From the IMG/VR virus record IMGVR_UViG_3300049893_000773, positions 1-64,000 of that record: a stretch of 64,000 nt of DNA. The stretch is one strand, 5' to 3'. Both the position numbers and the translations under genes were made by a program. Below the pieces are notes generated by a model. That model was not told where the DNA came from. It saw only the letters and a program-made list of their open reading frames with translations, and did not search any database. Shown in pieces: positions 1 through 64,000 of the stretch (its first letter is position 1; the number at the start of each line of letters is the position of its first letter). The DNA is from a virus.

Positions 1-837
1 ACCTTCATGATCCCTGGGGCAGATGATTATGCTGTTTCTGGCAGTCCATTCTCTGTGACCCAGAGCTTCGATGCCCCCTACAAGGTTGCAACCACCCAGT
101 TCGTTAATGACCTCGGGTCAGTTACACCTGGATTTGTAACCCTGCGAGATTACCTCCCAATTGGGCTTTTCCAGGTAGCTGGGCAGAACTCGACGGGTTC
201 GATTGTGGACAGCCTGAACGGTATCAGTCCTGATGATCTCAGCCTCCGTCCAAGCACCACGGGCCGGTACACGATCCTTCAAAGGACCGGGGACAACAGC
301 TCGAACCAAGTCGTCTTCTTCAACATTCCCAATCTGTACTATGGAATGAAGATCGAACCTGGGAGCCTTGTTCTGCGGGATACCAGCTTCTCTGGGTCCG
401 CGGGCAAGATGGAGTTCACCATCCGAGATGATGGAGAGGGTAACCTCTACCGTTCCAACACTTCTGGTTCCTCTCCTGATTGGGCGAGCCTGGGAAATGT
501 GTTCTACAACGAGGGTGTGGTCCTCTTGAAACACCCATCCTTGTACTTCTTCGGGAAAGATCAGTTCGAACTGACCTTCCAGGGACACCAGAACACCCAC
601 ATCTTGACCTTCAACCTTGCCAAGCGTGCTCAGATGGTAGTTTCTTCAAGTAGCCCCAACTACTTGCCGGTTTCTGCCTCGGATAATGCCAATGACACGG
701 ACCAGCGCTTCGTCTATATCACAGGTATCAACCTGCATGATGACAACCTGAACGTGATCACCCGTACAGCTTTGGCTCAACCAATTGTTGCAAGGACGGG
801 GGACAAATTCCTGTTCAAGGTCAGGATGGACTTCTAA
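1..837 (+). CDS. Virion structural protein (baseplate/tail-associated), 5'-truncated by the window edge
   Basis: Frame is open from base 1. Ser/Thr/Gly-rich. The C-terminus YITGINLHDDNLNVITRTALAQPI...FKVRMDF resembles termini of large-myovirus baseplate/tail-collar proteins. Confidence 0.55.
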   Translation, partial: TFMIPGADDYAVSGSPFSVTQSFDAPYKVATTQFVNDLGSVTPGFVTLRDYLPIGLFQVAGQNSTGSIVDSLNGISPDDLSLRPSTTGRYTILQRTGDNSSNQVVFFNIPNLYYGMKIEPGSLVLRDTSFSGSAGKMEFTIRDDGEGNLYRSNTSGSSPDWASLGNVFYNEGVVLLKHPSLYFFGKDQFELTFQGHQNTHILTFNLAKRAQMVVSSSSPNYLPVSASDNANDTDQRFVYITGINLHDDNLNVITRTALAQPIVARTGDKFLFKVRMDF

Positions 838-1214
838 AAGTCCATGTAGTCGTCGTAGCCATTCATCACGCTGTCTTCGGCCACTGCCACTTCGGCCTTG
901 CGGATCAATTCCTCTTCGCTGAGAGTTGGCTCCCCCATCTCCATGCGGATATGGTTCTCTTGGGCAAGAAGCTCCACAACGGAGATTGGTGTCCCATCAA
1001 GGGCAAATTCATCAATCTCGATCTCCTCGGGTTCTTCTGGAGACATGTATGTCCCCTTTCTCCCAGGAATGATCCGAGCAGAGACTTGCACCGGGCCAAC
1101 TTCAAGTCCTTGCATGGTCACGGTCACATAGCCTTTGCCAGCAATCATTTCGTGGAGACTACGCTTCACTGCTTCGTGGATCAAGGTTGCTAGCTGCTTT
1201 TTCGTTGTTTTCAT
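834..1214 (-). CDS. Hypothetical protein with N-terminal helix tag (possible internal head protein)
   Basis: Start moved to the ATG at 1214 (MKTTKKQLATLIHEAVKRSLHE), 8 nt downstream of a minus-strand TAGTTA motif at 1223-1228. Confidence 0.55.
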   Translation of the reverse strand: MKTTKKQLATLIHEAVKRSLHEMIAGKGYVTVTMQGLEVGPVQVSARIIPGRKGTYMSPEEPEEIEIDEFALDGTPISVVELLAQENHIRMEMGEPTLSEEELIRKAEVAVAEDSVMNGYDDYMDF

Positions 1215-1315
1215 TTCTTTTCTAACTATCCCCCTTCCTTCCTCTCTATGGTTATCTTCCACTGTGAAAAGAGTTCTCATTTTCCTTTGCTGCCTCCCTC
1301 AGCCATACTCCCATC

Positions 1316-1819
1316 ATGGTCACTCCCATCAAGAAGAAGAGAAAAAGGAAAAAGCGGTACAAGACAGGTGTCCACAAGAGCCCAAAGTGTGCCACCCCCA
1401 TTGAATACCGCTCAGGGTGGGAGAAAGAGGTCTGCATCTTCCTGGACAACGATCCCAATGTCGTTGAATACGGGTATGAGTGCGTAACCATTCCATACGT
1501 CTCCAACGCTCGGACAGGCAAGATCCGCACCTACTACCCGGACTTCTTGGTCACCTACAAGGATGGGACAAAAAAGCTCATCGAGGTGAAAAGACGAGAC
1601 AAATTGGCCGATCCCAAGGTACTAAAGAAGGCGAAAGCGGCAGAAGAATGGGCAAAAAGGCAAAACATCGCGTACGAGTTCTGGACGAACACGATCATCA
1701 TGGCTCTGAAGAAGCTGAACCATGCGAACGACCCGCCGAAGCCAAGGAAGCCTCGGAAGCGTCGATCCGTGAAGAAAGCGTCGATCCCCCGCACGAGGAA
1801 GGCGAGGAAACGATCGTAG
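1316..1819 (+). CDS. Head completion nuclease, T4 gp4-like (TnsA N-terminal PD-(D/E)xK fold)
   Basis: YRSGWE...LDNDPNV...IPY...YYPDFLV...LIEVK motifs. Confidence 0.8.
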   Translation: MVTPIKKKRKRKKRYKTGVHKSPKCATPIEYRSGWEKEVCIFLDNDPNVVEYGYECVTIPYVSNARTGKIRTYYPDFLVTYKDGTKKLIEVKRRDKLADPKVLKKAKAAEEWAKRQNIAYEFWTNTIIMALKKLNHANDPPKPRKPRKRRSVKKASIPRTRKARKRS

Positions 1820-2367
1820 ACCTTGGGTTGGACATCTCCACGTCCATTACGGGTGTGGCTCTCCTGGACACCTCTGGCTCGATGGTATTCATGAGCCACG
1901 TTCCCTTGACTTCCAAGAAGTACACCAACCTCTTCCAGAAGGCTGACGCCGTTCTGGAGTGGATGAAGGAACAGCTCCCGAAGAAGATCAAGGTACGACG
2001 CATCTTTGTCGAGGCCAACGCCAAGGGTTTCTCTGCTGGGTTCTCCTCGGCTGACACCCTGTTCACCTTGGCGAAGATGAACGTCTTGGTCAGCTATTTG
2101 AGCCACAAGCACTTTGGAGTGCCGGTTCACGACGTGAATGTAACCTCCGCTCGCTCCAAGATTGGGTACAAAGACAACCGCTCCATCAAGCGCCCAGTGA
2201 AAGAGAAAGTCCGGGAGTTCGTCCTCCTATGCTACCCGGATCTCCCATTTGAAACCAGGGAGGTCAAGGTGGGAAAGAAGAAGGGGACAAGAGTGCCTGT
2301 GGCAGGTGCGGCTGATGAAATTGATGCCTGGGTCATTTGCCGAGGCGGTCAACTTACTGTAGCGTAG
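1813..2367 (+). CDS. RuvC-like Holliday junction resolvase
   Basis: LGLDISTSITGVALL (first catalytic Asp), IFVE, ADEIDAWVI. Start is uncertain (ATC 1813 or TTG 1828). Confidence 0.75.
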   Translation: MVDLGLDISTSITGVALLDTSGSMVFMSHVPLTSKKYTNLFQKADAVLEWMKEQLPKKIKVRRIFVEANAKGFSAGFSSADTLFTLAKMNVLVSYLSHKHFGVPVHDVNVTSARSKIGYKDNRSIKRPVKEKVREFVLLCYPDLPFETREVKVGKKKGTRVPVAGAADEIDAWVICRGGQLTVA

Positions 2368-2373
2368 CAACGC

Positions 2374-3396
2374 ATGGCCTCACAGAGAGAAATCATCGAA
2401 TTCATCGAAAATGCATTTGGTACGGGTACGCTTTCAAATGGCGGCTTGAACATCTCTGTTGTATGCCCTATCTGTGCGGAACGTCAAGATAATCTCCAAA
2501 AGAGGAAGCTGGTTATCCGCACGGATGACTTCTTGACCCATTGCTGGGTGTGTGGGTATCGGTCCACCAATCTCGTAAATCTACTTTCGGCCTACCATCC
2601 AGCCCTCCTCCCGGAGTACAAGAAGAAGTTTCGGATCAAAGCCCGAGAGCGCAAGCTTTGCAACTTCACCGAAACAATCAAATTGCTGGCGGAAGGTAAG
2701 GAGCCGGTCAAGAAGGAACTGAATCCGGCTCTCACTCTCCCGGCTGGATTCAAGATGCTCGCCCTGGATCTGAAGCCAAAAGACGGAATTACTCGTCGGG
2801 CACTTCAATACCTCTTCAAGCGTGGGTTGACCGAGGCAGACCTGTGGCGTTGGAAGATCGGAATTGCCACAACTCCACCCGGAGAAGGGGAACAGGACTT
2901 CCGGTACAGGGTCATCGTCCCTTCCTTTGATTCCATGGGGAAGCTCAACTTCTTTGTGGGTCGAGCCTTCCTCCCAGGATGGAAGGGACCACCCTACTCC
3001 AATCCACCCTTGAAGCGGGAGGAACTTGTCTTCAATGAATTGAACATCGACTGGACCAAGGAGCTCACCCTGGTTGAAGGTGTCTTTGACATGATCAAGG
3101 CCAATGACAACACCACCTGCATCCTGGGATCATCCTTTGATTCCTCCTATAAGCTCTTCCAGGAGATCGTACGCCATCAGACCCCCGTACTCCTTGCTCT
3201 CGATCCAGATGCCAAGGGAAAGGCGCTGAAAGCCGCCAAAGCCCTCCTGGAGTACGGAGTCACCGTCAGGTTCCTGGAGCTACCCCCAGGGATCAAAGAC
3301 GTGGGCGAATTGAAGAAGGGGGAGTTTAACACCTATTCGGAACGTGCGAAGCTCATGACGATGGAAGACTTCTTCCAGATGAAGTTGAGGGAATGA
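2374..3396 (+). CDS. DNA primase (Zn-binding domain plus TOPRIM)
   Basis: CPIC...HCWVC zinc ribbon, YLFKRGL, LVEGVFD, LALDPDA, KDVGE. Confidence 0.85.
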   Translation: MASQREIIEFIENAFGTGTLSNGGLNISVVCPICAERQDNLQKRKLVIRTDDFLTHCWVCGYRSTNLVNLLSAYHPALLPEYKKKFRIKARERKLCNFTETIKLLAEGKEPVKKELNPALTLPAGFKMLALDLKPKDGITRRALQYLFKRGLTEADLWRWKIGIATTPPGEGEQDFRYRVIVPSFDSMGKLNFFVGRAFLPGWKGPPYSNPPLKREELVFNELNIDWTKELTLVEGVFDMIKANDNTTCILGSSFDSSYKLFQEIVRHQTPVLLALDPDAKGKALKAAKALLEYGVTVRFLELPPGIKDVGELKKGEFNTYSERAKLMTMEDFFQMKLRE

Positions 3397-3399
3397 GCA

Positions 3400-3636
3400 A
3401 TGTCAAAGTGGCATAAACGTGTGATTATCCAGGGAAAACTTGGTGAGTTGTCGAAGGTGGAGGAAGAGCTGGAAGAGGCTTTTGACGCTGAGGAGCGAGG
3501 ACAAACGCTTATGCTCCTATTCGAGCTTTCCGACATCATTGGTGCTTGCGGTCTTGTTGCGGCCAAGTACGGCTTGTCGCTGGATGACCTTGTGAAGTTC
3601 TCCAAGCTCAGAAGCGAGGTGGCGAAAAATGGTTGA
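3400..3636 (+). CDS. MazG-like NTP pyrophosphohydrolase (single small domain)
   Basis: KVEEELEEAFDA...ELSDII acidic helical EExxE...ExxD pattern. Confidence 0.55.
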   Translation: MSKWHKRVIIQGKLGELSKVEEELEEAFDAEERGQTLMLLFELSDIIGACGLVAAKYGLSLDDLVKFSKLRSEVAKNG

Positions 3637-4312
3637 CCTGGACCAGTACGTGCGAAACGGCGTCTTCTTCCCGGATCACAAGCTCTCCATGCTTGAAGCG
3701 GACCTCTTCAGGGACATGGAAACGGTCTTGTGTTTCCGGGGTTTTCAATACCTTTCCGTCCCCTCGGTGGTCACCAAGGAGACCTACGAGCGGCAAGGGA
3801 CGATCCCCTGGGAGAAGGTATTCAAGATTGGAGAGGATCATGCTCTGGCCGGTTCCGCAGAACAGGGAATCCTTGAGATGTTCACCGGGAAAACGGTGGA
3901 TCGACTCAGTAAGTTTTACGCCAAGAATCAGTGTTTCAGGAATGAGAACAAGCCCTACGAGGGGTTGAAGCGTCTTCGCGAGTTCTTGAAGATGGAGCAG
4001 TTCCTCTTTGTCCCGGAGGATAGAGCCGAGGAGTTCATGGAGGAATCCATGGGGATCGTTACTGGCTTCCTACAACGTCATCACATCAAATACCGCATTG
4101 TCGATATGACCGAAAAGGACGAGGGCTACCACCTGGAGAAGAAGGACGTTGAGGTTTACACCAAGTCCTATGGCTGGCTGGAGACACACTCCTGTTCCTA
4201 CTTTGGTCATGAGCAGACAAAGCGCTTTGGCATTGACGGTGGAATGACCACGATCAGTAACACCGCAATCGCCTCTCCTCGAATCCTGGTCCCTTTCCTT
4301 GAGCGCGGATAA
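3629..4312 (+). CDS. Seryl-tRNA synthetase-like class II catalytic core lacking the N-terminal coiled-coil arm
   Basis: LAGSAEQ (TxE loop), CFRNE...GLKRLREFLKMEQF (motif 2), DVEVY...ETHSCS, ISNTAIASPRILVPFLE (motif 3). Only 227 aa. Confidence 0.75.
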   Translation: MVDLDQYVRNGVFFPDHKLSMLEADLFRDMETVLCFRGFQYLSVPSVVTKETYERQGTIPWEKVFKIGEDHALAGSAEQGILEMFTGKTVDRLSKFYAKNQCFRNENKPYEGLKRLREFLKMEQFLFVPEDRAEEFMEESMGIVTGFLQRHHIKYRIVDMTEKDEGYHLEKKDVEVYTKSYGWLETHSCSYFGHEQTKRFGIDGGMTTISNTAIASPRILVPFLERG

Positions 4313-4360
4313 ACTCAGCTAGGATCGTGGTATACTCTCTTCTTCGGACAGAAGTAAACC

Positions 4361-7300
4361 ATGAAAATTGCTCACATTTCCGACATTCACTGGATGGGAC
4401 TCTCGCGACACGAGGAGTACACTCGGGCTTTCACAATCCTGTTCTCCAAGCTTCGTGAGATCCGACCCGATGCAATCTTCCTGGGGGGAGATTACTTCCA
4501 CACCAAGACTTCTGGCATCTCCCCCGAGGTGATCGACCGTCTTGCCTGGATGTTCAAGTCCTTTGGGGATATTGCTCCGACGCATGCTATCCTTGGCAAC
4601 CACGATGGTAACCTCGCCAACGAAAGCAGGGAAGATGCCATTTCGCCTATTGTGAAGGCGATGGACTACGACAGGGTAAAACTCTACAAGGGTTCCACCG
4701 AAGTGGACATTGGAGACTTCAACTCAGCCGAGGTTTGCCTTTGCGTGTTCTCTTGCTTCGATAAATCCGGCTGGAACGAGGTTTGCCCGGTTGAAGGGGC
4801 TATCAACATCGCTGCATTCCATGGCTCCGTTGGTGGATCGACCATGGACAATGGCTGGATCATGCCGGATGCCAAGGCAGAGGTCCAACTCTCGATGTTC
4901 GATGGTTACGACTTCGTACTCCTGGGAGACATTCACAAGCGTCAGTTCCTTGCCGAGAGACGGGACAAGAATGGGGTGATGAAGCCTTACGCAGCCTATC
5001 CCGGCTCCTTGATTCAGCAGAATCATGGGGAGGATGAGGTCAAGGGTTTCCTTTTGTGGGATATTCGGGCAAAAGATGACTGGGACGTTGAGTTCATCGA
5101 AATTCCCAACTCCCAACCATTCTTGACGATCCCATGGATGGGGTCCGCTCAAGAGACCGCCGATGCCGTTTCGGCTGTTCGAGGCAAGATCCTCCCAGGC
5201 TCTCGGTTCAGGGTGGATTCGGTTGCTCCCTTGCTTTCCGCCGAACAGCGTCAGGTGGAACAACTCTTGCTCCAGGCATTCAAGGCCGAGTCGGTGTGCT
5301 TCCAATCGAAGCTCAAGAACCGTTATGACTCAGTGACCACCGGAGAAACAACGGTTAAGAAGTCGTCCCTGCGGAACAGTCCCGACGTGATGCGTGCGCT
5401 CTACGCTCAATTCCTTAATGGGAATGTCAAGAAGTTCCCGCTTTCTCCAGAGCAAGTTGAGCTTGGGAACGCTTTGATTGACAAGTTCATGGTCAAGGCA
5501 AAGGACACCGAGAAGGAGACCGTCCGTGATGTTTCATGGAGCCTGAAGAGCATCGAGTTCGACAACCTGTATCGGTATGGCCCAGGCAACAAGTTGAATC
5601 TTGAGGTCCTTGATGGCGTGGTTGGCGTATTCGGCAAGAACAAGACAGGCAAGAGCAGCCTTGTGGGTGCCCTCCTCTACACCCTTTTCAATGGCTCGGA
5701 TCGAGATGGGATTACACGCAACGGCCACATTATGAATCAGTCCAAGAACCACTGCCAAGCGAAGGCTGTGATCAGTGTTGACGGGACGGATTACGTGATT
5801 GAACGCAGTTCTGCCCGTACAGAGCTTCCAAAGAAGGGAAAGAAGTCCGGGGAGCAATTCGACCCAGAGAAGACGGAAACCAAGCTGTCTTTCTACCGCC
5901 TTACACCGTCTGGAAGGGTGGAACTGAATGGCATCAACCGAGAGGACACCGACAAGGCTATCAGGAGGCTGCTGGGGAGCCCAGATGACTTCCTGGCCAC
6001 CTCCGTGGCAACCCAAAGACGCATGGAATCCTTCATTGATGAAGGACCGACGGCAAGAAAGACGATCCTCAATCGCTTTCTGGACCTGGAGGTCTTTGAG
6101 ACGCTTCATTCCTATGCAAAAGAGGAAACAGCGTCCTTGACAGCAAAGATGGCGGCTCTCCCTCTGATGGACCAAGAGGAGGGTGAGGCGTTGAATGACA
6201 AAATTGCCGAGCTTGAGAAGGACATCTCAAACATCGACAACGACCTCGTTGAATTTCGAGCTTTGGACGCTCAACAGCAAGGTTGGTTGGCGAAGAATGA
6301 CACCCTTCACATCAACCGGAACCTGAACGCCCTTCGGGAGGAACTCGCCCAGAAGAAGCAACTCTTGAGCAAGTACAAGGTCCAGCGGGTCACGTTTGCC
6401 CAGAATGTGGCAGCTATGAAGGAGAATATCGCTGCTTTCTCGGCCAAGATCGAGCGCACCAATCCAGCGGAATTCACGGATGGCGTCAAGAGGTTGGCCG
6501 AGTTGACAGCCAAGTTCAACACGACTGACGGCTTGGTTCGTGAGGTGTCCGATCGCCTTCAGAACCAGGAAAAGAACGTGCGGAAGCTGTCCTTGGTTCC
6601 GTGCGGGGACAGCTTTCCTGAGTGCCGGTACATCAAGGATGCCCATGAAGACAAGAAGATCCTGGGCAACACACAGCAAAAGCTGGCCGAACTCTCTTCT
6701 GTCCTCAAGGAATTGACGGAAGCCGTGAAGGCAGAGAAGGAGCAGCGTTTTGCTGAGAAGCTTTTGCAGTACAACGAGGCAAAGTCGAAGCTTCAACTCC
6801 TTGAGGCCAATCTCAAGACCGAGGAAGCCAAACTTCAATCTCTGGACAACCTGGAGGTTGTAGCAGCGGAAGCCGTGGCCCGTTTGATCCCCCAGGTGGA
6901 AGAGCTTGAGGCGGAACTCAACACCTACAACCTGGAAGCCATCAAGGAAATGGAACGCAAGTGCCGAGAGTTGAAGGATAAGCTAGCCTTCATGGAGCGG
7001 CAGAAGGGAGCCAACGTTGCCCTGCTTGCCAAGCTCCAGGTTCGTCAAGAAATGATGGAAAAGGCCGCTGTTGATCGAGAGGCTCTTGCGAAGGAATTGA
7101 AGGTTCTGGAGTCTGTCCAGGCTGCTTTTCACCGAAATGGCATCCCGGCAATTGTCCTGAAGACTCAACTCCCTGCGATCAATCAGGAAATTGACCAACT
7201 CCTTGGAGGGTTGGTGGACTTCCGCATCATCTTCGAGACGGAACCCGGCTCCAACTCCCTTGACATCCTGATTGAGGATGGTCATTCCAAGAGGCCATTG

Positions 7301-7579
7301 GAGCTTGGTTCTGGCATGGAAAAGATGATCGCTTCCATTGCGATCAGGGTTGCCCTGGTCAACCTCTCCAACCTGCCCAAGGCCGACATCTTCATTATCG
7401 ACGAGGGCTTCAATGCCCTGGATGAGGAGCACGTTGGCAAGTGCCTGGAGCTTCTCCAGGGACTCAAGCAGCACTTCAAGACCATCCTGGTGATCTCTCA
7501 CATGCAGCGGGTTAAAGAGGCATCTGATTCGATCATCGAGGTGGTTTCGACAGGTATGGATTCAAGGATTGAGGCGTAA
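4361..7579 (+). CDS. Fused SbcD/Mre11 nuclease - SbcC/Rad50 ATPase (T4 gp47+gp46-like)
   Basis: HISDIH, GGD, GNHD, FHG and LGDIH metallophosphoesterase motifs, then Walker A GKNKTGKSS, a long coiled coil, signature LGSGME and Walker B FIIDEGF, all in one frame. Confidence 0.9.
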   Translation: MKIAHISDIHWMGLSRHEEYTRAFTILFSKLREIRPDAIFLGGDYFHTKTSGISPEVIDRLAWMFKSFGDIAPTHAILGNHDGNLANESREDAISPIVKAMDYDRVKLYKGSTEVDIGDFNSAEVCLCVFSCFDKSGWNEVCPVEGAINIAAFHGSVGGSTMDNGWIMPDAKAEVQLSMFDGYDFVLLGDIHKRQFLAERRDKNGVMKPYAAYPGSLIQQNHGEDEVKGFLLWDIRAKDDWDVEFIEIPNSQPFLTIPWMGSAQETADAVSAVRGKILPGSRFRVDSVAPLLSAEQRQVEQLLLQAFKAESVCFQSKLKNRYDSVTTGETTVKKSSLRNSPDVMRALYAQFLNGNVKKFPLSPEQVELGNALIDKFMVKAKDTEKETVRDVSWSLKSIEFDNLYRYGPGNKLNLEVLDGVVGVFGKNKTGKSSLVGALLYTLFNGSDRDGITRNGHIMNQSKNHCQAKAVISVDGTDYVIERSSARTELPKKGKKSGEQFDPEKTETKLSFYRLTPSGRVELNGINREDTDKAIRRLLGSPDDFLATSVATQRRMESFIDEGPTARKTILNRFLDLEVFETLHSYAKEETASLTAKMAALPLMDQEEGEALNDKIAELEKDISNIDNDLVEFRALDAQQQGWLAKNDTLHINRNLNALREELAQKKQLLSKYKVQRVTFAQNVAAMKENIAAFSAKIERTNPAEFTDGVKRLAELTAKFNTTDGLVREVSDRLQNQEKNVRKLSLVPCGDSFPECRYIKDAHEDKKILGNTQQKLAELSSVLKELTEAVKAEKEQRFAEKLLQYNEAKSKLQLLEANLKTEEAKLQSLDNLEVVAAEAVARLIPQVEELEAELNTYNLEAIKEMERKCRELKDKLAFMERQKGANVALLAKLQVRQEMMEKAAVDREALAKELKVLESVQAAFHRNGIPAIVLKTQLPAINQEIDQLLGGLVDFRIIFETEPGSNSLDILIEDGHSKRPLELGSGMEKMIASIAIRVALVNLSNLPKADIFIIDEGFNALDEEHVGKCLELLQGLKQHFKTILVISHMQRVKEASDSIIEVVSTGMDSRIEA

Positions 7580-7581
7580 CC

Positions 7582-8034
7582 ATGTACTTCAAATGTCGAT
7601 ATTGCCACAAAGACATTGTAGGATCGGACAACAGAGCCCACATCTACTACCGAGGTGATGACTCTGACGATCCCGAGCCGTACTACTTTGTTCATGTTGC
7701 CTGCTCAAAAGCGCATATTGCTTCGATCTCTGGGAGCAGCAGCAGCCATGAACATGACTCCGGGGAGATTGCCTGCACCTTCTGCAAGAAGGGGGTTACC
7801 GGCGAGGCTTTGATCAGGTACAAGTACGAGGACCACTACGTGGATGAGACCCTCGTCTTCCATCGCACCTGTGAGAAGCCTTATCGCCTTTTCCAGGCCG
7901 GAAAAGTCCATCAGTGTCCCAAGTGCGAGGGACTTGGATTCATCATGGTCAACAATAGCACCTGTAAGCTTTGTGAAGGGGATGGCATGCTGGAGAAGCC
8001 CGCAATCCCCATTGATTGGAAGAAGGCCCCGTGA
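7582..8034 (+). CDS. Cys/His-rich zinc-binding hypothetical protein
   Basis: Two CxxC...HxxC units plus two DnaJ-type CxxCxGxG repeats. Confidence 0.55.
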   Translation: MYFKCRYCHKDIVGSDNRAHIYYRGDDSDDPEPYYFVHVACSKAHIASISGSSSSHEHDSGEIACTFCKKGVTGEALIRYKYEDHYVDETLVFHRTCEKPYRLFQAGKVHQCPKCEGLGFIMVNNSTCKLCEGDGMLEKPAIPIDWKKAP

Positions 8035-8489
8035 ACATCTTCTTGCTCGATCAGGACCCAGTACAAGCAGCGAGATACCACTTTGATCGTCATGTGGTTA
8101 AGATGACGGTTGAAACAGCCCAGTTGCTCTCGAATTGCGTTGAGTATCAAGACGGCAAGACCTACCGTCACAGCCACGAGAAGCACCCCTGCACTCTATG
8201 GGTAAAGGAGAGTCCGGTTCACTTCTGGTGGCTCTTCTACTTTGGTTTGGCTCTTGGAGAGGAGTACACCTTCCGGTACGGCAAGAAGCATTCTTCCGTT
8301 GCTGTTATCGAGGAATGCGGCAAGCACATGGTTCACTCAGCCGGTGTGCCCTCTTACTTCGTCCAGGTGATGCCTGACGAGTGCAAGGTCCCTGGGAATA
8401 CTGTCCAAGCATACCGGAACCTCTACATGGGACCAAAGCGTAGTCTTGCCAAATGGAAGAAGCGAGACACTCCCTGGTGGTGGGTCTAA
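8031..8489 (+). CDS. Pyrimidine-dimer DNA glycosylase family protein (DenV-like)
   Basis: MNIFLLD...DRHVVKMTVETAQLL, HPCTLW, EYTFRYGKKH, AYRNLY, PWW. GTG start overlaps the upstream stop. Confidence 0.75.
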   Translation: MNIFLLDQDPVQAARYHFDRHVVKMTVETAQLLSNCVEYQDGKTYRHSHEKHPCTLWVKESPVHFWWLFYFGLALGEEYTFRYGKKHSSVAVIEECGKHMVHSAGVPSYFVQVMPDECKVPGNTVQAYRNLYMGPKRSLAKWKKRDTPWWWV

Positions 8490-8498
8490 CATTCCAGC

Positions 8499-8789
8499 AT
8501 GTCAACTTGGACTCCCTTTGATTCCTACCGAGAGATGAAAGTCCTCCTGGATGGCAAGATCCTTGTCATCCGTCCATCCGATGTGGCTACGGTCGTGCCC
8601 CTTTTCTGTCCTCTTTGTGGTGTTTCTATGAAGACCTCGGACGATTCGATCGCCTATCGGAAAGCTCAGTGCTGCGATAAGTGCTTTTTGGCCTGCAAGG
8701 GAGACAAAGCCTTCTTGACAGAAGAACAGTGGGCGGAATACTTGGAAGACCGTCGAAACACGCCGCGTTCCCTATTTAAGCTGAAGTAA
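8499..8789 (+). CDS. Hypothetical protein with Cys motifs
   Basis: ORF in operon context; CPLC...CCDKC. Confidence 0.55.
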   Translation: MSTWTPFDSYREMKVLLDGKILVIRPSDVATVVPLFCPLCGVSMKTSDDSIAYRKAQCCDKCFLACKGDKAFLTEEQWAEYLEDRRNTPRSLFKLK

Positions 8790-8798
8790 TAGGGAAAC

Positions 8799-9197
8799 AT
8801 GGTAGAAGACTTCGATAAATACATGGCCCTGAGCAAGGTCCTGAACAACTCCTGGGGCACTGGTTCCCAGCTCAAGAGCCAATCTCAGTCGATCAAGTTT
8901 CAACTACGAGACGACCAGATGATGAAGGCTAACTTGGTCATGATCGTCAACATGCCAAATAACCCTAAAACGGCTGTTGAGTTCAAACAACGCTACAAGA
9001 ACGAGGCCCTTGGCAAGCTCAAGAGCGCTGTCGAGGACCTGAAAGAGCGTTTTGCCAAGCAAAATGACGGGAAATCCGTGTCCTTCAGACTGCTCGACTC
9101 CTCTGTTCAGGAGGGGATCGAGTACCTGACAAATGCCCAATACACGCCAACTTTGCGGGCTTATTTCAGACTGCATTGCCTGTTTGCCGTTGATTGA
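8799..9197 (+). CDS. Hypothetical protein upstream of terminase
   Basis: ORF with AGGGA RBS, preceded by TATTTA at 8773-8778. Confidence 0.6.
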   Translation: MVEDFDKYMALSKVLNNSWGTGSQLKSQSQSIKFQLRDDQMMKANLVMIVNMPNNPKTAVEFKQRYKNEALGKLKSAVEDLKERFAKQNDGKSVSFRLLDSSVQEGIEYLTNAQYTPTLRAYFRLHCLFAVD

Positions 9198-9234
9198 CCA
9201 GAAAAAGGCAAATTGACTTGCTAGTTAAAGTCAA

Positions 9235-10965
9235 ATGCCTGTAAACCACATTCCAGCGCCAAAAGGCAAACTCAAGTTCGAGGAAATCGTCAAATGCGGA
9301 TCTGACCCGCTGTACTTCCTCAAGAAATACGGATACATCACCCACCCCAAGAGGGGGCTGATCAAGTTCACAACGTATCCATTCCAGGACGAATGCGTGA
9401 GGGACTTCGAGACCCACCGCTTCAACATCGTCCTGAAGTCTCGCCAGCTTGGTCTTTCGACCATTTGTGCAGGCTACTGCCTGTGGATGGCTCTTTTCCA
9501 GAAGGAAAAGAATATCGTTGTCATCGCAACCAAGCTTGACGTTGCCAAGAACTTCTTCAGCAAGATCGTGAAGATGTACGAGAACTTGCCGGATTGGCTT
9601 GTGATGCCAAAGGAAGAAAGCCGCTCTGTCAAGTCCATCAAGTTCACTAACGGTTCCAGGATCTCCGCAATCCCAACGGGAGACGACGCAGGTCGTGGTG
9701 AAGGTATCTCCCTCCTGGTTGTTGATGAGGCCGCTCACATTCAAGGCTTTGATGACCTCTGGATGGGTCTTTACTCGACGGTTTCGACCGGAGGTAACAT
9801 CATCCTCCTTTCCACCCCAAAGGGTGTTGGAAACGTCTTCCACAAGACCTGGGTGGGCTGTGACTTGGAGAAGAAGGAGAACGACTTCCACGGCATTCGT
9901 CTTCCTTGGACGGTGCATCCAGAACACGATGAAAGTTGGTTCCAGGAGCAGTGTCGTAACCTCAATGCAAGGGGTATCCAACAGGAGCTTCTTTGCTCCT
10001 TCCTTGGATCGGGTCACACCTACATTCCAGAGGAAACTCAGGAATTCATCCACTCAATGATCGAGGAGCCAATCGCCAAGATCGGCTATGATCGGAACAT
10101 TTGGGTCTGGAAATACCCTGAATCCGAGCACAAGTACATCATCTCGGCAGACGTTGCCCGTGGAGACTCCGACGACTACTCGACTGCTCACGTCATTGAC
10201 ACCACAGCAGACGAGGTGGTTGCCGAGTATCAAGGAAAGATCCCACCCGACCGTTTTGCAGAGCTGCTCATTGATCTTGGCCAGAAATACTACAATGCCA
10301 TGATCTGCCCTGAAAACAACTCCTTTGGCCTTGCAACGGCTTATAGGCTCAGGGACCTGAAGTACCCAAACATCTACTACGAAAAGTTTGCGAAGTCCAG
10401 CGTGTATCAAACCTACACCGAGGAAGATGTTCGCAACCTGACCCCTGGTATCACTACCACAGTCAAGAACCGTCAAGCAATGCTCGCCAAGCTTGAAGAG
10501 GTGCTTCGTAATCGCAAGCTCAAGGTCCACTCCTCTCGCCTTGCCGAGGAATTGAAGACCTTCGTCTGGAACCCAACAACCAACAAGGCTTCGGCCATGA
10601 AGGGTTACAATGACGACTTGATCATGTCCTTGGCAATTGGTTGCTATCTCTACGAGGCCAGCGAAAAGCAGGTGGACAACAACGCCCTGAATGCTGCCAT
10701 GCTCGCAGCCTGGGGTAAGAGCGTCACGAAACTCAATGGGGCGAACTATTCTGATCCGGCAAGTGAAGCCGAAGTCCCTCTGGCCTTCCAGCGTGTAAAT
10801 CACGGCTCGGCCTACAGTCACCAGAACGGTTACTTCCAAAAACCATTCTCCCAAGCAAATATGAAGCCAGGAGTGAATGCTCAGCAAGCAAGACCCACAG
10901 TGGGGGTCTACAATACTTACTCCTGGCTGTTCGATGGTGACCCGAAACCGAAAAAAGAAGATTGA
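9235..10965 (+). CDS. terL: Terminase large subunit (T4 gp17-like)
   Basis: LKSRQLGLST (Walker A), LVVDEAAHI (Walker B), STPKG, ADVARG and NDDLIMS nuclease motifs. Confidence 0.95.
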   Translation: MPVNHIPAPKGKLKFEEIVKCGSDPLYFLKKYGYITHPKRGLIKFTTYPFQDECVRDFETHRFNIVLKSRQLGLSTICAGYCLWMALFQKEKNIVVIATKLDVAKNFFSKIVKMYENLPDWLVMPKEESRSVKSIKFTNGSRISAIPTGDDAGRGEGISLLVVDEAAHIQGFDDLWMGLYSTVSTGGNIILLSTPKGVGNVFHKTWVGCDLEKKENDFHGIRLPWTVHPEHDESWFQEQCRNLNARGIQQELLCSFLGSGHTYIPEETQEFIHSMIEEPIAKIGYDRNIWVWKYPESEHKYIISADVARGDSDDYSTAHVIDTTADEVVAEYQGKIPPDRFAELLIDLGQKYYNAMICPENNSFGLATAYRLRDLKYPNIYYEKFAKSSVYQTYTEEDVRNLTPGITTTVKNRQAMLAKLEEVLRNRKLKVHSSRLAEELKTFVWNPTTNKASAMKGYNDDLIMSLAIGCYLYEASEKQVDNNALNAAMLAAWGKSVTKLNGANYSDPASEAEVPLAFQRVNHGSAYSHQNGYFQKPFSQANMKPGVNAQQARPTVGVYNTYSWLFDGDPKPKKED

Positions 10966-10999
10966 CTCCAAGCGGGTTAAACCATATCGTTCGAAGGTC

Positions 11000-11410
11000 A
11001 TGCACAAGTTCTTGCGCCTTGCCTATGACCTCGCCAAGGTTTACCAGTTTGATGACTCCCTGGAGTACCATCACTGCGCTGTGATCGTGCGGGGCGGCAA
11101 GATTCTTGCTGTTGGCTATAACCACCGTGGCTGGAATCAACTCTCGGAGCAATACCGTGTCTGTGACCACACTTGCACGGTTCATGCCGAAATTGCTGCC
11201 ATCCTTTCGAAGCGCAAGAAGGTGCGTTTCGAGGGAGCCAAGATTTACGTGGTTCGGCTCAAGAGGGATGGAACCGTGGCCATGTCCAAGCCGTGTGAGA
11301 TGTGCCAGCACGTCCTCTACAACTACGGGATCAAGCGAGCGTACTACTCAACCGATGAGTTCCCATACGTTGCTAAGATGAGGGTTGACAATCCGGCTTT
11401 CACTGAATAA
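11000..11410 (+). CDS. Cytidine/dCMP deaminase-family zinc protein
   Basis: VGYN, HAE and PCEMC motifs. Confidence 0.8.
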   Translation: MHKFLRLAYDLAKVYQFDDSLEYHHCAVIVRGGKILAVGYNHRGWNQLSEQYRVCDHTCTVHAEIAAILSKRKKVRFEGAKIYVVRLKRDGTVAMSKPCEMCQHVLYNYGIKRAYYSTDEFPYVAKMRVDNPAFTE

Positions 11411-11419
11411 CTTCATGGA

Positions 11420-12283
11420 ATGAGCCACGAAGACCATTTCCCTACCGACCGAGCCGCTCCACGCTACCGTCAACGTTCCCCTTCCATTCTCTACCGAGAA
11501 GGCACCGGACTGATGGAAGACAAGGAGCTTGCTGCTGCCCAGCGGCACTTTGTGACCTACAGGAGCCGCATGACGGTCACAGGCAACGAACTGGTCATTG
11601 GGAGGTATTCGGTGCTCCCTTACTACAGGGAGTTGGAAGCTGACATCTCCTCTGTGGGCGGGAAGCTCATCAACTCCTACAAGCAGCACAGGTACGTGGC
11701 TGATATCCAGAATTACGCTGCGGACCTGGATGAGATGACCCCAAAGACCTGGAGTTGGAGGGAATTCCCCTATCTCCCCGACATGCCGATGGTGCTCAAG
11801 GGAGAAACCAACAGCAAGAAGGACAAGTGGGACACCCACATGTTCGCCCAGACCAAGGAGGATGCCATTGCCGTTTACCAGCGGTTGATGGATGATTCCC
11901 TCCTGTCCCGTCAGGAAATCTACGTTCGGGAGTATATCCCGCTCAAGAAGCTCGGAGTTGGACTCCATGGTCAACCCATCACGGTGGAGTTCAGGTTCTT
12001 CATTCTCCACGGAGAGGTGGTTTCCAGCGGCTTCTACTGGTCAAGCCACCTGGGAGACATCCAAGAGGTCCCCACGCCCTCTATGGTCCCCCAGGGGTTC
12101 CTACGGGATGCTATTGACAAGGTGAAGGACAATGTGAACTTCTTCGTGATGGACGTTGCCCTCACTGAAAGCGGTCGATGGATCGTCATTGAGTTGAATG
12201 ACGGCCAAATGGCTGGGTTGTCCGAGAATGACCCGGATGTCCTGTACGGCAACATGAAGAAGATGCTCTGGAGGAAAGAATGA
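11420..12283 (+). CDS. ATP-grasp protein (R2K/DUF4343-like)
   Basis: EFRFFILHGEVV, FFVMDVA...WIVIELNDGQMAG. Confidence 0.7.
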   Translation: MSHEDHFPTDRAAPRYRQRSPSILYREGTGLMEDKELAAAQRHFVTYRSRMTVTGNELVIGRYSVLPYYRELEADISSVGGKLINSYKQHRYVADIQNYAADLDEMTPKTWSWREFPYLPDMPMVLKGETNSKKDKWDTHMFAQTKEDAIAVYQRLMDDSLLSRQEIYVREYIPLKKLGVGLHGQPITVEFRFFILHGEVVSSGFYWSSHLGDIQEVPTPSMVPQGFLRDAIDKVKDNVNFFVMDVALTESGRWIVIELNDGQMAGLSENDPDVLYGNMKKMLWRKE

Positions 12284-12948
12284 TGGACAATTTGCACATT
12301 GCCCTGCCGAAATGGCCCTGCATGTATGTTCATGGAGCCTCGATCACTGTCGATCAAGCGAAGGAGGTGATCCGTCGAAGTGACTTGTGGTTTCGTGGAT
12401 TGTACGGCTCGGATAACGCTAGGTTCAAAAAGCTGGCGGTTGATTTCGGTTTTAAGCCGCTCGATGGATACTCTTCGGAGGAATTCTGGGCTGCGATGAA
12501 CCGCCGAGAACAGTGGCAGAAGGAATGGGGTTTGCTGGAGGCCGAATACCTGTTTACCGACTGGATCTGTTCCTCATACATTGGCGGCCCCAATGGATGG
12601 TGCAATCCTGATGGAACGATTTACTCGTTTCACAACGTCGGAAAGTGGCCTTCTCCTGAAGGTCTTATTCGGGATTGGAAGAGAGTCGCTGAAGCATTCC
12701 CATTCCTGACGTTGACTGCTGTCATCGGGGACAGGGAGTGTCACGAGAAGGACATTTCCCCGGTTATGCAGATTGAGGTCGCTAACGGCTCGGTCCATAG
12801 TGTGTATCCCCGTCGTGAGCTTTTCCCCATGTACAAGGAGACTGCGATCACTGACGTGCAAAACTGGCCTTCCTGTGGCATTTCAGAGGAGTGGCTCCAG
12901 GAATGGGCTGCTAAGTCAAGAGGGATCTTGACAAGGCTCGGAGGGTGA
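12280..12948 (+). CDS. Hypothetical protein
   Basis: ATGA overlap with the previous gene and an RBS; Trp-rich (GPNGWCNPDG, NVGKWPS). Confidence 0.6.
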   Translation: MMDNLHIALPKWPCMYVHGASITVDQAKEVIRRSDLWFRGLYGSDNARFKKLAVDFGFKPLDGYSSEEFWAAMNRREQWQKEWGLLEAEYLFTDWICSSYIGGPNGWCNPDGTIYSFHNVGKWPSPEGLIRDWKRVAEAFPFLTLTAVIGDRECHEKDISPVMQIEVANGSVHSVYPRRELFPMYKETAITDVQNWPSCGISEEWLQEWAAKSRGILTRLGG

Positions 12949-12961
12949 CCTAGACTACTTA
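12928..12961 (+). promoter_or_regulatory. Overlapping sigma70-type promoter and TACTTA late motif for the RNA cluster
   Basis: TTGACA (12928-33), 17-nt spacer, TAGACT (12951-56); TACTTA at 12956-61. Confidence 0.6.
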
Positions 12962-12969
12962 GTATCAAC

Positions 12970-13321
12970 GGGCGCGACCCGGTTTCGACGTGGATAGCAA
13001 AGGATTGACAGCGTGACGGCAGGCGTTGGTACTGCCATAAAGATTCCGACAAAAACACAAGGCGCTGAAGAAGCCCTCCCTCTCGCTGCTTGATAGCACG
13101 AGACACTGCCTGAGAGCTCTGTTCGGGCGTTCAGAGCAGTGATTCAATCGAACAAGGTTCCCCAAGATGCTTGTGGTAGGGAGAACCGAGATACTACAAG
13201 ATCCTCCCCTGAAAGCCCCCTTGTTGGCGTTTAGACGGAGTACAATAGCAAGGAAGGTCACGTAGGAAAGTTGATTCAGAGGTATTCGCGGACCTGAGTT
13301 CGACTCTCAGCGCGTCCACCA
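12970..13321 (+). ncRNA. ssrA: tmRNA
   Basis: 5' GGGCGCGA...GGTTTCGAC; 3' T-arm CTGAG-TTCGACT-CTCAG, then CGCGTCC-ACCA with a G3:U70 pair. Internal tag ORF ...GAEEALPLAA ends in tandem stops TGA TAG (13061-13096). Confidence 0.92.
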
Positions 13322-13322
13322 C

Positions 13323-13426
13323 GGGTGTGTAGTTTAGAGTATCCCACGATTCTGGCGCCGGAATCTTGGGAGCGGGAGAACGGGGGCCGAAAGCCCCAAA
13401 CGTTGGTTCGAGTCCAATCACATCCA
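13323..13426 (+). ncRNA. Atypical tRNA-like RNA (Ala-type acceptor, hairpin-expanded D-loop, non-canonical anticodon arm)
   Basis: Acceptor GGGTGTG/CACATCC+A; D-stem GTTT/GAAC; arm GGGGC-CGAAA-GCCCC; T-arm GTTGG-TTCGAGT-CCAAT. Confidence 0.7.
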
Positions 13427-13478
13427 CCCATCATTCTCAGCCATGCTTGAGTTACTCTTCAAGTGATTCTGTGCTATC

Positions 13479-13709
13479 TTGCTTATGAAAGGCAAGGTAG
13501 TTGTGAGCGGCAAAAGCGACAAATGCAAGAGTTGCGACTCAGAGATGGTCACGTTTGAAACCCACCAAATGACGATGGATTACACCTCGTGCTATTGGTA
13601 CGAGGATGGCAAGAAAGTTGAAGGCAGTCACTCCGACTTTGGTCTTGGTGGAAGTGATAGCTTCTACATCACCTTCTGTCCCAATTGTGGCAAGGTTGAT
13701 GGTTTCTAG
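13479..13709 (+). CDS. Small zinc-ribbon-like hypothetical protein
   Basis: CKSC...CPNCG; start codon uncertain. Confidence 0.5.
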   Translation: MLMKGKVVVSGKSDKCKSCDSEMVTFETHQMTMDYTSCYWYEDGKKVEGSHSDFGLGGSDSFYITFCPNCGKVDGF

Positions 13710-13721
13710 ATTCAAACCCAA

Positions 13722-13845
13722 GCCGCTGGTTTGGCTTGATTGCGGTTAAAGTGGGTTGGAGGCTACTCGATCCTCCGACCATCATGAGCCAGGGTGATCG
13801 AGGCCCTGGTGGGACCCTAAGACTGCAATCATCTGTTTGGGCGGC
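13722..13845 (+). ncRNA. Putative structured RNA (three-way junction with complementary loops)
   Basis: 11-bp stem 13737-47/13821-31 encloses two hairpins whose loops CTCGAT and ATCGAG are complementary. Confidence 0.55.
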
Positions 13846-13882
13846 AACTAATTTCTCTCCTATCTATGAGATAGAGGCAAAT

Positions 13883-14146
13883 ATGCGTTCCGGTTCTCAG
13901 ACTCGCTACAAGAGGTACAAGATGGGTCACCTTCCAGGTGATCTTCCTCATCAATGCAAGGCGCGTCTCCTGGAGTACAGGGAGGGCAAATCTCTTCCTG
14001 AAGAGGACGAGTGGAGGGTGAAGGGTTTCAAGAAGGACCAACATCTTCGAGCCGAGGGGGCTTTTCGACGTTCAGAGAGGGCTGAGATTGAGGAGTTCCT
14101 GGAGGAAGAGGAAGAGCAAGAGGAACTGGAAGAGAACGCTAGTTAG
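13883..14146 (+). CDS. Small basic/acidic hypothetical protein
   Basis: GAGG RBS upstream of ATG 13883; acidic C-terminus. Confidence 0.5.
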   Translation: MRSGSQTRYKRYKMGHLPGDLPHQCKARLLEYREGKSLPEEDEWRVKGFKKDQHLRAEGAFRRSERAEIEEFLEEEEEQEELEENAS

Positions 14147-14153
14147 AAAACAC

Positions 14154-14226
14154 GGGGCCATAGCTCAGTTGGGAGAGCGCGACAATGGCATTGTCGAGGT
14201 CGTCGGTTCGAACCCGACTGGCTCCA
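14154..14226 (+). tRNA. tRNA-Ala (GGC)
   Basis: Canonical cloverleaf: GGGGCCA/TGGCTCC-A, anticodon arm CGACA-ATGGCAT-TGTCG, T-arm GTCGG-TTCGAAC-CCGAC. CCA is not encoded. Confidence 0.95.
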
Positions 14227-14233
14227 CTTCAAA

Positions 14234-14425
14234 ATGCTGAATTCCGACTTCATCATCAATGGCGGAAGGTGCCGCAAGTACGAGGGGTATACGGCCCCTA
14301 ATCAGTCCAAGGTGGTCACTGCCTTGAAGCTGTTGGTTCTTGCCCTGGTCGTTCCACCATTCGCTCTGACGATGTGTCTCGTGGACAAGCTGAGCAACCG
14401 TAGGAAGAAGCAACTCAAGGGCTAA
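14234..14425 (+). CDS. Small putative membrane protein
   Basis: 63 aa with one hydrophobic stretch and a basic tail. Confidence 0.4.
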   Translation: MLNSDFIINGGRCRKYEGYTAPNQSKVVTALKLLVLALVVPPFALTMCLVDKLSNRRKKQLKG

Positions 14426-14464
14426 TTTGGCAACAAACCAGCTTCTTGCTTGCAGACTAGGCTC

Positions 14465-14728
14465 ATGCAAATTCAATACAACTGGAACGGGATGAAGCGT
14501 GGCCGTCCTGTCAAGCTGATTCGTAATGTGTACAACCGCATGGACGGATCGCCTTATGGCGGGATCTACTACGAGGAGCCGGGGCATTTGATTGCTGAAC
14601 GTGGGTGGATTGGTAGGTTCATTGCAAAGACACCAAAGGGTATCTTGGTGGAGTTCCACACACCAACCGGAGGAGTCCTGGGGTTGGTGCTTGATGAATT
14701 CGCTGTTGAGCTCTATGTACCTGCATGA
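14465..14728 (+). CDS. Hypothetical protein
   Basis: ORF with ATGA overlap into the HNH gene. Confidence 0.5.
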   Translation: MQIQYNWNGMKRGRPVKLIRNVYNRMDGSPYGGIYYEEPGHLIAERGWIGRFIAKTPKGILVEFHTPTGGVLGLVLDEFAVELYVPA

Positions 14729-15369
14729 CCGTAAGGTGGTCCTCCTATACTGACCAGGAGTTGATTGAGGCTGTAAAGCAATCAAACAGTCTTCGGGGAG
14801 TCGTGGAGGCCCTTGGCTTGAACTCCCGAGGAGGAGAATCGACGAAGAGGGTAGCTCGTCGGATAGCAGACCTTGAGTTGGACACAAGTCACTTCAAGTT
14901 CTCTCATTCCTCCAGGGAATCGACACCGGCACCACCAGTTGGAACTGTCGCCAACAGGCAGCAACGGTTGTTGAAGTTCATCCTGGTGGAGAAGTCCCCG
15001 CTCGACAATCTTCGTGGTCATCGCAGGTCCCTGGTTGCTATGGGCATCCTGACGGATTACTGTGTTGGGTGCGGTAAGAAATCCATCTCCAGCTTTGGAG
15101 AGGAGAAGAACATCCCGCTTCAAATTGACCATATCAATGGCGATAATCGCGATAATCGACCTGAGAACCTGAGACACCTTTGCCCCACCTGTCACTCCTT
15201 GCAACCAACGGAAGCTGGGAGGAAGTCAAAGGGAAGAAAAAGGAAGCAGCAAAGTGACAGAAGATCAACAACTCCTGGAACTACTCAGCAAGAAACTGCA
15301 TGCCGAGTCCGCAGCGAGGGGAGCCTGGGAAGCCAGGGGACCGAAGGATCAGTGGCTTGTTCTGCTTGA
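14725..15369 (+). CDS. HNH endonuclease
   Basis: CVGCG...LQIDHINGDNRDNRPENLRHLCPTCH; N-terminal YTDQELIEAV...LGL helix-turn-helix-like segment. Confidence 0.85.
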   Translation: MTVRWSSYTDQELIEAVKQSNSLRGVVEALGLNSRGGESTKRVARRIADLELDTSHFKFSHSSRESTPAPPVGTVANRQQRLLKFILVEKSPLDNLRGHRRSLVAMGILTDYCVGCGKKSISSFGEEKNIPLQIDHINGDNRDNRPENLRHLCPTCHSLQPTEAGRKSKGRKRKQQSDRRSTTPGTTQQETACRVRSEGSLGSQGTEGSVACSA

Positions 15370-15407
15370 TAACCTGAAGAGGGCAGAACTTGAACTGAAA
15401 GAAGTCC

Positions 15408-15436
15408 TTGACACGATTGCGCTCCATTATTAGCCT
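15408..15436 (+). promoter_or_regulatory. Sigma70-type (early) promoter
   Basis: TTGACA, 17-nt spacer, TAGCCT, upstream of 15458. Confidence 0.55.
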
Positions 15437-15457
15437 ATCTACCACCACAAGGCAAAA

Positions 15458-16330
15458 ATGCGAAAAGACATGTTCAAGGTGATCGTCGAAAGGCCCAGGG
15501 CCTCGGGTCGTACTCCCACCAAGACACCCACCCGTGCGGCTGTGGCCCGTGCTGAGATGCAGCGGATCATGCACGAGGGGTACGAGGAAGACGAGGATGG
15601 TGACGCCTACACCGCAGACAACACCCTCAAGACCTTTGAGCCCATCAAGAGCCGGTACGACGATCACAGGTCGTTGAATGAGAACTTGGCTCCCCTCCTC
15701 CGTTTCTTGGAGAAGAGCATTGGACGCCCCTGGGATGAGGTCTACTCGGAGGTCAGGGAGCACTTGAGGCTGGACAGTGCCGTCCAGTTGCACGTTGTGC
15801 AGCACCTCAACTGGACGGTCACTGAGAAGACCTACATGGGCGAGGATGGGCACGTTTACGCCACCGACCGTTCTTGGCATCGCTACAACAACAACAACGC
15901 CTTGGATCTTCCCAACCCCTTTTCTCGGCACAACTACTACGTCCACCCCGAGACGAAGCTCCTCTGCCGTCAGCCACACTTGAGCAAAAAGGCCCGACGT
16001 GCCAAGGAGGTCAAGGTTCTTTCCCTCGACAAGTACCGTCAGTTCCGTTTGATCGACGGGAAGTGGATGGTGGTGGAGTTGGCTGATGTCGAGGCTGGGA
16101 ACCCCTTCCAGGCTCGGAAGGGATTCGTCTTGAAGTACGACTACAAGACCCAGAAGACCTACTCCTACCCCAACTACGACTTCCCGGACGTGCTCTTTCC
16201 CAATGGACTCAAGGGGGAGAAGCGTTATGATGAGTATGGAGACTACAACCTCTACGCCACCGTTATCCGCGACGTTGGTGCCCGTGAACAGAAGGTTTTG
16301 GAAGCCTTGCTGAAGAAGGAAGCCGAATGA
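15458..16330 (+). CDS. Hypothetical protein (MRKDMFKVIVERPR N-terminus)
   Basis: Strong ORF with phage-like codon usage; function not recognised. Confidence 0.65.
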   Translation: MRKDMFKVIVERPRASGRTPTKTPTRAAVARAEMQRIMHEGYEEDEDGDAYTADNTLKTFEPIKSRYDDHRSLNENLAPLLRFLEKSIGRPWDEVYSEVREHLRLDSAVQLHVVQHLNWTVTEKTYMGEDGHVYATDRSWHRYNNNNALDLPNPFSRHNYYVHPETKLLCRQPHLSKKARRAKEVKVLSLDKYRQFRLIDGKWMVVELADVEAGNPFQARKGFVLKYDYKTQKTYSYPNYDFPDVLFPNGLKGEKRYDEYGDYNLYATVIRDVGAREQKVLEALLKKEAE

Positions 16331-16710
16331 AACTCGTTGACTCTTTCGAAAAGTACCCCCGTGCAACCGTGCAGAACTTCATCCACCGAATTGAGTCCAT
16401 CGCCAACACCATCATGGAAGGTGATGCCGTCCTCATCAAGGAGCTTGAAGAGCCGACTCCGGGAGAGGAGTTGGACAACCTGATTCACGTGGATTTCCGC
16501 CCAATGACCGAATACAAGCGAATGCGGGCGGACAACATGGAACTCACCATTCCTGGCATCCTGGAGGTTTACGACAACTGGGTTGATACCTTCTGGGAGT
16601 TGGCCAAGAAGAATGTTGGCCAGTACAACAACCCACAGGTCGTCAAGCACATCCTGGAGCACCGAAAGATCGTGGAGACATTCGGCAACTTCTTCCACAA
16701 GGAAGAATAG
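16327..16710 (+). CDS. Hypothetical protein
   Basis: ATGA overlap with the previous ORF. Confidence 0.6.
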   Translation: MKLVDSFEKYPRATVQNFIHRIESIANTIMEGDAVLIKELEEPTPGEELDNLIHVDFRPMTEYKRMRADNMELTIPGILEVYDNWVDTFWELAKKNVGQYNNPQVVKHILEHRKIVETFGNFFHKEE

Positions 16711-16716
16711 CCGCTA

Positions 16717-17175
16717 TCAGCCAAGGCCACCATACGAGAAGTATGGGTCGAAGGTAGAGCCAGTCAAGTTCAGGGCAATTGGCGAAGAGCCGGTCAGGAT
16801 TGGGAAAGACCGTGTTGGAATCATGGTCAATCCTGCATACACGGATACCGTCGAGCTTCCTGTTAGGCCGATGATGTACAGGGTCTTCACCCTGGTACGA
16901 AAGCTGAATGTTTCGCCAACGTAGGAGCTTCCAGCGGCCTGATTCGTTCCCACCAAGAATCTGTTTGTGCCACGAGCACCACTGAGGGTGAAAGCAACGC
17001 CGACAGAAGAATCTGCTGGCGTCGCGTTGTGGATTTGAATCTCGCTCGTTACATATGGGAAGTCGATTCTCCATACCGAACCAGATGTAACGGTAGAAGA
17101 CGAAACCCATGGCAAGGGGGAAGCCATGTACTCCGCGACGTTGTTCAATCCAGAAGGTGCCGATTGGAATGTCAT
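16717..17175 (-). CDS. Putative virion surface protein
   Basis: Ser/Thr/Gly-rich with four [ST]GS motifs; minus-strand TATTTA at 17194-17199. Confidence 0.55.
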   Translation of the reverse strand: MTFQSAPSGLNNVAEYMASPLPWVSSSTVTSGSVWRIDFPYVTSEIQIHNATPADSSVGVAFTLSGARGTNRFLVGTNQAAGSSYVGETFSFRTRVKTLYIIGLTGSSTVSVYAGLTMIPTRSFPILTGSSPIALNLTGSTFDPYFSYGGLG

Positions 17176-17193
17176 TTTGAGTCTTTCTCAGGG

Positions 17194-17216
17194 TAAATAG
17201 GTTTCAAACCTATTTA
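17194..17216. promoter_or_regulatory. Palindromic divergent late-promoter pair
   Basis: TAAATAGGTTT-C-AAACCTATTTA is a perfect 11-bp inverted repeat giving TATTTA on both strands. Confidence 0.65.
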
Positions 17217-17221
17217 GGCGT

Positions 17222-17800
17222 ATGAAAACCAAGTCCCTGAAAGAGTCTCTCTCCCCTGAAATGTCCTTGCAGGCCGAGCAACTGGCCGGTAAGGTCTTTG
17301 CCAGTGAAGTTCCTATCTTCGATGGTCAATCTGCTGACTACGCGGACTTGGCTGTCTTCCTGGGAGTGCTTCGCTCGCTCTACATGATTCACCAGACCCA
17401 CCACTGGCAATCGCAGGGGAAGGACTTCTACGGGGACCACCTCATGTTCCAACGCATCTATGAGGGAATTGCCCCAGAGATTGATTCAGTGGCAGAAAAG
17501 CTGGTTGGAGCCGGGGGAATTGCCTTGACCAACTACTTTGCTCAAATGCACCACATGGCAACCTTCCAGAAGATGGTCAGCGACAAGTCCAAGTCCCCCA
17601 CGGAGGTATCGCTGTTTGCCGAGATGGTATTCCTTGAAATGGGCAAGCTCATGCTCACAAGACTAGCAGAGGCCCGTAAGTCAAGGAAGGAATCCGGCAG
17701 GATGGCAAACCTTCTCAGTCCTGGCATCTCCAACATGATAGAGGGCATTCTCGACTTGCACGAGAGTCACGTCTACCTTCTCAGCCAGCGTCTAGGCTGA
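17222..17800 (+). CDS. Dps/ferritin-like protein
   Basis: HQTHHW...G.DFY.DHLMF..IYE...IDSVAEK ferroxidase-like motif; HESHVYLL. Confidence 0.75.
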   Translation: MKTKSLKESLSPEMSLQAEQLAGKVFASEVPIFDGQSADYADLAVFLGVLRSLYMIHQTHHWQSQGKDFYGDHLMFQRIYEGIAPEIDSVAEKLVGAGGIALTNYFAQMHHMATFQKMVSDKSKSPTEVSLFAEMVFLEMGKLMLTRLAEARKSRKESGRMANLLSPGISNMIEGILDLHESHVYLLSQRLG

Positions 17801-18163
17801 TCACTGCGGCATGTCCATGCCGTGACCACCACCGATGACTCGAAGATTCTTGGTGGGAATCCAAGCCACTTGGTTGTAGTAGTCGAATCGCACGGGGATA
17901 ATATGGACCAAATCGGCTCCTCCCATGGTTGGAACTTTCTCTTCCCCGACCAAGTGAAGTCGATTAACCTGCAAGGTTGCCCCGGCAATGGTTCCAAGGG
18001 TTCCACCCTTGACGCCACCCATGCGCTTCAGTTGAACGCCGCCGCTGCTCTCCTTGAGGTAATAGCCTTCAGCATCCGTCAATGGTTCATAGACCATGAC
18101 AGTTACGCTATCATCCCAGGTCGTTCCATCGCCAACCCGCACTCTATCTCCAATTGCCATCAC
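17801..18163 (-). CDS. Hypothetical protein
   Basis: ORF at the end of the minus-strand GroEL operon. Confidence 0.55.
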   Translation of the reverse strand: MMAIGDRVRVGDGTTWDDSVTVMVYEPLTDAEGYYLKESSGGVQLKRMGGVKGGTLGTIAGATLQVNRLHLVGEEKVPTMGGADLVHIIPVRFDYYNQVAWIPTKNLRVIGGGHGMDMPQ

Positions 18164-18336
18164 TTCACCTTTTTCAAGTATTTCGTGCCATCTTCGTTCA
18201 CAATGACTTTGATTTTCGACTCTTTTCCAGTCAAGGGAAGGATGTATTGAACGTCGAAAACCTTCTCAACGTCGATCCCAGACATGGCATAGATGTCCTG
18301 AGCGCTTTCCCGTGTGAGAATAACGCTCTCCTTCAT
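18160..18336 (-). CDS. Small hypothetical protein (58 aa, not in the ORF track)
   Basis: MKESVILTRESAQDIYAMSGIDVEKVFDV...KKVK*; overlaps both neighbours in translational-coupling style. Confidence 0.5.
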   Translation of the reverse strand: MKESVILTRESAQDIYAMSGIDVEKVFDVQYILPLTGKESKIKVIVNEDGTKYLKKVK

Positions 18337-18614
18337 CACTTCGCCTCATCGGAGGATGCAGGCTCTTCGCCCGAAGCTGCCTTTTTGGCAAGCATCCTAT
18401 CTTGCTGGATTGCCATGAAGGCTTGATAGACAAGCCTCTTGAGCTCCTCCCGCTGGATCTCGTCCCAAAGCTCCTCAACCTGCTCGACGGTCATCAGCAA
18501 TCCAGTCTTGTCAGCAATAAGCTCGGAAATTTCCTGAAAAAGGGCCGTCATTGCTGCCCGTGCTGCCTGTGCTTGTTCCTCGTTTTGTTCCATTTTCTTG
18601 CTTTCCTTTGTCAC
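18336..18614 (-). CDS. Hypothetical helical protein
   Basis: GTGA overlap with the GroEL stop. Confidence 0.55.
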   Translation of the reverse strand: MTKESKKMEQNEEQAQAARAAMTALFQEISELIADKTGLLMTVEQVEELWDEIQREELKRLVYQAFMAIQQDRMLAKKAASGEEPASSDEAK

Positions 18615-20347
18615 TCTTCATCCCCACTCATTGGGGCATCCTTCTCGTTGATGATCACACTATCGCACGTGAGCATCAGTCCGACAACCGACGAGGCGTG
18701 TTCAAGGGCACAACGAGTCACTTTCACAGGATCAATGATCCCAGAGGCAACCAAGTTCTGGAACTTACCCGTGGCGGCATTGTAGCCATAGTGAAACTTA
18801 TCCAACCCTGGGAGGAGGTCGAGCTGGAAATTAGTAAGTTCCCCGCCAAACTGGTCGTGATGGGAAATCGCCGCCTCAAGCTGGTTCATGACGACTTCCG
18901 CCGACTTGCCAGTATTTGACACGATCGTGTACAGGGGAGCCTTGCAAGCGTTCAGGATGACTTCCATTCCGGCTCGCAGGTCCGAATAGACACCATCCGT
19001 TAGCAAGTTCTTTTCTGCCAACTTGGCGGCATAGAAGAGAGCGCAACCACCACCAGGGACAATACCTTCCTTGACAGCGGCAATTGTGGCATTGTGGGCG
19101 TCTTCCACACGGTCCTTGCGCTCAAGGATCTCCGTTTCCGTAGAACCGCCAACCTTGACCACAGCAACGCCACCAGCAAGCTTTGCAAGGCGCTTGCGGT
19201 AACGATCAATGCGTAGGTCGTCCAAGGTGCCGTCCTGGGCTAGAGCGGCTCTGAGCATCTTCACACGCTCTTCCACGGCGCTCTTCAGTTCAGGATCAGG
19301 AGCACCAACGATCGTGGTCGAAGTCCTGGAGACTACAACCTTGGCTGCAACCCCAAGGTGATCAAGGTCCAGGTTCTTGAGTTGAACAGGGCTGGAAGCG
19401 TCCAGAACTGTTCCGCCGACCACGCAGGCAATGTCACCAAGGATATCCGTCCTGTTGTCTCCATAGGAGGGGGCCTTGACAGCGCAGCACAGCAGGTTTC
19501 CCTTGAGTCGGTTGACGATCAACGTCTGGAGGGCCGGTCCCTCCACGTCATCAGCAATGATCAAGAGGGAACGATCAGCGTTGGCGATCTTCTCCAGAAT
19601 CGGGAAAAGCTCGTCCAGAGACGAAATCTTTCGATTCGTGGCAAGAATCAGCGGGTTCTCAAGCTCAACCGTGTTCTTTTCTGGGTTGGTCACAAAGTAC
19701 GGGGACAGATAGCCGCCGTCGAATTGCAGACCCTCCACAACTTCCAAGATCGTAGAAGTGGACTTTCCGGGCTCAACAGTAATGATCCCGTCCTCCCCAA
19801 CCTTCTCAATGGCCTCTGCCAGGAGTTCGCCAATGTTAGTATCGCCATTGGCCGAGATGGTCCCAACGTTGATGATATCGTTCTTGGACTGCACAGGGGT
19901 GGCAATCCCCTTGAGAACCTTGAGAACCTCTTCAGTTGCTTGATCCATGCCCTTTTTGACATAGATCGAGTTACGACCAGAGGAAACCATCTTGATTCCC
20001 TCTTTGAGCATGGCATGAGCCAAAACCGTAGCTGTCGTGGTTCCATCACCAGCAATATCATTTGTCTTGCTGGCAACTTCCTTGATAAGCTCGGCTCCCA
20101 TGGAAGGAAGGCGATCCTTCAGGTTAATAGCCCTTGCAACCGTCACACCGTCCTTGGTGATCAGTGGAGCCCCAATTGTCGAGTCGATCGTCACGTTGTG
20201 ACCAGATGGACCCATGGTTGAGGCAACTGCCTTTGCAAGGATGCTGGCACCCTCATAGAGTTGCTTCCTGGCTTCATCACCAAAAACTACCTTCTGGTGA
20301 ACCCCTTGTGTTGCTGCCAAAAGTGCTTGTTGCGTTACCTTGTTCAC
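18611..20347 (-). CDS. groEL: Chaperonin GroEL-like
   Basis: TMGPSG, ITKDGVTVA, GDGTTTATVLA, EGIVPGGG, GIIDPVKVTR. Confidence 0.95.
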   Translation of the reverse strand: MNKVTQQALLAATQGVHQKVVFGDEARKQLYEGASILAKAVASTMGPSGHNVTIDSTIGAPLITKDGVTVARAINLKDRLPSMGAELIKEVASKTNDIAGDGTTTATVLAHAMLKEGIKMVSSGRNSIYVKKGMDQATEEVLKVLKGIATPVQSKNDIINVGTISANGDTNIGELLAEAIEKVGEDGIITVEPGKSTSTILEVVEGLQFDGGYLSPYFVTNPEKNTVELENPLILATNRKISSLDELFPILEKIANADRSLLIIADDVEGPALQTLIVNRLKGNLLCCAVKAPSYGDNRTDILGDIACVVGGTVLDASSPVQLKNLDLDHLGVAAKVVVSRTSTTIVGAPDPELKSAVEERVKMLRAALAQDGTLDDLRIDRYRKRLAKLAGGVAVVKVGGSTETEILERKDRVEDAHNATIAAVKEGIVPGGGCALFYAAKLAEKNLLTDGVYSDLRAGMEVILNACKAPLYTIVSNTGKSAEVVMNQLEAAISHHDQFGGELTNFQLDLLPGLDKFHYGYNAATGKFQNLVASGIIDPVKVTRCALEHASSVVGLMLTCDSVIINEKDAPMSGDEE

Positions 20348-20372
20348 TGATTAGTCTCCTGAGTTCTTCTAG

Positions 20373-20987
20373 TCACCAATCCACGTACACTTCTTCCCCG
20401 GTCTCCAACTTGACCTTACGTCGGCCCTCTGTGGGGCCAACGGAAGTAAGCTCTTCCATTGGGGTAACCATACGCTTGATATGGTCCCGGAGGTTTGGTT
20501 GAGTCAAAGTGGTAGCCTGGGCTCCACCTTGGATTTGAAGGGGGTGTGCACCCACTGGAGCGGCCTCGGTCACAACACTCTTCCCGTTGAGAATCTCATC
20601 AGGGTCGAGCTTGCCACCTTCACCCTCAAGGCTGTCTGCGGCCTCAACAACTTCACTGTCGGCAGACACCCCGTACCACTCCATGACTTGCTTCTTTGTC
20701 TCTACCACAAGGTCAGAGAGGAACGCCTCAAGCCGATCCCGAAGAACCTTCTGAAGCTCCTCCAGAGACTCATACACCTCTCCGTCAATACGATGCAAGT
20801 CAATCGTTGCTCGCTCATGCGCCGAAGGTCCAAAAGTGACCTTGTAGTTCATCAACTCATGAAAAGTTCCATCGGCCTTGCGAGTCTTTTTGTGGTTCTC
20901 TTCCACAACGATGGCTGGCACGACCTTCTGCTTCTTGTTGGAGAGGATGTAAAGGATCTTACCAATCGGATATCTCTTGCCAGCCAT
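20373..20987 (-). CDS. Hypothetical protein
   Basis: ORF with GAGG RBS directly upstream of groEL. Confidence 0.6.
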   Translation of the reverse strand: MAGKRYPIGKILYILSNKKQKVVPAIVVEENHKKTRKADGTFHELMNYKVTFGPSAHERATIDLHRIDGEVYESLEELQKVLRDRLEAFLSDLVVETKKQVMEWYGVSADSEVVEAADSLEGEGGKLDPDEILNGKSVVTEAAPVGAHPLQIQGGAQATTLTQPNLRDHIKRMVTPMEELTSVGPTEGRRKVKLETGEEVYVDW

Positions 20988-21002
20988 TGCTCATCGCCTC
21001 TT

Positions 21003-21200
21003 TCAGCGCCCTGGACCCGCCAGTTGCTTCATGTAATCCTCGGTCAAAACCAGGATCACCTCTTGCGAACCAGACTGGCGCTCATAGGGCATGAGGTCCA
21101 TTTCCTCAATCATTTTACGGAGCTTGACATCACGCTCATGCCCTCCGTAGTTCTGGAACAAATACATCAGCTTGTTCACAACCGAAACGTGCATTCTCAT
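21003..21200 (-). CDS. Small hypothetical protein
   Basis: ATGA overlap with the upstream gene. Confidence 0.5.
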   Translation of the reverse strand: MRMHVSVVNKLMYLFQNYGGHERDVKLRKMIEEMDLMPYERQSGSQEVILVLTEDYMKQLAGPGR

Positions 21201-21574
21201 TGCTTGGAACCTTTCTTGCTCTTCTTTTCAACCGCAGCCATCACTTTGTCCAAAATGGCTTGACCGGAAACTGTTGCTTCCTCTAGAGGCTTCATGCCCA
21301 GAGTGGTACGCACAATGTTGTTCAGGTGGGGAGGAAGCTTCTCCTTGAGAACCTCCATGTCCACGAACTTGTGCATCAAGGAGTCCACGATCTCAACCGG
21401 CTCCCCATTCGGCCCAGGTTCAGTCTCCCCTGTCTCCCGCCTCTCTTCAATGAAGATCACGGGCGGCATCTTCTTTCCGCTCTTCACCAGAATGAACGGA
21501 AACTGATTCGCCGGTTGTCCTGGAACCGGCTCATCATAGCAAATTTCAGGTAGTTCGTACTTCTCTTGTGCCAT
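21197..21574 (-). CDS. Hypothetical protein
   Basis: ORF; start placed at MAQEKYELP. Confidence 0.55.
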   Translation of the reverse strand: MAQEKYELPEICYDEPVPGQPANQFPFILVKSGKKMPPVIFIEERRETGETEPGPNGEPVEIVDSLMHKFVDMEVLKEKLPPHLNNIVRTTLGMKPLEEATVSGQAILDKVMAAVEKKSKKGSKQ

Positions 21575-21674
21575 TGTTACTCTCTCACTCTTTAAGAGCG
21601 CGGAAGAATGCGCTCCTTGAGTCATTCTTCTCTCTCGTGAGGAGCAATCTGTTTAGAGAATAACGGCTAACCCG

Positions 21675-21932
21675 TCAGGCGTTGGAATACTGCCGACGCA
21701 ACTCTTCCACAGTAGCATACTCCATGACCTTCGAAACCTTCACTTGGTCAAGGTCAAGGACGAAATGCTCAATCCTTGTTTCGGACCTCACAGGGACCAA
21801 AATGTTCTCAACTCCGTCGTCAGTGCCGAAAAGAATGGATTTACTAAAGGCGTCCATGTAAGATGGAATGTCCCTTGGTTCCAACCCTCTCACATCGGCG
21901 TAAACCACTCTGACAATTCGAGTGCCCTTCAT
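21675..21932 (-). CDS. Hypothetical protein
   Basis: MKGTRIVRVV..., ATGA overlap with the upstream gene. Confidence 0.5.
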   Translation of the reverse strand: MKGTRIVRVVYADVRGLEPRDIPSYMDAFSKSILFGTDDGVENILVPVRSETRIEHFVLDLDQVKVSKVMEYATVEELRRQYSNA

Positions 21933-22216
21933 CCCTCTTCCAGCCTCTCCAGGACCTCGACCATGGTGTCGAAGGTGTCCTTGCGATCGACCTTCTCCTT
22001 GACCGCCACGACCCGCATAGCGGCCTTCAGGGTCTTCATGTCGAGCTTGTCCTTGTACTCCTCCATCAGGTCCTTCTCGTCCTGCTTGAGAAGCTCCTGC
22101 TCGTTCTTCACACGCTTCATCTTCTCCACGAACTCCTGGATGATGGGCTCCAGGTCCGTGATGCTCGTGGGCATGGTGTCTACGCCAGTTCCTTCGTCTT
22201 CTGCTCGTCGTGTCAT
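21929..22216 (-). CDS. dsDNA-binding protein, GapR/DUF2312/T4 DsbA-like
   Basis: FVEKMKRVKNEQELLKQDEKDLMEEYK..LDMKTLKAAMRV pattern. Confidence 0.6.
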   Translation of the reverse strand: MTRRAEDEGTGVDTMPTSITDLEPIIQEFVEKMKRVKNEQELLKQDEKDLMEEYKDKLDMKTLKAAMRVVAVKEKVDRKDTFDTMVEVLERLEEG

Positions 22217-22336
22217 TGCTAAACCTCACGGCCAATCTAGCAAAGGGGAGAAGAGCTGTATACCGGGAAGAAAGAAATTGGGTTTTGACCACCAAAAACG
22301 GGCAGTGGAAGATAACCAAAGAGAGGAAAGGGGGGG

Positions 22337-23311
22337 TTACTTAATAGACTGAATAGTCTTGATCCCAGCCTCCAACTCAGCCTTGGCTTCAGGGTACTGA
22401 GCGGCTAGCTCCTGCATCTTCTTAATCCAGAACTCCTTGTAGGTCTCCTTGAGCTTTGGGACCATAGCCTGGGCCACCACCGGATTGTCCTGGGGAGGGA
22501 CTTGTCCGCTCTGGTTGAGTTGCTTCAAGGATTGTCCAATTTGAGCAAATCCCGCGTCGTTCTTGGCAAACTTCCTCATTTGGTCATAGGTCTGGGCAGA
22601 GAGGAAGCGCTTGACGTGGTTGACGATCACATTCACCCCATCGGTACGCATTTGCTTTGCCAAGGGACTCTCCTGAAAGGCGGCTTGAACTTTCTTGTCC
22701 CGCAGCACCTTCTGGATTGCAGCAGCATCTCCCTTGTCACCCTTGGCTTCAGTGACCCAGCCATCATCAGCGTAGCCACCACCTTGGGTTGCCCAGGCTC
22801 CAGCTTGGTGTCCACCTGGATCATGGAACCCAACGGAGGCGACACCGGAGAGAGCCTTCTGAACGTCCTTGAAGATGCCAGAGTCTCCCAGGAAGATCCC
22901 AAGGACCTTCAGGGCCATTGCAGGAACCTTGGCGGCTAGCTGGCCTGCCAGGACAGTGCTTGGGGCAAGGAGGAAAGCAAGACCGAAGGCATCATTGGAG
23001 GTGATAGCGTCCAGGTTGGCTTGGAGGGTCTTGCTGTACTTGTCTTTGATCTTCTCAACGATCTGAGCTTCGTCTTCCCGGAAGGACTCGTAGTCATACT
23101 CCAGGAAGGGGACGAAGAGGGTGGGCAGACCGTAGATGAACCCCTTCAGGACCGTTTGAACTTGAGCAGACAATTTTTCGATACCGTATGCGGCTGTGAT
23201 CCCCACATCGACAAAAGGTTGGATGAACGTGTTGTAAAGCTCGTTCTCAGCTTCAAGGAGAGCTTCGACCAGCTCTCGGATTTCTTTGTTTTTCGAACCT
23301 TGCTGCTTCAT
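22337..23311 (-). CDS. Hypothetical late protein
   Basis: Minus-strand TACTTA at 23336-41; N-terminal EIRELVEALLEAE helix. Confidence 0.6.
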   Translation of the reverse strand: MKQQGSKNKEIRELVEALLEAENELYNTFIQPFVDVGITAAYGIEKLSAQVQTVLKGFIYGLPTLFVPFLEYDYESFREDEAQIVEKIKDKYSKTLQANLDAITSNDAFGLAFLLAPSTVLAGQLAAKVPAMALKVLGIFLGDSGIFKDVQKALSGVASVGFHDPGGHQAGAWATQGGGYADDGWVTEAKGDKGDAAAIQKVLRDKKVQAAFQESPLAKQMRTDGVNVIVNHVKRFLSAQTYDQMRKFAKNDAGFAQIGQSLKQLNQSGQVPPQDNPVVAQAMVPKLKETYKEFWIKKMQELAAQYPEAKAELEAGIKTIQSIK

Positions 23312-23636
23312 TGGGGCTCTTTCGTCTCTGTTCGTTAAGTAGGACGAGTGCCCATCCCTTTTTCTTTTGCTTCCACCCAGGATCATGCAGCTTACCTGGA
23401 TCGAGTTCCAGCTTCACCCCCGTCTCTTGTTCCCAGTATGCCATCACCGCTCGATCGAAGTCATTTAGGACTTGTTTTTTGGTGCAGGGGTGTCTCGCTG
23501 AGAAAAGTGCCCGAGACGGGGTGGGGAAGTTATTGATGAGTTGACGCTTGATTACGAGATAATCGGACGTGGTATCTCCGATATACGCAATCACCTCGTC
23601 GATGCGCGGTTTCAAAAAGGGCGGGATAGTTTCCAT
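23253..23636 (-). CDS. Hypothetical protein
   Basis: ORF divergent from the portal gene. Confidence 0.45.
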   Translation of the reverse strand: METIPPFLKPRIDEVIAYIGDTTSDYLVIKRQLINNFPTPSRALFSARHPCTKKQVLNDFDRAVMAYWEQETGVKLELDPGKLHDPGWKQKKKGWALVLLNEQRRKSPNEAARFEKQRNPRAGRSSP

Positions 23637-23788
23637 TGCTGCTCAACAATCGCACTTTCTGCGATGCTATTTAGGACCAGCCTGGGACACCTACAGATAC
23701 CACAGACAAAGCCTCAACTATAGAATAGTCCAGAATACGGCTTGCATCCAGACAACTTTCGGTGTCACCAGGAATATAGGCAAACAAC

Positions 23789-25900
23789 ATGGCACCTCCT
23801 CGTGACGAATCATTCTTTGACCGCCTGACAAGGCTTTTCCGCTCAGGTCCGTCTGTTCGTCGCAAAATTCGGGGATATGACGACTCCGGGTATTACGACA
23901 AACAGGCCGTTCTAGCTGCCAGGGCAGGCAACGGGAACGGAATGATCCCGTTTCGCAAGGGAACCTCCCACAACTCCCCGTTTGCCATGTTGGGCGGCTC
24001 GGACATCATGAGCCGTATGACTCGGTACATGGAGTTTGCCGAGATGGAGTATACGCCCATCATCTCCAAGGCTTTGGACGTTCAAGCCGACGAAGCTTGT
24101 TCCGGGGATGAAAATGGCAAAAACTTCCACATCTACTCCGACAACCCAACCGTCAAGGAAGCCCTCTCGGAGCTGTTCTACGAAATCTTGAACGTGGACT
24201 TCAATCTCCGGGTGTGGATCAGGAACCTCTTGAAGTACGGGGACCTGTTCCTCTACAACGAGGTTGCCCCAGGCGTCGGGGTTGTCAACGTCATGGCTCT
24301 GAACGTCAATGAGGTTGAGCGGGATGAGGGCTTTGACGCCAACGATCCTTACGCTGTTCGTTTCCGTTGGCACAAAAACGGCCAAAAAGTCTTGGAGAAC
24401 TGGCAGGTTACCCACTTCCGCATCCTGGGAAATGATCAGTTTGCTCCTTACGGAACCTCGGTACTTGAGTCTGCCCGTCGTATTTGGCGTCAATACGTGA
24501 TGATGCTCGATGCCATGCTGGTTTACCGCTTGGTTCGCTCGCCTGAGAGAAGGGTGTTCTACGTTGACGTTGGAACTGTCGCTCCAAATGACATTCCGAA
24601 CTACATGAACACCGTCATGTCCACAATTCGAGGACAGATGGCAGTAGACAAGGAGACGGGTCGTCTGGATGAGAGGTTCAACCCAACGGACGTTCTGGAA
24701 GACTACGTGGTTCCCGTCCGTGGAGCCAACTCTGGCACCAAGATTGATACCCTTGCCGGTGGAACTCACCAGACCGCAACAGAGGACATCGAGATCATCC
24801 AGTCCCAACTCTTTGCCGCTTTGGGTGTGCCAAAGGCATATTTGGGATATGACGACATGCTTTCCTCCAAAGCCACCCTGGCCCAAGAGGACATCCGTTT
24901 CTCCAGGACGATCCAAATCTACCAGAAAATCATCATTTCCGAGCTGAACAAGCTTGCTATCCTTCACCTCTACGCCCGTGGATTTGAGGGAGAGGACTTG
25001 ATGGACTTCCAGCTTCGACTTTCCAATCCATCGTCCGTGGCACTTCAGCAGAAATTGGACCTGTGGAAGACCAAGATCGACATTATTGGAGCCGTTGATC
25101 AGATCGAGACCCGTTTCCTTCCAATGGAATGGCTCTACAAGGAGATCATGGGTTTCACCGAGGATGAGATCAAGGGTCTGCGGGAGAAGCTCAAAGAGGA
25201 CAAGCGCTTCGCTGTGGAACTGGATTCCATTGTTGACATGGACACCACGGGGGAGAACACCGTCGATCCATTCGACGCAACCTCCTACCTGCCCCCAGGA
25301 GGCTCTCCAACAATGGATACAACCCTTCCTTCCCCTCCGGTGGGTTCTTCCCTTCAAGGGGCTCCTCCATCGCCTACAGCGCCTCCAGATGCCCAACCTA
25401 CCACTTCCTCTTCCCCTGTCGCTCTGAGGCTGGGTAAGGGTGAGGTGCCGATCAAGGTCAACCCACAAGTCAGGATGGACAAGCGCAATCAGCGTCGGCG
25501 CAAGAGTGAGCTTGAAAAGCAGGCAAATCAGCCGGACTTCGCTGCAATGCTGCATCCGTCGAAGAATGCCTCCCTTCGTGACCTTTACGACCAGAACTTC
25601 TTGCGTGATCCCCTGGCCGAGCAGATTCGAAACGACCTTGGGGCAAACAAAGTTCGTATTCCCAAGGAAATCAAGACGATGCTTGAGAAGTTCGACAAGG
25701 CCACGGGCCGGTCGAAGATGCTGGTGGAACAAAGCCCACCTCCTCCTGAAGCAGATGGTCCAATGATCGACATGATCGAGGAAGAAATCGATTTCTCAGA
25801 CCTTCTTGAGTCCTTGGAGGTAAATGAGAGCAAATTGCCAACGTTTGCCATCTTGGCCAAACTTGGACTGGAAATCAAAGACGCAGAAACGGACACCTAA
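23789..25900 (+). CDS. Portal protein (T4 gp20-like) with a long Pro/acidic C-terminal extension
   Basis: YGTSVLESARRIW, YRLVRSPERRVFYVDVG, EDYVVPVRG, TKIDTLAGG, LGVPKAYL, EDIRFSR. Confidence 0.95.
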   Translation: MAPPRDESFFDRLTRLFRSGPSVRRKIRGYDDSGYYDKQAVLAARAGNGNGMIPFRKGTSHNSPFAMLGGSDIMSRMTRYMEFAEMEYTPIISKALDVQADEACSGDENGKNFHIYSDNPTVKEALSELFYEILNVDFNLRVWIRNLLKYGDLFLYNEVAPGVGVVNVMALNVNEVERDEGFDANDPYAVRFRWHKNGQKVLENWQVTHFRILGNDQFAPYGTSVLESARRIWRQYVMMLDAMLVYRLVRSPERRVFYVDVGTVAPNDIPNYMNTVMSTIRGQMAVDKETGRLDERFNPTDVLEDYVVPVRGANSGTKIDTLAGGTHQTATEDIEIIQSQLFAALGVPKAYLGYDDMLSSKATLAQEDIRFSRTIQIYQKIIISELNKLAILHLYARGFEGEDLMDFQLRLSNPSSVALQQKLDLWKTKIDIIGAVDQIETRFLPMEWLYKEIMGFTEDEIKGLREKLKEDKRFAVELDSIVDMDTTGENTVDPFDATSYLPPGGSPTMDTTLPSPPVGSSLQGAPPSPTAPPDAQPTTSSSPVALRLGKGEVPIKVNPQVRMDKRNQRRRKSELEKQANQPDFAAMLHPSKNASLRDLYDQNFLRDPLAEQIRNDLGANKVRIPKEIKTMLEKFDKATGRSKMLVEQSPPPPEADGPMIDMIEEEIDFSDLLESLEVNESKLPTFAILAKLGLEIKDAETDT

Positions 25901-25987
25901 ACGTGAGTTCTGGTTTTTGCCTAATTCGGTCAGCTAGTTACAAGCAACACCAAGGCGCGAGGGCAAACCTCGAAGGAATCTCCTGAA

Positions 25988-26866
25988 ATGTTGAAGTCCC
26001 CTACTTTGAAGCACAACAAGAAGCGAAATGTCGGCCTCCTGAACGAGTTCTTTGCTCGTTACATTGCCAAGGCCATCCTCGAAAAGCGTGATGGGGACAT
26101 TGAGAAGGCGAAAGCCCTCTACGCTCGTCACTTTCAAAAGGGGACGGAGATAAGCCGGGAACTTCGGTTGTTCACCAATCTCTTTGAGACTCGTGTGGAA
26201 TCGAGGGAGGCAGCATTCTCCTTGCTCAACCAAGTGAAGGAAGCATGCAAGCTTCAATCCCAGGCACGTATTGACCTGGAGAAGACAGCCCTTCTCCATG
26301 AGATCAATCAGACCTTCGGGGAGTGCAACTTTTTCGATCAGGAGATTGCTGAGTACAGAGAGTATGCCACGGTTCAGGTGTTGCTCAACCACTGGCGTGG
26401 TCGTGTGGTGACTGAGAACCTGAGTGAAGCTGTCCAGTTGGAAGACAAGCTGGTTCTACGTCTCACCAGCAAGTCTCCTGTCGTTGAAAGCAAGTCCTTG
26501 GAAATGCAGGAATCCGAGGTTGATGGTTTGGTTGTCAACCTGATGATCCAGAAGTTCAACCAAAAGTTCGGGTCGATGTTGAACGAGGAGCAGAAGAAGC
26601 TCCTCCGACTGTACGTCTTCTCCAAGGACAATGCCAATGCCAAGGAAGAACTCGTTCGTCTCTTGGAGGGACTCAAGGAGAAGTCTTCCAAGATGATCGA
26701 CACTGCTATGGCCAAGGACAAGGATGCTCAGAGGGTGAAGCCAAAGCTCCTGGAAGTCAAGCAGATGCTTCAAGAGACCTACCAAGACACATCTGCACCA
26801 GATGACTCCTTGGTAACCTTCTACATGTCCATCTCCAAGCTGAATGAGGAACTCTCCAATGAGTAA
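25988..26866 (+). CDS. Head-assembly-associated hypothetical protein
   Basis: LKHNKKRNVG N-terminus; located between portal and protease; TAGTTA at 25935. Confidence 0.65.
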   Translation: MLKSPTLKHNKKRNVGLLNEFFARYIAKAILEKRDGDIEKAKALYARHFQKGTEISRELRLFTNLFETRVESREAAFSLLNQVKEACKLQSQARIDLEKTALLHEINQTFGECNFFDQEIAEYREYATVQVLLNHWRGRVVTENLSEAVQLEDKLVLRLTSKSPVVESKSLEMQESEVDGLVVNLMIQKFNQKFGSMLNEEQKKLLRLYVFSKDNANAKEELVRLLEGLKEKSSKMIDTAMAKDKDAQRVKPKLLEVKQMLQETYQDTSAPDDSLVTFYMSISKLNEELSNE

Positions 26867-27479
26867 GCTGCTTTTGCAAGAATTTGCCCAGTTCGACTAC
26901 AAGAAACCAACCGACGAGGAAGGCAAGCCACGTCTTTCCAAGTACGGGAACATCCTTGTAAAGGGAGTCATTCAGCGTGCTGACGCCCTTAACCAGAATG
27001 GTAGGGTCTATCCAAGGCACATCCTTGAGAGGGAAGTTCGCAACTACATGACCCTGGTCAAGGAACGCAGGGCTACCGGAGAGCTCGACCACGCAGATTC
27101 TCCAACCGTCAACCTCCAGAACGCTTCCCACATTATCACGGATATTTGGTGGGAAGGCAATGACCTCTGGGGTGAGATCGAGGTTCTTGAGGACCTTGAT
27201 CAAGGAAGGAACCTCAAAGGACTCCTGAAGAACGATGTGAAGGTTGGAATCTCCTCCCGTGCTCTTGGAAGCGTGCAGAGGCTTGGGGAAACCAATGTGG
27301 TTCAAGAGGACCTTTACCTTGTGTGCTGGGACATTGTTTCCGAGCCGTCCACCCACGGTGCATTCATGATGCAAGAAGCCAAGAGCTATTCCGACGAGGA
27401 AGTGCGTCGAATCATGAGCAAATCTGACCGTATTGACCGTGCCGCTAATGAAGTCCTGGCCCTGAAAGGAAGGCGCTGA
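26859..27479 (+). CDS. Prohead protease (T4 gp21-like)
   Basis: NQNGRVYP, GELDH, GISSRALGS, WDIVSEPSTHGAF. Confidence 0.92.
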   Translation: MSKLLLQEFAQFDYKKPTDEEGKPRLSKYGNILVKGVIQRADALNQNGRVYPRHILEREVRNYMTLVKERRATGELDHADSPTVNLQNASHIITDIWWEGNDLWGEIEVLEDLDQGRNLKGLLKNDVKVGISSRALGSVQRLGETNVVQEDLYLVCWDIVSEPSTHGAFMMQEAKSYSDEEVRRIMSKSDRIDRAANEVLALKGRR

Positions 27480-27898
27480 TGAAATTGACTCGTTCTGCGT
27501 TGAAATCAATCATTAAAGAATGTCTCCTTGAGTTGGCCGAAGAGGGTAAGTTGCAAATTGAGGGTATTAGCTCCCCAAATTTGAACGAAATCAAGAATCC
27601 GCAAGCAGGCAACTCCGACAATCTTGGAAATCCTCGCTTGCAGCAAGCAATTGACATGACGACAAGGCTGCTCGCCAAGGGTGATCCCGGCAAAGCTGCC
27701 ATGTACGAGTCCATCATTGCAGATACCGCTCGTACAACGCTTCAAAAGCAACTTGCGGCTACATCTTCTGGGGCTGGCACCTTGGTTGAGAGTGCCGTCT
27801 CCCCTGAAGAGCGTCAATATGACCAAGCACAACTTGGACAATTCGAGGCAAAGGACCGCTGGTCTATCCTGGCTTTTGCCAAGAAGCCGAAAAGCTAG
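27479..27898 (+). CDS. Hypothetical head-module protein with N-terminal helix tag
   Basis: MKLTRSALKSIIKECLLELAEE. Confidence 0.6.
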   Translation: MKLTRSALKSIIKECLLELAEEGKLQIEGISSPNLNEIKNPQAGNSDNLGNPRLQQAIDMTTRLLAKGDPGKAAMYESIIADTARTTLQKQLAATSSGAGTLVESAVSPEERQYDQAQLGQFEAKDRWSILAFAKKPKS

Positions 27899-27932
27899 TA
27901 ACGAGATAATTAGCTCCAAAGGGTAAGTCAAA

Positions 27933-28427
27933 ATGCCATCCCACCGTCAACTCATTACCGTCCCACAACCAAAAGCTGGTGGAGCCTCCACTGGACTCGG
28001 GACTTTTGCGCCAGGAAGTGCCGATTACGCTTCCCTCCGTTCGTCTTTCCCAGGCTCTCCAGCTTACGACGGCACCTATGCCGATGATGCGGTGGTGGCT
28101 AAGTACGAGGAAGTCAACACGTCTCCATTGAACGACGGTGGTCACACCTTTGGTTTGGTCAAGACCGACTTCTCGGATGCACCTGACCTTTCCACGGTCG
28201 CAACTGGTGGTGGTGGACTTCCTGGAACTCCATACGGTCCAAACCCATCGTCTCCTGGGCCAGGATTGAACCCAACGAACATCCCAGATCGTGATAGGGC
28301 ATCCATCCGTACGGGTGGTGGCGGTTACGGTATCGGTGATGGTCTCGCTTCCCCATCGGCAACGAGGGTAAACATCGCCCGCCAAAGAATCGGGAATCTG
28401 ATTTTTGGCAAATCCACGCCTCGTTGA
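27933..28427 (+). CDS. Gly/Pro-rich putative virion protein
   Basis: TAATTA at 27907-12 upstream; GGGGLPGTPYGPNPSSPG. Confidence 0.6.
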   Translation: MPSHRQLITVPQPKAGGASTGLGTFAPGSADYASLRSSFPGSPAYDGTYADDAVVAKYEEVNTSPLNDGGHTFGLVKTDFSDAPDLSTVATGGGGLPGTPYGPNPSSPGPGLNPTNIPDRDRASIRTGGGGYGIGDGLASPSATRVNIARQRIGNLIFGKSTPR

Positions 28428-28451
28428 TTCTACCTACTCTGAGAGGTCCTA

Positions 28452-30530
28452 ATGTCGTCAATTTTCGAAGAAGCGTTGCTTGAGGCAAAGAAACTGCGTC
28501 AAGTAGCTGAAGAGGATGCAAAAAACACCCTCATTCAAGAAATGACCCCTGTGATCCGCAAGATGATCACGAACCAGCTTGCAGGCAAGTCCAGCGTTCT
28601 CTTCGAAGAGGAATTGCCTGCTGACCCAACAGCGTCCCCAGAAGCCCCTGTAGAGCCAGCAATGGACCCTGCGGGCTCTGCCATGCCTGCGGCTGCACCT
28701 GTTCCTGTTGAGCCGCCTGCGAGCGGTGCTGCTGACGCACCTATTAAGGTGTCGGGCGCAGAAGTCATGAACATGCCAATGCCTGGACCAGATGGCAAGC
28801 TGGTAATTGACTTGGACGATCTTTTCGTTCCGGCAGAGCCAGGAGCGGAGACGCCTGATGAGGGTTCTGCTTCTGCCGAAGCTCCTCCAGCAATGCCCGG
28901 TGGGATGCCATCGCCAACTCCAGTGGATGTGAACCCAAGTGGTTCGGCACCAGAAGAAGCACCAGCCCCAGAGGCTCCGGCTGCCCCTGTGGAGCCGGTT
29001 GCCACGGCAGGAGCCGAAGAGGTTCCGCCTCCCCCAGAGGAGCCAGCAATGGAGGAAACCTACGAGCTTTTTGCCGAGGAGCTAAAGACCACGGCTGATC
29101 GCATTCACCAAGCCTATTCCTCCAAGGTTGGAGTTCCATCCCTTGTGAAGGAAGCTCTTCAGGAAAAACTCTATCAGCTTCTTGAATCCCTGGAATCGTT
29201 GAGCCGCAGAAACATGGTTTCTGAGCGTCTCACCCAAATCCAAGAGAGCCGTTTGGAGATTTTGCACCGCAAACTGAAAGAAGCAGTTGTCGCTAATACT
29301 TATCACAGAACAGAAGAAGGAACCGGAACTGACATGGCAAGCAAGTCGCTCAAGGAAATGGCTGCAAAGATGCTCGCAGAGAGCGCTTCGGTTGAGGGTG
29401 GTCCCGTCAAGTCTCCCGCTGATGTCCACAAGACAGAGGTGACGATGAAGGTTGACAACTCGCAGGAACAGGCTGCTGACAAGGCAGGAGCCCACGCTAT
29501 GAAGGTTACGGAGCCTACTGTGACCCTCAAGACGGAATCGGCTGAAGCACAGGCTCAGGCTGCTCTTGCTGAGGAGCTTGCCGCTCTTGTTGCCGAGGGT
29601 TCTGGCGAGTCGCTTGCAGCCAAGGATGGGGAGCAGGATCTTGCTGGTGCTGCTTCGTCGATTCCTGACAAGAAGGTTGGTCAAGTGGACCCAACGAAGA
29701 GCACGGCTGCAAGCAAGACCAATCCAGCTTCGCACGTTCAGGGTGTTGCAGAGTCGGTTGCTGTTTCGAGCAAGGCTCTTGCAGAGCAGACCAAGAAGAT
29801 CAAGGCAGAAGCCTTGAAGAAGCAGATTGCCGCCCTTCAGGAGCAACTGAAGGAATGCGGGATGCCAATGGAGGGCGATGCCCTTCCTGCGCCAGGAGCC
29901 CCAGCAATGGGTGTGATGGGCGAGGAAGATACGGTCATCAACTTCAACTTCGACCTCGCTGATCTTCTGCCAGGACTTTCGGATCTTGGCGATGAAGACG
30001 AGATTGACATTGTGGGCGACGAGCCATCTGACGAGCCAAGCACCTTGGGCCCTGTGGGCGGTGCTGAACCAGAGGGTGACGACGCTGACGACCTTGAGCT
30101 TGCCGATGAGGACGAGCCAGAGGTTTCGCAACTTGCAGAGGGCAGGAAGTCCGGCAAGGGTGCGGGCAAGATTGTAGCGGAGAACAAGGATCTCCGTTCG
30201 CAACTTGCAACCGAGAAGCTGTTCAACGCAAAGATGGTTCATTTCCAGCCTTTCGTTAACAATCCAAATCTGACCAAGCAACAGAAGCACAAAATTGCGG
30301 AGCACCTGGACAGAGGAACATCGCTTGAAGAAGTGAAGGCAATCTACAACCGCGTGAAGGTTGTGGTGGAGAACATGCAGAAGGTCTCTTCGAAGGCAGG
30401 AAGCTCTTCGAAGCCGGGTGTGACCCCTGCATCGACTCTCAGCGAGTCTGCCAACCCATACGAGGGATCGACCCTGGTGGAAGCAGAAAAGAATCGTTTG
30501 ATGCAACTTGCTGGAATCAAGCGCAAGTGA
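28452..30530 (+). CDS. Prohead scaffold/core protein
   Basis: Located between protease and MCP; acidic, Pro-rich, coiled-coil; C-terminal RLMQLAGIK. Confidence 0.75.
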   Translation: MSSIFEEALLEAKKLRQVAEEDAKNTLIQEMTPVIRKMITNQLAGKSSVLFEEELPADPTASPEAPVEPAMDPAGSAMPAAAPVPVEPPASGAADAPIKVSGAEVMNMPMPGPDGKLVIDLDDLFVPAEPGAETPDEGSASAEAPPAMPGGMPSPTPVDVNPSGSAPEEAPAPEAPAAPVEPVATAGAEEVPPPPEEPAMEETYELFAEELKTTADRIHQAYSSKVGVPSLVKEALQEKLYQLLESLESLSRRNMVSERLTQIQESRLEILHRKLKEAVVANTYHRTEEGTGTDMASKSLKEMAAKMLAESASVEGGPVKSPADVHKTEVTMKVDNSQEQAADKAGAHAMKVTEPTVTLKTESAEAQAQAALAEELAALVAEGSGESLAAKDGEQDLAGAASSIPDKKVGQVDPTKSTAASKTNPASHVQGVAESVAVSSKALAEQTKKIKAEALKKQIAALQEQLKECGMPMEGDALPAPGAPAMGVMGEEDTVINFNFDLADLLPGLSDLGDEDEIDIVGDEPSDEPSTLGPVGGAEPEGDDADDLELADEDEPEVSQLAEGRKSGKGAGKIVAENKDLRSQLATEKLFNAKMVHFQPFVNNPNLTKQQKHKIAEHLDRGTSLEEVKAIYNRVKVVVENMQKVSSKAGSSSKPGVTPASTLSESANPYEGSTLVEAEKNRLMQLAGIKRK

Positions 30531-30565
30531 CTCTACTTAGCAAAAAAGGAATATCGGAGTAAACG

Positions 30566-32479
30566 ATGAAAACTTTCTCTCTTTCGCAATTGGCAGAAGG
30601 CGTAAACCGCCGCTCGCTTGGTGCTGATGCGCCAAGGCTTCTGTCCAAGTGGTCTGCAACCGGACTTCTTGAGGGACTTGGTGGTATGCAGAAGGAGACG
30701 CTCTCGCGCCTTCTGGAGAACCAAGTGGCCCAGCTCATTCAGGAGTCCAACGCCATCTCGACGGGTGGTGCATCTCTGACCTCCTCGGGTCAGATTGCAG
30801 GCTTCTCGAACGTTGCCTTCCCTATCGTTCGTAGGGTCTTCGCTGGCCTCGTTGCCAACGAAGTGGTTTCGGTTCAGCCAATGAGCCTTCCTTCGGGACT
30901 GCTCTTCTACTTGGATTACACCTACGGCTCGAACGTTGGTGGTGATGCAGGTCTGAGCCTCTCGACCTCGGCAACGGCTGACACCTACAAGAGGGCAACC
31001 TCGGTGTACGGTCTTCCAACTGGAGCCTCGATCCGTTCGGGTGCAACTCCTGCTGGTGGCCAGTACGACCTCGTGGGTCACGGCTTCTCCAAGGTTCACA
31101 AGGGTGCTCTGAACATCACTGGCTCTACGGACTCGGTGGGTTACTGGCTCTCGGGCTCGACCTGGACAACGGGCACCTCGGCTGTCGTGGCAGCTTCGGC
31201 TGACTGGACCGGCTACAACGCCCGCTACGCTGGGTTCCGCCAGGACATCCAGAATGGTCTTGACAACGGCGACTTCGACTACTGCTTCATGTTCATCTCG
31301 GCCTCCGAGTTGGCAGGCAAGATTTCGGGTCTCGATCTGAACGCTCTTGACCAAATCTCGATCACTGGTTTCGGTTCGGCAGCAAACTCTGTGACCGCTT
31401 GGGGCGACAGCTTCCAGGGTGGTCTTGGAGTCCTGAACCTCCGCGCTCTGAACAAGCGTGGTGACTGGAACGCAGCCGCAGGTACCTTCACCCCAAACCC
31501 ACTCGGCGGAAGCCACGTGTTGTTTGTGCTGAAGATCGCCAACGCAGGCACGGCTCCACAGCCAACCGGCGTGGCTTCGACCTACATCTCTGGCTCGGCA
31601 GCAATTGCAGACGCTCTTTCGGTTGGTTCGGAGGGCACGACCCTTACGGTCCCATCGTTCGAAACGGACTTCGCAGTTGACTCCTCGCCAAGGATTCCAG
31701 AGGTTGACATCAAGATCGAGGGTGTCTCGGTCACTGCAACGACCCGCAAGCTCCGTGCTCGTTGGTCGCCAGAGATGGCACAGGACCTTACGGCCTTCTA
31801 CTCCATCGACGTGGAAGTGGAACTCACAAATATCCTGTCCGAGATGATCACGCTCGACATCGACCGCGAAATCTTGAACGATCTCCTCACACAGGCCACA
31901 GCAGCAAACCTGTTCTGGTCGCGTGCTCCAGGACGCATCGTCAACAAGACCACTGGTCAGGAAGCTCTCCACAACAACGTCTTGGCCCCAGGCCCACAGT
32001 TCTTCGGAAATGTGCGTGAGTGGTACGAGACGCTCATGGAGACGATCACGGATGCAGCCAACACGATTCACAGGAAGACCCTCCGTGGTTCGGGTAACTT
32101 CATCGTCACGTCGCCAGACGTGGCAACGATCTTCGAGCACCTTGTGGCCTACAAGCCAGCATACAAGGTTGACTCCGATGGTCAGGTGAAGGAGTCGATG
32201 ACGATTGGCGCAGAGGCAATCGGCACGCTCAACAACCGCTACGTGGTCTACAAGGACCCTTACTTCCCACAGAACAAGATTCTGATTGGTTTGAAGGGCA
32301 ACACCTTCCTGGAGTCGGGATACATCTACGCTCCATACGTTCCACTCATCTTGACTCCTGTGATCTACGCACAGGAGGACTTCACTCCTCGCAAGGGTGT
32401 GATGACCCGCTACGGTAAGAAGATGGTCCGTGCTGACTTCTACGCCACTGTGACCGTGCTCGACATGGCCCTCATCTGA
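30566..32479 (+). CDS. Major capsid protein (T4 gp23-like) with a large Ser/Thr/Gly-rich insertion
   Basis: LLENQ, FPIVRRVF, VSVQPMSLPSGLLFYLD, RKLRARWSPEMAQDL, IDREI, YAPYVP, PRKGVMTRYG. Confidence 0.95.
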   Translation: MKTFSLSQLAEGVNRRSLGADAPRLLSKWSATGLLEGLGGMQKETLSRLLENQVAQLIQESNAISTGGASLTSSGQIAGFSNVAFPIVRRVFAGLVANEVVSVQPMSLPSGLLFYLDYTYGSNVGGDAGLSLSTSATADTYKRATSVYGLPTGASIRSGATPAGGQYDLVGHGFSKVHKGALNITGSTDSVGYWLSGSTWTTGTSAVVAASADWTGYNARYAGFRQDIQNGLDNGDFDYCFMFISASELAGKISGLDLNALDQISITGFGSAANSVTAWGDSFQGGLGVLNLRALNKRGDWNAAAGTFTPNPLGGSHVLFVLKIANAGTAPQPTGVASTYISGSAAIADALSVGSEGTTLTVPSFETDFAVDSSPRIPEVDIKIEGVSVTATTRKLRARWSPEMAQDLTAFYSIDVEVELTNILSEMITLDIDREILNDLLTQATAANLFWSRAPGRIVNKTTGQEALHNNVLAPGPQFFGNVREWYETLMETITDAANTIHRKTLRGSGNFIVTSPDVATIFEHLVAYKPAYKVDSDGQVKESMTIGAEAIGTLNNRYVVYKDPYFPQNKILIGLKGNTFLESGYIYAPYVPLILTPVIYAQEDFTPRKGVMTRYGKKMVRADFYATVTVLDMALI

Positions 32480-32514
32480 TCCTTCGGGATCTTAGCTCCC
32501 GGTAGAGGGAGCGT

Positions 32515-32556
32515 CAAGGCCCTCGGTGCTTTTCGCATCGGGGGCTTTGTTCATTT
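32515..32556 (+). terminator. Rho-independent terminator after MCP
   Basis: Stem AAGGCCCTCGGTGC/GCATCGGGGGCTTT followed by T-rich sequence; two smaller hairpins precede it (32478-91, 32495-512). Confidence 0.7.
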
Positions 32557-32591
32557 GGGGATTATGGATTTAACCTCTTCCAGAGGTAAAC

Positions 32592-33392
32592 ATGGAAAAG
32601 AGAGTTAAAGGCCCAGACGGAAGAGAATATTGCACCACTGCTTGTTGTGGAGGCCCACCAGCCAAGCAGCCCGACCCAGAGGGGACAACGCTCACCGTCC
32701 CCTCTGAATCGCTCGAAGATAAGCTTCCGCCTTTGTTGGATATTCAGCTCTTGAAAGCAAAGATGTTGACCCCTGGCATCTTTGGGAGAAAAGATGCGTC
32801 CACAGTAGCGCCTATGCAGCGTTCGTTTTTCTGGTCAAGGAGACCGGGGAACTACGTGGATAGACTTACGGGACAGTCTGCCATGAAGAAGGTGGTCCAA
32901 CGGGTAACCGTTTCCGAGATGGAAGTCCCAGGGTCTAATCCAAAGACCTTCGTCTTGGTCCAGCGAGAGGAGGAACGAGAGGTTCCAATCGACTCCTTTG
33001 AGGGAACAGTCAAGGATTGGTATGAGAAGCTGGGGGAGGAAGTCCTTCAGTGTGCCAACGAAATTTTCCGCAAGTGCTTGGTGCCTGCCAATCTTGTTGA
33101 GATGTCCCCGGATCTCGTGAATCTATTCGAGGCCATTGGATTCGATCCCGGCAAATGGAGGCAGGTCGGTGCAAATGAGTTGCTTGCAACCAATAAGCTT
33201 TTTGGCAGGTATGCCGTTGTACGGTGTAACAACCTACCGGCAAACGAGTTGCACGTCAAGCTGATCTCGGAGATTTTCTACACTTTCGGCAATTTGACCG
33301 GCCCTGTCCCGGAAATCGACATGGAATTGCTCACCAAACCCGCGACGTTGGCTGATTACAAGGTCACTGTGTTGGACATGCCTCTCCTGTAG
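32592..33392 (+). CDS. Truncated major-capsid-protein paralog 1
   Basis: EGTTLTVPS, FWSRRPG..V...TGQ, FEGTVKDWYE, SPDL and VTVLDM all match the adjacent MCP. Confidence 0.75.
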   Translation: MEKRVKGPDGREYCTTACCGGPPAKQPDPEGTTLTVPSESLEDKLPPLLDIQLLKAKMLTPGIFGRKDASTVAPMQRSFFWSRRPGNYVDRLTGQSAMKKVVQRVTVSEMEVPGSNPKTFVLVQREEEREVPIDSFEGTVKDWYEKLGEEVLQCANEIFRKCLVPANLVEMSPDLVNLFEAIGFDPGKWRQVGANELLATNKLFGRYAVVRCNNLPANELHVKLISEIFYTFGNLTGPVPEIDMELLTKPATLADYKVTVLDMPLL

Positions 33393-33424
33393 AGTCATTC
33401 TTTCCTCAACAGAGGAAAGAATCA

Positions 33425-34078
33425 ATGACAATGACAGAGACGGTGAATACCCCATACAGGACAGCTTCCGCGCTGCCCAACAACCAACAAACGGAGACCA
33501 ATAAGCGGTTTTGGTCCCGTACCCCCGGCAGGTTCGTCAACAAGTGGACCGGGCAGGATAGCATGGCAAACGCTGGACTGAGCAACGGTCCAATGTACGT
33601 TGGAAATGTCCGTGAGTGGTACGAGACGTTTGTGGAAACGATTCACGATGCTGCTGCGGTTATCAAGAAGCGTTCTGGCCAGGACCCCAACATCCTTGAG
33701 GTCTCCCCCGACATCTTGACCATTCTTGAGTGCACCGTGTCGTATAGATCAGTCTATTACGCAAATGAGGACCAGCCAAGGGTCACCATGAAGGGTGCAA
33801 TTGGAGGGCTTGTTGGGCAAGTGGCTGGCAGGTACCATGTGCACGTCAACCCCGACTTCCCTGCGGATACAGCGAAGCTCGTGCTCGTGACCGACCAGAG
33901 AGTTTTGACGGAGACCGTGAAGGCACAGCCGCTTCAGGCCATGATTGATGGGAAGCCGGTGCCAAGCTACGTGGAAGATGAGTGGACCACAACTCAGGTT
34001 CGCAAGACTGAACCGCTTCCTTCCATCACCCGCCTTGATGGTATGACGATCAAGGTTCTCGACATGAATATTCTGTGA
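33425..34078 (+). CDS. Truncated major-capsid-protein paralog 2
   Basis: FWSRTPGRFVNKWTGQ, GNVREWYETFVETIHDAA, SPDI, GRYHV...PDFP and IKVLDM match the MCP C-terminal half. Confidence 0.8.
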   Translation: MTMTETVNTPYRTASALPNNQQTETNKRFWSRTPGRFVNKWTGQDSMANAGLSNGPMYVGNVREWYETFVETIHDAAAVIKKRSGQDPNILEVSPDILTILECTVSYRSVYYANEDQPRVTMKGAIGGLVGQVAGRYHVHVNPDFPADTAKLVLVTDQRVLTETVKAQPLQAMIDGKPVPSYVEDEWTTTQVRKTEPLPSITRLDGMTIKVLDMNIL

Positions 34079-34115
34079 AACGGAGTTAAGTCGTAAATCG
34101 CTCGTATTTACGGCT

Positions 34116-35183
34116 ATGGACCTTCGTTTCCGAGAAGAATGCTACGGCCACAGTGGTGGTCAAACCGATTGCTCTCTATACGCCCTTCTAGGCGACGAAG
34201 TGATCGGGAAGGTAGATATCGCCTACCACCGAAATGGTGGCCGTAGAGAGGCGTATATCAAGATGATCGAAGTGCAGCCTAATTTCCAGGGGAAAGGGGT
34301 TGGCAAGGCTTTGATCTATAAGTTGGCCAGTCAAATCCCTTACGAGGCGATTGATTGGGGGATGACCACGCCTGAAGGTGGGGCATTGAAGCAGGCAATG
34401 GACCGGGAGTTTGGAACATCCTACGTTCCACCTGAGCCCGAGCCAGACATGGATGACCCCAAGTACGCTGACGACCTCAGTGGCGAAAGGTATTTTGCCG
34501 ACCTAAAGGTTTGGCGGCAAAAGCAAGGGTACGTGGATGAGGCTAATTACCACGGAAAGGGAATGGAAAGAATGAAAGTCAAGGACCTCAAGAAGCTGGT
34601 TGCCGAGAGTGTAGCCGCTGCTGTGAAAGAAGCCGGATATGACCAGTACGGGGAGGGTGTGTCGCAACCTACGGAGCCAAGCTGGTTCGACACGCTGATG
34701 GCCCCTGATGAGCCTGCACCTGAACTCAAGGGCACGCCAGAAGCCAGGAAGCTGGTTGATGCGGCCAAATTGATGTTGAAGAAGGCTGGTCCAAAGATTG
34801 ACAAGGAAGTCATGAGCCAAGTCTCTGCTGAGTTGGAGCACAACTTCAACCTCCCAGACGGGGTAAGCTGGGAAGTGGTCCATGCTGCCTTTGAGGAGCT
34901 CAAGAGTGACATGCTTTCCGAGGCTCCACCAGAGGGATGGCACGGGACTGTGCGGGCCATGAAGACCCATGGACACACTGGCAAGGGTGGGGAGATCGAC
35001 AACCCATACGCCTTGGCACACTACATGGCAAACAAGGGGGATGAGCCTCACTACAAGGAGCAGCCAACCTCCAAGAAGGGTACTCCTGTGAAGAAGAAGG
35101 AGTACATGAAGACGGAAGCCTTCGTTGATTTGGTCCGTCAGATGATCCGCGAGGAGATCCTGAATCTCCGCAAGGGGAAGTGA
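34116..35183 (+). CDS. GNAT-like acetyltransferase domain fused to a helix-tagged domain
   Basis: IEVQPNFQGKGVGKALI acetyl-CoA motif A; internal MKVKDLKKLVAESV; IDNPYALAHYM. Confidence 0.65.
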   Translation: MDLRFREECYGHSGGQTDCSLYALLGDEVIGKVDIAYHRNGGRREAYIKMIEVQPNFQGKGVGKALIYKLASQIPYEAIDWGMTTPEGGALKQAMDREFGTSYVPPEPEPDMDDPKYADDLSGERYFADLKVWRQKQGYVDEANYHGKGMERMKVKDLKKLVAESVAAAVKEAGYDQYGEGVSQPTEPSWFDTLMAPDEPAPELKGTPEARKLVDAAKLMLKKAGPKIDKEVMSQVSAELEHNFNLPDGVSWEVVHAAFEELKSDMLSEAPPEGWHGTVRAMKTHGHTGKGGEIDNPYALAHYMANKGDEPHYKEQPTSKKGTPVKKKEYMKTEAFVDLVRQMIREEILNLRKGK

Positions 35184-35185
35184 CC

Positions 35186-35560
35186 ATGGCAAAGCAGATC
35201 ATGAGCATTGAAGCGTTCGAGCAGTTGGTGCGGGAGTACATTCAGGAAGCTGTACGAGAGGAGATGCTCAAGGATCTTGCCAGGGTGCAGGAAGGTACTG
35301 CTGGAACACTCTCCACGACCTCTTCTACCTCGACCACTGGGACTTCTGGGACAACTGCGACGACTGGTACCAAGTCGAGCATTGGTTCCAATCCTGGCAA
35401 TGCCGACCCGGCAAACAACGTAATGGTCCCAGGGACAAACATGAACATCAATCAAGGTCTTCAGGCTGCTGCGAAGGAAACCAACTTCAAGAAGAAGGCC
35501 GAACTTGTAAACAAGATGTCCACCCAAATTCAGGGAATGAAGGGCCTCGTTATCAAATAA
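35186..35560 (+). CDS. Hypothetical protein with helix tag and Thr/Ser-rich linker
   Basis: EQLVREYIQEAVREE; TTSSTSTTGTSGTT. Confidence 0.55.
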   Translation: MAKQIMSIEAFEQLVREYIQEAVREEMLKDLARVQEGTAGTLSTTSSTSTTGTSGTTATTGTKSSIGSNPGNADPANNVMVPGTNMNINQGLQAAAKETNFKKKAELVNKMSTQIQGMKGLVIK

Positions 35561-35597
35561 TGTGACGTTTGCCAGCCCTACTTAACGGGTAGATCCC

Positions 35598-36857
35598 ATG
35601 GCAACGTTCGCAACCACTCCAAGACCAACTCCGTTTGGGTTCTACGATTCAGATGCGGCATTCCAGCGGGATGCCGATTCCATGGTGACGTACGTCAAGC
35701 GTAAGGTGGGAGAAGACATTCTCTCCACTGAATTGACGAAGAAGGAAATCTGGAACTGCTTCGAAGAAGCCACTTCCAGGTTCAACGCTTGGGTGATTGA
35801 GTATCAGACCAAGAGTAACCTTGCAAGTCTTCTCGGAACTCCTACTGGGTCCTGGGACTCCAATACCAACCAGAACACGATCAACCTGACGAACGTCTAC
35901 GTTGCTCCGAACCTTGAGTTCCTTGATAGGTTGGCCGAGCCCTATGCCAATATCATTGGATTCGGTGCCACACAGAACTCCTTTTCTGGGTCCATTGACA
36001 TGGTGGTTGGTAAGCAGGACTATGACCTCTACACCGACCTCAAGGATGAAGCTGGCAATACCCTTTACAGCATGCTCTCTGGCTCTGGCGGGAAGATGCG
36101 TGTTTTCGAGGTGTTCCACTTTGCTCCGATTCAGTACCTCTTCAACTCCTCCTTCGGCACGAACTTTGGAAACGTGGCAGGTGTTGGAATTCCACTTGGA
36201 GCATTCAACACGGACACGAGGTTCCACATTCTCCCCCTGTACGAGGACGTGCTTCGTTCTGGACAGTTGAAGCTGGCCAGCAAGGTAAGAAGGTCCCACT
36301 ACACCTACAAGATTTCTGGGCGCAATATCCGCTTTTTCCCGGTCCCAAGCTCTGTGATTCCTGGGATCAACAACAAGGTTTGGATTCGCGTCGGATTCCA
36401 AGCTCAGGTGAACGGTGCCTTCATCGACCTTGGCACCAGCGGGTCTATTAGCGGCTCCCAGGGGCTTGCTGGAGCTTCCGGGTTCTCTGGCATGGCTGCT
36501 GGTGCATCCAACCCTGCCAACATCCCATTCGGGCTTGTGAACTACGCCACGCTCAACCACTGGGCGAAGAACTGGATTGCCAGGATGACCTTTGCTCTCT
36601 CTCTGGAGATCATGGGTCGTATTCGTCGTAAGGTGAACCGCATCCCAATCCCAAATGCCGAGGTGGAACTGGACGGTGGGGCTATCGTCACGGAAGCCAG
36701 GGAAGATCAGGCAAAGCTGATTGAGGAACTCAAGGCTCAGCTTGAATCCCTGTCATACGACAAGCTTCAGGAGATGGAAGCAACCAAGGCAGAGAACCTG
36801 ATGAAGCAGCTCTCTTTCCTTCCAATGCCTCCAACGCATGCGATCAAGATGTTCTAG
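35598..36857 (+). CDS. Neck/head-tail adaptor protein (T4 gp13-like)
   Basis: Located after the capsid genes; ELT..EI..CFEEA, GRIRRK...IPIPNAEVELDG; TACTTA at 35579. Confidence 0.7.
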   Translation: MATFATTPRPTPFGFYDSDAAFQRDADSMVTYVKRKVGEDILSTELTKKEIWNCFEEATSRFNAWVIEYQTKSNLASLLGTPTGSWDSNTNQNTINLTNVYVAPNLEFLDRLAEPYANIIGFGATQNSFSGSIDMVVGKQDYDLYTDLKDEAGNTLYSMLSGSGGKMRVFEVFHFAPIQYLFNSSFGTNFGNVAGVGIPLGAFNTDTRFHILPLYEDVLRSGQLKLASKVRRSHYTYKISGRNIRFFPVPSSVIPGINNKVWIRVGFQAQVNGAFIDLGTSGSISGSQGLAGASGFSGMAAGASNPANIPFGLVNYATLNHWAKNWIARMTFALSLEIMGRIRRKVNRIPIPNAEVELDGGAIVTEAREDQAKLIEELKAQLESLSYDKLQEMEATKAENLMKQLSFLPMPPTHAIKMF

Positions 36858-36930
36858 GGGCTGCAAAACATCCCCTCTGAACTGTTTGGAATCAAGGTGA
36901 AGCGAATGATCAGAAATTTCGGAGGCTTGA

Positions 36931-37593
36931 ATGGCACGGCTGTTTATCACACAACGAGAGATCGACTATTTTAACGATATTGCCAAGGAAGTCATCAAGG
37001 ACATCATTGGGCAGGCGATCATCTATTGGCCGGTGTCTACCCTGAAGACCAAGGTTCACCCCGTCTACAATGAGGCTGTGAAGAAAAACTTCGAGAACCC
37101 GATCAAGGTTGATGCCTTGGTTGGTCAGCCTCAATGGGAGACGAAGATGACGCAATTTGGACCTGAGCAGCAAAACACCTTGGAGGTCTTCCTCCAGGCA
37201 AGGGATTTGGCTCAGAAGGGTCTAGAGATTGCGGAGGGTGACTTTTTCACCTATGGTGACAACGCCTACGAAATCGTATCCAGCGTCAACATGAATAACT
37301 ACTTTGGTCAGGTGGAGCACGATGTGGCTTTCAAGGTGATTGGAAAGCTGGCACGTCCTGGGGAGTTCAACCCGCAGAAGTTCTTCAAGCCTGACGCTGA
37401 GACGATCATTCCTACTCCAACCCCTTTCGAGCAACAGAGGGGTATTTCTGAAAACACGGAAGGGCCAACAGGAGATATTCGTGACGTTAAGGAACGTCTT
37501 GGCGACGACCTTCCAGCACCCGCACTTGGAGAAGGGCCAAGGCGAGTGGATGTTGATTCGACCCTGAGAGCAAATAAGCTGTACGATGAATGA
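36931..37593 (+). CDS. Neck/head-closure protein (T4 gp14-like)
   Basis: EVIKDIIGQ..IYW, VYNEA..K.F, EGDFF.YG..YEI; follows the gp13-like gene. Confidence 0.65.
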   Translation: MARLFITQREIDYFNDIAKEVIKDIIGQAIIYWPVSTLKTKVHPVYNEAVKKNFENPIKVDALVGQPQWETKMTQFGPEQQNTLEVFLQARDLAQKGLEIAEGDFFTYGDNAYEIVSSVNMNNYFGQVEHDVAFKVIGKLARPGEFNPQKFFKPDAETIIPTPTPFEQQRGISENTEGPTGDIRDVKERLGDDLPAPALGEGPRRVDVDSTLRANKLYDE

Positions 37594-38284
37594 ACTAAAA
37601 GCCGCCTTTCAGTTTTGGCTCCTTGAGAGTAATGACCTTGAGGAAGCCAAGTTCAATCCCGACGTTTTGGACAAAATGGACGGGCCTGAGTCCATGCTTT
37701 CAGCCGCTCGGGACAGACTTCCAGCACTTGGAGAGGGTTCATCTCGTGCTGCCTTTTTGCTGGACAGCAAGAGGGTGCTCAAGGTTGCCATCAACAACAA
37801 GGGGTTGGCCCAGAACAAGGCCGAGTATGAGCTTTCACAGCATCCTGGGGTGGCTCCTTTGGTGACAAGGATCTTCCGGGTTGGCAAGGACTACTCGTGG
37901 CTCGTTTCCGAACTTGTTCGTCCGCTCAGGACCAACAAGGAGTTTGAGCAGCTTACTCAAGTGCCTTGGAGCTTCTTCATCTCCTTCCTGAGTTTTTACG
38001 AGGGCAATGGAGACATTGGAAAATCCTTCAATCTCGCCGTGAAGTCTCAAATTGATCAGGACAGGCGCAAGAAGAGCCCCTTCCCAGGCATCTCTGTGAG
38101 AGGGATCGAGCACCTTCCATTCATTGGGCGGTTCATGACCGCTCTTGGGAACCGCCCCGATTTGATTCCAGCAGACCTGATGAAGCTGGATCACTGGGGG
38201 AAGACACCGGATCAGCGTGTGGTCCTGTTGGATTCTGGCTATACCGAAGAAGTGTGGTCCTCGCACTATTCGGATGAGTCATAA
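37586..38284 (+). CDS. Protein-kinase-like protein 1
   Basis: LGEGSSRAAF (Gly loop), VLKVA, QNKAE, DLMKLDHWG, VVLLDSG. Confidence 0.65.
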   Translation: MNELKAAFQFWLLESNDLEEAKFNPDVLDKMDGPESMLSAARDRLPALGEGSSRAAFLLDSKRVLKVAINNKGLAQNKAEYELSQHPGVAPLVTRIFRVGKDYSWLVSELVRPLRTNKEFEQLTQVPWSFFISFLSFYEGNGDIGKSFNLAVKSQIDQDRRKKSPFPGISVRGIEHLPFIGRFMTALGNRPDLIPADLMKLDHWGKTPDQRVVLLDSGYTEEVWSSHYSDES

Positions 38285-38292
38285 TTACCAAT

Positions 38293-39504
38293 ATGGCCGG
38301 GAAAAACTCCACACGCTGGAATATCGAGCGAGATCCAAGGAATCCAGTAGATCACCTTCCCACTGGATATGAGGGATCAAGCCCAACAGACTACACCATC
38401 CCGTCCTGTGACATTGAGGATGTGGATGTGGCTGTCCATACCCTTTTTGACCAAGAAATTGGATTCAAGGCTCAGGGTATCAGCGACGGAGAGGAAACTG
38501 TTGATCAGCTTTCGAAGCCAATTGTGATCCTGGCCGCAGGTGAAAGGTTTGCTCTTGTCAAGAAGTTGCGTCCACCAAGAGACAAGCAAAAGCAACTCCT
38601 TCTCCCAGCAATTGCCATTCGCCGCAAGTCAATCACCCAAACAGCCGACGACTTGGTTTCCAGGGGAATGAACCAGTTCACCGGAGACTTGGTGATCAAG
38701 CGCAGGCTTGCTTCTGAGGACAGGGACTACCAGAACCTTATCAACAAACTTGCACTGCAAGACTTGAACCCAAACGGAGTAACTTCCACCAGGGATCAGG
38801 GAGCAAACAGGGCTACTGTTGATGATGAGATTCGAGATGGAGCCTTCTTGGACCCAAAGCTGGGGGACAACGTGTGGGAGGTCATCACCATCCCACAACC
38901 ACAGTTCTACACGGCCACCTACGAGGTGACATTCTGGTCTACCCATTCGGTTCACATGAACTACATGGTGACAACCCTTTTGGCCGCTCAACTCCCCCAG
39001 GGTAAGAACTTTCGACTGAACACCCCAAAGGGATATTGGTTTCTGGCCGAGATATCCGACGAATTGAGTTCAGCCGACAATTTTGAGGAGTACAGCGAGG
39101 ACAAACGTGTGATCCGGTACACCTTCCAGTTGACGGTGAAAGCATTCCTTTTGGCCCCCAACGGCCCTGGAATGCCTGTTCCCGTTCGAAGGCACATCTC
39201 TGCCGTGGAAATCTCCTTTGAGACAGTCCTGGCCACAGGAAGCGTCCAGGCTCCTAACGGACCAAATCTCCCAAGTGAGCAGTACGCCTTGGCTGACATT
39301 GGAGAAAGAGTGGAAACGGCACAGACCCCCACCTCCGATCAAAGATTGGTGGTCGAGAAAACGGTGGTCAACCCATTTACCGGAAAAACCTCTGTTAAGA
39401 GGGCTGTGATCATGGGGCAAAACCAAAAGCAGGGTGAAACAGTGTACAGCGCAACTGGCTTTGAGAGCTTGGACGAGTTCATTGAAGCATTGCGCGGCAA
39501 ATGA
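38293..39504 (+). CDS. Tail terminator/sheath-stabiliser-like protein (gp15-like)
   Basis: IEDVD.AV, GERF, LPAIAIRR, PQP.FY..TYEVTFW; directly upstream of the sheath genes. Confidence 0.6.
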   Translation: MAGKNSTRWNIERDPRNPVDHLPTGYEGSSPTDYTIPSCDIEDVDVAVHTLFDQEIGFKAQGISDGEETVDQLSKPIVILAAGERFALVKKLRPPRDKQKQLLLPAIAIRRKSITQTADDLVSRGMNQFTGDLVIKRRLASEDRDYQNLINKLALQDLNPNGVTSTRDQGANRATVDDEIRDGAFLDPKLGDNVWEVITIPQPQFYTATYEVTFWSTHSVHMNYMVTTLLAAQLPQGKNFRLNTPKGYWFLAEISDELSSADNFEEYSEDKRVIRYTFQLTVKAFLLAPNGPGMPVPVRRHISAVEISFETVLATGSVQAPNGPNLPSEQYALADIGERVETAQTPTSDQRLVVEKTVVNPFTGKTSVKRAVIMGQNQKQGETVYSATGFESLDEFIEALRGK

Positions 39505-39605
39505 AGCCAGACTCCAAGTCGGAATCGTGGATATTGGACCCTAATTATCGAAGACAATCTGAACTGATTGCTGCGTTCCGTGGCAGAAGTTAGACGAGGG
39601 ACATA

Positions 39606-42600
39606 ATGAGCGACCAAATTTTCAAGAGCCCAGGGTTCTACGACCGTGAAATCGACCTCTCTGCCAGGACGGTTGAGCCTTCTGGTATTCCGGCTGCAAT
39701 CGTTGGTACTTCGCAAAAGGGACCAGCTTTCGTGCCTGTCACGATTGGTTCTTTCGCTGACTTCCAGAGCAAGTTTGGCGACGTAGACCCAAAGTTTCCG
39801 GCTCCATATGCAGTGCAGAAGTGGCTTGACAACCGCAACTCGGCAACTTTCATTCGAGTTCTGGGTGGTGGAGCCAACTCCACCCAGACGGATCTTGACA
39901 ACACCAGGACCAAGGGTATCGTCAAGAACGCTGGTTTCTCGATCAGTGGTTCGTCGGTGGGTGCTGGAGACCTTCGCTACAAGGGTTCGACGCAATTCAT
40001 CGTTGCCAAGCACGTTGTGACGGGAACGGAAGTCTACGGCCTTCCAATGTTCTCGGACAACTCGTCCTTCTTCACGACTGGTTCATCTACGGACGTGTAC
40101 TTGGTTCGTGGAATGATCTTCACTGCCTACGATACCCGTGTGATGGTGATGTCTGCCTCGGATACCTTCTCTGGGGCTCTGGACGACTTTGCAACGCTCG
40201 ACTCGGCCTCGACCAGCGTGACCTACAAGAAGTTCAAGCTTGTCCTCTCCTCGTCCTCTGGATCGTCTTTCGGAAACACTGACGGGTACGCTGGCGTCAG
40301 GATCATGACGGCTTCGCTGAACCCATCGAGCCCTGACTACATCGCCAAGATCCTGAACACGGACCCTGAGAAGTTCGAGACGGAGCGTCACGTCCTCTAC
40401 TGCGACTTTGCAGTGGATGATGAGATCGCTACTGTTTCGTCGGCCTCGAACTGCGTCGGTGTGGTTTCTGGCTCCTCGAACACCTCGGCAAACTCCGGTG
40501 ACACCTCCTTGACGCTCAGGGATGCCTTCGGACGTTTCGACACGAGGTTCACGACTCCAAAGACGCCTTGGTTCATCTCGCAGCCATTCAGCGCCACGGA
40601 GCACAACCTCTTCTACTTCGAATCCCTGGACGATGGTGCCTACGCCAACAACAAGTTCAAGATTTCGATCGCTGGTCTGAGAGCATCTTCCGATCCGAAG
40701 TACCTCTTCGGAACGTTCACGGTTGTTGTGCGCGACTTCAACGATTCGGACGTGGAGCCAAGGGTGTTGGAGCAGTTCAACAACGTTTCGCTCGACCCAA
40801 CCGCAGACAACTACATTGCCAAGGTGATTGGTGATGTCAAGGTGGCCTACTCCTTCGACACCCTTGATCCAGACGACCGTCGTTTGAACAAGGAAGGTCA
40901 GAGCCCAAACCGTTCCAAGTTGATCCGCGTGGTTGTTTCCGATCAGGTGACAAGAGGCACGATTCCAGCCAATGCTCTGCCATTCGGCTTCCGTGGATTC
41001 GAGTTCCTGAACACCTCCCACACCGGAAACGACGGCTTGCCAGTTGGTGGTATCTCTGGCTCCTTCATTCGCCTTGCTGCTTCTGGCACAACGGATCACC
41101 GTCTTCTCTCTGCAATGATTCCTCCACTCCCATACCGCTTCAAGGTTACGAGGGGTGAGGTTTCGTCCTCTGCTGGCTTTGAGGGACAACCTGGAGCCAA
41201 CGAGGTTGTGGACTCCCGCTACTACTGGGGTGTCAAGACGGAGCGTAACGTCAACGTCCTGAACCCAAACATCTCGAACGAGCCAAACGCCTTGGTTGCG
41301 GCTCTGACGAAGTTCCACGGTATCAGCAAGTTGGATGTCCTTGTGACGGGTTCGAAGACGGACACGTACAACGACAACAAGTTCACCCTGGCCCGCGTAT
41401 GCCTTTCCAACATCACTCTTGCCGACGTTACGGCTTCGGCAGAGACTCACATGAAGGAAGCAGCTTACATCCGTAACGGAACGGTTGATCCATCGGATTA
41501 CTCCGTAACGGATACCAACGGTGCTCGTGTGACCTTCGCAACCCTCCTGATGAAGGGTTCCACGGCTGCGGTGTTCAACCAGTTCTCGGATTATGCCAAA
41601 TTCACGACAGTGATGGCAGGCGGATTCGACGGCGTGAACATCCTTGACAAGAATGCCGCTCGTTTGAACGACAAGGCCACCTCGACAGAGAGTGGCGGTG
41701 GAGCAAACAGCAGCTACACGTCCCCAGGATTCTCCACGAACCTCAACGGTTCTGGAAAGAACAACGCCTCGATCTTCTCGTACCAAACGGCAGTGAAGAT
41801 CATCACGGACCCATTGGTTTCGCAGCACAACCTCCTGGCAATCCCAGGAATTCGTGATCCATTCGTCACTGACGATGCAGCCACGAAGACAGCGGAACAC
41901 ACCTTGTCCATGTACCTCATGGACATTCCTTACTACGACTACAACGGAACTCGCATCTTCGATGGAGATACGAGCCGTTACACAGATTCCGACGAAACGA
42001 AGGATGTTTTCGATGCTCGTGCAATCGACAACGACGCAGCAACAACGTACTTCCCTAACTCGGTAATCGACGACCCAACAAATGGCCGCAAGGTCACCAT
42101 CCCAGCTTCCGCAGTTGGTTTGGCTGCAATCGGTTACAACGACAGGGTGGCATACCCATGGTTTGCTCCTGCCGGGTTCAACCGTGCGGCTCTTGGCTTC
42201 GTCAACCTGACATCGACGAGGCTCAACCAGCCAGAGCGCGACAACCTGATTGCTGCTCGCATCAACCCAATCGTGAAGTTCCCACGTGAGGGTTATGTGA
42301 TTATGGGTCAAATGACGCTGAAGCAGGGTAAGAGCTCTTTGACCTCGATGAATGTCAAGAGAATGGTGCTCGACGCCAAGCGTTCGATTGTTGAAATCGG
42401 AAACAGGTTGATGTTCGACAACATCACCCAATCGCTCCGCGACGAGGTTGTGAAGCAATATACCGCCGTTCTTTCCAGCATTCAGTCTAAGGGCGGACTC
42501 GATGCGTTTGTTGTGATCTGTGACAACAGCAACAACACCCAAGTCGATATCGACTCCAACCAGATGAATGTTCAAATTCGTTTGCTTCCAACGCTTTCGG

Positions 42601-42656
42601 TGGAATTCATCGCAATTGACTTCATCATCACACAGAGCGGCGTTCAGTTCGTCTGA
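39606..42656 (+). CDS. Tail sheath protein 1
   Basis: FKSPGFYDREID, KGPAFVPV, PWFAPAGFNR, INPIVKFP, EFIAIDF. Confidence 0.92.
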   Translation: MSDQIFKSPGFYDREIDLSARTVEPSGIPAAIVGTSQKGPAFVPVTIGSFADFQSKFGDVDPKFPAPYAVQKWLDNRNSATFIRVLGGGANSTQTDLDNTRTKGIVKNAGFSISGSSVGAGDLRYKGSTQFIVAKHVVTGTEVYGLPMFSDNSSFFTTGSSTDVYLVRGMIFTAYDTRVMVMSASDTFSGALDDFATLDSASTSVTYKKFKLVLSSSSGSSFGNTDGYAGVRIMTASLNPSSPDYIAKILNTDPEKFETERHVLYCDFAVDDEIATVSSASNCVGVVSGSSNTSANSGDTSLTLRDAFGRFDTRFTTPKTPWFISQPFSATEHNLFYFESLDDGAYANNKFKISIAGLRASSDPKYLFGTFTVVVRDFNDSDVEPRVLEQFNNVSLDPTADNYIAKVIGDVKVAYSFDTLDPDDRRLNKEGQSPNRSKLIRVVVSDQVTRGTIPANALPFGFRGFEFLNTSHTGNDGLPVGGISGSFIRLAASGTTDHRLLSAMIPPLPYRFKVTRGEVSSSAGFEGQPGANEVVDSRYYWGVKTERNVNVLNPNISNEPNALVAALTKFHGISKLDVLVTGSKTDTYNDNKFTLARVCLSNITLADVTASAETHMKEAAYIRNGTVDPSDYSVTDTNGARVTFATLLMKGSTAAVFNQFSDYAKFTTVMAGGFDGVNILDKNAARLNDKATSTESGGGANSSYTSPGFSTNLNGSGKNNASIFSYQTAVKIITDPLVSQHNLLAIPGIRDPFVTDDAATKTAEHTLSMYLMDIPYYDYNGTRIFDGDTSRYTDSDETKDVFDARAIDNDAATTYFPNSVIDDPTNGRKVTIPASAVGLAAIGYNDRVAYPWFAPAGFNRAALGFVNLTSTRLNQPERDNLIAARINPIVKFPREGYVIMGQMTLKQGKSSLTSMNVKRMVLDAKRSIVEIGNRLMFDNITQSLRDEVVKQYTAVLSSIQSKGGLDAFVVICDNSNNTQVDIDSNQMNVQIRLLPTLSVEFIAIDFIITQSGVQFV

Positions 42657-42724
42657 TAAAACAGGGGAACCTGAACAGCCCGTACTGGCATACTTACCGA
42701 ATAGCTGTCTAAGGGAAAAGCATC

Positions 42725-45724
42725 ATGGCACAAGGATTTAAGAGCGCTGGCGTAACAACCCGAGAAATCGACCTGACGGGACCAACGGCCAATGAGCCAG
42801 TTGGAATTCCTGCTGGAGTGATTGCTCCTGCTTCGAAGGGACCTGCCTTTGTGCCAGTGACCCTCCCTGGGATGAAAGACTTCGTTGTTCGCTTCGGCGC
42901 ACCAACAACGACTTTCCGAAACGGTCCTCTGGCCGCAAATGAGTGGCTCAGGAACTCGCAGGCAATCACCTACATGAGGGTTCTCGGTGCTGGTGATGGT
43001 CAAAAGAGGACTTCTTCTGGTGATAACGCCGGAAAGGTGACCAGCGCAGGATTCGTGGTTGGTGATCAACAGCCACAAGCAACGCTTTCTGGAAACCTGG
43101 GAAGCAATGCCTATGCCAACACAACGGGCCCTCTTGGAAGGACATACTTCCTGGGAGCCTTCATGTCGCAGTCTTCTGGCTCGGCAGTCTTCACGGACGC
43201 CGGTCTCTCTGCCCAGGGCATTCCATTGATCCGAGGCGTGCTCATGGCTGCTTCGGGTGTGGTGTTGACCCTTTCCAGCTCCTACAACACGACTTCGACG
43301 GCTCCATCGACGACTGCTGCTGCAACGGCAGCAAATATCAGGGGAGCAATCTCTGGTGCTGTGAACCTTGGTTCCAGCAAGCAGGAATTCGTGATGTTCC
43401 TGAATGGTCACAAGGCAACGGACTCTGCTTACAGCAATGTGATCACGGCTTCGTTTGATCCTTCGGCTCCAAACTACTTCGGCAAAATCTTCAACAAGGA
43501 CCCACTCCTCCTTGAGCGTGCCGGGTACGTCCTTTACAGCCAGTACGACATCCACCCAGCGATTGCCGTGGTAACGGGCTCTGGCATCGTTGTAGCAGCC
43601 TCGGGAGCCGCCGCAAGCAACGGTTACCGTGAGCGTTGCGCCTTCCTCCTGACGGGTTCTCAGACGAGAAACAGCGGTACGACAACGGCACCAAACTTCG
43701 AAGGATTCGAGGACCGTTTCGCAACTGCTCGCTCGCCTTGGGTGATCTCGCAGAGATTCGGTGGTACTCCAGTCAACCTCTTCCAGGTTTGGGCTTCGGG
43801 TGACGGTGAGGAGCCAAACTCCAAGCTGAAGATTTCCATCGAAAACATCCAGCCATCGAACTCCGACACAACTCAGTTCGGAACGTTCGACCTGCTTGTC
43901 CGCGACATGAATGACTCGGACAACAACAAGGTTGTTCTTGAGGCATGGAGGGCTTTGAGCCTGGATCGTGATAATCCAAGGTTCATTGGCAAGATCATTG
44001 GAGACAACAGGGTCTTCTACAACTTCGACGCCACCCTTGGCAAGCAAAAACTGATTACGACGGGCGATTACCCAGTTCGTTCGAAGTACATCCGTGTGCA
44101 GATTGCTGACGACGTGATCAACGGTGAGACCCCAGAGACGGCCCTGCCAATGGGCTTCCGTGGATACCCTCACCTTGTGACCTCGGGAACGGCTCCAATG
44201 CCAGCCTTCTCGGACTCGACGGGTTACAGCGTCACCAACCCATTCTACAGGATGGTGCAGCCGCCTGTGCCATTCCGCTTGGTTTTGACCAGGGGAACAA
44301 GCTCGACCCAAACCTCGGACAAGAACCTCTACTGGGGTGTTCAGTTCGAGCGTCAGGAGTCGGCAACCGATCCAAACTCCAGCTACGTGGCCAACGACTC
44401 GATCAAGTCCTACGCCAAGTATTTCCCAACCTACCAGACCGTCTGGCAGAACGTTCTGGTTTCGGCAAACCAGGGTACGGCTGATACGGCAGAGAATGGC
44501 ATCCTGGATGCAGATAGGTTCAACAACAACCTGTTCACCCTGGAGAACCTGACTGTCCCATACGTGTCTGCAAGTGGAATCGCTGACGGAACAAAGCCGG
44601 AAAACTGGACCTACACCCGTGCAGGCGGAATCACCACAAACACCACTGCCTTGACCAAGGCTCTCACGGTGTCGGATCTCTTGGACCCAGGCGCTCGTTC
44701 CCTGGCCAAGTTCTCCTTCACCCTTCAGGGTGGGTTCGATGGTGTTCGCATCTTCGATGCCGACATGGCTCAGCTTACGAACAAGGCCATTGCCGAGGAA
44801 ATGACCTACACGGGTCGTGGTTTGTCTTCGGGTCCAACGGTTTCCGCCTACAACAAGGCTCTGACGATCATGCAGGACACCACGGAAGTTGACATTCAAC
44901 TCCTGGCAATGCCTGGAATTCGCCACCGTTACCTGACTGACACGGCAATCCGTGCAACTGAAGAGCGTTTCGACGCTTTGTATGTCATGGATATCGAGGA
45001 GAAGGATACGGATAGCCTCTTGGTTTCCGGTTCCACTCAGCGTATCAGCGTGAACAACACGATCTCGTACTTCTCGGGACGTGGACTCAACAGTTCGTTT
45101 GCCGCTGCTTACTTCCCAGACCTCTCGATCAGGGATGGATACAACCGCGACACGGTTCGTGTTCCACCTTCGGTTGGTGTTCTTGGAGCTTTCAGCAAGA
45201 ACGACGCTGTTGGTTACCCATGGACTGCACCAGCAGGATTCACCCGTGGAGCCCTGGAGAGCTCGGCAGAGCCAATCGTTCGCCTCTCCAAGGCAAACAT
45301 GGATGCCCTGGCCGCTGTCAACATCAACCCAATCGTGTCCTTCCCAGGAAGCACTGGTCCGGTTGTGTGGGGCCAGAGGACGGTCCTTGCTCGTCAAAGC
45401 TCCCTGGATAGGGTGAATGTCCGTAGATTGCTCATCGCGATCCGTCGTGAGGTGCGTAAGGTGGCTAACAAGATGCTCTTCGAGCAATCGCGTGAGGCAA
45501 CTCTTGCACGCTTCAACCAGCAAGTCAACCCAATCCTCAAGAAGGTGCAGGATCAAAAGGGAGTTGATGGCTTCAAGGTGGCAATCGACACCACAACCAC
45601 AACCCAGGCTGACCTTGAGAACAAGACGCTCAGGGGCAAAATCTGGATCATTCCTACGAAGACCCTTGAAGCACTCTCGGTTGACTTCGTAATTACCAAC
45701 CGTGGAACCTTCTCCCAGGGATGA
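42725..45724 (+). CDS. Tail sheath protein 2
   Basis: FKSAGVTTREID, KGPAFVPV, PWTAPAGFTRG, INPI, WGQRT, LDRVNVRRLL. Confidence 0.92.
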   Translation: MAQGFKSAGVTTREIDLTGPTANEPVGIPAGVIAPASKGPAFVPVTLPGMKDFVVRFGAPTTTFRNGPLAANEWLRNSQAITYMRVLGAGDGQKRTSSGDNAGKVTSAGFVVGDQQPQATLSGNLGSNAYANTTGPLGRTYFLGAFMSQSSGSAVFTDAGLSAQGIPLIRGVLMAASGVVLTLSSSYNTTSTAPSTTAAATAANIRGAISGAVNLGSSKQEFVMFLNGHKATDSAYSNVITASFDPSAPNYFGKIFNKDPLLLERAGYVLYSQYDIHPAIAVVTGSGIVVAASGAAASNGYRERCAFLLTGSQTRNSGTTTAPNFEGFEDRFATARSPWVISQRFGGTPVNLFQVWASGDGEEPNSKLKISIENIQPSNSDTTQFGTFDLLVRDMNDSDNNKVVLEAWRALSLDRDNPRFIGKIIGDNRVFYNFDATLGKQKLITTGDYPVRSKYIRVQIADDVINGETPETALPMGFRGYPHLVTSGTAPMPAFSDSTGYSVTNPFYRMVQPPVPFRLVLTRGTSSTQTSDKNLYWGVQFERQESATDPNSSYVANDSIKSYAKYFPTYQTVWQNVLVSANQGTADTAENGILDADRFNNNLFTLENLTVPYVSASGIADGTKPENWTYTRAGGITTNTTALTKALTVSDLLDPGARSLAKFSFTLQGGFDGVRIFDADMAQLTNKAIAEEMTYTGRGLSSGPTVSAYNKALTIMQDTTEVDIQLLAMPGIRHRYLTDTAIRATEERFDALYVMDIEEKDTDSLLVSGSTQRISVNNTISYFSGRGLNSSFAAAYFPDLSIRDGYNRDTVRVPPSVGVLGAFSKNDAVGYPWTAPAGFTRGALESSAEPIVRLSKANMDALAAVNINPIVSFPGSTGPVVWGQRTVLARQSSLDRVNVRRLLIAIRREVRKVANKMLFEQSREATLARFNQQVNPILKKVQDQKGVDGFKVAIDTTTTTQADLENKTLRGKIWIIPTKTLEALSVDFVITNRGTFSQG

Positions 45725-45730
45725 TGAGAA

Positions 45731-46519
45731 ATGAGCAAAGTAAAGGAAAGTAGGTTGCCTGTTCAGTTTATCAAGCCCGGTGACATTCGGGCCATGGTAA
45801 ATTGGCTTGAGCTTCCCCAGAACCATGATGCGGCAGTCAATGCAATCGCAGTGGTTCCTGATTCGCGACGCGATTCTGCCTTCGTGGATTTCTTGGCTTC
45901 TTCCCCAGCATTTCAGGGGTGGGAATACAATCAAATTGCCCACGCAGTAGATCAAGCCAATGAAATGGATCTAATGGAGACGAAAATGAAACAGAGCGAA
46001 CTGAAGAAGATGGTATCGGAAGCCGTAAAGGGCGGAATCCGCAAGGCAATGCAAGAGAACAAGAGCAAGCCAAAGGCACGGATCACCAAGACCGCTCTGG
46101 CTGAGGCTGTCCGCAAGGCAGTTCGTGCTTCTCTTCAGGAGATGGGCATGCCAGGGGCCGCAATGCCTCCAGCGGGCAAGCCAGCCGGTGCAGCAATGAC
46201 TGCTCCAACCCAGGAGGGTGTTTCGGACGGTGATCCAAAGAGAGGAAGTTCCACCTTTGGTCAGCTTCCTTCTCCAGAGGAGCTTCAAATGGCCATTGAC
46301 GAGCTTGGTGGCTGGTCGATGACCCTTCGCGGCTCGGATGCTCGTTCTTTCGATGCAGCAATGGCTCAAGCGGGCATGGACTCGGGCGAAGCAGAGATGA
46401 TGATGGATACCGGAGAGGGTATGCACAAGGTCATTTCCGCTCTCATGGATTCTGGCGATGAGAATGCTGAGAGCCTTGCCTCTGGCATCATGGACGTTCT
46501 TGGCTGGGAGTGGATCTGA
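45731..46519 (+). CDS. Hypothetical protein with internal helix tags
   Basis: MKQSELKKMVSEAV (GGAG RBS at 45986) and ITKTALAEAVRKAVRASLQE. Confidence 0.55.
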   Translation: MSKVKESRLPVQFIKPGDIRAMVNWLELPQNHDAAVNAIAVVPDSRRDSAFVDFLASSPAFQGWEYNQIAHAVDQANEMDLMETKMKQSELKKMVSEAVKGGIRKAMQENKSKPKARITKTALAEAVRKAVRASLQEMGMPGAAMPPAGKPAGAAMTAPTQEGVSDGDPKRGSSTFGQLPSPEELQMAIDELGGWSMTLRGSDARSFDAAMAQAGMDSGEAEMMMDTGEGMHKVISALMDSGDENAESLASGIMDVLGWEWI

Positions 46520-46809
46520 TGAAGGTCAAAGACCTGAAAGCAATGATCCAAGAAGCCGTGCAGAAGGCTTTGAAGGAAGAGATGGATCGTCCGGTAGACG
46601 CCTCCGACCTGGATGACGCTACTCAGCTTTTGATGTTGATTTCCGGTCGAATCATGTCTGCTCACGGCAAAGATGTGCCTGCCAAGGCAATTCAGGCTGC
46701 AATTCACCACATCGAACAGGCCGATGGAATTCTCGCAGCAGCCGGTTTGAAAGCAGACGAAGCTGATGTGCGCGGAATTGCTGAGTCAAAGGGCCAGCAA
46801 AAAAGATAA
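46519..46809 (+). CDS. Small protein with N-terminal helix tag
   Basis: MKVKDLKAMIQEAVQKALKEE. Confidence 0.6.
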   Translation: MKVKDLKAMIQEAVQKALKEEMDRPVDASDLDDATQLLMLISGRIMSAHGKDVPAKAIQAAIHHIEQADGILAAAGLKADEADVRGIAESKGQQKR

Positions 46810-46841
46810 GTCAATACTTATCGGGGAGAGAGTAAGAAAAC

Positions 46842-47330
46842 ATGGCTACAACACTTGGCGTAGAAGACCTCCTGGCGACGAAGTTTGAACCACTCGCCAA
46901 GCGTAGATTCATCCTGGCAATCGAAGGTATTGACGCCTTCCTTGTCAAGTCGGCATCTCGTCCAACCTTCACAACGGAAGAAGTCGCAATTCCATACGTC
47001 AACGTAACTCGTTACGTTGGTGGAAAGACGACCTTCAACACGATGACGGTCACGATGCACGACGCTGTTGGTCCTTCGGGAGCCCAGCAGGTCATGGAAT
47101 GGATTCGTGCAAAGTTCGAGTCCGTCACCGGACGTGAGGGTTACTCGGACTTCTACAAGCGTGACATCCAGTTGAAGCTCCTTGATCCAGTCGGAACGGT
47201 TGTTCAGCTCTGGGACATCAAGGGTGCATTCATCACGGAAGCAAACTTCAACGACCTGTCCTACGAAGGATCGGATCTCACTGAGATTTCGCTCACCCTC
47301 CGCTACGACAACGCAGTTCTGCAATACTGA
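46842..47330 (+). CDS. Tail tube protein (T4 gp19-like)
   Basis: FEP..KRRF, ASRP, YVGGK, QVMEW, YKRDI.LKLLDPVG..V..W.I.GAF, LTLRYD. Confidence 0.9.
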   Translation: MATTLGVEDLLATKFEPLAKRRFILAIEGIDAFLVKSASRPTFTTEEVAIPYVNVTRYVGGKTTFNTMTVTMHDAVGPSGAQQVMEWIRAKFESVTGREGYSDFYKRDIQLKLLDPVGTVVQLWDIKGAFITEANFNDLSYEGSDLTEISLTLRYDNAVLQY

Positions 47331-47368
47331 GAAGTGGCCTTCGGGCCTACTCTTGCAGGATTCGAGTC

Positions 47369-48277
47369 TTATCTTCCTTTCCTTCTTTTTGCTTCAGCAT
47401 CTTGGTTGCACTCTTGGCAGTAGGGGACTGCCAGGACCCAGCCTTCCTGGTTGTGGTACTCCACCACTTCCTGCAAGATGCTGTTGTAGAGACGACTGCC
47501 TGAATCAAAGATTTCCCTCGGTTGGTCGTAATCCCTCATCACCTCTTCAGCCGTGGTTGCCAGCTTGTTGAGTGCAATCAGGATGATTTCGTGGAAAAGA
47601 GGGTTTTGGTGGTGAACCTGCTTGCCTTCTGCTGCTCGACAGTGGAAGCAAGGAGGGATGCCGTGGAACATCTGAACGTACTTCGAATACACCTGCCCAC
47701 GCCATTGGATGTTGATTTCCGGGCTTTCACGAATAAGCTCGGAAAGGCGCGAGAAGGCATTCTTCTTTGGAGCAACCGTGTGCATGACTACCCTGTCAAG
47801 GACAGGGGTTGGAGTAGGCGCAGGAGGCTCCACGGGAGCTTCTGGAGCCTTCTCTGGTGTCCCCAGGAGTACCTGCTGTTCCTGCACGGGACGCTCCTTC
47901 TTGGGCTTCAAGAGAGCCGCAGGGCTGGGCTTCTTCCGCCGCACCAAACTGGCTTGGAGGGAGACGAGGGAGGTGGGTTGCAGGAGCATGGCGAGGATCA
48001 AGGAACGAACTCCGTGCTTGAATTCTGGCCCGCTTGTCCCACAGAAAGGGCGGTGATACTTCTGCTCGTAGACCTTGAAGAAGTCCCTCTTGTGTCCATC
48101 GTCGAGGAAGTGGTCCCACAAAGGACCCCAGCGAAGGAAGGTGAGAGTGCAAGGGCAACCTGGGACGGGGCAACGAACGCCAGAGCTATTCTTGCTGAAG
48201 AAAGCATCCAGGTCGTTCCTGACCTCCTCCTCTTTCCTGTTCCTCTGTTCGGTCATGAGTGCGAAAAATGTCTTCAT
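47369..48277 (-). CDS. Zinc-finger plus HNH-like hypothetical protein
   Basis: CPVPGC...H....H (C2H2-like); CFHC...VHH...CQEC. Confidence 0.55.
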   Translation of the reverse strand: MKTFFALMTEQRNRKEEEVRNDLDAFFSKNSSGVRCPVPGCPCTLTFLRWGPLWDHFLDDGHKRDFFKVYEQKYHRPFCGTSGPEFKHGVRSLILAMLLQPTSLVSLQASLVRRKKPSPAALLKPKKERPVQEQQVLLGTPEKAPEAPVEPPAPTPTPVLDRVVMHTVAPKKNAFSRLSELIRESPEINIQWRGQVYSKYVQMFHGIPPCFHCRAAEGKQVHHQNPLFHEIILIALNKLATTAEEVMRDYDQPREIFDSGSRLYNSILQEVVEYHNQEGWVLAVPYCQECNQDAEAKRRKGR

Positions 48278-48329
48278 GCAAACAGCGTAGCATCTACAGG
48301 GCTAAGAATCCACCTCATAGTTACCAAAG

Positions 48330-48788
48330 ATGATGAAAGAGCTTGAGGAGTTTATTCTTGAATTTGCTCGCAGGGAAGTCAAAAAAGCCCTGGACGAGGA
48401 CAAGAAGTATTACCGCAAATCCAAGTGGCACCCGGATAACCTCCGTCTGGGGAACAAGAACCTGGATATGGATGCCCACAAGAGCAAGCAAGAACACGAG
48501 ATGGCCTTGCTCAAGTCTCAGGTGACGGCTGTACTCCAAGCGATCGAGGAGTATCCCCCACCAGAGGTGCTGGTCACTGACCCAAAGACCAAGAGGCAGG
48601 AGCAAGTCCCTGACACGAAGTCCAAGCAGTTGGCCGTGGAAACCGCAGCAAAGGTCCTTAAAGGCATCACCACCCCAAAGAAGAACATCCACGCCCTAGC
48701 TGTGTACATCGTCGCTCTTGGCATCTTCCCCAGGGTTCCTTTCACCTCCTTGGTGCGTGCCCTGGTTGAAATTTTCGAAAAGCGATAA
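48330..48788 (+). CDS. Hypothetical late protein
   Basis: TAGTTA 6 nt before the ATG; N-terminal acidic helix. Confidence 0.55.
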   Translation: MMKELEEFILEFARREVKKALDEDKKYYRKSKWHPDNLRLGNKNLDMDAHKSKQEHEMALLKSQVTAVLQAIEEYPPPEVLVTDPKTKRQEQVPDTKSKQLAVETAAKVLKGITTPKKNIHALAVYIVALGIFPRVPFTSLVRALVEIFEKR

Positions 48789-48891
48789 CCGTTAACCATC
48801 CCTGAAAATCCGACGGAAATTCTTCAAGCTACTATGTACGGGCATGAGCACGCAAATTCGTGCCCAAAACAAGAAAAGGACTTGAAGAACA

Positions 48892-49752
48892 ATGTCGGGA
48901 ATGTCTCCAGAAGATGAGAGGGCGGTAAAGAACGCCATTTTTGCTGCTCGCCAAGCTGCTGAGGGTGCGGCAAAGAGTGGTCCTGTTCCAATGCAGGAAA
49001 TTCAGATTCCTAGTGCACAGGTCCCACTCCCAAGCCGTGGCGTGGTGTACCCACCAGAGTCGCCTTTGCATGGGCAGGAATTCGTCGATATCAAGGCCAT
49101 GACGACGCAAGAGGAGGACATCCTCATGTCCCGTGCCTTGATCAAGAAGGGTACGGTTATCAACGAGTTGATCCGTGCTTGCTTGTTGACCCCAGGAGTG
49201 ACGGTCAACGACCTGCTTGCAGGGGATCGAAACGCCTTGATGGTGGCTATTCGTATCACCGGGTACGGGCCAGAGTACGTGCCGATCGTTCAGTGCCCAT
49301 CTTGCGAGCAGAAGAACGAGTATCCAATCAACCTGAGCGATCTTGAGATCAAATCGCTGGATATCGAGCCTGTTGCACCTGGAATGAATAGGTTCGCCTT
49401 CAAGCTTCCAGTGTCTCAGAAGGTGGTCCACTTCCGCTTCCTGACAGGCAAGGAGGAGGAAGAGATCGCTGCCCAGGTGGAGGCCAAGAAGAAGAAGGGA
49501 TTTGCCGTGGACAACGTTGTGTCCACCCGCCTGCTTTTCTCTGTCCTCTCGGTTGATGGGAACGAAGATCGCTCCCACATTGCCAAGACGATCACCTATC
49601 TCCCAGCAAGGGACTCGTTGATGCTCCGTCGGTATATGGAGACGCATGAGCCGGGAATTGACATGCGCTGCTCGTTTGAGTGCCCAAACTGTGGGCACAC
49701 GGAGGTGGTAGCGGTCCCAATGGGCGCTAGCTTTTTTTGGCCTAACTCCTGA
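48892..49752 (+). CDS. Baseplate-hub/tail assembly chaperone (T4 gp26-like)
   Basis: VPLPSRG..YP, MTTQEEDIL, DLLAGDRNALMVAIRITGYG, CPSC, CPNCG...FFWP. Confidence 0.75.
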   Translation: MSGMSPEDERAVKNAIFAARQAAEGAAKSGPVPMQEIQIPSAQVPLPSRGVVYPPESPLHGQEFVDIKAMTTQEEDILMSRALIKKGTVINELIRACLLTPGVTVNDLLAGDRNALMVAIRITGYGPEYVPIVQCPSCEQKNEYPINLSDLEIKSLDIEPVAPGMNRFAFKLPVSQKVVHFRFLTGKEEEEIAAQVEAKKKKGFAVDNVVSTRLLFSVLSVDGNEDRSHIAKTITYLPARDSLMLRRYMETHEPGIDMRCSFECPNCGHTEVVAVPMGASFFWPNS

Positions 49753-50011
49753 AGACAGGACCAAGGTAATCCTTGAGCCGTACTTCCTTTTGGGATATTA
49801 CTTCGGAATGACAAGCTGGAACGACTACTATCGTTTCCCGGTTGCCTACCGAAGGTGGTTGATCAAGAGGATCAACGAGGAGATCCAGAAAGCAGCAGAG
49901 GCTCAAAACGGTCAAACCAGCAAGGGAGCACACGACAACACGCCCGATGTGAGAGCCCTTACGGGCAAAACAAGGCAAAATGTTCCCGCGAAGCTCCGCA
50001 GGTTCACTTGA
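49733..50011 (+). CDS. Frameshift-accessed C-terminal extension of the tail chaperone
   Basis: The +1 frame is open from the T7 run: FFGLTPEDRTKVILEPYFLLGYYFGMTSWNDYYRFPVAYRRWLIKRINEE... No convincing independent RBS. Confidence 0.6.
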   Translation, partial: FFGLTPEDRTKVILEPYFLLGYYFGMTSWNDYYRFPVAYRRWLIKRINEEIQKAAEAQNGQTSKGAHDNTPDVRALTGKTRQNVPAKLRRFT

Positions 50012-50043
50012 GACATGGGATTCCCTATTTACTGAGGAATCCA

Positions 50044-50751
50044 ATGGCATCATCTCCCCTTCACGAATACATCAAGGCGGCTATTGAGCTCTATCTTCTT
50101 GAAGACTTCGATGCCTCAACGAAGCCTGTAAGAAAGCCAGGAACCACTGCACCTCCCGCCCAACAGCAGACCTTCAACTTCAACGAGTTTCGTGCTCTGA
50201 AGGACCTGGATTCCGTTCTTGAGTATGTCAAGAAGACCTTGGGACGTTCTCTCCTTGGAGAGGGACAAGGACGGCTTGTCTACAGCCTTGGCAATGGCCG
50301 GGTGTTGAAGGTTGCCAAGGATCAAGGGGGAGTTGGCCAGAACCAGAGCGAGGCGAATGTGTGCGCCAGTTCGGCTGATGTTGTGACCTTGTTCCCCAAG
50401 GTTTTCGAGAGCAGCCCTTCGCACTTTTGGCTTGTCACGGAAGAAGCCAAGCCAATGACCGAGGAAGCCTTCAAGACCCTGACAGGACTTCCCTGGAGGA
50501 TGTTCTGGTCCGCTCTCAAGGGAGCCTTTGCTGGGAAAGCCTCGAATGTCACCCAAGCAGACCAACAGAACTACGCCCAGGCTTCGGCAAATCAGTTTTT
50601 CGCCAGAGTCGTCAAGGCAATTCGAGATTGCAGGTATGAGCCGGGTGATATTGCCAAGCTGGATTCCTGGGGAATTGTTGGAGGCAAGCCTGTAATCATC
50701 GACTCCGGGTTTACGGAAGCTGTGAACAAGGCTTACTATTCCAACGGCTAG
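50044..50751 (+). CDS. Protein-kinase-like protein 2 (paralog of 37586-38284)
   Basis: LGEGQGRLVY, VLKVA, QNQSE, DIAKLDSWG, VIIDSGF; TATTTA at 50026 and GAGG RBS. Confidence 0.65.
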   Translation: MASSPLHEYIKAAIELYLLEDFDASTKPVRKPGTTAPPAQQQTFNFNEFRALKDLDSVLEYVKKTLGRSLLGEGQGRLVYSLGNGRVLKVAKDQGGVGQNQSEANVCASSADVVTLFPKVFESSPSHFWLVTEEAKPMTEEAFKTLTGLPWRMFWSALKGAFAGKASNVTQADQQNYAQASANQFFARVVKAIRDCRYEPGDIAKLDSWGIVGGKPVIIDSGFTEAVNKAYYSNG

Positions 50752-50798
50752 GCAGCGGTAGTGGCAACATCTCTGCCAGGAAGTAGCATCTTACACCA

Positions 50799-51368
50799 AT
50801 GAGTAAACTGGAAGTCATTTGCGGCCCAATGTTTGCGGGCAAAACAGAAGAGCTGATTCGTCGGGTAAAGAGGTGCACTCTTTCCGGCCAATCCATCCAG
50901 GTGTTCAAGCCATCCATGGATTACCGATACGGAGTTGAACGTATTGTGTCTCACGGTAAGACTGACCTGGAGACGGCAACAGGTGTCAAGCCCATGCCAA
51001 TCAGCACGACCGAGCGGTTCATCGTAAGGGATGAAACGAAGGTGGTTGCCTTTGACGAGGTACAGTTCTTTGATCCCGAGTGGATTGTGCCTGTTGTGGA
51101 TGGGCTTCTTGCAGACGGAATAAGAGTCATCTGTGCCGGACTCGACATGAATACCTACGGCGAGCCTTTTGGAGCCGTTCCAGCCCTCCTGGCCAAGGCC
51201 GATGAAGTCACGAAGCTCAAGGCTATCTGTGTGAAGTGCAAGCAGGATGCTGGAAGGACCTACAGGGAGCTTCCATATGCGAAGACAGGGGAAGCCGTCG
51301 AGGTTGGTGGACACGGCCTCTATGAGCCTCGCTGTGGAGCTTGCTGGAGCCCAACTCCCAGGAGTTGA
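50799..51368 (+). CDS. tdk: Thymidine kinase
   Basis: GPMFAGKTEEL, FKP..D.RY, FDEVQFF, AGLD, CxxC lasso, YEPRC. Confidence 0.93.
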   Translation: MSKLEVICGPMFAGKTEELIRRVKRCTLSGQSIQVFKPSMDYRYGVERIVSHGKTDLETATGVKPMPISTTERFIVRDETKVVAFDEVQFFDPEWIVPVVDGLLADGIRVICAGLDMNTYGEPFGAVPALLAKADEVTKLKAICVKCKQDAGRTYRELPYAKTGEAVEVGGHGLYEPRCGACWSPTPRS

Positions 51369-51433
51369 CTTTTTGGATAACAGCTTTACGCTTATCCTGT
51401 CAAGTCCATTTCCCCACCATTCTTAGGACTGCT

Positions 51434-52108
51434 ATGGAAGATAATCTGCAAGCCATCCTTGTCGCCAAGCTGAAGAACGAAAAGAGCAAGCTCTTTGAGG
51501 GCTCTCTGAACCGTATCATGTCTCACGTCAACAAGGCGAAGGAGGAGGGATTTGCAATTCTCACTTCCTGGCGTCAGTCCAACGACAAGAAGACCAATCT
51601 GGCGAACTTCCAGGCCCTACAAAGCTTCGTTCGAGCCAAGGGGCTGGGGTACATTCAGCTACGTGGACACTGGCGGGAATGCCAAGATACCTCCGTCCCC
51701 TACGATCAATGCCCTCCAGAGGAGCTTCTTGACATCGTTGAGCCCTCCTTGATGGTGTTCAAGATCGACCTGGAAACGGCAACCCGGCTGGGAAAGCACT
51801 TTGACCAGGATGCCGTTGTCTATGCTGGTCCAGAAACGGGTGGGCAGGTTCACCTTCAATTCAAGAACGGCGAAACCATGGACCTTGGCTCGTTCAACCC
51901 AATGACCATTGGACAGGCATACTCGGAGTACCGTTCCAAGCAAGACAAGGACCTCAAGAAGGGTCAATTGCCACGGGCAGAACGACACTTCACCTTCGAA
52001 GGGTACAGTTATCCCGCTCAATCCTTCATTGAGAAGCTTGCCGAGGCTGCTATTGAGAAGAACATTCGCCTTCTAAACGAAGGGCTTGAATCACTTCCAA
52101 AGAAGTAG
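51434..52108 (+). CDS. Hypothetical phage protein
   Basis: ILTSWR...N..L...GLGYI.L.G.W.E...E.S...DQDAV; AGGA RBS. Confidence 0.6.
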   Translation: MEDNLQAILVAKLKNEKSKLFEGSLNRIMSHVNKAKEEGFAILTSWRQSNDKKTNLANFQALQSFVRAKGLGYIQLRGHWRECQDTSVPYDQCPPEELLDIVEPSLMVFKIDLETATRLGKHFDQDAVVYAGPETGGQVHLQFKNGETMDLGSFNPMTIGQAYSEYRSKQDKDLKKGQLPRAERHFTFEGYSYPAQSFIEKLAEAAIEKNIRLLNEGLESLPKK

Positions 52109-52111
52109 CGC

Positions 52112-52660
52112 TCAAAGCTTCCCGATGTAGTCGAGCCCCATGTAGCCAAGCTCGAATCCACGGATTTCCCCGGTTTTCATCTTCATTCTGAAGTCCCTGA
52201 GCGGCATCTTGAGAATGGTAACGAATTCATTGGGGTCAAGCTTCTGACGATCCAGCTTCTTGGCATTGATCACCAGGACGCAGTGACGCCAGCCAGTGGA
52301 GTATGGGGAGTATGGGAGCTTTCCAAGATACGTGGCATCTCCAACGTACCCTGTCTCCTCCCTTAGCTCTCGGACGCCGCCCTCAAGTGGATTCTCCCCA
52401 ACGTCCAATCCCCCACCTGGGAGTTCCAACTCCATGCGTTCCTGACCCGGACGGAACTGTTGCACAAGGACAACATCGGCTTCGATCCCAGGCTCAGGCT
52501 TGGTGATGCACAGGACTTGGACCGAATCCTTGCCAACGTCCACAAAGAAGGTTTCCTCCAGCCCATTTGGAAGCTGGAAGGTCTTTACGGCGATCCTCTT
52601 GTGGAAGCCATCAGGGTGCACCAGCTTCAGAACTTTCTGTAGGAGCTTTTGGAACGGCAT
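52112..52660 (-). CDS. Nudix hydrolase (ADP-ribose pyrophosphatase-like)
   Basis: QFRP...ELPGG.LD.GE......RELREETGY Nudix box. Confidence 0.88.
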   Translation of the reverse strand: MPFQKLLQKVLKLVHPDGFHKRIAVKTFQLPNGLEETFFVDVGKDSVQVLCITKPEPGIEADVVLVQQFRPGQERMELELPGGGLDVGENPLEGGVRELREETGYVGDATYLGKLPYSPYSTGWRHCVLVINAKKLDRQKLDPNEFVTILKMPLRDFRMKMKTGEIRGFELGYMGLDYIGKL

Positions 52661-52762
52661 TTGTTTGCTGTTAAATAGGTCAAACCACCATCTTGGTACG
52701 GCATAATTGCCTTACAGTCTTCGCAACCTATTCCTCAAATACACGTCCCGATAGTCATGATC

Positions 52763-53443
52763 CTACTGAACCTTGCCGGAACGAACAGCGTTGGCAACCT
52801 TCTGAACGAAGCCGCCGAGTGACTGGTTGAAGGCTGCAAGCATGTTCAGGTCTTGCTTGCGCTGCATTGCCTTGACGAGAGCCTTGAGGGATTCCAAAAG
52901 TTGGTCGGCCTCCTTCACAGCTTGATCAAGCTTGACGGAATTCCTGATTTCAATGTCGCCACGGTCATATTCCTTCAATGCCTTGGCAACGCTTTCCTGG
53001 ATGAGTTTGACGAGATCGGACTTCTTCATTTTTTGCTCCTGCATTCCTTTGTAAACTAGGTGCCATGTCGGGACTTTCAGTCCAAAGCCACTGGCAACAT
53101 TCACTCTTCCCCTGCCATCCCCAATTTGAGTCATTTCTGGCGTTGTGATGACCACAATTGGAGGGATCTTGCCTGCTTTGAGCCACTTAGCAGCCATCAC
53201 ACCCCATTTGGGCCCACGAAACTGACCAAGCTCCGCAACCTTCTCCTCGTCGGACATTCCCTGGAAGGTGTCGGGGCGCAAGTCAAGCCAAGCATCCACG
53301 TCGTCGTACTGGCGAAGGTCATCAACTGAGAGGTCTCCCAGGAATTCCAAGTTGAAGTCTTCCAGCGACAACGGCTCATTGCTGAAATCCGATGCGTGGT
53401 CAATGGCATCAAGAAGGTCTTTCTGGGAGGGCTTCTCGTCCAT
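52763..53443 (-). CDS. ParB/Srx-like domain protein with C-terminal helix-tagged segment
   Basis: IPPIVV...IGDGRGRV; internal MKKSDLVKLIQESVAKALKE with a CAGGAG RBS (start 53029). Confidence 0.5.
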   Translation of the reverse strand: MDEKPSQKDLLDAIDHASDFSNEPLSLEDFNLEFLGDLSVDDLRQYDDVDAWLDLRPDTFQGMSDEEKVAELGQFRGPKWGVMAAKWLKAGKIPPIVVITTPEMTQIGDGRGRVNVASGFGLKVPTWHLVYKGMQEQKMKKSDLVKLIQESVAKALKEYDRGDIEIRNSVKLDQAVKEADQLLESLKALVKAMQRKQDLNMLAAFNQSLGGFVQKVANAVRSGKVQ

Positions 53444-53450
53444 GGCTTTC

Positions 53451-53717
53451 TCACAGTGGCCAAGGGAAACCAGTTTTGGCCTTGAAGTCAGCCGCAGCCA
53501 TGTTCTTCAGGCGCATCTTCTCGATCACAGATTCGATCGTGGCATCAGGCTTCTCCACTTCCTCCTGGAATGCCTTTGAAGCCATTACCACATCCGTGAG
53601 AGCCTTGATTTGTTCAGGGGTACCCTTGAGCTTGATGGAGGACTTTCCGCCCTGTAGGACGGCTACCAAGGAAGCGAAAAACAGTTTCCCTGTGGCTGAG
53701 AGTTTGTAATCTGACAT
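53451..53717 (-). CDS. Hypothetical protein
   Basis: MSDYKLSATGK...TGFPWPL; divergent from the tape measure gene. Confidence 0.55.
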   Translation of the reverse strand: MSDYKLSATGKLFFASLVAVLQGGKSSIKLKGTPEQIKALTDVVMASKAFQEEVEKPDATIESVIEKMRLKNMAAADFKAKTGFPWPL

Positions 53718-53789
53718 CGACTTCTTCCCGCGGTTAGCCGAAAACATCCGGCGAATTGGATACGAGTCTAATTATTCCCGAAGTAGCAG

Positions 53790-56700
53790 ATGGCGAACAA
53801 CCTTGACATTCAACTTCAGCTCAATGAACTGATCGCTGAGCAGAACAAGCTCTTGGAGAGCAGTTCCAAGCTGCTCAAGGACCAAGTGTCCTTGACCCAA
53901 AACCTTGTTTCTGCCATGAAGTCGGCTAATTTCAAGGATGTCGCCAGTGGTGTCGAGGAAACAAGCAAGGCCGTTGAGGAGGCTGCTCAGAAATCGAAAG
54001 AATTCGGTTCCACGAACCAAGATGTCTTCGATAAGGTCAACTCCTCGTTGAAGGAGGCCCTGGCAAAGGAGACGGCTACAGGGAAGGGAATGGACTCCCT
54101 GACCAAGCAGGTCAAGCGTTTCTCCGTGGCTGCTTCGTCCATTGATGGATTCGTCCAGGGGTTGAGGTTCACCTCGAACCTGCTGAGGACGGCTACCAGC
54201 GCTGGAGTGGGTCTTGTTGAATCCCTGGGACAGATTGGCATTGCCATCTTGTCTATTCCTTTCAAGATGTTGAAGGGATTGGTGACCATGGCTGATGCCG
54301 GTGGTGCAGACACCGCCTTGGCTCAAGCCCTGGAAAACATCCGAAAGGAATTTGGCTCCCTCCGAGAAACCTCTGGTAAGGCCATTGTGGACATGGCCAA
54401 GAACATGAAGGGGCAGTTGGCTCAAACCGGGCTCTCTGTGACCAGGATCTTTGGCAACCTTGCAGAAAGGCTGGCGACCCTCCAGGAGTATGCCCATAAC
54501 CTTGGCCCCCTCTTCTCCAATCTTGCCGGTCAATTCGTTGCTAATGCGGAAGCCATTGGAGCCTATTACAAAGGACTCGGGCTAACGGAGGAAGCGCAGA
54601 AAGCTGTTGCAACCCGCTCCTATGCTCTCGGAACAGCCGTAACCGAGGAGCTCAGGCAGATCACCAACTACTCCACGCAACTCAGTAAGGCATTCAACGG
54701 CACCGCTGGATCGGCCAAGGAAATCTCCCGTGACATGGGCACCTTGATGGCTGACTTCAAGCACTTTGGTGGTATTGCCATCAAGGAAATTGGTCAGGCC
54801 GTTGTGTACTTCCGCCGCTTGGGTGTTGAGGTTTCGAAGGTGATGGGAGTCATCGAGCGTTACGACAACTTCACGGATGCCGCAGAGGGAGCCGCTCAGC
54901 TTTCCCAGGCATTTGGCTTGAACGTTGACGCCCTTGAGATGATGAAGGCTCAGAATCCTGCCGAAAGGGTCGAGCAGTTGAGGAAAGCATTCTTCCAGGC
55001 CGGTCGGTCGGTTGAGACGATGACCCGTCAGGAAAGGACCTTGCTGGCCCAGCAAACGGGCCTTGAGGATTCCGCTCTGGACCTTGTGTTCTCGATGAAG
55101 AACCAGGGGATGAGCTACGATCAGGTCACGAAGAAAGCAGACCTCGCCAAGAAGTCTCAGTTGACCCAGACACAGGCCATGAAGGCTCTGGCTGACTCCA
55201 TTGAGAGGTTGGTGAAGTCGGGGTCCTTCGGCAGTGGTGGATTCTTTGATAGGTTCATCCAAGGCTTCTCTGTGGGTATCCAGCGGTCGGCAGAGTTCCG
55301 AAAGATTATGCGAGAACTCAGGATAGACCTGAGAACTGCGTACTATGAGGGAATCAAAGTCGGTCGGGCATTCGTGGACATGTTTCCGGGAGTGAAGGAT
55401 GTCTTCACGGGCATTGCGGATCTTTTTGAGCCATCTCGCTTCCGAGCCATGTTTGCGAAGATCACGGATACCTTCAAGGTCTTCTTCAAGGACATGACCG
55501 ACAACCCGCAAACGGCTTTGCCTAAGATGCTGGAGCGGCTCAAGAAAGACTTCTTCGAGTGGTTTCAAGGCAATTCCGCAAACGGTCAAAAGATCATTGA
55601 TGGATTCAAGAAGTTCTTCGTTGCCCTCTCGAACATCGCCGGTAGCATGTTGAAGGTGGCTATGACCACCCTCACTAGTGGCATCAGGGGGCTCACTGAA
55701 ATCATCTCTGGACGAAGAGGACTTGGCGGGGCTGCTGGGGCCGCAAGGAATGCCCAGGGCTTCGTGTCCCAACTCATTGGTCCAATCGTGGATGCTATTG
55801 TCGAGGCAGGACCTTCTCTCTGGGAAGCCACAAAGAGGATGTTCTCGACGCTTTGGGCCAAGGCAGAACCCTGGGTGAAGGCAAACTTCATGAAGGTGGC
55901 TGGTGTCTTGGCCGCACCGGCATTCGTGGGTATGGTGGGACGTGCTATCTCCACCAGCATTGCCGGGGCTTTCGCCTCTGGTCTTGTTAACTGGCTCCAA
56001 GGTGGTGGTGTGTCCAAAGCCCTCGGGTCCGTGAAAGGGATGTTCGCCTCACAGGTTCAAACAGCCTCGGAAGCGATGTCGAAGCTCCCAATCCCAACAA
56101 CTCCAGCAGGTGGTGGAGCCGCTGGGGTTGTCAAGGGTGCTGAACAGGCTGCTACTGCTGCTACAACCTCAAAGGTAAACTGGGGTGCTGCTCTGGTGAA
56201 AATGGCAGCTATCACCCTGTTCATCACCGTTGGTATGGCGGGAATTATGTATGCCATCTTCCGCTTTGCCAAGGCCATGCAGGAGAATAGGTTGACCACT
56301 CAATCCGTTGCCGCCTCGGCTGGCGCAATGGTCGCCACGGCAACCTCCATGTTGGCAATTGCTGGGGCTGTGAAGCTCCTCAGCGCCATCAACCTCAACG
56401 CAGGGATGGTTGGTAAGATCGTCATTGGTGTTGGCATGATTGGCGTCGTAGGGGCGGCAATGGCCTATGCCACTGTGGGGTTGATCAAACTCTTTGGCAA
56501 CATTGAAACCTCGAAAATCACCAAGAGCGTCTTGGTAATGGGGGCCATGGGCACCTTCTTCTTGGCGGCTGGTGCTGTAACTGCAATTGCCGGTGTTGTT
56601 GGTCTTGCTGCGACGGCTGGTGGTGGTATTGGAGCCTTGGTGATTGCCGCAGGTATGGCAACCATCGCTGCGACAATTGGAATCATGACGACCCAGGGCA

Positions 56701-58451
56701 TGGCCATCATGCGGGCAATTGATGCTTTCCGTCCTGGTCCTGGATTTACCGACAAGGCTAAAATCTTCGTTGAAGTTATGAAGGGTGTCGGTCAATTTGC
56801 TGGAAACGTGGCGCAGATGGTTTCTGCGACGACTCCAAGCTTCGTGGACTTCATTCGTGGAACGGGTGGGGCTCAACAAAAGGAGAACTTGAAGCAAGTT
56901 GAGAACCTGATCAACGCCCTGGGTGGTCAGATTACCAAGATCATTGAGGCCATCCGAACGAACGTTCAAGGTCTAACTGGCAGCGAACAAGAGGTCAAGG
57001 CGGCTCAGATCATCGGGGACCTCCTTGGAGGTATCTCTGGGCTGGCCAATGCTTTGAAGCCGCCATCGGAAACGCTCTCGGACCCTGGATTCCTGCAAGG
57101 TTTGGCTGGAGACACTGTTTCTCGTCGAATCACCTTGATGACCGATTACGTGAACGAGGTTGGAAACAAGCTGAGTCAGTTCGTGAGGACCGTGGTTGCG
57201 ACAGTCACAACCAACCTCCCAACTGGGTTCTCTGACGCCCAGGCAAAGGCTGCGCAGGTCATTCCTTCCATCCTTTCGGGTGTTGGGGACTTGGCTCAAG
57301 CTCTTCGTCCAAGCTCGGCTCTTCTGGCTGAAATGAACCGGGGTGCACAGTTCCACGGTGTTGTCCAGCACATGAGTGCGTTTATCAGCAATACCATGCG
57401 GGCAATCACGGGCAGCGATCTATTCGTCAAGATTGGTGACCTCCTAAAGTCCGTAGCCACAAGCGTGGGGGATTTGAACCCATCGCAAGCAAAGGCTTTG
57501 CAGGCTATCGCTCCAGCAATCGGTCCAATCTTCTCGACGATCGCGTCGATCGGTGGAATCATCTCTGGTTTGGCTGGTGGTCGGGGAGCCGGTGGAGACA
57601 CTGGTCCAGCCGCACGAGCCACACCTGCTGATGCCGGTACCATCTTCCAGATGACCAACTTGGTCAACACCTTCTTCACCCGAGTGAAGGATGACCTTCC
57701 AATCTTGGTCAACAACATGCGTCAAGCTTTCGCTGGAGTTTCCGTCAGGGAGGCTTCTAACCTCGCTCGTGGAATGCAGGCAATGCAGAGCTTGTTCCAG
57801 GTGGTTTCCTCTGTTCCCCAGTTGATTCAATCCTTTAGGGGTGCTGGTGGAGCGGGTGCGGGTGCTGGTGGAATCACATCGCTGGAGGACATTGGTCACA
57901 CGATGAACCTGCTACTTGTTGCCTTGGCAGGAGGTGGTGGTAACCGGGGAGTTGTGTCGATCCTTCAGACCGTCGTTCCGCAAGTCAACGCCGTGACGAG
58001 CACGATTGGTGATCCAGCGGCATTCACAAACAAGATCAATGCCGTAAAGGCTTCTTTTGAGGCTCTTTCCCGTATTCCCGATATGATTCGCTCTCTTTCC
58101 GGGGTAACGAACATTGCCACGGTGACTGAGAACGTCACGGGTCAGATCGAGCGTGTGCAGTTCGCCAGGATTGCAAGCGTTGTGACGGACATGGTGTCCC
58201 ACGTGAACCAGCTTTCGACCACGATTCGTGGAATCAGGCCAATTGAGATCGAGCAGGGACTTCAACGTCTTGGAGATAGCATTGGTCTTGGTTCGGAGGG
58301 CGAATACACAATTCAGAACCGCAACTTCACGGTAAACGTGAATGTGACGATCAAACTGGACAACGACGGTTTGGACGCTCTGGAGCTCGGCATGCTTCGT
58401 CGCGTTGGTCCTCACCCAACCAGGATCACTCACGGCTCCCTTGAGAGGTAA
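53790..58451 (+). CDS. Tape measure protein
   Basis: 1553 aa, Ala/Gly-rich helical, hydrophobic central block, located between tail and baseplate genes. Confidence 0.85.
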   Translation: MANNLDIQLQLNELIAEQNKLLESSSKLLKDQVSLTQNLVSAMKSANFKDVASGVEETSKAVEEAAQKSKEFGSTNQDVFDKVNSSLKEALAKETATGKGMDSLTKQVKRFSVAASSIDGFVQGLRFTSNLLRTATSAGVGLVESLGQIGIAILSIPFKMLKGLVTMADAGGADTALAQALENIRKEFGSLRETSGKAIVDMAKNMKGQLAQTGLSVTRIFGNLAERLATLQEYAHNLGPLFSNLAGQFVANAEAIGAYYKGLGLTEEAQKAVATRSYALGTAVTEELRQITNYSTQLSKAFNGTAGSAKEISRDMGTLMADFKHFGGIAIKEIGQAVVYFRRLGVEVSKVMGVIERYDNFTDAAEGAAQLSQAFGLNVDALEMMKAQNPAERVEQLRKAFFQAGRSVETMTRQERTLLAQQTGLEDSALDLVFSMKNQGMSYDQVTKKADLAKKSQLTQTQAMKALADSIERLVKSGSFGSGGFFDRFIQGFSVGIQRSAEFRKIMRELRIDLRTAYYEGIKVGRAFVDMFPGVKDVFTGIADLFEPSRFRAMFAKITDTFKVFFKDMTDNPQTALPKMLERLKKDFFEWFQGNSANGQKIIDGFKKFFVALSNIAGSMLKVAMTTLTSGIRGLTEIISGRRGLGGAAGAARNAQGFVSQLIGPIVDAIVEAGPSLWEATKRMFSTLWAKAEPWVKANFMKVAGVLAAPAFVGMVGRAISTSIAGAFASGLVNWLQGGGVSKALGSVKGMFASQVQTASEAMSKLPIPTTPAGGGAAGVVKGAEQAATAATTSKVNWGAALVKMAAITLFITVGMAGIMYAIFRFAKAMQENRLTTQSVAASAGAMVATATSMLAIAGAVKLLSAINLNAGMVGKIVIGVGMIGVVGAAMAYATVGLIKLFGNIETSKITKSVLVMGAMGTFFLAAGAVTAIAGVVGLAATAGGGIGALVIAAGMATIAATIGIMTTQGMAIMRAIDAFRPGPGFTDKAKIFVEVMKGVGQFAGNVAQMVSATTPSFVDFIRGTGGAQQKENLKQVENLINALGGQITKIIEAIRTNVQGLTGSEQEVKAAQIIGDLLGGISGLANALKPPSETLSDPGFLQGLAGDTVSRRITLMTDYVNEVGNKLSQFVRTVVATVTTNLPTGFSDAQAKAAQVIPSILSGVGDLAQALRPSSALLAEMNRGAQFHGVVQHMSAFISNTMRAITGSDLFVKIGDLLKSVATSVGDLNPSQAKALQAIAPAIGPIFSTIASIGGIISGLAGGRGAGGDTGPAARATPADAGTIFQMTNLVNTFFTRVKDDLPILVNNMRQAFAGVSVREASNLARGMQAMQSLFQVVSSVPQLIQSFRGAGGAGAGAGGITSLEDIGHTMNLLLVALAGGGGNRGVVSILQTVVPQVNAVTSTIGDPAAFTNKINAVKASFEALSRIPDMIRSLSGVTNIATVTENVTGQIERVQFARIASVVTDMVSHVNQLSTTIRGIRPIEIEQGLQRLGDSIGLGSEGEYTIQNRNFTVNVNVTIKLDNDGLDALELGMLRRVGPHPTRITHGSLER

Positions 58452-58453
58452 TC

Positions 58454-58627
58454 ATGGATGACGATTTCATGCAATCCAAGAAGTTCCAAGAACTTCTTGC
58501 GATGATCCCAGAAGAAGAGCGAGCGAAGGTGCTTGAAGGCTTGGTCAAGCTTCGAGAGGAATTTGCTGAAAAAGTCTTGAAACCAATTGAATCCGCTGTT
58601 AATACGCAAAAAGCCAAGGGTGAATAG
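58454..58627 (+). CDS. Small hypothetical protein (57 aa, not in the ORF track)
   Basis: GAGG RBS; MDDDFMQSKKFQELLAMIPEEERAKV...GE*. Confidence 0.5.
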   Translation: MDDDFMQSKKFQELLAMIPEEERAKVLEGLVKLREEFAEKVLKPIESAVNTQKAKGE

Positions 58628-58635
58628 TTACTGGC

Positions 58636-61600
58636 ATGTCCAGAACTTCACGCCGTCTTGGGGACCTGATCCAATCCTTGGAGAGCAACAGGATTGTTCC
58701 TTACCTGGAAAACTCCGGTCCAAACAACACCATTCAAATTGACAAGGACGACATCCGACCTGACGTGCTTACCAGGATGGTGGAATATGGCGTTGCTGTA
58801 ACTGTAGAGACGACCAACAATCCTCCCTTGAGTCCAACTCAAGGGAAGTTCGCCCTTCAGGACGAGCTTGGCAACCCTACGGGTATCACGGACCCTGGGG
58901 TCAACGGGCAAGAATACTTCACCAAGAAGTTCCACGAGGGTGGAGTAGATGGCAAGTCTGCCGAGGCATCGTTTAGGGCCATTTCGAAAAGTGGCTTCTT
59001 GGATGTGGATGACGCCGCTGGTGGTAAATTTGAGATCAAGAAGGGCAAGACTTCTTCGACCGATCCTTCTCCTGTTGACATCTTCAAGGAGATCAACGAT
59101 AAAGGAGAAGATTCGTCCTTTGTCAAGCGAGTAAGACAGGCACAGGTTCAGAATAACCGTTTTACCATCGGCAAAACGTTGATTCCCCGTTCCGGTTTGG
59201 ATGTAAACGACGGTTCCCCTGCCTCTGCCCCTGGCTCCAGGGGTTCCGGTGCCGTTTTTGAGGACGACAGCAACGTTGGAATTGGGTATGCCCAACAGGA
59301 ATTTGGAAAGTACGGTCCAAGGAAGTTCCCTTCCACCCAGGGGGACACAGCGGTGCTGGTAAAGCTCCGAGACCTGAAGAAGATCGGCCTCCTTACCATG
59401 CTTCAAGCTTCTGGTGAGTATTACATCCCTACAGATCCAAACAACGTTGCTCAGGAGCTTGCTGCCAGAGGAGCTTCCACGGCTCCTGGATTGGCTCGTA
59501 TTGGTCAAAAGATTGACATTAGCCGAGTCAGCCCTGTCAAGATCATGAAGGACGTGAACCCTGAGTTCACCAAACCTACACTGGACGACAATATCATCTT
59601 GGATACGGTCAAGTCCTATGGAAGTGTCAATAACTGGCTGGCACCCTTTGATGGACTCACCAGTACAGCCACCGTAGCTTCTGCTGCTCTCCTAGCTCTG
59701 ACTGTAGGTGGTCTGATCAAGGGAGCGGCTGCAACGATCATCGCTATCCGCCGTCCAAAGGTTGAACCAAACCTGGGTGGTAACCCATCCATGAGTGATC
59801 GTCGGAAGCGAATGGGTTCTTTTTTGGGCAAAGCCACTGAGGTTGACATCTTCAGGAACACGGACTTTGAGATCGAGATTGCCCGTACGGCCCACGACTA
59901 TTTCCTTTGCGTCTCCAAGGGAGTGGATATCTTCTTTGGACTTTCATCGGCTGGAGCGGCTACGAGTAAGATCGCCAAGAACCATGGGTACTACAACACC
60001 ATCCTGAGAACAATCGTCCGTTCAACAACTGATTTCTTCTTGGCTGCTGCTGGTGGAATGGTAAATACAGGCGAGGCTTCTCGTCCACGAAACGTGAACG
60101 ATGCGAGCGTCCTTGGTAATCCACTTGGGACGATTGAGCTCATCCGAAAGCTCAACAGCTCTCTTTTGCTCAAATTCTGCAATATCCTCGCCACCATCGG
60201 GGATATTGCCATGAACCACGATGATGCCGGGTTCATTATCAATGAAAACGGCGAGGTCAACGAGTTCATCTCCGACATTGATCGAATCATTGTGGACGGG
60301 GAGATCGGTCCAAGGGGTGAAGGTGCGCTCAACCCGGCTGTGTTGCAGTCGGTTCATCGTCTCCCAGGGCTTTACAGGAATGCCTTGGCTTGGGGTTCGC
60401 AAACCGCCAAGTCGATGTACATGATTCCAAACAACATTTTCCGGGCCGAGGCTACTTTCCTTGGGGCATCCGACCAGTCGAACAACCCAACGGAAAAGCT
60501 AAGCGCTGCTCTGTCGAAGAACAACCTCAGCATCGTCAAGGGCCCTAGTGGATTGAACGGCAACAGGATTCTGGCCGAGGACGTGAAAGCCTTGGAAGAC
60601 TACCTGGAAGCCGACTACATGCCATTCTACTTCCATGATACCCGCACCAATGAGATCCTTTCTTTCCATGCCTTCATGGAAAGCATGAGCGATTCCTTTG
60701 AGCCGGAATACACCGACGTGGAAGGGTATGGACGAATTGGAAAGGCTGTGATCTACAAGAACACCCAAAGGAAGATTTCCTTGGAGTTCCGCGTTGTGGC
60801 AACCTCGGAAGAGGATTTTGACTCAATGTGGTACAAGATCAACCGGCTGATCGCAATGGTGTATCCACAGTACACACAGGGTCGTCAAGTTGGAACCGCC
60901 AACAACAAGTTCATCCAGCCATTCTCTCAAATTCCAGGTGCATCGCCTTTGATCCGCTTGCGCTTGGGTGATGTTTGGAAGAGCAACTACAGCCGTTTCG
61001 GCGTTGCTCGACTCTTTGGTGTGGGTTCGAACCAGTTCAGCCTGCAAGGGCAGAACAGTACCGTAACCTACAATGCCGCCTTGCTTCGCAACCGAGAGCA
61101 GGTCACTGAACGCATGGCTCGTAGAGGAGAATACCAAGTAGGGGAGCACGCAATCCTCACTCCTCTGCCAACGCAGCAGACCCGTGGAGCCGGTCAACGG
61201 CTCCTTGGCTACCCTCGCTTCGGCAACCTCAGCGAATCGCCAGGACAACCCTTCCAGGCCCAGAGAACGGGTGTTGGTGGACGGTCTGGTGCCGGGGTGA
61301 ATGCGTTTGTGTCTGTGACGAATTCCAGCACGGCTGGCGGACGCACCTTGACCCCACAAGCTTCCCCTGCTGGCCCTCCTTTGGTGATTGCACAGGAGCT
61401 CAAGGTTAGGATTGTGTCGGTAACCAACTCTCAAGCCGATCCTTCCTTGAAACTATACAAGTTCTCCGTGCCAAGTGGAGGACCTGGACAGGATGGTATC
61501 TACGGCTGCACTCAGCATGACCTCCGTCCAGATCCAGAGGAGATTGCTCGTGTTGCCTACACCCAGTCAACACAAGACAGTTTGCCTGATACCAACACCA

Positions 61601-62037
61601 ACAGCCAGGGAGTGGTTTCCAACTTCTTCAGTTCTGGTGGTGATAACGGGAACTCCATCATCAAGGCTTTCGAGAGCACAAAGGGTGAAGGACTTGCTGG
61701 CTTCATCAAAAACATGCGCATGGATTGGAGTGATGCCCGTTGGGAAACTGGCAGGCACAACGCCCGTGCTCCAATGATGGTGAAGATTTCGATGGACTTT
61801 GAGCCAATCCACGACATCAACCCAGGTTTGGATTCGGATGGTTTCATGACTGCTCCGGTCTACAACGTTGGAAATACCATGAAGACTTGGGTCAATGGCA
61901 TGCCAGAGGACAAGAACATGGCTGACCGAAAGGAAGCCACCATCAAGCGCATGCAAGTGCTTGCAACACCACGCTCTTCCAACGGAGTCGCCGTGGGTAA
62001 TGGCATGAACACGGGAGGAGTGGGAAATAACAGATGA
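58636..62037 (+). CDS. Baseplate/tube-initiator-like protein
   Basis: C-terminal tube-like motifs PFYFHD.R, GYGRIG...YKNTQRKISLEF, PLIRLRLGD; follows the tape measure gene. Confidence 0.65.
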   Translation: MSRTSRRLGDLIQSLESNRIVPYLENSGPNNTIQIDKDDIRPDVLTRMVEYGVAVTVETTNNPPLSPTQGKFALQDELGNPTGITDPGVNGQEYFTKKFHEGGVDGKSAEASFRAISKSGFLDVDDAAGGKFEIKKGKTSSTDPSPVDIFKEINDKGEDSSFVKRVRQAQVQNNRFTIGKTLIPRSGLDVNDGSPASAPGSRGSGAVFEDDSNVGIGYAQQEFGKYGPRKFPSTQGDTAVLVKLRDLKKIGLLTMLQASGEYYIPTDPNNVAQELAARGASTAPGLARIGQKIDISRVSPVKIMKDVNPEFTKPTLDDNIILDTVKSYGSVNNWLAPFDGLTSTATVASAALLALTVGGLIKGAAATIIAIRRPKVEPNLGGNPSMSDRRKRMGSFLGKATEVDIFRNTDFEIEIARTAHDYFLCVSKGVDIFFGLSSAGAATSKIAKNHGYYNTILRTIVRSTTDFFLAAAGGMVNTGEASRPRNVNDASVLGNPLGTIELIRKLNSSLLLKFCNILATIGDIAMNHDDAGFIINENGEVNEFISDIDRIIVDGEIGPRGEGALNPAVLQSVHRLPGLYRNALAWGSQTAKSMYMIPNNIFRAEATFLGASDQSNNPTEKLSAALSKNNLSIVKGPSGLNGNRILAEDVKALEDYLEADYMPFYFHDTRTNEILSFHAFMESMSDSFEPEYTDVEGYGRIGKAVIYKNTQRKISLEFRVVATSEEDFDSMWYKINRLIAMVYPQYTQGRQVGTANNKFIQPFSQIPGASPLIRLRLGDVWKSNYSRFGVARLFGVGSNQFSLQGQNSTVTYNAALLRNREQVTERMARRGEYQVGEHAILTPLPTQQTRGAGQRLLGYPRFGNLSESPGQPFQAQRTGVGGRSGAGVNAFVSVTNSSTAGGRTLTPQASPAGPPLVIAQELKVRIVSVTNSQADPSLKLYKFSVPSGGPGQDGIYGCTQHDLRPDPEEIARVAYTQSTQDSLPDTNTNSQGVVSNFFSSGGDNGNSIIKAFESTKGEGLAGFIKNMRMDWSDARWETGRHNARAPMMVKISMDFEPIHDINPGLDSDGFMTAPVYNVGNTMKTWVNGMPEDKNMADRKEATIKRMQVLATPRSSNGVAVGNGMNTGGVGNNR

Positions 62038-62321
62038 AACGATATGGGAGAACACCAACCATCGGGATTGGATACCGATATGGCACATCTTACGCCCTTC
62101 CTGTGATCCGAGAGAACGTTATCGCAGGCAACATCCGTTTTGAGCAAATCACGCTCCGTGAAAGCAACCGTTTGGACATCCTTGCGGGGCTCTACTACGG
62201 GGATGGACGCCTCTGGTGGGTGATTGCTGCTGCCTCGGATATTGGATGGGTTTTGCAGGTGCCAGTTGGCACAATCATCAAGATCCCGGACCTGTCTGAT
62301 GTAAGCCGTTATGTAGGATAA
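62034..62321 (+). CDS. LysM-like baseplate wedge protein (gp53/tail X-like)
   Basis: RLDILAGLYYGDGRLWWVIAAAS...GTIIKIP. Confidence 0.8.
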   Translation: MKRYGRTPTIGIGYRYGTSYALPVIRENVIAGNIRFEQITLRESNRLDILAGLYYGDGRLWWVIAAASDIGWVLQVPVGTIIKIPDLSDVSRYVG

Positions 62322-62323
62322 CC

Positions 62324-64000
62324 ATGCCAGCCGGTGCAAATCAACCAGCCACAACTATTCCGCTTCAGGAATCCATTCGGAAACTCTCGAAATACTTCGG
62401 GCTCTACACCGTAAGGGATCTTGCCGCCTCCATTGCTCTGTCTCAGATTCAAGGACAGGACATTGGTTCGTCTTTTGACTTGCCTCAGCCACCCGAGTGG
62501 ATCACCAAGATGATCGAGGTCCTGATTGATACCTCGACGGGTGGATACACGAGCAATGACATTGTGGACACCTTGAACCGTCTTCTCGCTGAGGGTGGCG
62601 GGGAGGCTCAAAATATTCAAAGCGTCATCGAAGCACTCAACCGCTCGGTGAAGATTGTTTTTGGCCCTGGGGATGGTGCTGGCAACCAGAATCCAGCGCA
62701 GGGCGCGGGCATTGTGAAGGGATCGACAATTGGTCCAAGGGATTCCGTCCAGGAGATCCTTGGGTCCAACGTGATCAACTCTGACAGGTCGCACCCAAAC
62801 AGGGACATTTCTCCATCCCTCTCGGCAATCATGGTCAACAACGTGCGTGTGCTTCCAATTCACCGCAACGTGAACGCTGTTACCATCTTCATGAACGCCC
62901 TCCCAAGCATTGAAATTTCCAGGTGTGTCCCATTCCTGGAAGTTCTCTTCCAATTCTCTCGTCCACCAACGGACGCAGATGGAAGAATTCAAGCTCCAGG
63001 GCTGATCAAGTTCCTTGATGGTGCCGAAACAGCAAATGGCACCCGGCGGCTGCTCCTTGATTCCTCCATTGTCAAAGGAACCAACTCCGTTGGCAGACAA
63101 CAGGAATACACGGAGGTGGGAATGGAGGTCTTCACGGCTCCACAGACCATGGTGAATGCCAATGAGGATCGCGCTCAGAATGCGGGAGGATCAAGCAGGA
63201 GAAGTGCCCCTGTCCTCGACAAGTTCCGTCCGCTGATGACCTTCAAGGGTTTGTCCATTGAGATCGTCCCAACGACGGGATTCATGTGCTTCAAGACGGC
63301 CAAGATGGACTTCGTTCTCCATGACAAGACTCGTCTTGCCGAGGTGGCTGACTTCATTCGTCCCGACCTTTACGGAAACACCGAAATCCTAATCGAATAC
63401 GGCTGGAAGCACCCTGATCCTCCTTCGGCAAACAACATGTATGCCAACCTCCTCAATGGGATGAGATGCAAGGAGAAATACGGGATCATCAACGTCTCCA
63501 TGCAATTCGACGAGGCAGGACAAGCTGTCATTTCTCTCTCCCTTGCAATGAGAGGCGCCAATGACTTCAGGACCGAAACCATTTCGTCAGACGAAACTGG
63601 AGTTTCCGACATCATTCGTCAGGTGAGAAACCTGACCGAGCAGGTTGGAGAGCTTCGTAGGAGGGTGTTCCAATCCAATTCTATTGGCACTCGCGAGGTG
63701 AGAGGTGTCCAAGTCCTGGATGCCGCAACAGATAGCAACGGACAACTCCTCCTGACGCCAGAGTTGAGGACTGAACTTGCAAACTTTCGAGCCGCCTTGA
63801 GAAATACCCAGAATCCAAGTGCCAGATCCCTCCTGGGAGCCTTGGATAACCTCTATGGTACCGACGGAAGAAGAGGTCAGACGGCTCAACTTCGCTCCAC
63901 TGTGCAAACCAACATCGCAAGGAAGCTCGCCCGAATCTCCAGGGGTGGAGTGGAGCCATTTGCCGCTGCACCAACAGCAAATTATCCTGAAGGAAGGGCT
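62324..64000 (+). CDS. Large baseplate hub-like protein, 3'-truncated by the window edge
   Basis: AGGA RBS; frame from MPAGANQPATT continues towards the window end; IEYGW.HP motif; follows the LysM-like gene. Confidence 0.6.
   Translation, partial: MPAGANQPATTIPLQESIRKLSKYFGLYTVRDLAASIALSQIQGQDIGSSFDLPQPPEWITKMIEVLIDTSTGGYTSNDIVDTLNRLLAEGGGEAQNIQSVIEALNRSVKIVFGPGDGAGNQNPAQGAGIVKGSTIGPRDSVQEILGSNVINSDRSHPNRDISPSLSAIMVNNVRVLPIHRNVNAVTIFMNALPSIEISRCVPFLEVLFQFSRPPTDADGRIQAPGLIKFLDGAETANGTRRLLLDSSIVKGTNSVGRQQEYTEVGMEVFTAPQTMVNANEDRAQNAGGSSRRSAPVLDKFRPLMTFKGLSIEIVPTTGFMCFKTAKMDFVLHDKTRLAEVADFIRPDLYGNTEILIEYGWKHPDPPSANNMYANLLNGMRCKEKYGIINVSMQFDEAGQAVISLSLAMRGANDFRTETISSDETGVSDIIRQVRNLTEQVGELRRRVFQSNSIGTREVRGVQVLDAATDSNGQLLLTPELRTELANFRAALRNTQNPSARSLLGALDNLYGTDGRRGQTAQLRSTVQTNIARKLARISRGGVEPFAAAPTANYPEGRA

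Follow-up and report, generated by a model that had tools for sequence, protein, structure and literature searches.

The analysed window, 64,000 nt of a virus record (IMGVR_UViG_3300049893_000773, positions 1 to 64,000), carries two overlapping genes, here named S and C, an enzyme module of two genes that is found in large phages; the source of the pair is a giant freshwater phage. C (3629..4312, + strand) codes for a 227-aa catalytic core of seryl-tRNA synthetase (SerRS) without the arm that contacts tRNA. S (3400..3636, + strand) codes for a 78-aa protein resembling the all-alpha NTP pyrophosphohydrolases of HisE/MazG type. Judged from its sequence and that of its partner, C probably joins serine to an acceptor other than tRNA. 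We estimate the chance at about one in two that C makes seryl-adenylate and that the serine is then passed to a nucleotide-type acceptor handled by S.

Arm-less SerRS Catalytic Core

C was recognized from the list of open reading frames and from matches in Pfam, PHROG, PDB and NCBIfam. The first-pass annotation of this DNA had reported SerRS-like motifs in the correct order in the 227-aa frame, and all five are there (LAGSAEQG, CFRNE, GLKRLREFLKME, ETHSCS, and NTAIASPR). As in canonical SerRS (TIGR00414; 1ser/1ses), we observed class II motifs 1, 2, and 3, SAE in place of the TxE-type loop, fRxE, ETHSCS, NT(A/G), and the arginine of motif 3. Every residue aligned with the serine/ATP pocket of the T. 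thermophilus enzyme is present. SerRS was the top sequence match for C in PDB, Pfam, and NCBIfam. The match to Pfam tRNA-synt_2b passes the gathering threshold (E 1.6e-13; 51.5 vs. 29.3 bits), phrog_4806 was matched at 5.8e-29 (profile positions 4–184 of 190), and the single sequence matched Thermus thermophilus SerRS (1ser) at E 1.4e-11. With a family profile the latter value was 6e-23, C positions 10–222 being aligned to residues 159–395 of 421, and 29 of the 30 PDB matches listed for this profile were SerRS. This likeness greatly exceeds what chance would give, and by sequence comparison C is closest to bacterial SerRS.

Alignment of 35 members of the C family gave 38 invariant columns, including P45 in motif 1, R104 and E106 in motif 2, and R218 in motif 3. 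The invariant S76, E78, R104, E106, and F119 of C align with T225, E227, R256, E258, and F275 of 1ser, and the likewise invariant E123, E185, S188, T212, and R218 with E279, E345, S348, T380, and R386, positions which we take to have catalytic and serine/ATP-pocket roles. With these pocket residues kept in an intact SerRS-derived core, C looks catalytically competent.

In SerRS, the N-terminal arm recognizes tRNA-Ser by its long variable arm. C had been described earlier as lacking an N-terminal coiled coil of ~100 residues; the arm is indeed absent, and the lost N-terminal part is larger, ~150 residues of 1ser having no counterpart in C; the alignments start at residue 159–165 of 421. Beyond the arm, the first ~50 residues of the SerRS catalytic domain are missing, and so are ~13 residues ahead of motif 3, ~26 C-terminal residues, and 4 residues within the motif 2 loop. 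Unlike canonical SerRS, C has neither the coiled-coil arm nor the C-terminal tail, its motif 2 loop is incomplete, and it belongs to a clade of its own. A search of the 87.6-kb contig with the serS model revealed no separate gene for a SerRS arm, and PADLOC returned no match for C or S.

The C family comprises 288 matches (clusters at 90% identity). Relatives measured 173–244 aa in all 120 cases among the matches listed, with proteins of up to 398 aa searched. In an exhaustive search the family scored from 345 down to ~120 bits, and canonical SerRS of 415–430 aa appeared from 119 bits down. In the tree, the arm-less family was split from full-length SerRS with an SH-aLRT support of 100%, and C of the window fell inside the arm-less clade. 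The dN/dS values were 0.10–0.11 for C and 0.11–0.12 for S. On these sequence grounds we regard C as an intact member of a discrete SerRS-core family of ~220–245 aa that has lost the arm. Contigs carrying members of the family reach 887 kb.

The first-pass annotation had named, as a finding that would count against its reading, full-length homologs with this copy a recent pseudogene. Results of the check do not bear this out, as relatives do not exceed 244 aa among the matches listed and dN/dS is ~0.1. Some relatives are broken, with a split core in LR745208/L015, L052–L054, L057, and L072 and a 118-aa chimera in L085, and these would suit an origin of the C frame by decay from a full-length phage SerRS, with no function left. 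Yet C of the window is intact, the family is uniform in length among the matches listed, and both the low dN/dS and the 38 invariant columns argue for function, which makes decay a very remote prospect.

The C family is labeled as seryl-tRNA synthetase in GenBank and IMG, and the retention of every catalytic and serine-pocket residue agrees with C being a minimal synthetase acting on tRNA-Ser of the host or the phage, perhaps with the help of another protein, S being an unrelated house-cleaning MazG neighbor. Genuine aminoacyl-tRNA synthetase genes occur in large phages, among them full-length SerRS of 433 aa in Brevundimonas phage Kikimora and of 429 aa in a faecal phage contig, and weak charging of tRNA by a minimal class II core is conceivable. 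On the other hand, the arm is gone in every C-family member listed, no arm gene was found in the contig, and the motif 2 loop is shortened. Moreover, the match to the serS model (TIGR00414; E 4.6e-16, model positions ~186–400) scored 58.8 bits, far below the curated equivalog cut-off of 301.65. We consider tRNA charging by C unlikely, all the more in view of its linkage to S described below.

A tRNA-like RNA at 13323 had also been put forward as a substrate of C. This RNA has G3:U70, A73, a 39-nt insert in the D-loop, and no long variable arm; its sequence features are of the alanine type, not serine. The link to C was rejected because of these alanine-type marks, nothing connecting the RNA with a serine enzyme.

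A Putative HisE/MazG-Type Small Protein

S was recognized as an open reading frame with a match to phrog_6408 (1e-20) and a characteristic motif. The all-alpha NTP pyrophosphohydrolase superfamily has the metal-binding motif EExxE(12–28)ExxD. S carries the signature EExxE(x15)ExxD, of which E22, E23, E26, E42, and D45 were invariant in 42 sequences; K19 was also invariant and K11 nearly so. Through this motif S aligns with HisE in PDB (2a7w; E 0.062). The Pfam matches to PRA-PH (E 0.014; 16.2 bits vs. a cut-off of 21.3) and to MazG-like (E 0.079) lie below their cut-offs, as does the NCBIfam match to the PRA-PH domain (E 0.002; 18.3 vs. 42.7 bits).

The predicted model of S consists of three helices (pLDDT 94.3). 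HisE (1yvw, 2a7w) and MazG (1vmg, 2yxh, 3cra) were among its best fold matches in Foldseek and VIA-align. In Foldseek nothing matched at E ≤ 0.001 (E 0.13–2, with probability 1.00 for the top two), and in VIA-align, where Z was at most 5.6, MazG/HisE (Z 5.5) tied with unrelated generic helical hairpins. The nearest Atlas clusters to S carry PRA-PH/MazG. The earlier description of the protein as MazG-like is backed by motif and fold matches, while the sequence matches to HisE/MazG families stay sub-threshold. We assign S as a putative minimal HisE/MazG-type domain with an acidic metal-binding motif, its sequence matches to these families being sub-threshold and its fold scores tied. S differs from HisE and MazG proteins in its size of 78 aa, its three predicted helices, its scores below the Pfam and NCBIfam cut-offs, and its tie to C or to a radical SAM gene by gene order or fusion.

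Two other identities of S were considered. That of a carrier protein was rejected because the sole candidate serine, S44, is not conserved, being alanine in phage G. That of a split-off SerRS arm was rejected because S has the HisE/MazG motif and aligns to HisE.

Gene Order and Linkage of S and C

As read from the sequence, S and C overlap by 8 nt (ATGGTTGA; 3629..3636, + strand), the stop of S with the start of C. The ATG of C lies within the last codons of S, and GAGGTGG is found 7–13 nt upstream, an arrangement that fits translational coupling of the two genes. S begins 3 nt past the stop of a DNA primase gene (2374..3396, + strand; phrog_47 at 9e-38, Toprim matches). A gene for a fused SbcD-SbcC nuclease/ATPase starts 48 nt downstream of C (4361..7579, + strand), a single open reading frame with Metallophos and SMC_N/AAA_23/SbcC Walker B matches, covering both phrog_100 and phrog_77. 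The positions of the frames, the overlap, and the siting of the pair between primase and SbcCD are as the first-pass annotation gave them, but its 'replication operon' does not extend past close kin: adjacency to primase and SbcCD was common only to loci L004–L007 and L017, and no neighbor family besides S was conserved beyond close kin. We therefore treat both flanking genes as context and not as members of the module. A link with the Zn-ribbon frame at 7582–8034 was likewise rejected, only a 33-residue CxxCxGxG stretch being in common with a small gene inserted in locus L055. In searches of sequencing runs, two DNA runs labeled freshwater sediment metagenome contained at least half of the sampled words of the stretch, and there was no RNA run among the matches listed.

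Conservation of the MazG-like/C pairing, suggested earlier as a check, was examined in 67 distinct loci, of which 58 were informative. S lay upstream of C on the same strand in 55 of the 58. Among these 55 linked loci, S and C were adjacent in 17, a radical SAM gene (R) lay between them in 26, R was fused to S in 6, and another insert or extension was present in 6. Of the remaining three informative loci, L018 and L063 had no S that could be found, and L075 had S 1.7 kb from C on the opposite strand. The 66 longer proteins with an S domain include 20 R-S, 4 S-R, 5 C-S, and 2 S-C fusions, C thus being the fusion partner in 7 of 66; in one of the chains (P0180), matches to phrog_6408 and phrog_4806 occur together. 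Instead of a MazG that manages the nucleotide pool, as had been proposed, S is an obligate partner, fused elsewhere to C or to R. Such adjacency and fusion would be unexpected for a chance neighbor of a tRNA-charging C, and the coupling to an NTP-pyrophosphatase-like protein (55 of 58 informative loci) is a further difference from canonical SerRS. An uncontrolled prediction of the C+S complex scored 0.00, below the mark, and is neutral on binding.

Tight coupling and fusion would also suit a two-subunit enzyme in which C does not transfer serine at all. C could be a serine-dependent maker of Ap4N, an NTP attacking seryl-AMP, or a serine-sensing subunit of S in the manner of HisZ and HisG. Class II synthetases can make Ap4A. 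HisZ is a paralogue of HisRS that regulates HisG and has lost its catalytic residues. The resemblance of S to HisE, an enzyme of the histidine pathway, points in the same direction. The catalytic residues of C are, however, all invariant, unlike those of HisZ, and no datum singles out Ap4N, so we hold a role of either kind to be improbable.

The Facultative Radical SAM Gene

In many relatives the gene of a MoaA/viperin-like radical SAM enzyme, R, lies in the middle of the pair or is joined to S as a fusion. R occurs in this way in a derived sub-clade of the C family, and the 26 S-R-C loci are not independent since many share one sample series and few clades. R carries the cluster motif CxxxCxxC along with a motif of GGE type and folds as a partial TIM barrel; its best fold matches were MoaA, which acts on GTP, viperins, which act on CTP/UTP, and BlsE. 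The likeness in fold is at the general radical-SAM level (92 matches at E ≤ 0.001; TM ~0.6, identity 14–16%). R shares the cluster motif, the GGE-type motif, and the fold with viperin and MoaA, but with such values, scores below every curated cut-off, and weak pVip matches, its membership in either subfamily is at most tentative.

R was absent from the 87.6-kb contig, which represents ~25% of the genome, when searched with the R profile at E ≤ 0.01 (positive controls matched), and the only PF04055 match in the contig had 13 bits. Nor was R found with the profile, positive controls again matching, in the full-length records of phage G, BpSp, and LR745208, or in a metagenome-assembled genome by a single-protein search without a positive control. 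R, which the first-pass annotation does not mention, is missing at this locus. With R found neither in the contig nor in G, BpSp, and LR745208, the nucleotide theme that R brings may be irrelevant to the two genes of the window.

The company that a truncated class II core keeps with a radical SAM enzyme at many loci resembles that of EpmA and EpmB. EpmA (PoxA) is a truncated class II paralogue of LysRS, and its partner EpmB (YjeK) a PLP-dependent radical SAM aminomutase, the two acting in the lysylation of EF-P. C could in a similar way attach serine, or a derivative made by R, to a lysine or another residue of a protein, possibly S or a host factor; the invariant K19 and nearly invariant K11 of S would accord with this. 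In contrast to EpmA, C is SerRS-derived, and the constant partner is the pyrophosphatase-like S, which keeps a full acidic catalytic motif that would be superfluous in a passive acceptor. R is facultative and missing from the two-gene form of the window, and it is nearest to MoaA/viperin and not to aminomutases, the EpmB model giving an E of only 0.0087 over the cluster region. We see little likelihood of such protein ligation by C.

Comparison With Known Systems and Proposed Function

Among synthetase paralogues that no longer bind tRNA, unexpected reactions have come to light repeatedly, examples being the lysylation of EF-P, the loading of carrier proteins, and the synthesis of mycothiol. 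Mocibob and colleagues reportedly described, in 2010, SerRS-like amino acid:[carrier protein] ligases, for example Bll0957 of Bradyrhizobium. These ligases descend from SerRS of the zinc-dependent, methanogen type, have no tRNA-binding domain, and transfer the aminoacyl group of the adenylate to a non-tRNA acceptor; their genes lie beside those of carrier proteins. C is equally a SerRS-derived core lacking the tRNA-binding domain, but it is nearest to bacterial-type SerRS, and its neighbor S, in which S44 is unconserved, is no carrier protein. There was neither an amino acid:[carrier protein] ligase nor a methanogen-type SerRS among the 30 PDB matches listed for C, where every SerRS bears the name serine--tRNA ligase; such an absence is weak evidence.

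GluQRS (YadB), MshC, and AsnA are adenylate-forming cores whose acceptors are the hydroxyl of a modified nucleoside, a sugar amine, and ammonia, respectively; GluQRS and MshC belong to class I. The transfer of an amino acid to a nucleoside or small-molecule acceptor is the kind of chemistry proposed here for C, although, to our knowledge, none of the three stems from SerRS or is coupled with a HisE/MazG domain.

The reading that we prefer, in which serine goes to a nucleotide-type acceptor, draws on the conserved active site of C, the discreteness of its family, the low dN/dS, and the linkage and fusion with S, all described above, and on two further points. The ability to read tRNA appears lost, ~150 residues being gone at the N-terminus and 4 from the motif 2 loop, with no arm gene found in the contig. 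A nucleotide theme is suggested by the motif of S and its alignment with HisE, together with the folds of R nearest to MoaA and viperin. C would activate L-serine with ATP to seryl-AMP, and a small acceptor of nucleotide type, instead of the 3′ adenosine of tRNA, would receive the seryl group on one of its hydroxyl or amino groups. S would cleave the alpha-beta bond of the matching nucleoside triphosphate, whether substrate or product, to the monophosphate and in this way drive the pathway; where R occurs, the nucleoside triphosphate would first be remodeled by it. The product would be a seryl-nucleotide, with candidate roles as a precursor for nucleic-acid modification, an inhibitor, a signal, or a counter-defence molecule. 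A bolder and more tentative version is that S/C acts as a tRNA-independent 'aminoacyl-nucleotide synthase', in which a nucleotide released by S as the monophosphate takes the place of the tRNA 3′ adenosine and a seryl-nucleotide is made. If so, phages would be making small molecules of a new class, for instance one that mimics seryl-adenylate or the end of an aminoacyl-tRNA, with a use in host takeover, in modification of nucleic-acid precursors, or in counter-defence. In the three-gene form, the nucleotide would first be rewritten by the viperin/MoaA-like R.

In our literature search, made outside subscription journals, we found no paper that deals with a phage SerRS lacking the arm, with its MazG/HisE partner, or with the trio that includes a radical SAM enzyme. 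The C family is widespread in large phages and is called a tRNA synthetase in databases while probably charging no tRNA, and the number of 'translation genes' credited to huge phages is consequently inflated. The coupling of C to a pyrophosphatase-like S, and often to R, points to an undescribed pathway for a nucleotide-amino-acid metabolite in the conflict between phage and host. Since the two-gene form is present in two Bacillus phages available in culture, G (gp286/gp287) and vB_BpuM-BpSp (gp012/gp011), the question is open to direct testing at the bench.

C is a SerRS-like catalytic core without the coiled-coil arm

The first-pass annotation described the 227-aa ORF at positions 3629–4312 (+), hereafter C, as a SerRS-like core without the N-terminal coiled coil, and comparison with known proteins and SerRS structures bore this out. 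C scored 51.5 bits against the class II core model of Pfam, above the cut-off of 29.3, and matched phrog_4806 over the entire profile (5.8e-29). The closest solved structure was SerRS of T. thermophilus (1ser; E 1.4e-11 for the single sequence), to which the C family profile aligned with 6e-23, positions 10–222 falling on residues 159–395 of 421. Seryl-tRNA synthetases accounted for 29 of the 30 PDB matches of this profile at E≤0.001. The serS equivalog model aligned to C at model positions 186–399 only, with 58.8 bits vs. a cut-off of 301.65. No second serS-like stretch was found in the 87.6-kb contig; therefore, no nearby gene encodes the arm separately. Compared with 1ser, C is missing approximately 150 residues at the N-terminus, which make up the coiled-coil arm and the beginning of the catalytic domain, as well as about 13 residues ahead of motif 3 and the final 26 or so, and its motif 2 loop is 4 residues shorter.

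In an alignment of 35 family members, 38 columns show no variation. These include P45 (motif 1), S76, E78, R104, E106 and F119, aligned to P191, T225, E227, R256, E258 and F275 of 1ser, as well as E123, E185, S188, T212 and R218, aligned to E279, E345, S348, T380 and R386. The matched 1ser residues bind the serine amino and hydroxyl groups, adenine, phosphates and magnesium. By these alignments, the serine/ATP pocket of C is intact, and every tRNA-reading element of SerRS has been lost. We regard it as unlikely that C is a minimal true SerRS. It is equally improbable that C is an Ap4N maker or a serine-sensing subunit.

The arm-less cores form a discrete family

A word-indexed search, for which proteins of up to 398 aa were eligible, returned 288 clusters related to C at E≤1e-3. 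Among the matches listed (120 of 288) all are 173–244 aa long, and many sit on contigs of 200–887 kb. An exhaustive profile search gave 45 representatives at E≤1e-30. Family scores ran from 345 down to about 120 bits, below which canonical SerRS of 415–430 aa started, aligning to the C profile from approximately residue 160. In a tree rooted with five SerRS catalytic domains, 49 arm-less cores, chosen from 67 distinct ones as single-piece sequences spanning 195 or more of the 223 profile positions, split from SerRS with 100% SH-aLRT support.

Among 50,697 phage records, the arm-less core was detected in Bacillus phage G (two records), vB_BpuM-BpSp and the 485-kb uncultured phage LR745208. Two of five weaker matches were inspected and proved to be full-length SerRS with the N-terminal arm, from Brevundimonas phage Kikimora (433 aa) and MT835472 (429 aa); thus, canonical and arm-less forms are both present in phages.

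Compared with 82%-identical relatives (loci L005 and L006), dN/dS was 0.10–0.11 for C and 0.11–0.12 for the upstream ORF S, values that are rough because dS exceeds 1 and is near saturation. With the length of the listed relatives, their separate clade and a dN/dS of about 0.1, the possibility raised beforehand, that homologs are full-length and the window copy is a recent pseudogene, did not hold, and a dead gene is highly improbable. Disrupted copies occur elsewhere. In LR745208 and its IMG copies (L015, L056) the core is split over two frames into 110-aa and 106-aa ORFs (~8000–8600 of L015), which reflects either a frameshift or misassembly; the upstream S is intact. Chimeric ORFs of 118–122 aa (L085:53–409 and proteins P0194 and P0197), consisting of the first ~23–45 residues of S and the last ~70–85 of C, resemble what an internal deletion would leave of the pair.

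S is a putative HisE/MazG-type domain

S, a 78-aa ORF at 3400–3636 (+), matched phrog_6408 (1e-20), and curated models only below their cut-offs (PRA-PH, E 0.014; MazG-like, E 0.079; NCBIfam PRA-PH domain, E 0.002). Its best PDB sequence match was HisE 2a7w (E 0.062), in an alignment spanning the acidic motif. Residues E22, E23, E26, E42 and D45 are invariant in 42 sequences and give the pattern EExxE-x15-ExxD, the signature of all-alpha NTP pyrophosphohydrolases. The model of S, which is a confident one (pLDDT 94.3), consists of three helices. Foldseek placed two HisE structures on top, followed by MazG proteins, none at E≤0.001, while in VIA-align MazG 1vmg and HisE 1yvw both had Z 5.5, equal to unrelated helical hairpins. 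The nearest Atlas clusters are viral, some with PRA-PH or MazG. These individually weak signals concur, and S very probably belongs to the HisE/MazG superfamily.

S and C are linked across phages

In the window, primase (2374–3396; phrog_47, 9e-38), S and C are packed head-to-tail on the plus strand. S starts 3 nt past the primase stop, and C, whose ATG is preceded by a Shine-Dalgarno-like GAGGTGG run, overlaps the end of S by 8 nt. A single 1072-aa ORF for an SbcD-SbcC fusion (4361–7579) begins 48 nt past C (Metallophos and phrog_100 for SbcD; SMC_N/AAA_23 and phrog_77 for SbcC); the fusion is present also in L004–L007 and L017 at 70–73% identity. A simple scan of the intergenic stretches from primase to SbcDC found no terminator-like or sigma-70-like sites. 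Upstream of primase lies a protein with a TnsA-like endonuclease N-terminal domain (1316–1819; 6.1e-18), and downstream of SbcCD a pyrimidine-dimer DNA glycosylase-like protein (8016–8489; 1.1e-6). The virus record has 87,662 bases and a CheckV completeness of ~25%, and is therefore a fragment of a several-hundred-kb genome.

For the analysis of neighborhood conservation we collected 86 core loci from phage records, IMG/VR, metagenomes and GTDB genomes, yielding 67 distinct core sequences, of which 58 were informative after exclusion of seven without upstream DNA and two ending inside the radical SAM gene R. S was found upstream of C on the same strand in 55 of the 58. It directly adjoins C (gap ≤130 nt) in 17 loci, the window included; R lies between them in 26, a count that overstates the independent evidence because many S-R-C loci come from one sample series; S is fused behind R, upstream of C, in 6; and another insert or an extended S occurs in 6. 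At L075, S lies 1.7 kb from C on the opposite strand, and a search near the cores L018 and L063 did not find it. At L018 (1–960) a high-G+C ORF resembling a membrane permease stands in place of S ahead of an intact core; this contig may be a chimera or an integration junction. Clustering of the other neighbor ORFs gave no family common beyond close relatives. C is genetically, and obligately, coupled to a nucleotide-pyrophosphatase-like domain. The pairing with a MazG-like gene proposed at first pass was therefore upheld, but not its replication setting: primase and SbcCD recur in L004–L007 and L017 only, and the pair follows NAD-synthesis genes in phage G and an RNA polymerase subunit gene in BpSp.

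Longer proteins with an S domain (n = 66) comprised R-S (20), S-R (4), C-S (5) and S-C (2) fusions, and extensions without a recognised family in 35. In P0341, a C-S form, the distant core was confirmed by profile comparison (probability 93%). Being fused to R as well as to C, S is a hub joined to either enzyme. Extensions of no recognised family were seen at L012/L045/L047/L049, L059/L060 and L061 (244, 219 and 230 aa) and reach 474–506 aa in P0344–P0346. At L013 (6726–7334) S is separated from C by an inserted gene for an HNH endonuclease (Pfam HNH, 2.4e-4). At the related loci L050 (7056–8013) and L055 (6910–7965), S and C are parted by a small zinc-ribbon protein (CxxCxGxG) and by an acidic protein of 217–240 aa that belongs to no known family; window ORF 7582–8034 shares with the former the zinc-finger motif alone.

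R is a facultative partner

R (~263 aa) carries CxxxCxxC and GNGEPS motifs. Its model (pLDDT 88) best matched MoaA (E 5e-9), viperin and viperin-like enzymes with bound CTP, and BlsE, all at TM ~0.6 and 14–16% identity, so that the assignment is secure at the level of the radical SAM superfamily only. A 30-sequence profile, which matched both positive controls, did not find R in the full-length phage G, BpSp and LR745208 records or in the window's contig. The sole PF04055 match in the contig (75003–75191, outside the window), located within an 834-aa ORF, was sub-threshold (13 bits) and is probably spurious. R-bearing forms occupy derived sub-clades of the core tree, for which three changes are enough, and the two-gene form is spread across deep branches, including the window's clade. 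Coupling to R is optional, and the closest folds to its model act on nucleoside triphosphates.

A proposed function of the S-C pair

We infer, with a probability of roughly 0.5, that C makes seryl-AMP and passes serine to a nucleotide-type acceptor. C would convert serine and ATP to seryl-AMP and move the seryl group onto the acceptor, by the same chemistry through which a synthetase charges the terminal adenosine of tRNA; S would convert the matching nucleoside triphosphate to the monophosphate.

The RNA at 13323, suggested earlier as a substrate of C, found no support: in this 104-nt tRNA-like RNA, G3:U70 and A73 are present, the variable region is short and the D-loop contains an insert of 39 nt, and ARAGORN makes no call for it. 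It follows a tmRNA gene (Rfam 110.9 bits) after 1 base, the two spanning 12970–13426, and tRNA-Ala(GGC) lies 0.7 kb beyond (14154–14227).

Compared to SerRS, C is predicted to be alike in the first half-reaction, but lacks the N-terminal arm and scores below the serS cut-off. With the SerRS-derived amino acid:carrier-protein ligases it shares the concept, but neither the lineage nor the partner. EpmA/EpmB is the closest known case of a truncated class II core that works with a radical SAM enzyme; that C itself is an EpmA-like protein ligase has, in our estimation, little chance of being correct. A search of literature entries found no publication on the arm-less phage core family.

What the first reader, a model, noticed from the sequence alone, without database searches (positions are those of the whole stretch)
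13323..13430. Ala-identity tRNA-like RNA with a 30-nt hairpin in its D-loop, 1 nt downstream of tmRNA
Seen: a 7-bp acceptor GGGUGUG/CACAUCC with G3:U70 and discriminator A, canonical U8-A9 and a canonical T-arm. The D-loop is ~42 nt and contains a hairpin (UCCCA-C-GAUUCUG-GCGC-CGGAAUC-U-UGGGA, 13342-13371). The anticodon arm is GGGGC-CGAAA-GCCCC: a 5-nt loop, or a 7-nt loop with GAA and no U33. Established: G3:U70 plus A73 specify AlaRS charging independently of the anticodon. All three tRNA-shaped RNAs here carry Ala identity. Inference: a chargeable but non-decoding tRNA mimic (nuclease decoy, Ala donor for rescue or tailing, or partner of the SerRS-like core), or a Phe-to-Ala mistranslator. 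The intact stems argue against simple decay.
Basis: partly seen in the sequence, partly recalled or inferred. Interest (0 to 1): 0.75.

Follow-up and report, generated by a model that had tools for sequence, protein, structure and literature searches.

The report
Non-decoding alanine-type tRNA look-alike beside phage tmRNA
A freshwater T4-like phage carries, one base after its tmRNA gene, a tRNA-shaped RNA gene that keeps the marks for alanine loading but cannot read codons and has an extra hairpin in its D-loop; it is an unusual member of a barely described class of phage RNAs whose job is untested.

Summary
Window 13323-13426 matches the Rfam tRNA model (40.1 bits, cut-off 29) and lies one base after a full tmRNA (12970-13321, 110.9 bits). 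It has a 7-bp acceptor with G3:U70 and A73, a 4-bp D-stem, a canonical T-arm and a 5-bp anticodon stem capped by 5 nt. A 30-nt hairpin sits in the D-loop (-15.6 kcal/mol; 0 of 200 shuffles fold as well).

It cannot decode. It is probably a functional, alanine-chargeable tRNA look-alike derived from a tRNA-Ala. Charging, processing and expression are untested.

No diverged homologue was found in 16 related phage tmRNA loci, 72 syntenic loci or 10 whole records, so covariation cannot be tested. Near-identical copies occur in three other freshwater runs, with two structure-neutral changes, although both flanks are rearranged in one of them.

Anticodon-less alanine-type tRNA look-alikes recur in other phages. 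One published precedent is the TLD-only tmRNA of mycobacteriophage DS6A. This scan has noted the class many times on other DNA. This copy fails the tmRNA model, so it is a tRNA-type variant, new in its D-loop hairpin. A decaying tRNA-Ala pseudogene remains a serious rival.

The parts
12928..12956 (+). sigma-70-like promoter (TTGACA, 17 nt, TAGACT; 10 of 12) 13 nt upstream of the tmRNA. It is the likely start of a tmRNA + tRNA-like transcript.
   Evidence: No terminator-like site was found on the + strand between 12200 and 14400. This is a consensus match only.
12970..13321 (+). full-length phage tmRNA with a G3:U70 acceptor and an encoded 3' CCA
   Evidence: Rfam RF00023 110.9 bits, model 1-374. 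Conserved at 70-94% identity in related phage contigs. ARAGORN misses it.
13322..13322 (+). single-base spacer (C) between the tmRNA CCA and G+1 of the tRNA-like RNA
13323..13426 (+). tRNA-like RNA gene, 104 nt up to discriminator A73. It is followed by CCC, so no CCA is encoded.
   Evidence: RF00005 40.1 bits; cloverleaf MFE; no RF00023 match at E<=1
13323..13329 (+). acceptor 5' strand GGGUGUG, pairing with 13419-13425 CACAUCC (7 of 7 pairs, G3:U70)
   Evidence: The same acceptor occurs in tRNA-Ala(UGC) genes of loci L354/L393 and L396.
13332..13335 (+). D-stem 5' strand GUUU, pairing with 13378-13381 GAAC
13342..13371 (+). 30-nt hairpin inserted in the D-loop: 5 bp, a C.U mismatch, 7 bp including one U.G, and a GCGC loop. 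The nucleotides after it (A13371, then GCGGGA 13372-13377) align with a complete ordinary D-loop.
   Evidence: Single copy in the 87.6-kb record.
13383..13397 (+). anticodon-position arm: 5 G-C-rich pairs capped by the 5-nt loop CGAAA, with no 7-nt anticodon loop
   Evidence: 95% of the ensemble
13402..13418 (+). canonical T-arm (GUUGG, UUCGAGU, CCAAU)
14154..14226 (+). ordinary tRNA-Ala(GGC), the only decoding tRNA in the record. It is conserved in relatives downstream of the tmRNA.

Best explanation
13323-13426 is a real RNA gene derived from a tRNA-Ala. It keeps the tRNA core: acceptor, D-stem, T-arm and the nucleotides that hold the elbow together. The anticodon loop is replaced by a stable 5-nt cap, and the D-loop carries an extra hairpin, so the RNA cannot read codons.

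Inferred steps follow. It is transcribed together with the phage tmRNA from the promoter-like site at 12928-12956. RNase P cuts at G13323, which also leaves the tmRNA with a CCA plus one base. The 3' end is trimmed and CCA is added. Host AlaRS then loads it with alanine through G3:U70/A73, which does not need an anticodon.

Functionally it belongs with the recurrent phage anticodon-less alanine tRNA look-alikes. Its target is not known. By the DS6A precedent it would compete for a factor that binds Ala-tRNA-shaped RNAs, such as components of ribosome rescue, AlaRS, EF-Tu or a host nuclease. The D-loop hairpin would be an added docking or stabilising arm.

Shown here: the shape, the identity marks, the inability to decode, and persistence in close relatives. 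Inferred: transcription, processing, charging and role.
For: (1) Shape and significance: RF00005 40.1 bits; the MFE fold equals the cloverleaf plus hairpin; the hairpin has z -3.98.

(2) All 33 modelled pairs are standard: acceptor 7, D 4, hairpin 12, anticodon stem 5, T 5. The positions known to build the tRNA core read U8, A9, A14, G15, GG before A21, G26, A44, C48, G53, U54, U55, C56, A58, C61 (read; the numbering is established tRNA knowledge).

(3) The acceptor type is a genuine tRNA-Ala type: L354/L393 and L396 tRNA-Ala(UGC) share GGGUGUG...CACAUCCA.

(4) The anticodon arm differs entirely from that of those tRNA-Ala genes yet is a perfect G-C-rich stem. It is therefore not a tRNA-Ala anticodon arm with two loop bases deleted. 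L380 has the same 5-bp/5-nt design.

(5) Persistence: contigs of three other runs hold the element. X2 covers 13078-13496 with 1 difference, outside the element. X3 and X4 show only C13344U (C-G to U.G) and C13347U (the mismatch position). In the X4 contig, 643 nt are inserted upstream and 13445-13707 is replaced by 72 nt, yet 13313-13444 is kept.

(6) The + strand hairpin contains a U.G pair, and the variant adds another. The minus strand folds worse.

(7) Class evidence: among 28 distinct elements that share the 3' pattern, 13 of 19 with G3:U70 lack a 7-nt anticodon loop, against 0 of 9 with A3:U70 (p 0.0008 by sequence, 0.038 by my grouping into families). The Streptomyces-phage family has 6 of 25 pairs with compensatory changes.

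(8) Precedent: the TLD-only tmRNA of phage DS6A and the report that such a molecule inhibits tmRNA (passages of PMC4131195 and PMC11915505).
Against: No diverged homologue was found, so there is no covariation.
- 0 of 16 other phage tmRNA loci carry this element; one, L319, has a different Ala-type element in the same position.
- 0 of 72 ATP-grasp-syntenic loci carry it.
- 0 of 9 other whole phage records carry it.
- There are no BLAST hits in INPHARED or in loci L026-L158.

The closest IMG/VR relative (G006; portal 94% identical over the 409 residues that its contig holds, tmRNA 93.7%) lacks it. The interval between the tmRNA and tRNA-Ala is a hypervariable cassette region.

The two variant positions among close strains match the neutral expectation from the flank divergence (about 2-4 changes in 104 nt, from 2-4% divergence), so they prove little.

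The single-sequence model R1 scores L380 (40.6 bits) no better than an ordinary tRNA-Met (38.0 bits). No specific kinship to other short-loop elements is therefore shown.

In loci not chosen through the 3' pattern, G3:U70 is not significantly enriched among uncalled tRNA-like hits (7 of 19 against 7 of 45, p 0.096).

There are no RNA data. The runs laid were contigs, and the one labelled RNA is probably DNA.
Confidence: 0.5

Rival explanations
1. It is a decaying pseudogene. A tRNA-Ala copy in the phage's tmRNA-tRNA array lost its anticodon loop and picked up a palindromic insertion. It is neutral baggage in a fast-turning cassette region and survives only in a young lineage.
For: It is absent from all diverged relatives. 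The region 13322-14153 differs between relatives. More distant relatives have ordinary tRNAs right after the tmRNA: L284 tRNA-Pro and L347 tRNA-Leu. ARAGORN rejects it. The known copies differ by only 2 nt, so there has been little time for decay to show.
Against: All 33 pairs and the core tertiary positions are intact. The anticodon arm is a new, perfect G-C stem and not a damaged tRNA-Ala arm. The element is kept in X4 although both flanks are remodelled. Similar designs in other phages are under structural selection.
Confidence: 0.28
2. It is only a processing signal. The tRNA shape is kept because RNase P cleavage at its 5' end sets the 3' end of the tmRNA (CCA plus one base). The released RNA has no role of its own, and G3:U70 is inherited and incidental.
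For: There is a one-base spacer after the encoded CCA of the tmRNA. A promoter-like site lies before the tmRNA, and there is no terminator-like site between the two genes. The acceptor and T-arm, which are what RNase P needs by established knowledge, are the most canonical parts. L319 also has an acceptor/T-arm element 2 nt after its tmRNA.
Against: 15 of the 17 tmRNA loci, the window's included, manage without such an element. In the X4 contig the element is separated from the main body of the tmRNA by 643 nt and is still kept. This reading does not explain the conserved D-stem, the core nucleotides or the stable stub.
Confidence: 0.12
3. It is a decoding tRNA after all. It would read Phe codons with a 4-bp stem and the 7-nt loop CCGAAAG and insert Ala, or it would become functional after removal of the D-loop hairpin.
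For: GAA sits in the middle of the loop. G3:U70 would give Ala charging.
Against: The loop would have C at position 33, where U is nearly universal. The C-G pair that must open is closed in 95% of the ensemble. Removing the hairpin would not repair the anticodon loop. The hairpin has no bulge-helix-bulge shape, and no Rfam ribozyme or intron model matches it.
Confidence: 0.03
4. It is not an RNA gene. It would be a chance tRNA-model match, or a DNA-level element such as a palindromic protein-binding or recombination site left by cassette exchange.
For: The centre of the hairpin is a DNA palindrome (GGCGCC). The site is a recombination hot spot.
Against: The tRNA-model E-value is 1.7e-8 for the record. 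The element lies on the same strand as the tmRNA and in register with it. U.G pairs make the + strand fold better than the minus strand. The hairpin is single-copy.
Confidence: 0.05

Closest known systems
Canonical bacterial/phage tRNA-Ala, for example the tRNA-Ala(UGC) genes in IMG/VR loci L354/L393 and L396
   Same: The acceptor stem is identical (GGGUGUG/CACAUCC with G3:U70) and so is A73. The D-loop content after the insert is the same kind, as are the T-loop and the overall cloverleaf.
   Different: There is no 7-nt anticodon loop and no NGC anticodon. The D-loop has 42 nt and holds a 30-nt hairpin. The D-stem is GUUU/GAAC instead of GCUC/GAGC. ARAGORN does not call it.
TLD-only (CDS-less) tmRNA of Mycobacterium phage DS6A (Hudson et al. 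2014, PMC4131195; Nawrocki et al. 2025, PMC11915505; both cite Mao et al. 2009, which I could not read)
   Same: Both are phage-encoded with an alanine-type acceptor and a T-arm. Both lack an anticodon and a message, so both would act outside normal decoding.
   Different: The window element has a D-stem and a stem at the anticodon position, where SmpB sits on a TLD (PMC4131195 passage). It gives no match to the tmRNA model at E<=1. It lies next to a complete tmRNA of the same phage.
Other phage anticodon-less Ala-type tRNA look-alikes seen here: L380 and L356 (short-loop cloverleaves), L363 and L368 (no anticodon arm), the 77-78-nt element of Streptomyces phages such as EGole (MK494112), and the 78-nt element after the tmRNA in L319
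   Same: All have G3:U70, A73, a canonical T-arm and no usable anticodon. All lie in tRNA or tmRNA clusters. L380 has the same 5-bp stem with a 5-nt loop.
   Different: None has a D-loop hairpin. Specific homology to the window element is not shown, because R1 scores them like ordinary tRNAs. The Streptomyces-phage and L319 elements lack a D-stem, and the tmRNA model scores the Streptomyces-phage element only below its cut-off (36.5 bits).
Phage T4 small stable RNAs RNAC and RNAD from the T4 tRNA region (PMC3014915, one passage read)
   Same: They are small non-tRNA RNAs made from the tRNA gene region of a T4-type phage, and their roles are unknown.
   Different: The idea that they have tRNA-like ends is my recollection and comes from no call.
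Archaeal tRNAs with non-canonical introns in the D-arm (recalled, no call)
   Same: An extra helix interrupts the D-loop region of a tRNA gene.
   Different: Those introns are excised at a bulge-helix-bulge motif by an archaeal endonuclease. This hairpin has only a 1x1 mismatch, and the host is bacterial because a tmRNA is present. Excision would still leave a 5-nt anticodon loop.

Membership tests
tRNA (Rfam RF00005) | Score at or above the curated gathering threshold | tested here: met
   40.1 bits against 29
tRNA (Rfam RF00005) | 7-bp acceptor, 4-bp D-stem and 5-bp T-stem with a 7-nt T-loop | tested here: met
tRNA (Rfam RF00005) | 7-nt anticodon loop with U33 and a readable anticodon | tested here: not met
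   The loop is the 5-nt CGAAA. The alternative 7-nt reading has C33 and needs a G-C pair to open.
tRNA (Rfam RF00005) | D-loop of ordinary size (about 7-11 nt) | tested here: not met
   42 nt with a 30-nt hairpin
tRNA-Ala identity set (AlaRS substrates) | G3:U70 wobble pair in the acceptor stem | tested here: met
   G13325 pairs with U13423
tRNA-Ala identity set (AlaRS substrates) | A73 discriminator and a G1:C72, G2:C71 context | tested here: met
   Position 4:69 is U:A.
tRNA-Ala identity set (AlaRS substrates) | Actual aminoacylation with alanine | not testable with these tools
   This needs an in vitro charging assay or acid-gel/periodate tRNA sequencing.
TLD-only / CDS-less tmRNA (DS6A type) | Recognised by the tmRNA covariance model through its two ends | tested here: not met
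   RF00023 on the whole record at E<=1 finds the tmRNA (110.9 bits) and tRNA-Ala(GGC) (25.5 bits) but not 13323-13426. True TLD-only elements in L027-L030, L037 and L352 score 65-70 bits.
TLD-only / CDS-less tmRNA (DS6A type) | No D-stem and no anticodon-position stem, so that SmpB can occupy that space | tested here: not met
   A 4-bp D-stem and a 5-bp stub are present. The feature is taken from a PMC4131195 passage.
TLD-only / CDS-less tmRNA (DS6A type) | SmpB binding and inhibition of trans-translation | not testable with these tools
   This needs binding and reporter assays.
Intron-containing tRNA (archaeal bulge-helix-bulge type, or a known ribozyme or intron) | A bulge-helix-bulge motif at the insert, or a match to an Rfam intron or ribozyme model | tested here: not met
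   The hairpin has one 1x1 mismatch only. No such Rfam match was found at E<=10 in 12900-14500.
YrlA / bacterial Y RNA-like tRNA mimics (RF02553) | Match to the Rfam model | tested here: not met
   No RF02553 match in the window at gathering or at E<=10 around the site.
T4 RNAC/RNAD | Sequence or structure similarity to the T4 RNAs | not tested
   No T4 sequence was fetched. Only a review passage was read.

The most novel reading that the evidence does not exclude
The element is a working, alanine-charged, non-decoding tRNA whose D-loop hairpin is a purpose-built docking arm. Made from the same transcript as the phage's own tmRNA, it would act with or against ribosome rescue, for instance by engaging a host factor that recognises Ala-tRNA-shaped RNAs while the phage tmRNA does the tagging. 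That would define a tRNA-type branch, separate from TLD-only tmRNAs, of the phage anticodon-less alanine RNAs. It would also be the first tRNA-shaped RNA I know of with a structured arm grown out of the D-loop; that last statement rests on recall and on literature, which found none.
Probability: 0.2. Interest if true: 0.7.

Novelty: new variant of a known kind. Interest (0 to 1): 0.42.

Why it matters
Phages repeatedly keep small RNAs that look like the alanine-accepting half of a tRNA but cannot read codons. Only one case (DS6A) is mentioned in print, and none has a demonstrated role in infection. This copy differs from the tmRNA-derived minis because it keeps the whole tRNA core. It shows that ordinary tRNA-Ala genes can also be turned into non-decoding alanine acceptors, and that extra structure can be grafted onto the D-loop without breaking the core. 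Its position one base after a complete phage tmRNA makes it a handy test case. One precursor could be used to test RNase P processing, AlaRS charging, and any effect on trans-translation. If it proves to be a pseudogene, it still documents how tRNA arrays behind phage tmRNAs turn over.

Tried and rejected
Searches for homologues that found nothing:
- megablast and blastn of the region against 50,697 phage records
- The search for related loci with the window-only ORF 12280-12945
- exact or gapped patterns of the element in IMG/VR
- blastn of the element against loci L026-L158
- model R1 on 10 whole records and on 72 syntenic loci

One search was wasted: my tmRNA pattern had one N too many. One search corrected it.

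tRNA-Val origin. The 3' 22-mer is identical to tRNA-Val(CAC/GAC) genes in the 5 sampled loci, out of 118 genome contigs matches, which are mostly gut alphaproteobacterial MAGs. Those genes have A3 where the element has G3. I dropped this as diagnostic once genuine phage tRNA-Ala genes with the full GGGUGUG/CACAUCC acceptor turned up.

Specific kinship with L380, L356 or L319. R1 scores them (40.6, 35.8 and 21.3 bits) in the range of ordinary tRNAs, so no claim is made.

Enrichment of G3:U70 among uncalled tRNA-like hits, in loci not selected by the pattern: 7 of 19 against 7 of 45, p 0.096. This is not significant, and the uncalled set contains obvious chance hits.

A remnant of the element in the closest relative G006: local score 31 against a shuffle mean of 17.9 (highest shuffle 36), and the global alignment is uninformative. 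Rejected.

Repeat family or MITE: the hairpin is single-copy.

Expression: all four runs laid were contigs. X9, labelled RNA, is probably DNA and covers only 13290-13321 and 13488-13713, so nothing can be said about transcripts or ends.

Fetching the DNA of closer relatives. Exact look-up of four neighbouring proteins found none in the collection. Their DNA, and the X3 and X4 contigs, could not be read. Supplementary files of papers were not consulted; those of the tmRNA database papers may list more TLD-only phage entries.

Literature. Searches found no paper describing a tRNA-like RNA with a D-loop hairpin or this element. Mao et al. 2009 is not in the library.
Full report
WHAT IS THERE. The window is part of an 87.6-kb IMG/VR virus record estimated at 25% complete. 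It has a T4-type portal, a Gp23-type capsid protein and a T4-type large terminase. The nearest isolate by portal protein is Microcystis phage Mel-JY01, at only 40.8% identity. Rfam finds three RNA genes on the + strand:
- a full tmRNA at 12970-13321 (110.9 bits), ending in an encoded CCA
- a tRNA-model match at 13323-13426 (40.1 bits; gathering 29)
- tRNA-Ala(GGC) at 14154-14226 (63 bits)

These are the only tRNA-shaped genes in the whole record. ARAGORN reports only the tRNA-Ala.

ANATOMY.
- The acceptor is GGGUGUG/CACAUCC with G3:U70, and A73 is present.
- U8-A9 follows, then the D-stem GUUU/GAAC.
- The D-loop has 42 nt and holds a 30-nt hairpin at 13342-13371.
- G26 precedes a 5-bp G-C-rich stem closed by the 5-nt loop CGAAA.
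- A 4-nt variable region leads into a canonical T-arm.

The thermodynamic fold of the whole element is exactly this cloverleaf plus hairpin (-41.5 kcal/mol, z -2.44). The hairpin alone gives -15.6 kcal/mol, and none of 200 shuffles folds as well. The opposite strand folds worse, at -11.7, because the + strand uses a U.G pair.

By standard tRNA numbering (established knowledge), the nucleotides that build the tRNA elbow and core are all present: U8, A9, A14, G15, a GG before A21, G26, A44, C48, G53, U54, U55, C56, A58 and C61. In an alignment with related tRNA-Ala genes, the bases just after the hairpin (A, then GCGGGA) line up with a complete ordinary D-loop. The extra material therefore behaves as an insertion of about 30-34 nt into an otherwise normal D-arm.

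The hairpin is not a repeat family; it is single-copy in the record. No Rfam ribozyme, intron or Y-RNA-like model matches it.

IT CANNOT DECODE. The loop at the anticodon position has 5 nt. The alternative 7-nt reading with GAA requires opening a G-C pair that is closed in 95% of the ensemble of the isolated arm. It would also put C where U33 is nearly universal. Removing the hairpin would not change this.

ORIGIN. An exact 22-base match of the 3' part picked up tRNA-Val genes of gut Alphaproteobacteria that have A3 instead of G3. A broader pattern scan of IMG/VR was more telling. Genuine phage tRNA-Ala(UGC) genes (L354/L393, L396) carry exactly the same acceptor as the window element. A tRNA-Ala(GGC) gene (L386) carries the one-pair variant GGGUUUG/CAAAUCC. 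The element is therefore best read as derived from a tRNA-Ala. Its anticodon arm shares nothing with those genes but is a perfect stem. This argues against a tRNA-Ala arm that merely lost two loop bases.

RELATIVES. Seven IMG/VR contigs have portals 70-94% identical. More relatives came from a tmRNA-end pattern and from the conserved ATP-grasp gene just upstream.

In this phage group the order ATP-grasp, tmRNA, then tRNA genes is common. ARAGORN finds a tmRNA in 11 of the 72 ATP-grasp loci. Several of these tmRNAs are followed by ordinary tRNAs: L284 tRNA-Pro about 27-30 nt after, L347 tRNA-Leu 55 nt after, and L289 and L294 tRNA-Met about 300 nt after.

Homology between the window and its nearest relatives covers the tmRNA up to 13318-13321. 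It resumes only at 13708-13734 and at the tRNA-Ala. Of 17 tmRNA loci of the group, the window's included, only the window and L319 have a tRNA-like element directly after the tmRNA. The L319 element is different. It has 78 nt, a GGGUUUG acceptor with G3:U70, A73 and an encoded CCA, no D-stem and two small hairpins. A covariance model of the window element found nothing comparable in 10 whole records or in the 72 loci.

His refutation clause, no homologues with compensatory changes, is formally met for now.

CLOSE STRAINS. Public runs from freshwater sediment and freshwater hold near-identical DNA. Contigs were laid on the window.
- X2 covers 13078-13496 with one difference, which lies outside the element.
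- X3 covers 13285-13756 with two differences.
- A 15-kb contig of X4 carries the element with the same two differences.

The two differences are C13344U, which turns a C-G pair of the hairpin into U.G, and C13347U, which is the unpaired mismatch position. In X4, 643 nt are inserted in place of 13294-13312, and 13445-13707 (the small zinc-ribbon-like ORF) is replaced by 72 nt. The block 13313-13444 is kept.

This is mild evidence for retention. Two neutral changes in 104 nt are also about what the divergence of the flanks (2-4%) predicts.

THE WIDER CLASS. One search extracted 28 distinct elements that share the 3' pattern (U70 and A73 by design) and have a 7-of-7-paired acceptor.
- All 9 with A3:U70 are ordinary Lys, Arg or Tyr tRNAs.
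- Of the 19 with G3:U70, 3 are ordinary tRNA-Ala, 3 have other odd or non-Ala anticodon arms (L370, L383, L390), and 13 have no 7-nt anticodon loop.

The difference gives p 0.0008 by sequence. After my own grouping into families it is 7 of 12 against 0 of 6, p 0.038. These counts are not free of relatedness, and the pattern fixed U70.

The 13 include:
- short-loop cloverleaves: L380, with the same 5-bp/5-nt design (tRNA model 45.3 bits), and L356
- an element without an anticodon arm: L363 (L368 is similar but has one acceptor mismatch, so it is outside these counts)
- a 77-78-nt element of Streptomyces phages

The Streptomyces-phage element occurs in 62 GenBank records. It is unannotated between tRNA-Val and tRNA-Leu in phage EGole. 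Six of its 25 pairs show compensatory changes, while the acceptor and T-arm never vary.

In loci not chosen through that pattern the enrichment is not significant.

The logic is simple. AlaRS reads the acceptor stem and not the anticodon (established knowledge). An alanine-type tRNA can therefore lose its anticodon and remain chargeable.

LITERATURE AND EARLIER NOTES.
- Hudson et al. 2014 (PMC4131195, passages read) list "Mycobacterium phage DS6A (TLD only)". They state that a similar molecule strongly inhibits tmRNA, perhaps by titrating SmpB, citing Mao et al. 2009.
- Nawrocki et al. 2025 (PMC11915505, passages read) repeat this and add CDS-less plastid tmRNAs.
- A T4 review (PMC3014915, one passage) notes that RNAC and RNAD from the T4 tRNA region have unknown roles.
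- This scan has already reported the class of phage anticodon-less alanine mini-RNAs on many other genomes. Those notes agree with what I found independently here.

The window element is not of the tmRNA-derived kind. The tmRNA model gives no match to it at E<=1, although it scores even the neighbouring tRNA-Ala at 25.5 bits. The element also has stems where SmpB would sit.

MECHANISM. A sigma-70-like site (10 of 12) lies 13 nt before the tmRNA. No terminator-like site follows on the + strand up to 14400. I therefore infer one transcript.
- RNase P cutting at G13323 would release the tmRNA with CCA plus one base and free the 5' end of the element.
- CCA must be added to the element, because CCC follows A73. 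The phage's tRNA-Ala(GGC) also lacks an encoded CCA.
- Charging by AlaRS is expected from G3:U70, A73 and G2:C71.

What the charged or uncharged RNA then does is open. The DS6A precedent suggests competition for a factor of ribosome rescue, but the tRNA-type shape fits EF-Tu, AlaRS or a tRNA-directed host nuclease at least as well. None of this was tested.

VERDICT. My estimates are:
- 0.50 for a functional, non-decoding, alanine-type tRNA look-alike
- 0.28 for a young pseudogene
- 0.12 for a mere processing signal
- 0.03 for a decoding tRNA after all
- 0.05 for no RNA gene at all

It is a new variant of a known, barely described kind. The D-loop hairpin and the full tRNA core are the new features. 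Interest is moderate, because the class is already on record and this copy has no diverged relatives to test.

Noticed in passing
L319:5479-5559 (IMGVR_UViG_3300016665_000666): A second phage of the group has a 78-nt Ala-type element 2 nt after its tmRNA and before tRNA-Leu(GAG). It has a GGGUUUG/CAAAUCC acceptor with G3:U70, A73, an encoded CCA and a canonical T-arm, but no D-stem and two small hairpins. ARAGORN uses its 3' end for an alternative, longer tmRNA call.
   Followed up: partly
L405:1666-1745 (Streptomyces phage EGole MK494112, about 87963-88042); also L361, L365, L369, L372, L377, L379, L400: An unannotated 77-78-nt alanine-type tRNA look-alike lies between tRNA-Val(UAC) and tRNA-Leu in Streptomyces phages (62 GenBank records match the region). 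Six of 25 pairs show compensatory changes, and the acceptor and T-arm are invariant. The tmRNA model gives 36.5 bits, below its cut-off.
   Followed up: partly
L027:9436-9516, L028:12595-12675, L029:11102-11182, L030:10170-10250, L037:11214-11294; L352:1298-1377; L007:1501-1612 (LR756508): These are message-less tmRNA-like genes of 78-112 nt. They match the tmRNA model end to end (58-70 bits, above the cut-off of 47) and have a G3:U70 acceptor and A73; most have an encoded CCA. They are TLD-only forms in several uncultured phages.
   Followed up: partly
L380:5797-5864, L356:1785-1857, L363:10152-10210, L368:14223-14287: These are tRNA-Ala-type genes with a normal D-arm and T-arm. Their anticodon loop is 5-6 nt (L380, L356) or the anticodon arm is missing (L363, L368). 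The tRNA model gives 45.3, 41.5 and 38.2 bits for L380, L363 and L368; L356 is listed only under the tmRNA model (35.1 bits). ARAGORN gives no call for three of them and 'tRNA-???' for L356.
   Followed up: partly
L383:1961-2044, L390:1756-1832, L370:1923-2003: These tRNA genes have the alanine-type GGGUGUG/CACAUCC acceptor (G3:U70) but non-Ala or odd anticodon arms. L383 is a Tyr-like type II tRNA with GUA. L390 has an 11-nt loop and is called Val(GAC). L370 has an extended stem and is called Leu(CAA). They could be mis-identity tRNAs.
   Followed up: no
window 11420-12283 and 12970-13321; loci L277-L348: The R2K-clade ATP-grasp gene (Pfam R2K_3, 74.5 bits) sits just upstream of the tmRNA. 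This order recurs in related phages. ARAGORN finds a tmRNA in 11 of the 72 ATP-grasp loci, usually 100-300 nt after the gene.
   Followed up: partly
window 12280-12948: A 222-aa ORF without a Pfam match lies between the ATP-grasp gene and the tmRNA. It is absent from relatives G001 and G002, where about 40 nt separate the two homologous blocks. This is a second strain-specific cassette next to the tmRNA.
   Followed up: partly
window 13294-13312 and 13445-13707, in run X4: A 15-kb contig of another freshwater sample has 643 nt in place of the last part of the tmRNA T-arm/acceptor region. It has 72 nt in place of the zinc-ribbon-like ORF 13479-13709. The inserted letters could not be read.
   Followed up: no
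window 3629-4312: A 227-aa ORF matches only the class II aminoacyl-tRNA synthetase core domain (Pfam tRNA-synt_2b, 51.5 bits, residues 69-203). It is a stand-alone core without tRNA-binding extensions. No link to the tRNA look-alike was found.
   Followed up: partly
window 12970-13321: ARAGORN does not report the window's tmRNA, although Rfam scores it at 110.9 bits. Read by eye, the tag frame ends in ...ALPLAA followed by two stop codons.
   Followed up: no
window 13353-13359: The top of the D-loop hairpin reads U-GGC-GC, which contains the alanine anticodon GGC next to a U. The loop is only 4 nt in the best fold (6 or 8 if pairs open), so no anticodon-loop geometry is possible. This is probably a coincidence of the GGCGCC palindrome.
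   Followed up: partly

Follow-up and report, generated by a model that had tools for sequence, protein, structure and literature searches.

A candidate small RNA with a covarying three-way junction and complementary loops in the tmRNA–tRNA cluster of a giant phage

Extra small stable RNAs have long been known from phage tRNA/tmRNA clusters; in T4, rnaC and rnaD, whose function is not known, presumably arise by processing of the cluster transcript. Purine riboswitches place two hairpins side by side and join them through a loop-loop contact, the SRP Alu 5' domain is a three-way junction in which two hairpin loops pair, and hammerhead-type architectures likewise combine a three-way junction with a loop-loop contact. 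According to PMC4201828, the phi29 packaging RNA (pRNA) measures about 120 nt and combines a three-way junction and two mutually complementary loops with a long helix made by its 5' and 3' ends. The pairing of its loops is intermolecular, and it serves a packaging motor replacing part of the usual terminase machinery. ROOL and GOLLD are phage RNAs that often lie near tRNA islands; according to PMC12286853, conserved kissing loops build their higher-order structure, and they were recently shown to self-assemble through these loops.

The DNA analysed here (the window, 64,000 nucleotides) comprises positions 1–64,000 of the IMG/VR virus record IMGVR_UViG_3300049893_000773; all coordinates are given on the window, and all features lie on its + strand. 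The record is 87.7 kb long, about 25% of a giant phage. The phage carrying the element is an uncultured giant freshwater phage. We assign a probability of roughly 55% to the reading that positions 13708–13851 encode a small structured RNA that stands alone, is about 130–145 nt long and belongs to an uncatalogued family. Such an RNA would form a new family among the small stable RNAs of phages. T4 rnaC (species 1) and rnaD (species 2) are likewise non-tRNA RNAs inside a phage tRNA cluster, where they adjoin a homing-endonuclease gene in the AF158101 annotation, but this resemblance is one of context class and not of a homologous family: a covariance model of the element (R1), run with filters off on AF158101 69500–73000, gave a best score of 6.8 bits (E about 1), and the fold of T4 rnaC contains a tRNA-like T-arm, that of the element a three-way junction with complementary loops.

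Three full copies of the element were found, in the window and in two related IMG/VR phage contigs (L002 and L003; L005 and L006 are the same two), together with one read-derived variant (the contig of run X4, here X4, with six listed differences in the element) and one truncated remnant (L004/L017). The alignment of the element consists of the window, L002 and L003 over 128 columns, and its comparative power is essentially that of one comparison (window type versus L002/L003 type) plus the six X4 differences listed.

An MFE fold of 13710–13890 reproduced the three-way junction that the sequence-only reading had drawn (−63.5 kcal/mol, z = −2.28; 7 of 200 shuffles were as stable). The stems and loops listed in that reading were all found in place, and its remark that mismatches in the stems are G:U holds as well, the non-Watson-Crick stem pairs of the window being G·U throughout. 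The minus strand folds more weakly (−53.1 kcal/mol, z = −1.45), 10 kcal/mol short of the + strand, and G·U pairs occur on the + strand only, which places the RNA on that strand. Thermodynamics alone is modest evidence; the comparative evidence is decisive.

The conserved unit starts with a single-stranded 5' flank (AGAUUCAAACCCAA, 13708–13721). The 5' strand of P1a (13722–13727) pairs with 13840–13845, taking in the outer stem GCCGC/GCGGC (13722–13726/13841–13845); being invariant in all copies, P1a is neutral with respect to covariation and speaks neither for nor against the fold. It is followed by the 5' strand of a G/U-rich internal loop (13728–13736), which faces 13832–13839 and whose GGUUUGG core (13728–13734) is invariant between the window and L002/L003, with differences at 13735–13736. 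The 5' strand of P1b (13737–13747) pairs with 13821–13831, over 11 bp in the window MFE fold and over seven pairs in the consensus, four of which are double-changed and still paired; the X4 change 13821 G>A converts a U·G into a U-A pair in this helix. In the J1/2 region (AAAGUG, 13748–13753), RNAalifold places three possible junction pairs (its helix 3; 13750–13818, 13751–13817 and 13753–13816), none of which ever varies.

Hairpin P2 (13754–13780) is made up of a 9-bp stem (13754–13762/13772–13780) and loop L2 (13763–13771), in which the word CUCGA (13766–13770) is invariant. Five of its nine pairs are double-changed with the stem length unaltered, and X4 13757 T>C turns a further U·G into C-G. 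The J2/3 strand (AUCAUGA, 13781–13787) is nearly invariant; its residues 13782–13785 may pair with 13811–13814 as a lower part of P3, pairs that carry no covariation support and of which one cell is broken in the window. Hairpin P3 (13788–13810) combines a 7-bp stem (13788–13794/13804–13810), four pairs of which are double-changed, with loop L3 (13795–13803), whose invariant word UCGAG (13798–13802) is complementary to L2. J3/1 (GGGACCCUAA, 13811–13820) is mostly invariant, with 13819 A>G seen in X4 and L002. Fold and alignment place the 3' strands of P1b (13821–13831), of the G/U loop (13832–13839, UGUUUG core) and of P1a (13840–13845) within 13821–13845, and a short 3' tail (13846–13851) marks approximately where the similarity to L002/L003 stops and the downstream sequence differs by lineage. 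One X4 difference, 13829 T>C, would disrupt an A-U pair if the partner had stayed the same; the partner is not among the differences listed.

Across the window, L002 and L003, 13 of the 37 RNAalifold pairs are double-changed yet paired, and 97.7% of 129 cells pair when the loop-loop helix is included. Shuffled controls yielded 4.3 ± 1.6 double-changed pairs, none of 500 reaching 13, and sliding the partners by 1–3 columns (six registers) left only 1–3. Invariant columns (81 of 128) belong mostly to the hairpin loops, to the junction and to the G/U loop; the changes sit in the stems, and P2 and P3 have each kept their length from one lineage to the other even though their sequences turned over. 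The helices of the element thus covary. Covariation among homologues, which the sequence-only reading had put forward as a check on its loop-loop pairs, is accordingly found in the stems, whereas the loop-loop pairs are complementary yet invariant.

The stretch is non-coding. In the window, a frame is open from TTG 13736 into ORF 13883, on which the stretch could be read as the N-terminal part of a 136-aa protein; the same frame, however, contains four stops in both L002 and L003, and the frame that is open there contains four stops in the window. Moreover, the lineages differ by a 1-nt indel in loop L2, the substitutions are paired across stems, and third codon positions account for two of the six X4 differences in the element. 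We give this protein next to no credence, and it is already refuted as far as sequence can refute it. Translation from TTG 13736, which had been named as an observation that would speak against an RNA, therefore finds no backing in the relatives, where the frame is not conserved, and a risk for annotation is corrected: the frame that is open from TTG 13736 does not constitute a gene. The 87-aa ORF that follows (13883–14146) is probably a real gene, 7 of its 11 listed differences in X4 lying at third codon positions and a 12-nt deletion keeping the frame. It is not a conserved partner of the RNA. The ORF is absent from L002, L003 and L004, IMG/VR contains no relative of it, it belongs to no Pfam or PHROG family, and its Protein Atlas look-alikes all score below 0.9.

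The boundaries of the element are conserved in surroundings that are not. Four different upstream sequences (window, L002, L003 and X4) converge at 13708: homology with L002/L003 begins there despite unrelated sequences further upstream, and the X4 contig rejoins the window exactly at this position after 72 foreign letters. On the other side, the window and X4 continue with the ORF, whereas in L002/L003 the element is followed directly by tRNA-Ala, with no ORF between. With varied sequences converging on it from upstream and varied sequences downstream, the element appears as a conserved island like the adjoining tmRNA and tRNA genes. The tmRNA gene (12970–13321; Rfam RF00023, 110.9 bits, gathering score 47) is the first gene of the stable-RNA cluster and is about 91% identical in L002 and L004; tRNA-Ala(GGC) (14154–14227; ARAGORN, 63 bits in Rfam) is the gene directly 3' of the element in L002/L003. 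A 222-aa ORF at 12280–12948 has no relatives in IMG/VR. We also considered a leader of a homing-endonuclease gene and rejected it: the gene next to the element is a tRNA or the orphan 87-aa ORF, and the HNH gene (14725–15369) lies after tRNA-Ala.

A sigma-70-like promoter (TTGACA-17-TAGACT, 12928–12956) precedes the tmRNA gene and is a candidate start of a transcript carrying the element. It is the one promoter-like site in 12700–14800, where 1.2 ± 1.2 are expected, a count that is not significant by itself; a similar site occupies the same place before the tmRNA gene of L002 (1948–1976). Directly upstream of the element there is no conserved sequence able to hold a promoter, and no terminator-like site was found in 12700–14800. 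Together with the promoter-like site before the tmRNA, these observations point to co-transcription of the element with the cluster. Metatranscriptome run X17 contained a 211-nt contig identical to 13099–13309, within the tmRNA, plus tRNA-like pieces, and left the element uncovered, which speaks neither for nor against its transcription.

This arrangement bears on the idea that the element acts in cis, as a leader that guides tRNA-Ala maturation or as a nuclease shield, with no role as a free RNA. Such a role would agree with the short gap of about 30 nt, occupied by a hairpin alone, that parts the element from tRNA-Ala in L002/L003, with a transcription unit that has no detectable internal promoters or terminators, and with the long, nearly continuous rod formed by P1. 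However, about 300 nt lie between the element and tRNA-Ala in the window and X4, 264 nt of them taken up by the ORF. Furthermore, in L004/L017 a 637-nt deletion removes positions 1–73 of the element and tRNA-Ala is kept, suggesting that the element is dispensable there or that this contig is a defective variant. The invariant loops, junction and internal loop and the exact helix lengths also exceed what a nuclease barrier needs. We therefore consider an exclusively cis-acting processing or stability element unlikely.

Still less probable is a riboswitch or regulatory leader of ORF 13883, in which a ligand bound at the junction controls a hairpin at the ribosome-binding site. The sequence-only reading had proposed such a riboswitch-like element, and the hairpin on which it drew is present: a 6-bp stem (13860–13865/13869–13874) with a 3-nt loop, in a segment (13860–13877) that takes in half of the SD-like AGAGG (13873–13877) before ATG 13883. 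The topology is like that of purine-type aptamers, nucleotides of the junction are conserved, and X4 retains both element and ORF. Yet the hairpin belongs to the window lineage only, an unrelated 10-bp hairpin replacing it in L002/L003, and it is outside the conserved RNA; its sequence neither competes nor overlaps with P1, a rod some 25 positions in length that is too long and too stable for a switching helix. As tRNA-Ala takes the place of the ORF in L002/L003, no overlapping expression platform or terminator-like site is present, and the ORF itself is an orphan, the riboswitch reading and the proposed link to the hairpin fail.

Comparison with the purine riboswitch (RF00167) leads in the same direction. 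The two RNAs are alike in having a three-way junction and conserved junction strands, and the two hairpins of the element, with their complementary though unvarying loops, may likewise lie side by side, but the element does not match the RF00167 model at the gathering score or at E up to 10. It further departs from the riboswitch in its loops of 8–9 nt that could form five Watson-Crick pairs, in a P1 of about 25 positions with a G/U loop, and in having neither an expression platform nor a conserved downstream gene.

The loops carry the words CUCGAU (13766–13771) and AUCGAG (13797–13802) in the window, which had been taken as a perfect 6-bp kiss. Five central pairs of this match never vary in the window, L002 and L003, and the 5-nt complement is kept in both lineages; the sixth pair (U13771:A13797) is specific to the window, being lost in L002/L003 and in X4. 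Matches of at least 5 nt occur in 2–4% of shuffled or random loop pairs and matches of at least 6 nt in 0.3–0.9%. Judged by conservation and complementarity, loop-loop pairing is plausible. Both words hold the self-complementary UCGA and are parts of a palindrome, and on sequence grounds pairing between molecules is equally possible, with computed duplex energies of −7.8 kcal/mol for L2:L3 and −5.2 kcal/mol for L3:L3.

Should the loops pair between molecules, hand in hand, the element could form dimers or closed rings and would be a small, natural, pRNA-like RNA that assembles itself, found beyond the phi29 family and serving a purpose other than packaging. It might then, for instance, scaffold or cage RNAs or proteins involved in translation, and the helix lengths, loop words and G/U loop would be its geometric and docking determinants. 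In addition to the palindromic words and their duplex energies, the strictly kept helix lengths are in line with this idea, as is the layout, the element sharing with the pRNA of PMC4201828 the junction, the complementary loops, the long terminal helix and a length of about 120 nt; other phage RNAs near tRNA islands homo-oligomerise through kissing loops (PMC12286853). On the other hand, the likeness to pRNA is one of topology only, as the Rfam pRNA model (RF00044) is not matched. The phage is also not of the phi29 type: it is a giant phage whose large terminase is T4-type (Pfam PF03237), so that a pRNA-type packaging role is not expected, and the element sits in a tmRNA/tRNA cluster and not at a genome end. 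P2 and P3 leave the same junction and have similar lengths, which fits an intramolecular contact too. ROOL (RF03087) and GOLLD (RF01998/RF02032) are multidomain RNAs of 4 to 6 times the size of the element, which matches none of these models. We regard self-assembly as doubtful, about as much so as a purely cis-acting function.

No known family accounts for the element. A scan of all 4227 Rfam families with both variants, using the most permissive filters and E up to 10, returned no match to it. The cmscan check suggested earlier thus came out in favour of novelty, and, as had been thought, the element matches neither the purine riboswitch nor the SRP models. Among the models left unmatched are those of SRP RNA, the rest of which is absent as well, the T-box, hammerhead, twister-sister and other self-cleaving ribozymes. 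A self-cleaving ribozyme of an undescribed class might be imagined by analogy, a junction with conserved nucleotides and a loop-loop contact recalling hammerhead-type architecture; given that no Rfam ribozyme family is matched even with the laxest filters and that nothing like a cleavage site is seen, we hold it to be highly improbable.

Searches for further copies gave a similar picture. With blastn, neither variant matched any of 50,697 GenBank phage records, and a 1-kb query matched seven records, through tRNA-Ala only. Pattern scans, whose loci were judged with R1, returned from viral contigs L002/L003, the L004 remnant (L134) and chance matches only, ten of which (L007–L016) as well as L049 were rejected by the model. 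From metagenome contigs they returned 84 stretches, with no R1 match at E up to 1 among the 80 loci listed, and from genome contigs 31 loci, none of which matched R1. Around distant homologues of a neighbouring 290-aa protein, the known remnant alone matched R1 among 32 loci, and nine whole records of those distant phages contained no match. Closer relatives of the 290-aa protein than those around which this search was made occur in other assemblies, such as P0005 (84% identity, 129.6-kb contig), P0006 (74%, 297-kb contig) and P0011–P0018. A literature search found no description of the element; IMG/VR v3 yielded 8,495 candidate structured RNAs in PMC10690425, among which the element may already figure.

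Several other ideas were considered and set aside. A Y RNA of the YrlA type finds no Ro/Rsr TROVE protein (PF05731) in the 87.7-kb record, which is weak evidence at about 25% completeness, and the element has no paired helix resembling a Ro site. An antisense regulator acting through the G/U loop was rejected, as the window shows no enrichment in complements of either strand of this loop (25 versus 21.2 ± 4.9 and 15 versus 19.0 ± 4.5). A T-loop-like word in the L002 5' flank had hinted at a tRNA-like gene on the minus strand; neither ARAGORN nor Rfam calls one, and the window lacks the word. Finally, we dropped the idea that the 5' flank (CAAACC in the window, CGAACC in L002) clamps the two U-rich loop strands in a triple helix; such pairing can be drawn for both lineages but rests on one A-to-G change.

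The independent non-coding RNA in the phage RNA cluster that the sequence-only reading had offered as its second option is the part that has held up best: the fold covaries, no Rfam family matches, the frame from TTG 13736 is not conserved, and the element is a conserved island. On this stand-alone RNA reading, the element would be transcribed as part of a stable-RNA operon comprising tmRNA, a tRNA-like RNA, small ORFs, the element and tRNA-Ala, the transcript probably starting at the promoter-like site 12928–12956, and would then be excised by host nucleases. Its fold comprises a long P1 rod, consisting of P1a, the invariant G/U-rich symmetric internal loop and P1b, and a compact three-way junction from which P2 (9 bp) and P3 (7 bp, possibly with 4 bp more at its base) extend. 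We suggest that the CUCGA and UCGAG loops pair within one molecule and lock P2 and P3 side by side, and that the resulting rigid scaffold may offer a protein or RNA partner the invariant nucleotides of the junction and of the G/U loop, the element acting in trans.

The fold of the element is backed by covariation, its loops, junction and internal loop are invariant, and its length of about 130 nt is small enough for direct biochemistry. Loop pairing in trans would make the element the second class of small RNA in nature that assembles itself. Pairing in cis would make it a new aptamer-like scaffold, and its partner could then show by what means giant phages interfere with the translation or RNA metabolism of the host.

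The 87.7-kb record whose first 64 kb form the window is rated about 25% complete by CheckV, which implies a giant phage. Among the products encoded in the window are a T4-type large terminase, a dCMP deaminase, an R2K ATP-grasp protein and a Cpn60 chaperonin. Outside the possible source sample, three metagenome studies of freshwater sediment and freshwater (sequencing runs X2, X3 and X4) yielded contigs near-identical or related to the window. Every gene surrounding the element (about 13708–13851, + strand) lies on the + strand. Upstream, a promoter-like site of sigma-70 type (12928–12956) precedes a tmRNA gene (12970–13321; Rfam, 110.9 bits), a tRNA-like RNA with a long insert (13323–13426; Rfam tRNA, 40.1 bits; no ARAGORN call) and a Cys-rich 76-aa ORF (13479–13709) unrelated to the genes at the same spot in the related phage loci L002–L004. 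Downstream follow an 87-aa ORF (13883–14146), tRNA-Ala(GGC) (14154–14227), an HNH endonuclease gene (14725–15369; Pfam HNH_3; PHROG 10822, E 3.9e-33) and a conserved 290-aa ORF (15458–16330). The HNH gene is conserved in L002 (3694–4326), and its placement after tRNA-Ala parallels that of segB inside the T4 tRNA cluster.

The tRNA-like RNA begins 1 nt past the tmRNA 3′ end and has about 39 extra nt in its D region; contigs from X2, X3 and X4 cover it, and it is missing in L002, L003 and L004. Its context resembles that of T4 rnaC, the fold of which contains a T-arm. In the X4 contig, 643 extra letters replace 19 nt in the 3′ portion of the tmRNA (window 13293–13313); an intron, an endonuclease cassette or some other mobile insertion might account for them. 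A 211-nt contig from a plastisphere metatranscriptome (X17) is identical to tmRNA positions 13099–13309, although RNA libraries can contain DNA.

A sequence-only reading had described a three-way junction with kissing loops, followed by a hairpin masking a ribosome-binding site; the stems, loop words and hairpin are all present as described. RNAfold reproduced the junction on 13710–13890 (−63.5 kcal/mol, z = −2.28; 7 of 200 shuffles equally good), the minus strand being less stable (−53.1 kcal/mol, z = −1.45). The folded core (13722–13845) is preceded by 14 single-stranded nt and followed by a short tail.

Relatives were traced via the 290-aa neighbour protein to three IMG/VR loci (L002, L003 and L004), in all of which BLAST found tRNA-Ala and, at about 91% identity, the tmRNA conserved. 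Within the element its only match was one of 27 nt at the start; reading the sequences revealed full homologues with strongly diverged stems in L002 and L003, and the L002 copy folded alone also yields a three-way junction. The comparison spans only two truly divergent lineages, the window type and the L002/L003 type. In their alignment 81 of 128 columns are invariant, comprising the outer stem, both strands of the G/U-rich internal loop, the junction strands and both loop words. RNAalifold predicted 37 pairs, of which 13 have changed on both sides and still pair (four in P1b, five in P2 and four in P3), as against 4.3 ± 1.6 in 500 shuffles, none of which reached 13, and one to three in each of six slid registers. 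Pairing is kept in 97.7% of 129 cells (consensus structure plus loop-loop helix), and stem lengths are the same in both lineages (P2, 9 bp; P3, 7 bp).

The X4 contig represents a third, closer variant, with six element differences among those listed. Two convert U·G to Watson-Crick pairs (13757 T>C, giving C-G in P2; 13821 G>A, giving U-A in P1b), one alters the first nucleotide of L2, the apical loop of P2 (13763 C>T), and one in the junction matches L002 (13819 A>G). Another, 13829 T>C, would break an A-U pair unless 13739 changed too, a position not among the differences listed. The last, 13771 T>A, abolishes the sixth loop-loop pair. The perfect 6-bp kiss originally proposed is reduced to its five central pairs, CUCGA (13766–13770) with UCGAG (13798–13802) in L3, the apical loop of P3, which are invariant in every copy, X4 included; the sixth is specific to the window and also lost in L002/L003. 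Because a complement of at least 5 nt arises in 2–4% of shuffled or random loops and conservation adds to this, the match is unlikely to be chance, although covariation does not contribute to its support. Both loop words contain the self-complementary UCGA, and the computed duplexes come to −7.8 kcal/mol (L2:L3) and −5.2 kcal/mol (L3:L3). Judged by sequence, an intramolecular and an intermolecular contact fit alike and cannot be told apart; assembly into an oligomer through trans pairing of the loops strikes us as rather improbable.

Translation from TTG 13736 had been named as evidence that would refute the RNA reading. The frame concerned, open in the window and shared with ATG 13883, is interrupted by four stops in L002 and L003; the one that those loci keep open meets four in the window, and L2 holds a 1-nt indel between lineages; we regard a protein-coding explanation of the element as practically negligible. 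The 87-aa ORF downstream is probably a real, lineage-specific gene, given that third codon positions account for 7 of the 11 listed differences from X4, where a 12-nt deletion also preserves the reading frame. It is missing in L002–L004, lacks relatives in IMG/VR, Pfam or PHROG families and a usable Atlas look-alike. Its N-terminal half is basic and its tail, where the X4 deletion falls, very acidic.

Of the two roles first suggested, riboswitch-like element or independent non-coding RNA, the former fares poorly. The downstream gene is not conserved: of the aligned copies, those of L002 and L003 are followed by a tRNA and that of the window is not. L002 and L003 also have an unrelated hairpin instead of the RBS-proximal one, which in the window does not overlap P1. 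The P1 helix forms a long rod, and a terminator is lacking. A riboswitch or leader of ORF 13883 thus appears very unlikely. The covarying fold, conserved boundaries and absence of an Rfam match favor the independent RNA. For the element, Rfam 15 gave no match at gathering scores, nor at E up to 10 in a scan of 12800–14400; with the laxest filters, the element alone drew only three hits, one of 10.8 bits in the window (minus strand) and two in L002 (12.8 and 8.6 bits), E exceeding 5 in each case. These scans included purine riboswitch, pRNA, SRP, T-box and Y RNA models as well as hammerhead and other ribozymes, and we hold a ribozyme to be highly improbable. The partial record (about 25% complete) contains no TROVE gene. 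In sequence and fold the element is unrelated to T4 rnaC and rnaD, which are the classical examples of small stable RNAs encoded within a tRNA cluster of a phage.

Upstream of the element, the window has the 76-aa ORF and X4 a different stretch of 72 letters; L002 (2370–3153) carries a DUF4031 gene and two orphan ORFs, all three small, and L003 (281–832) a truncated DUF4031 gene with an inserted endonuclease gene (PHROG endonuclease/endonuclease VII/HNH). These four wholly different arrangements rejoin at 13708, and downstream similarity stops near 13851, delimiting a conserved unit of about 13708–13851. Like the tmRNA and tRNA genes beside it, the element behaves as a fixed island in a region that mobile small genes have reshuffled, gene turnover being concentrated in the tmRNA-to-element interval. 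Directly 5′ of the element no conserved sequence could hold a promoter; in 12700–14800 the single sigma-70-like site is that before the tmRNA, which recurs in L002, and terminator-like sites are absent. We therefore infer read-through from the tmRNA promoter and subsequent nucleolytic release. A purely cis-acting role in processing or stability is a minor possibility. The best-supported reading, to which we assign a probability of roughly 0.55, is a stand-alone, trans-acting RNA with a cis kiss. Processed out of a longer transcript, it would be free-standing, its loop-loop helix would lock hairpins P2 and P3 together, and the invariant junction and G/U internal loop may offer binding surfaces for a putative partner.

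In L004 (the same record as L017) a 637-nt deletion (4413–4950 region) has removed the equivalent of L002 2607–3243, taking two ORFs and element positions 1–73 and leaving the 3′ half beside an intact tRNA-Ala. Either the RNA is accessory or this contig is a defective variant. Between the lineages the element is 63% identical (81/128 columns), as compared to about 91% for the tmRNA and 86% for the 290-aa protein. The simplest reading of these identities is that the element may have been swapped in from a more distant phage by mosaic exchange at a recombination-prone spot. If so, beyond the reach of the exact-word patterns used here, the family would have further, more diverged members.
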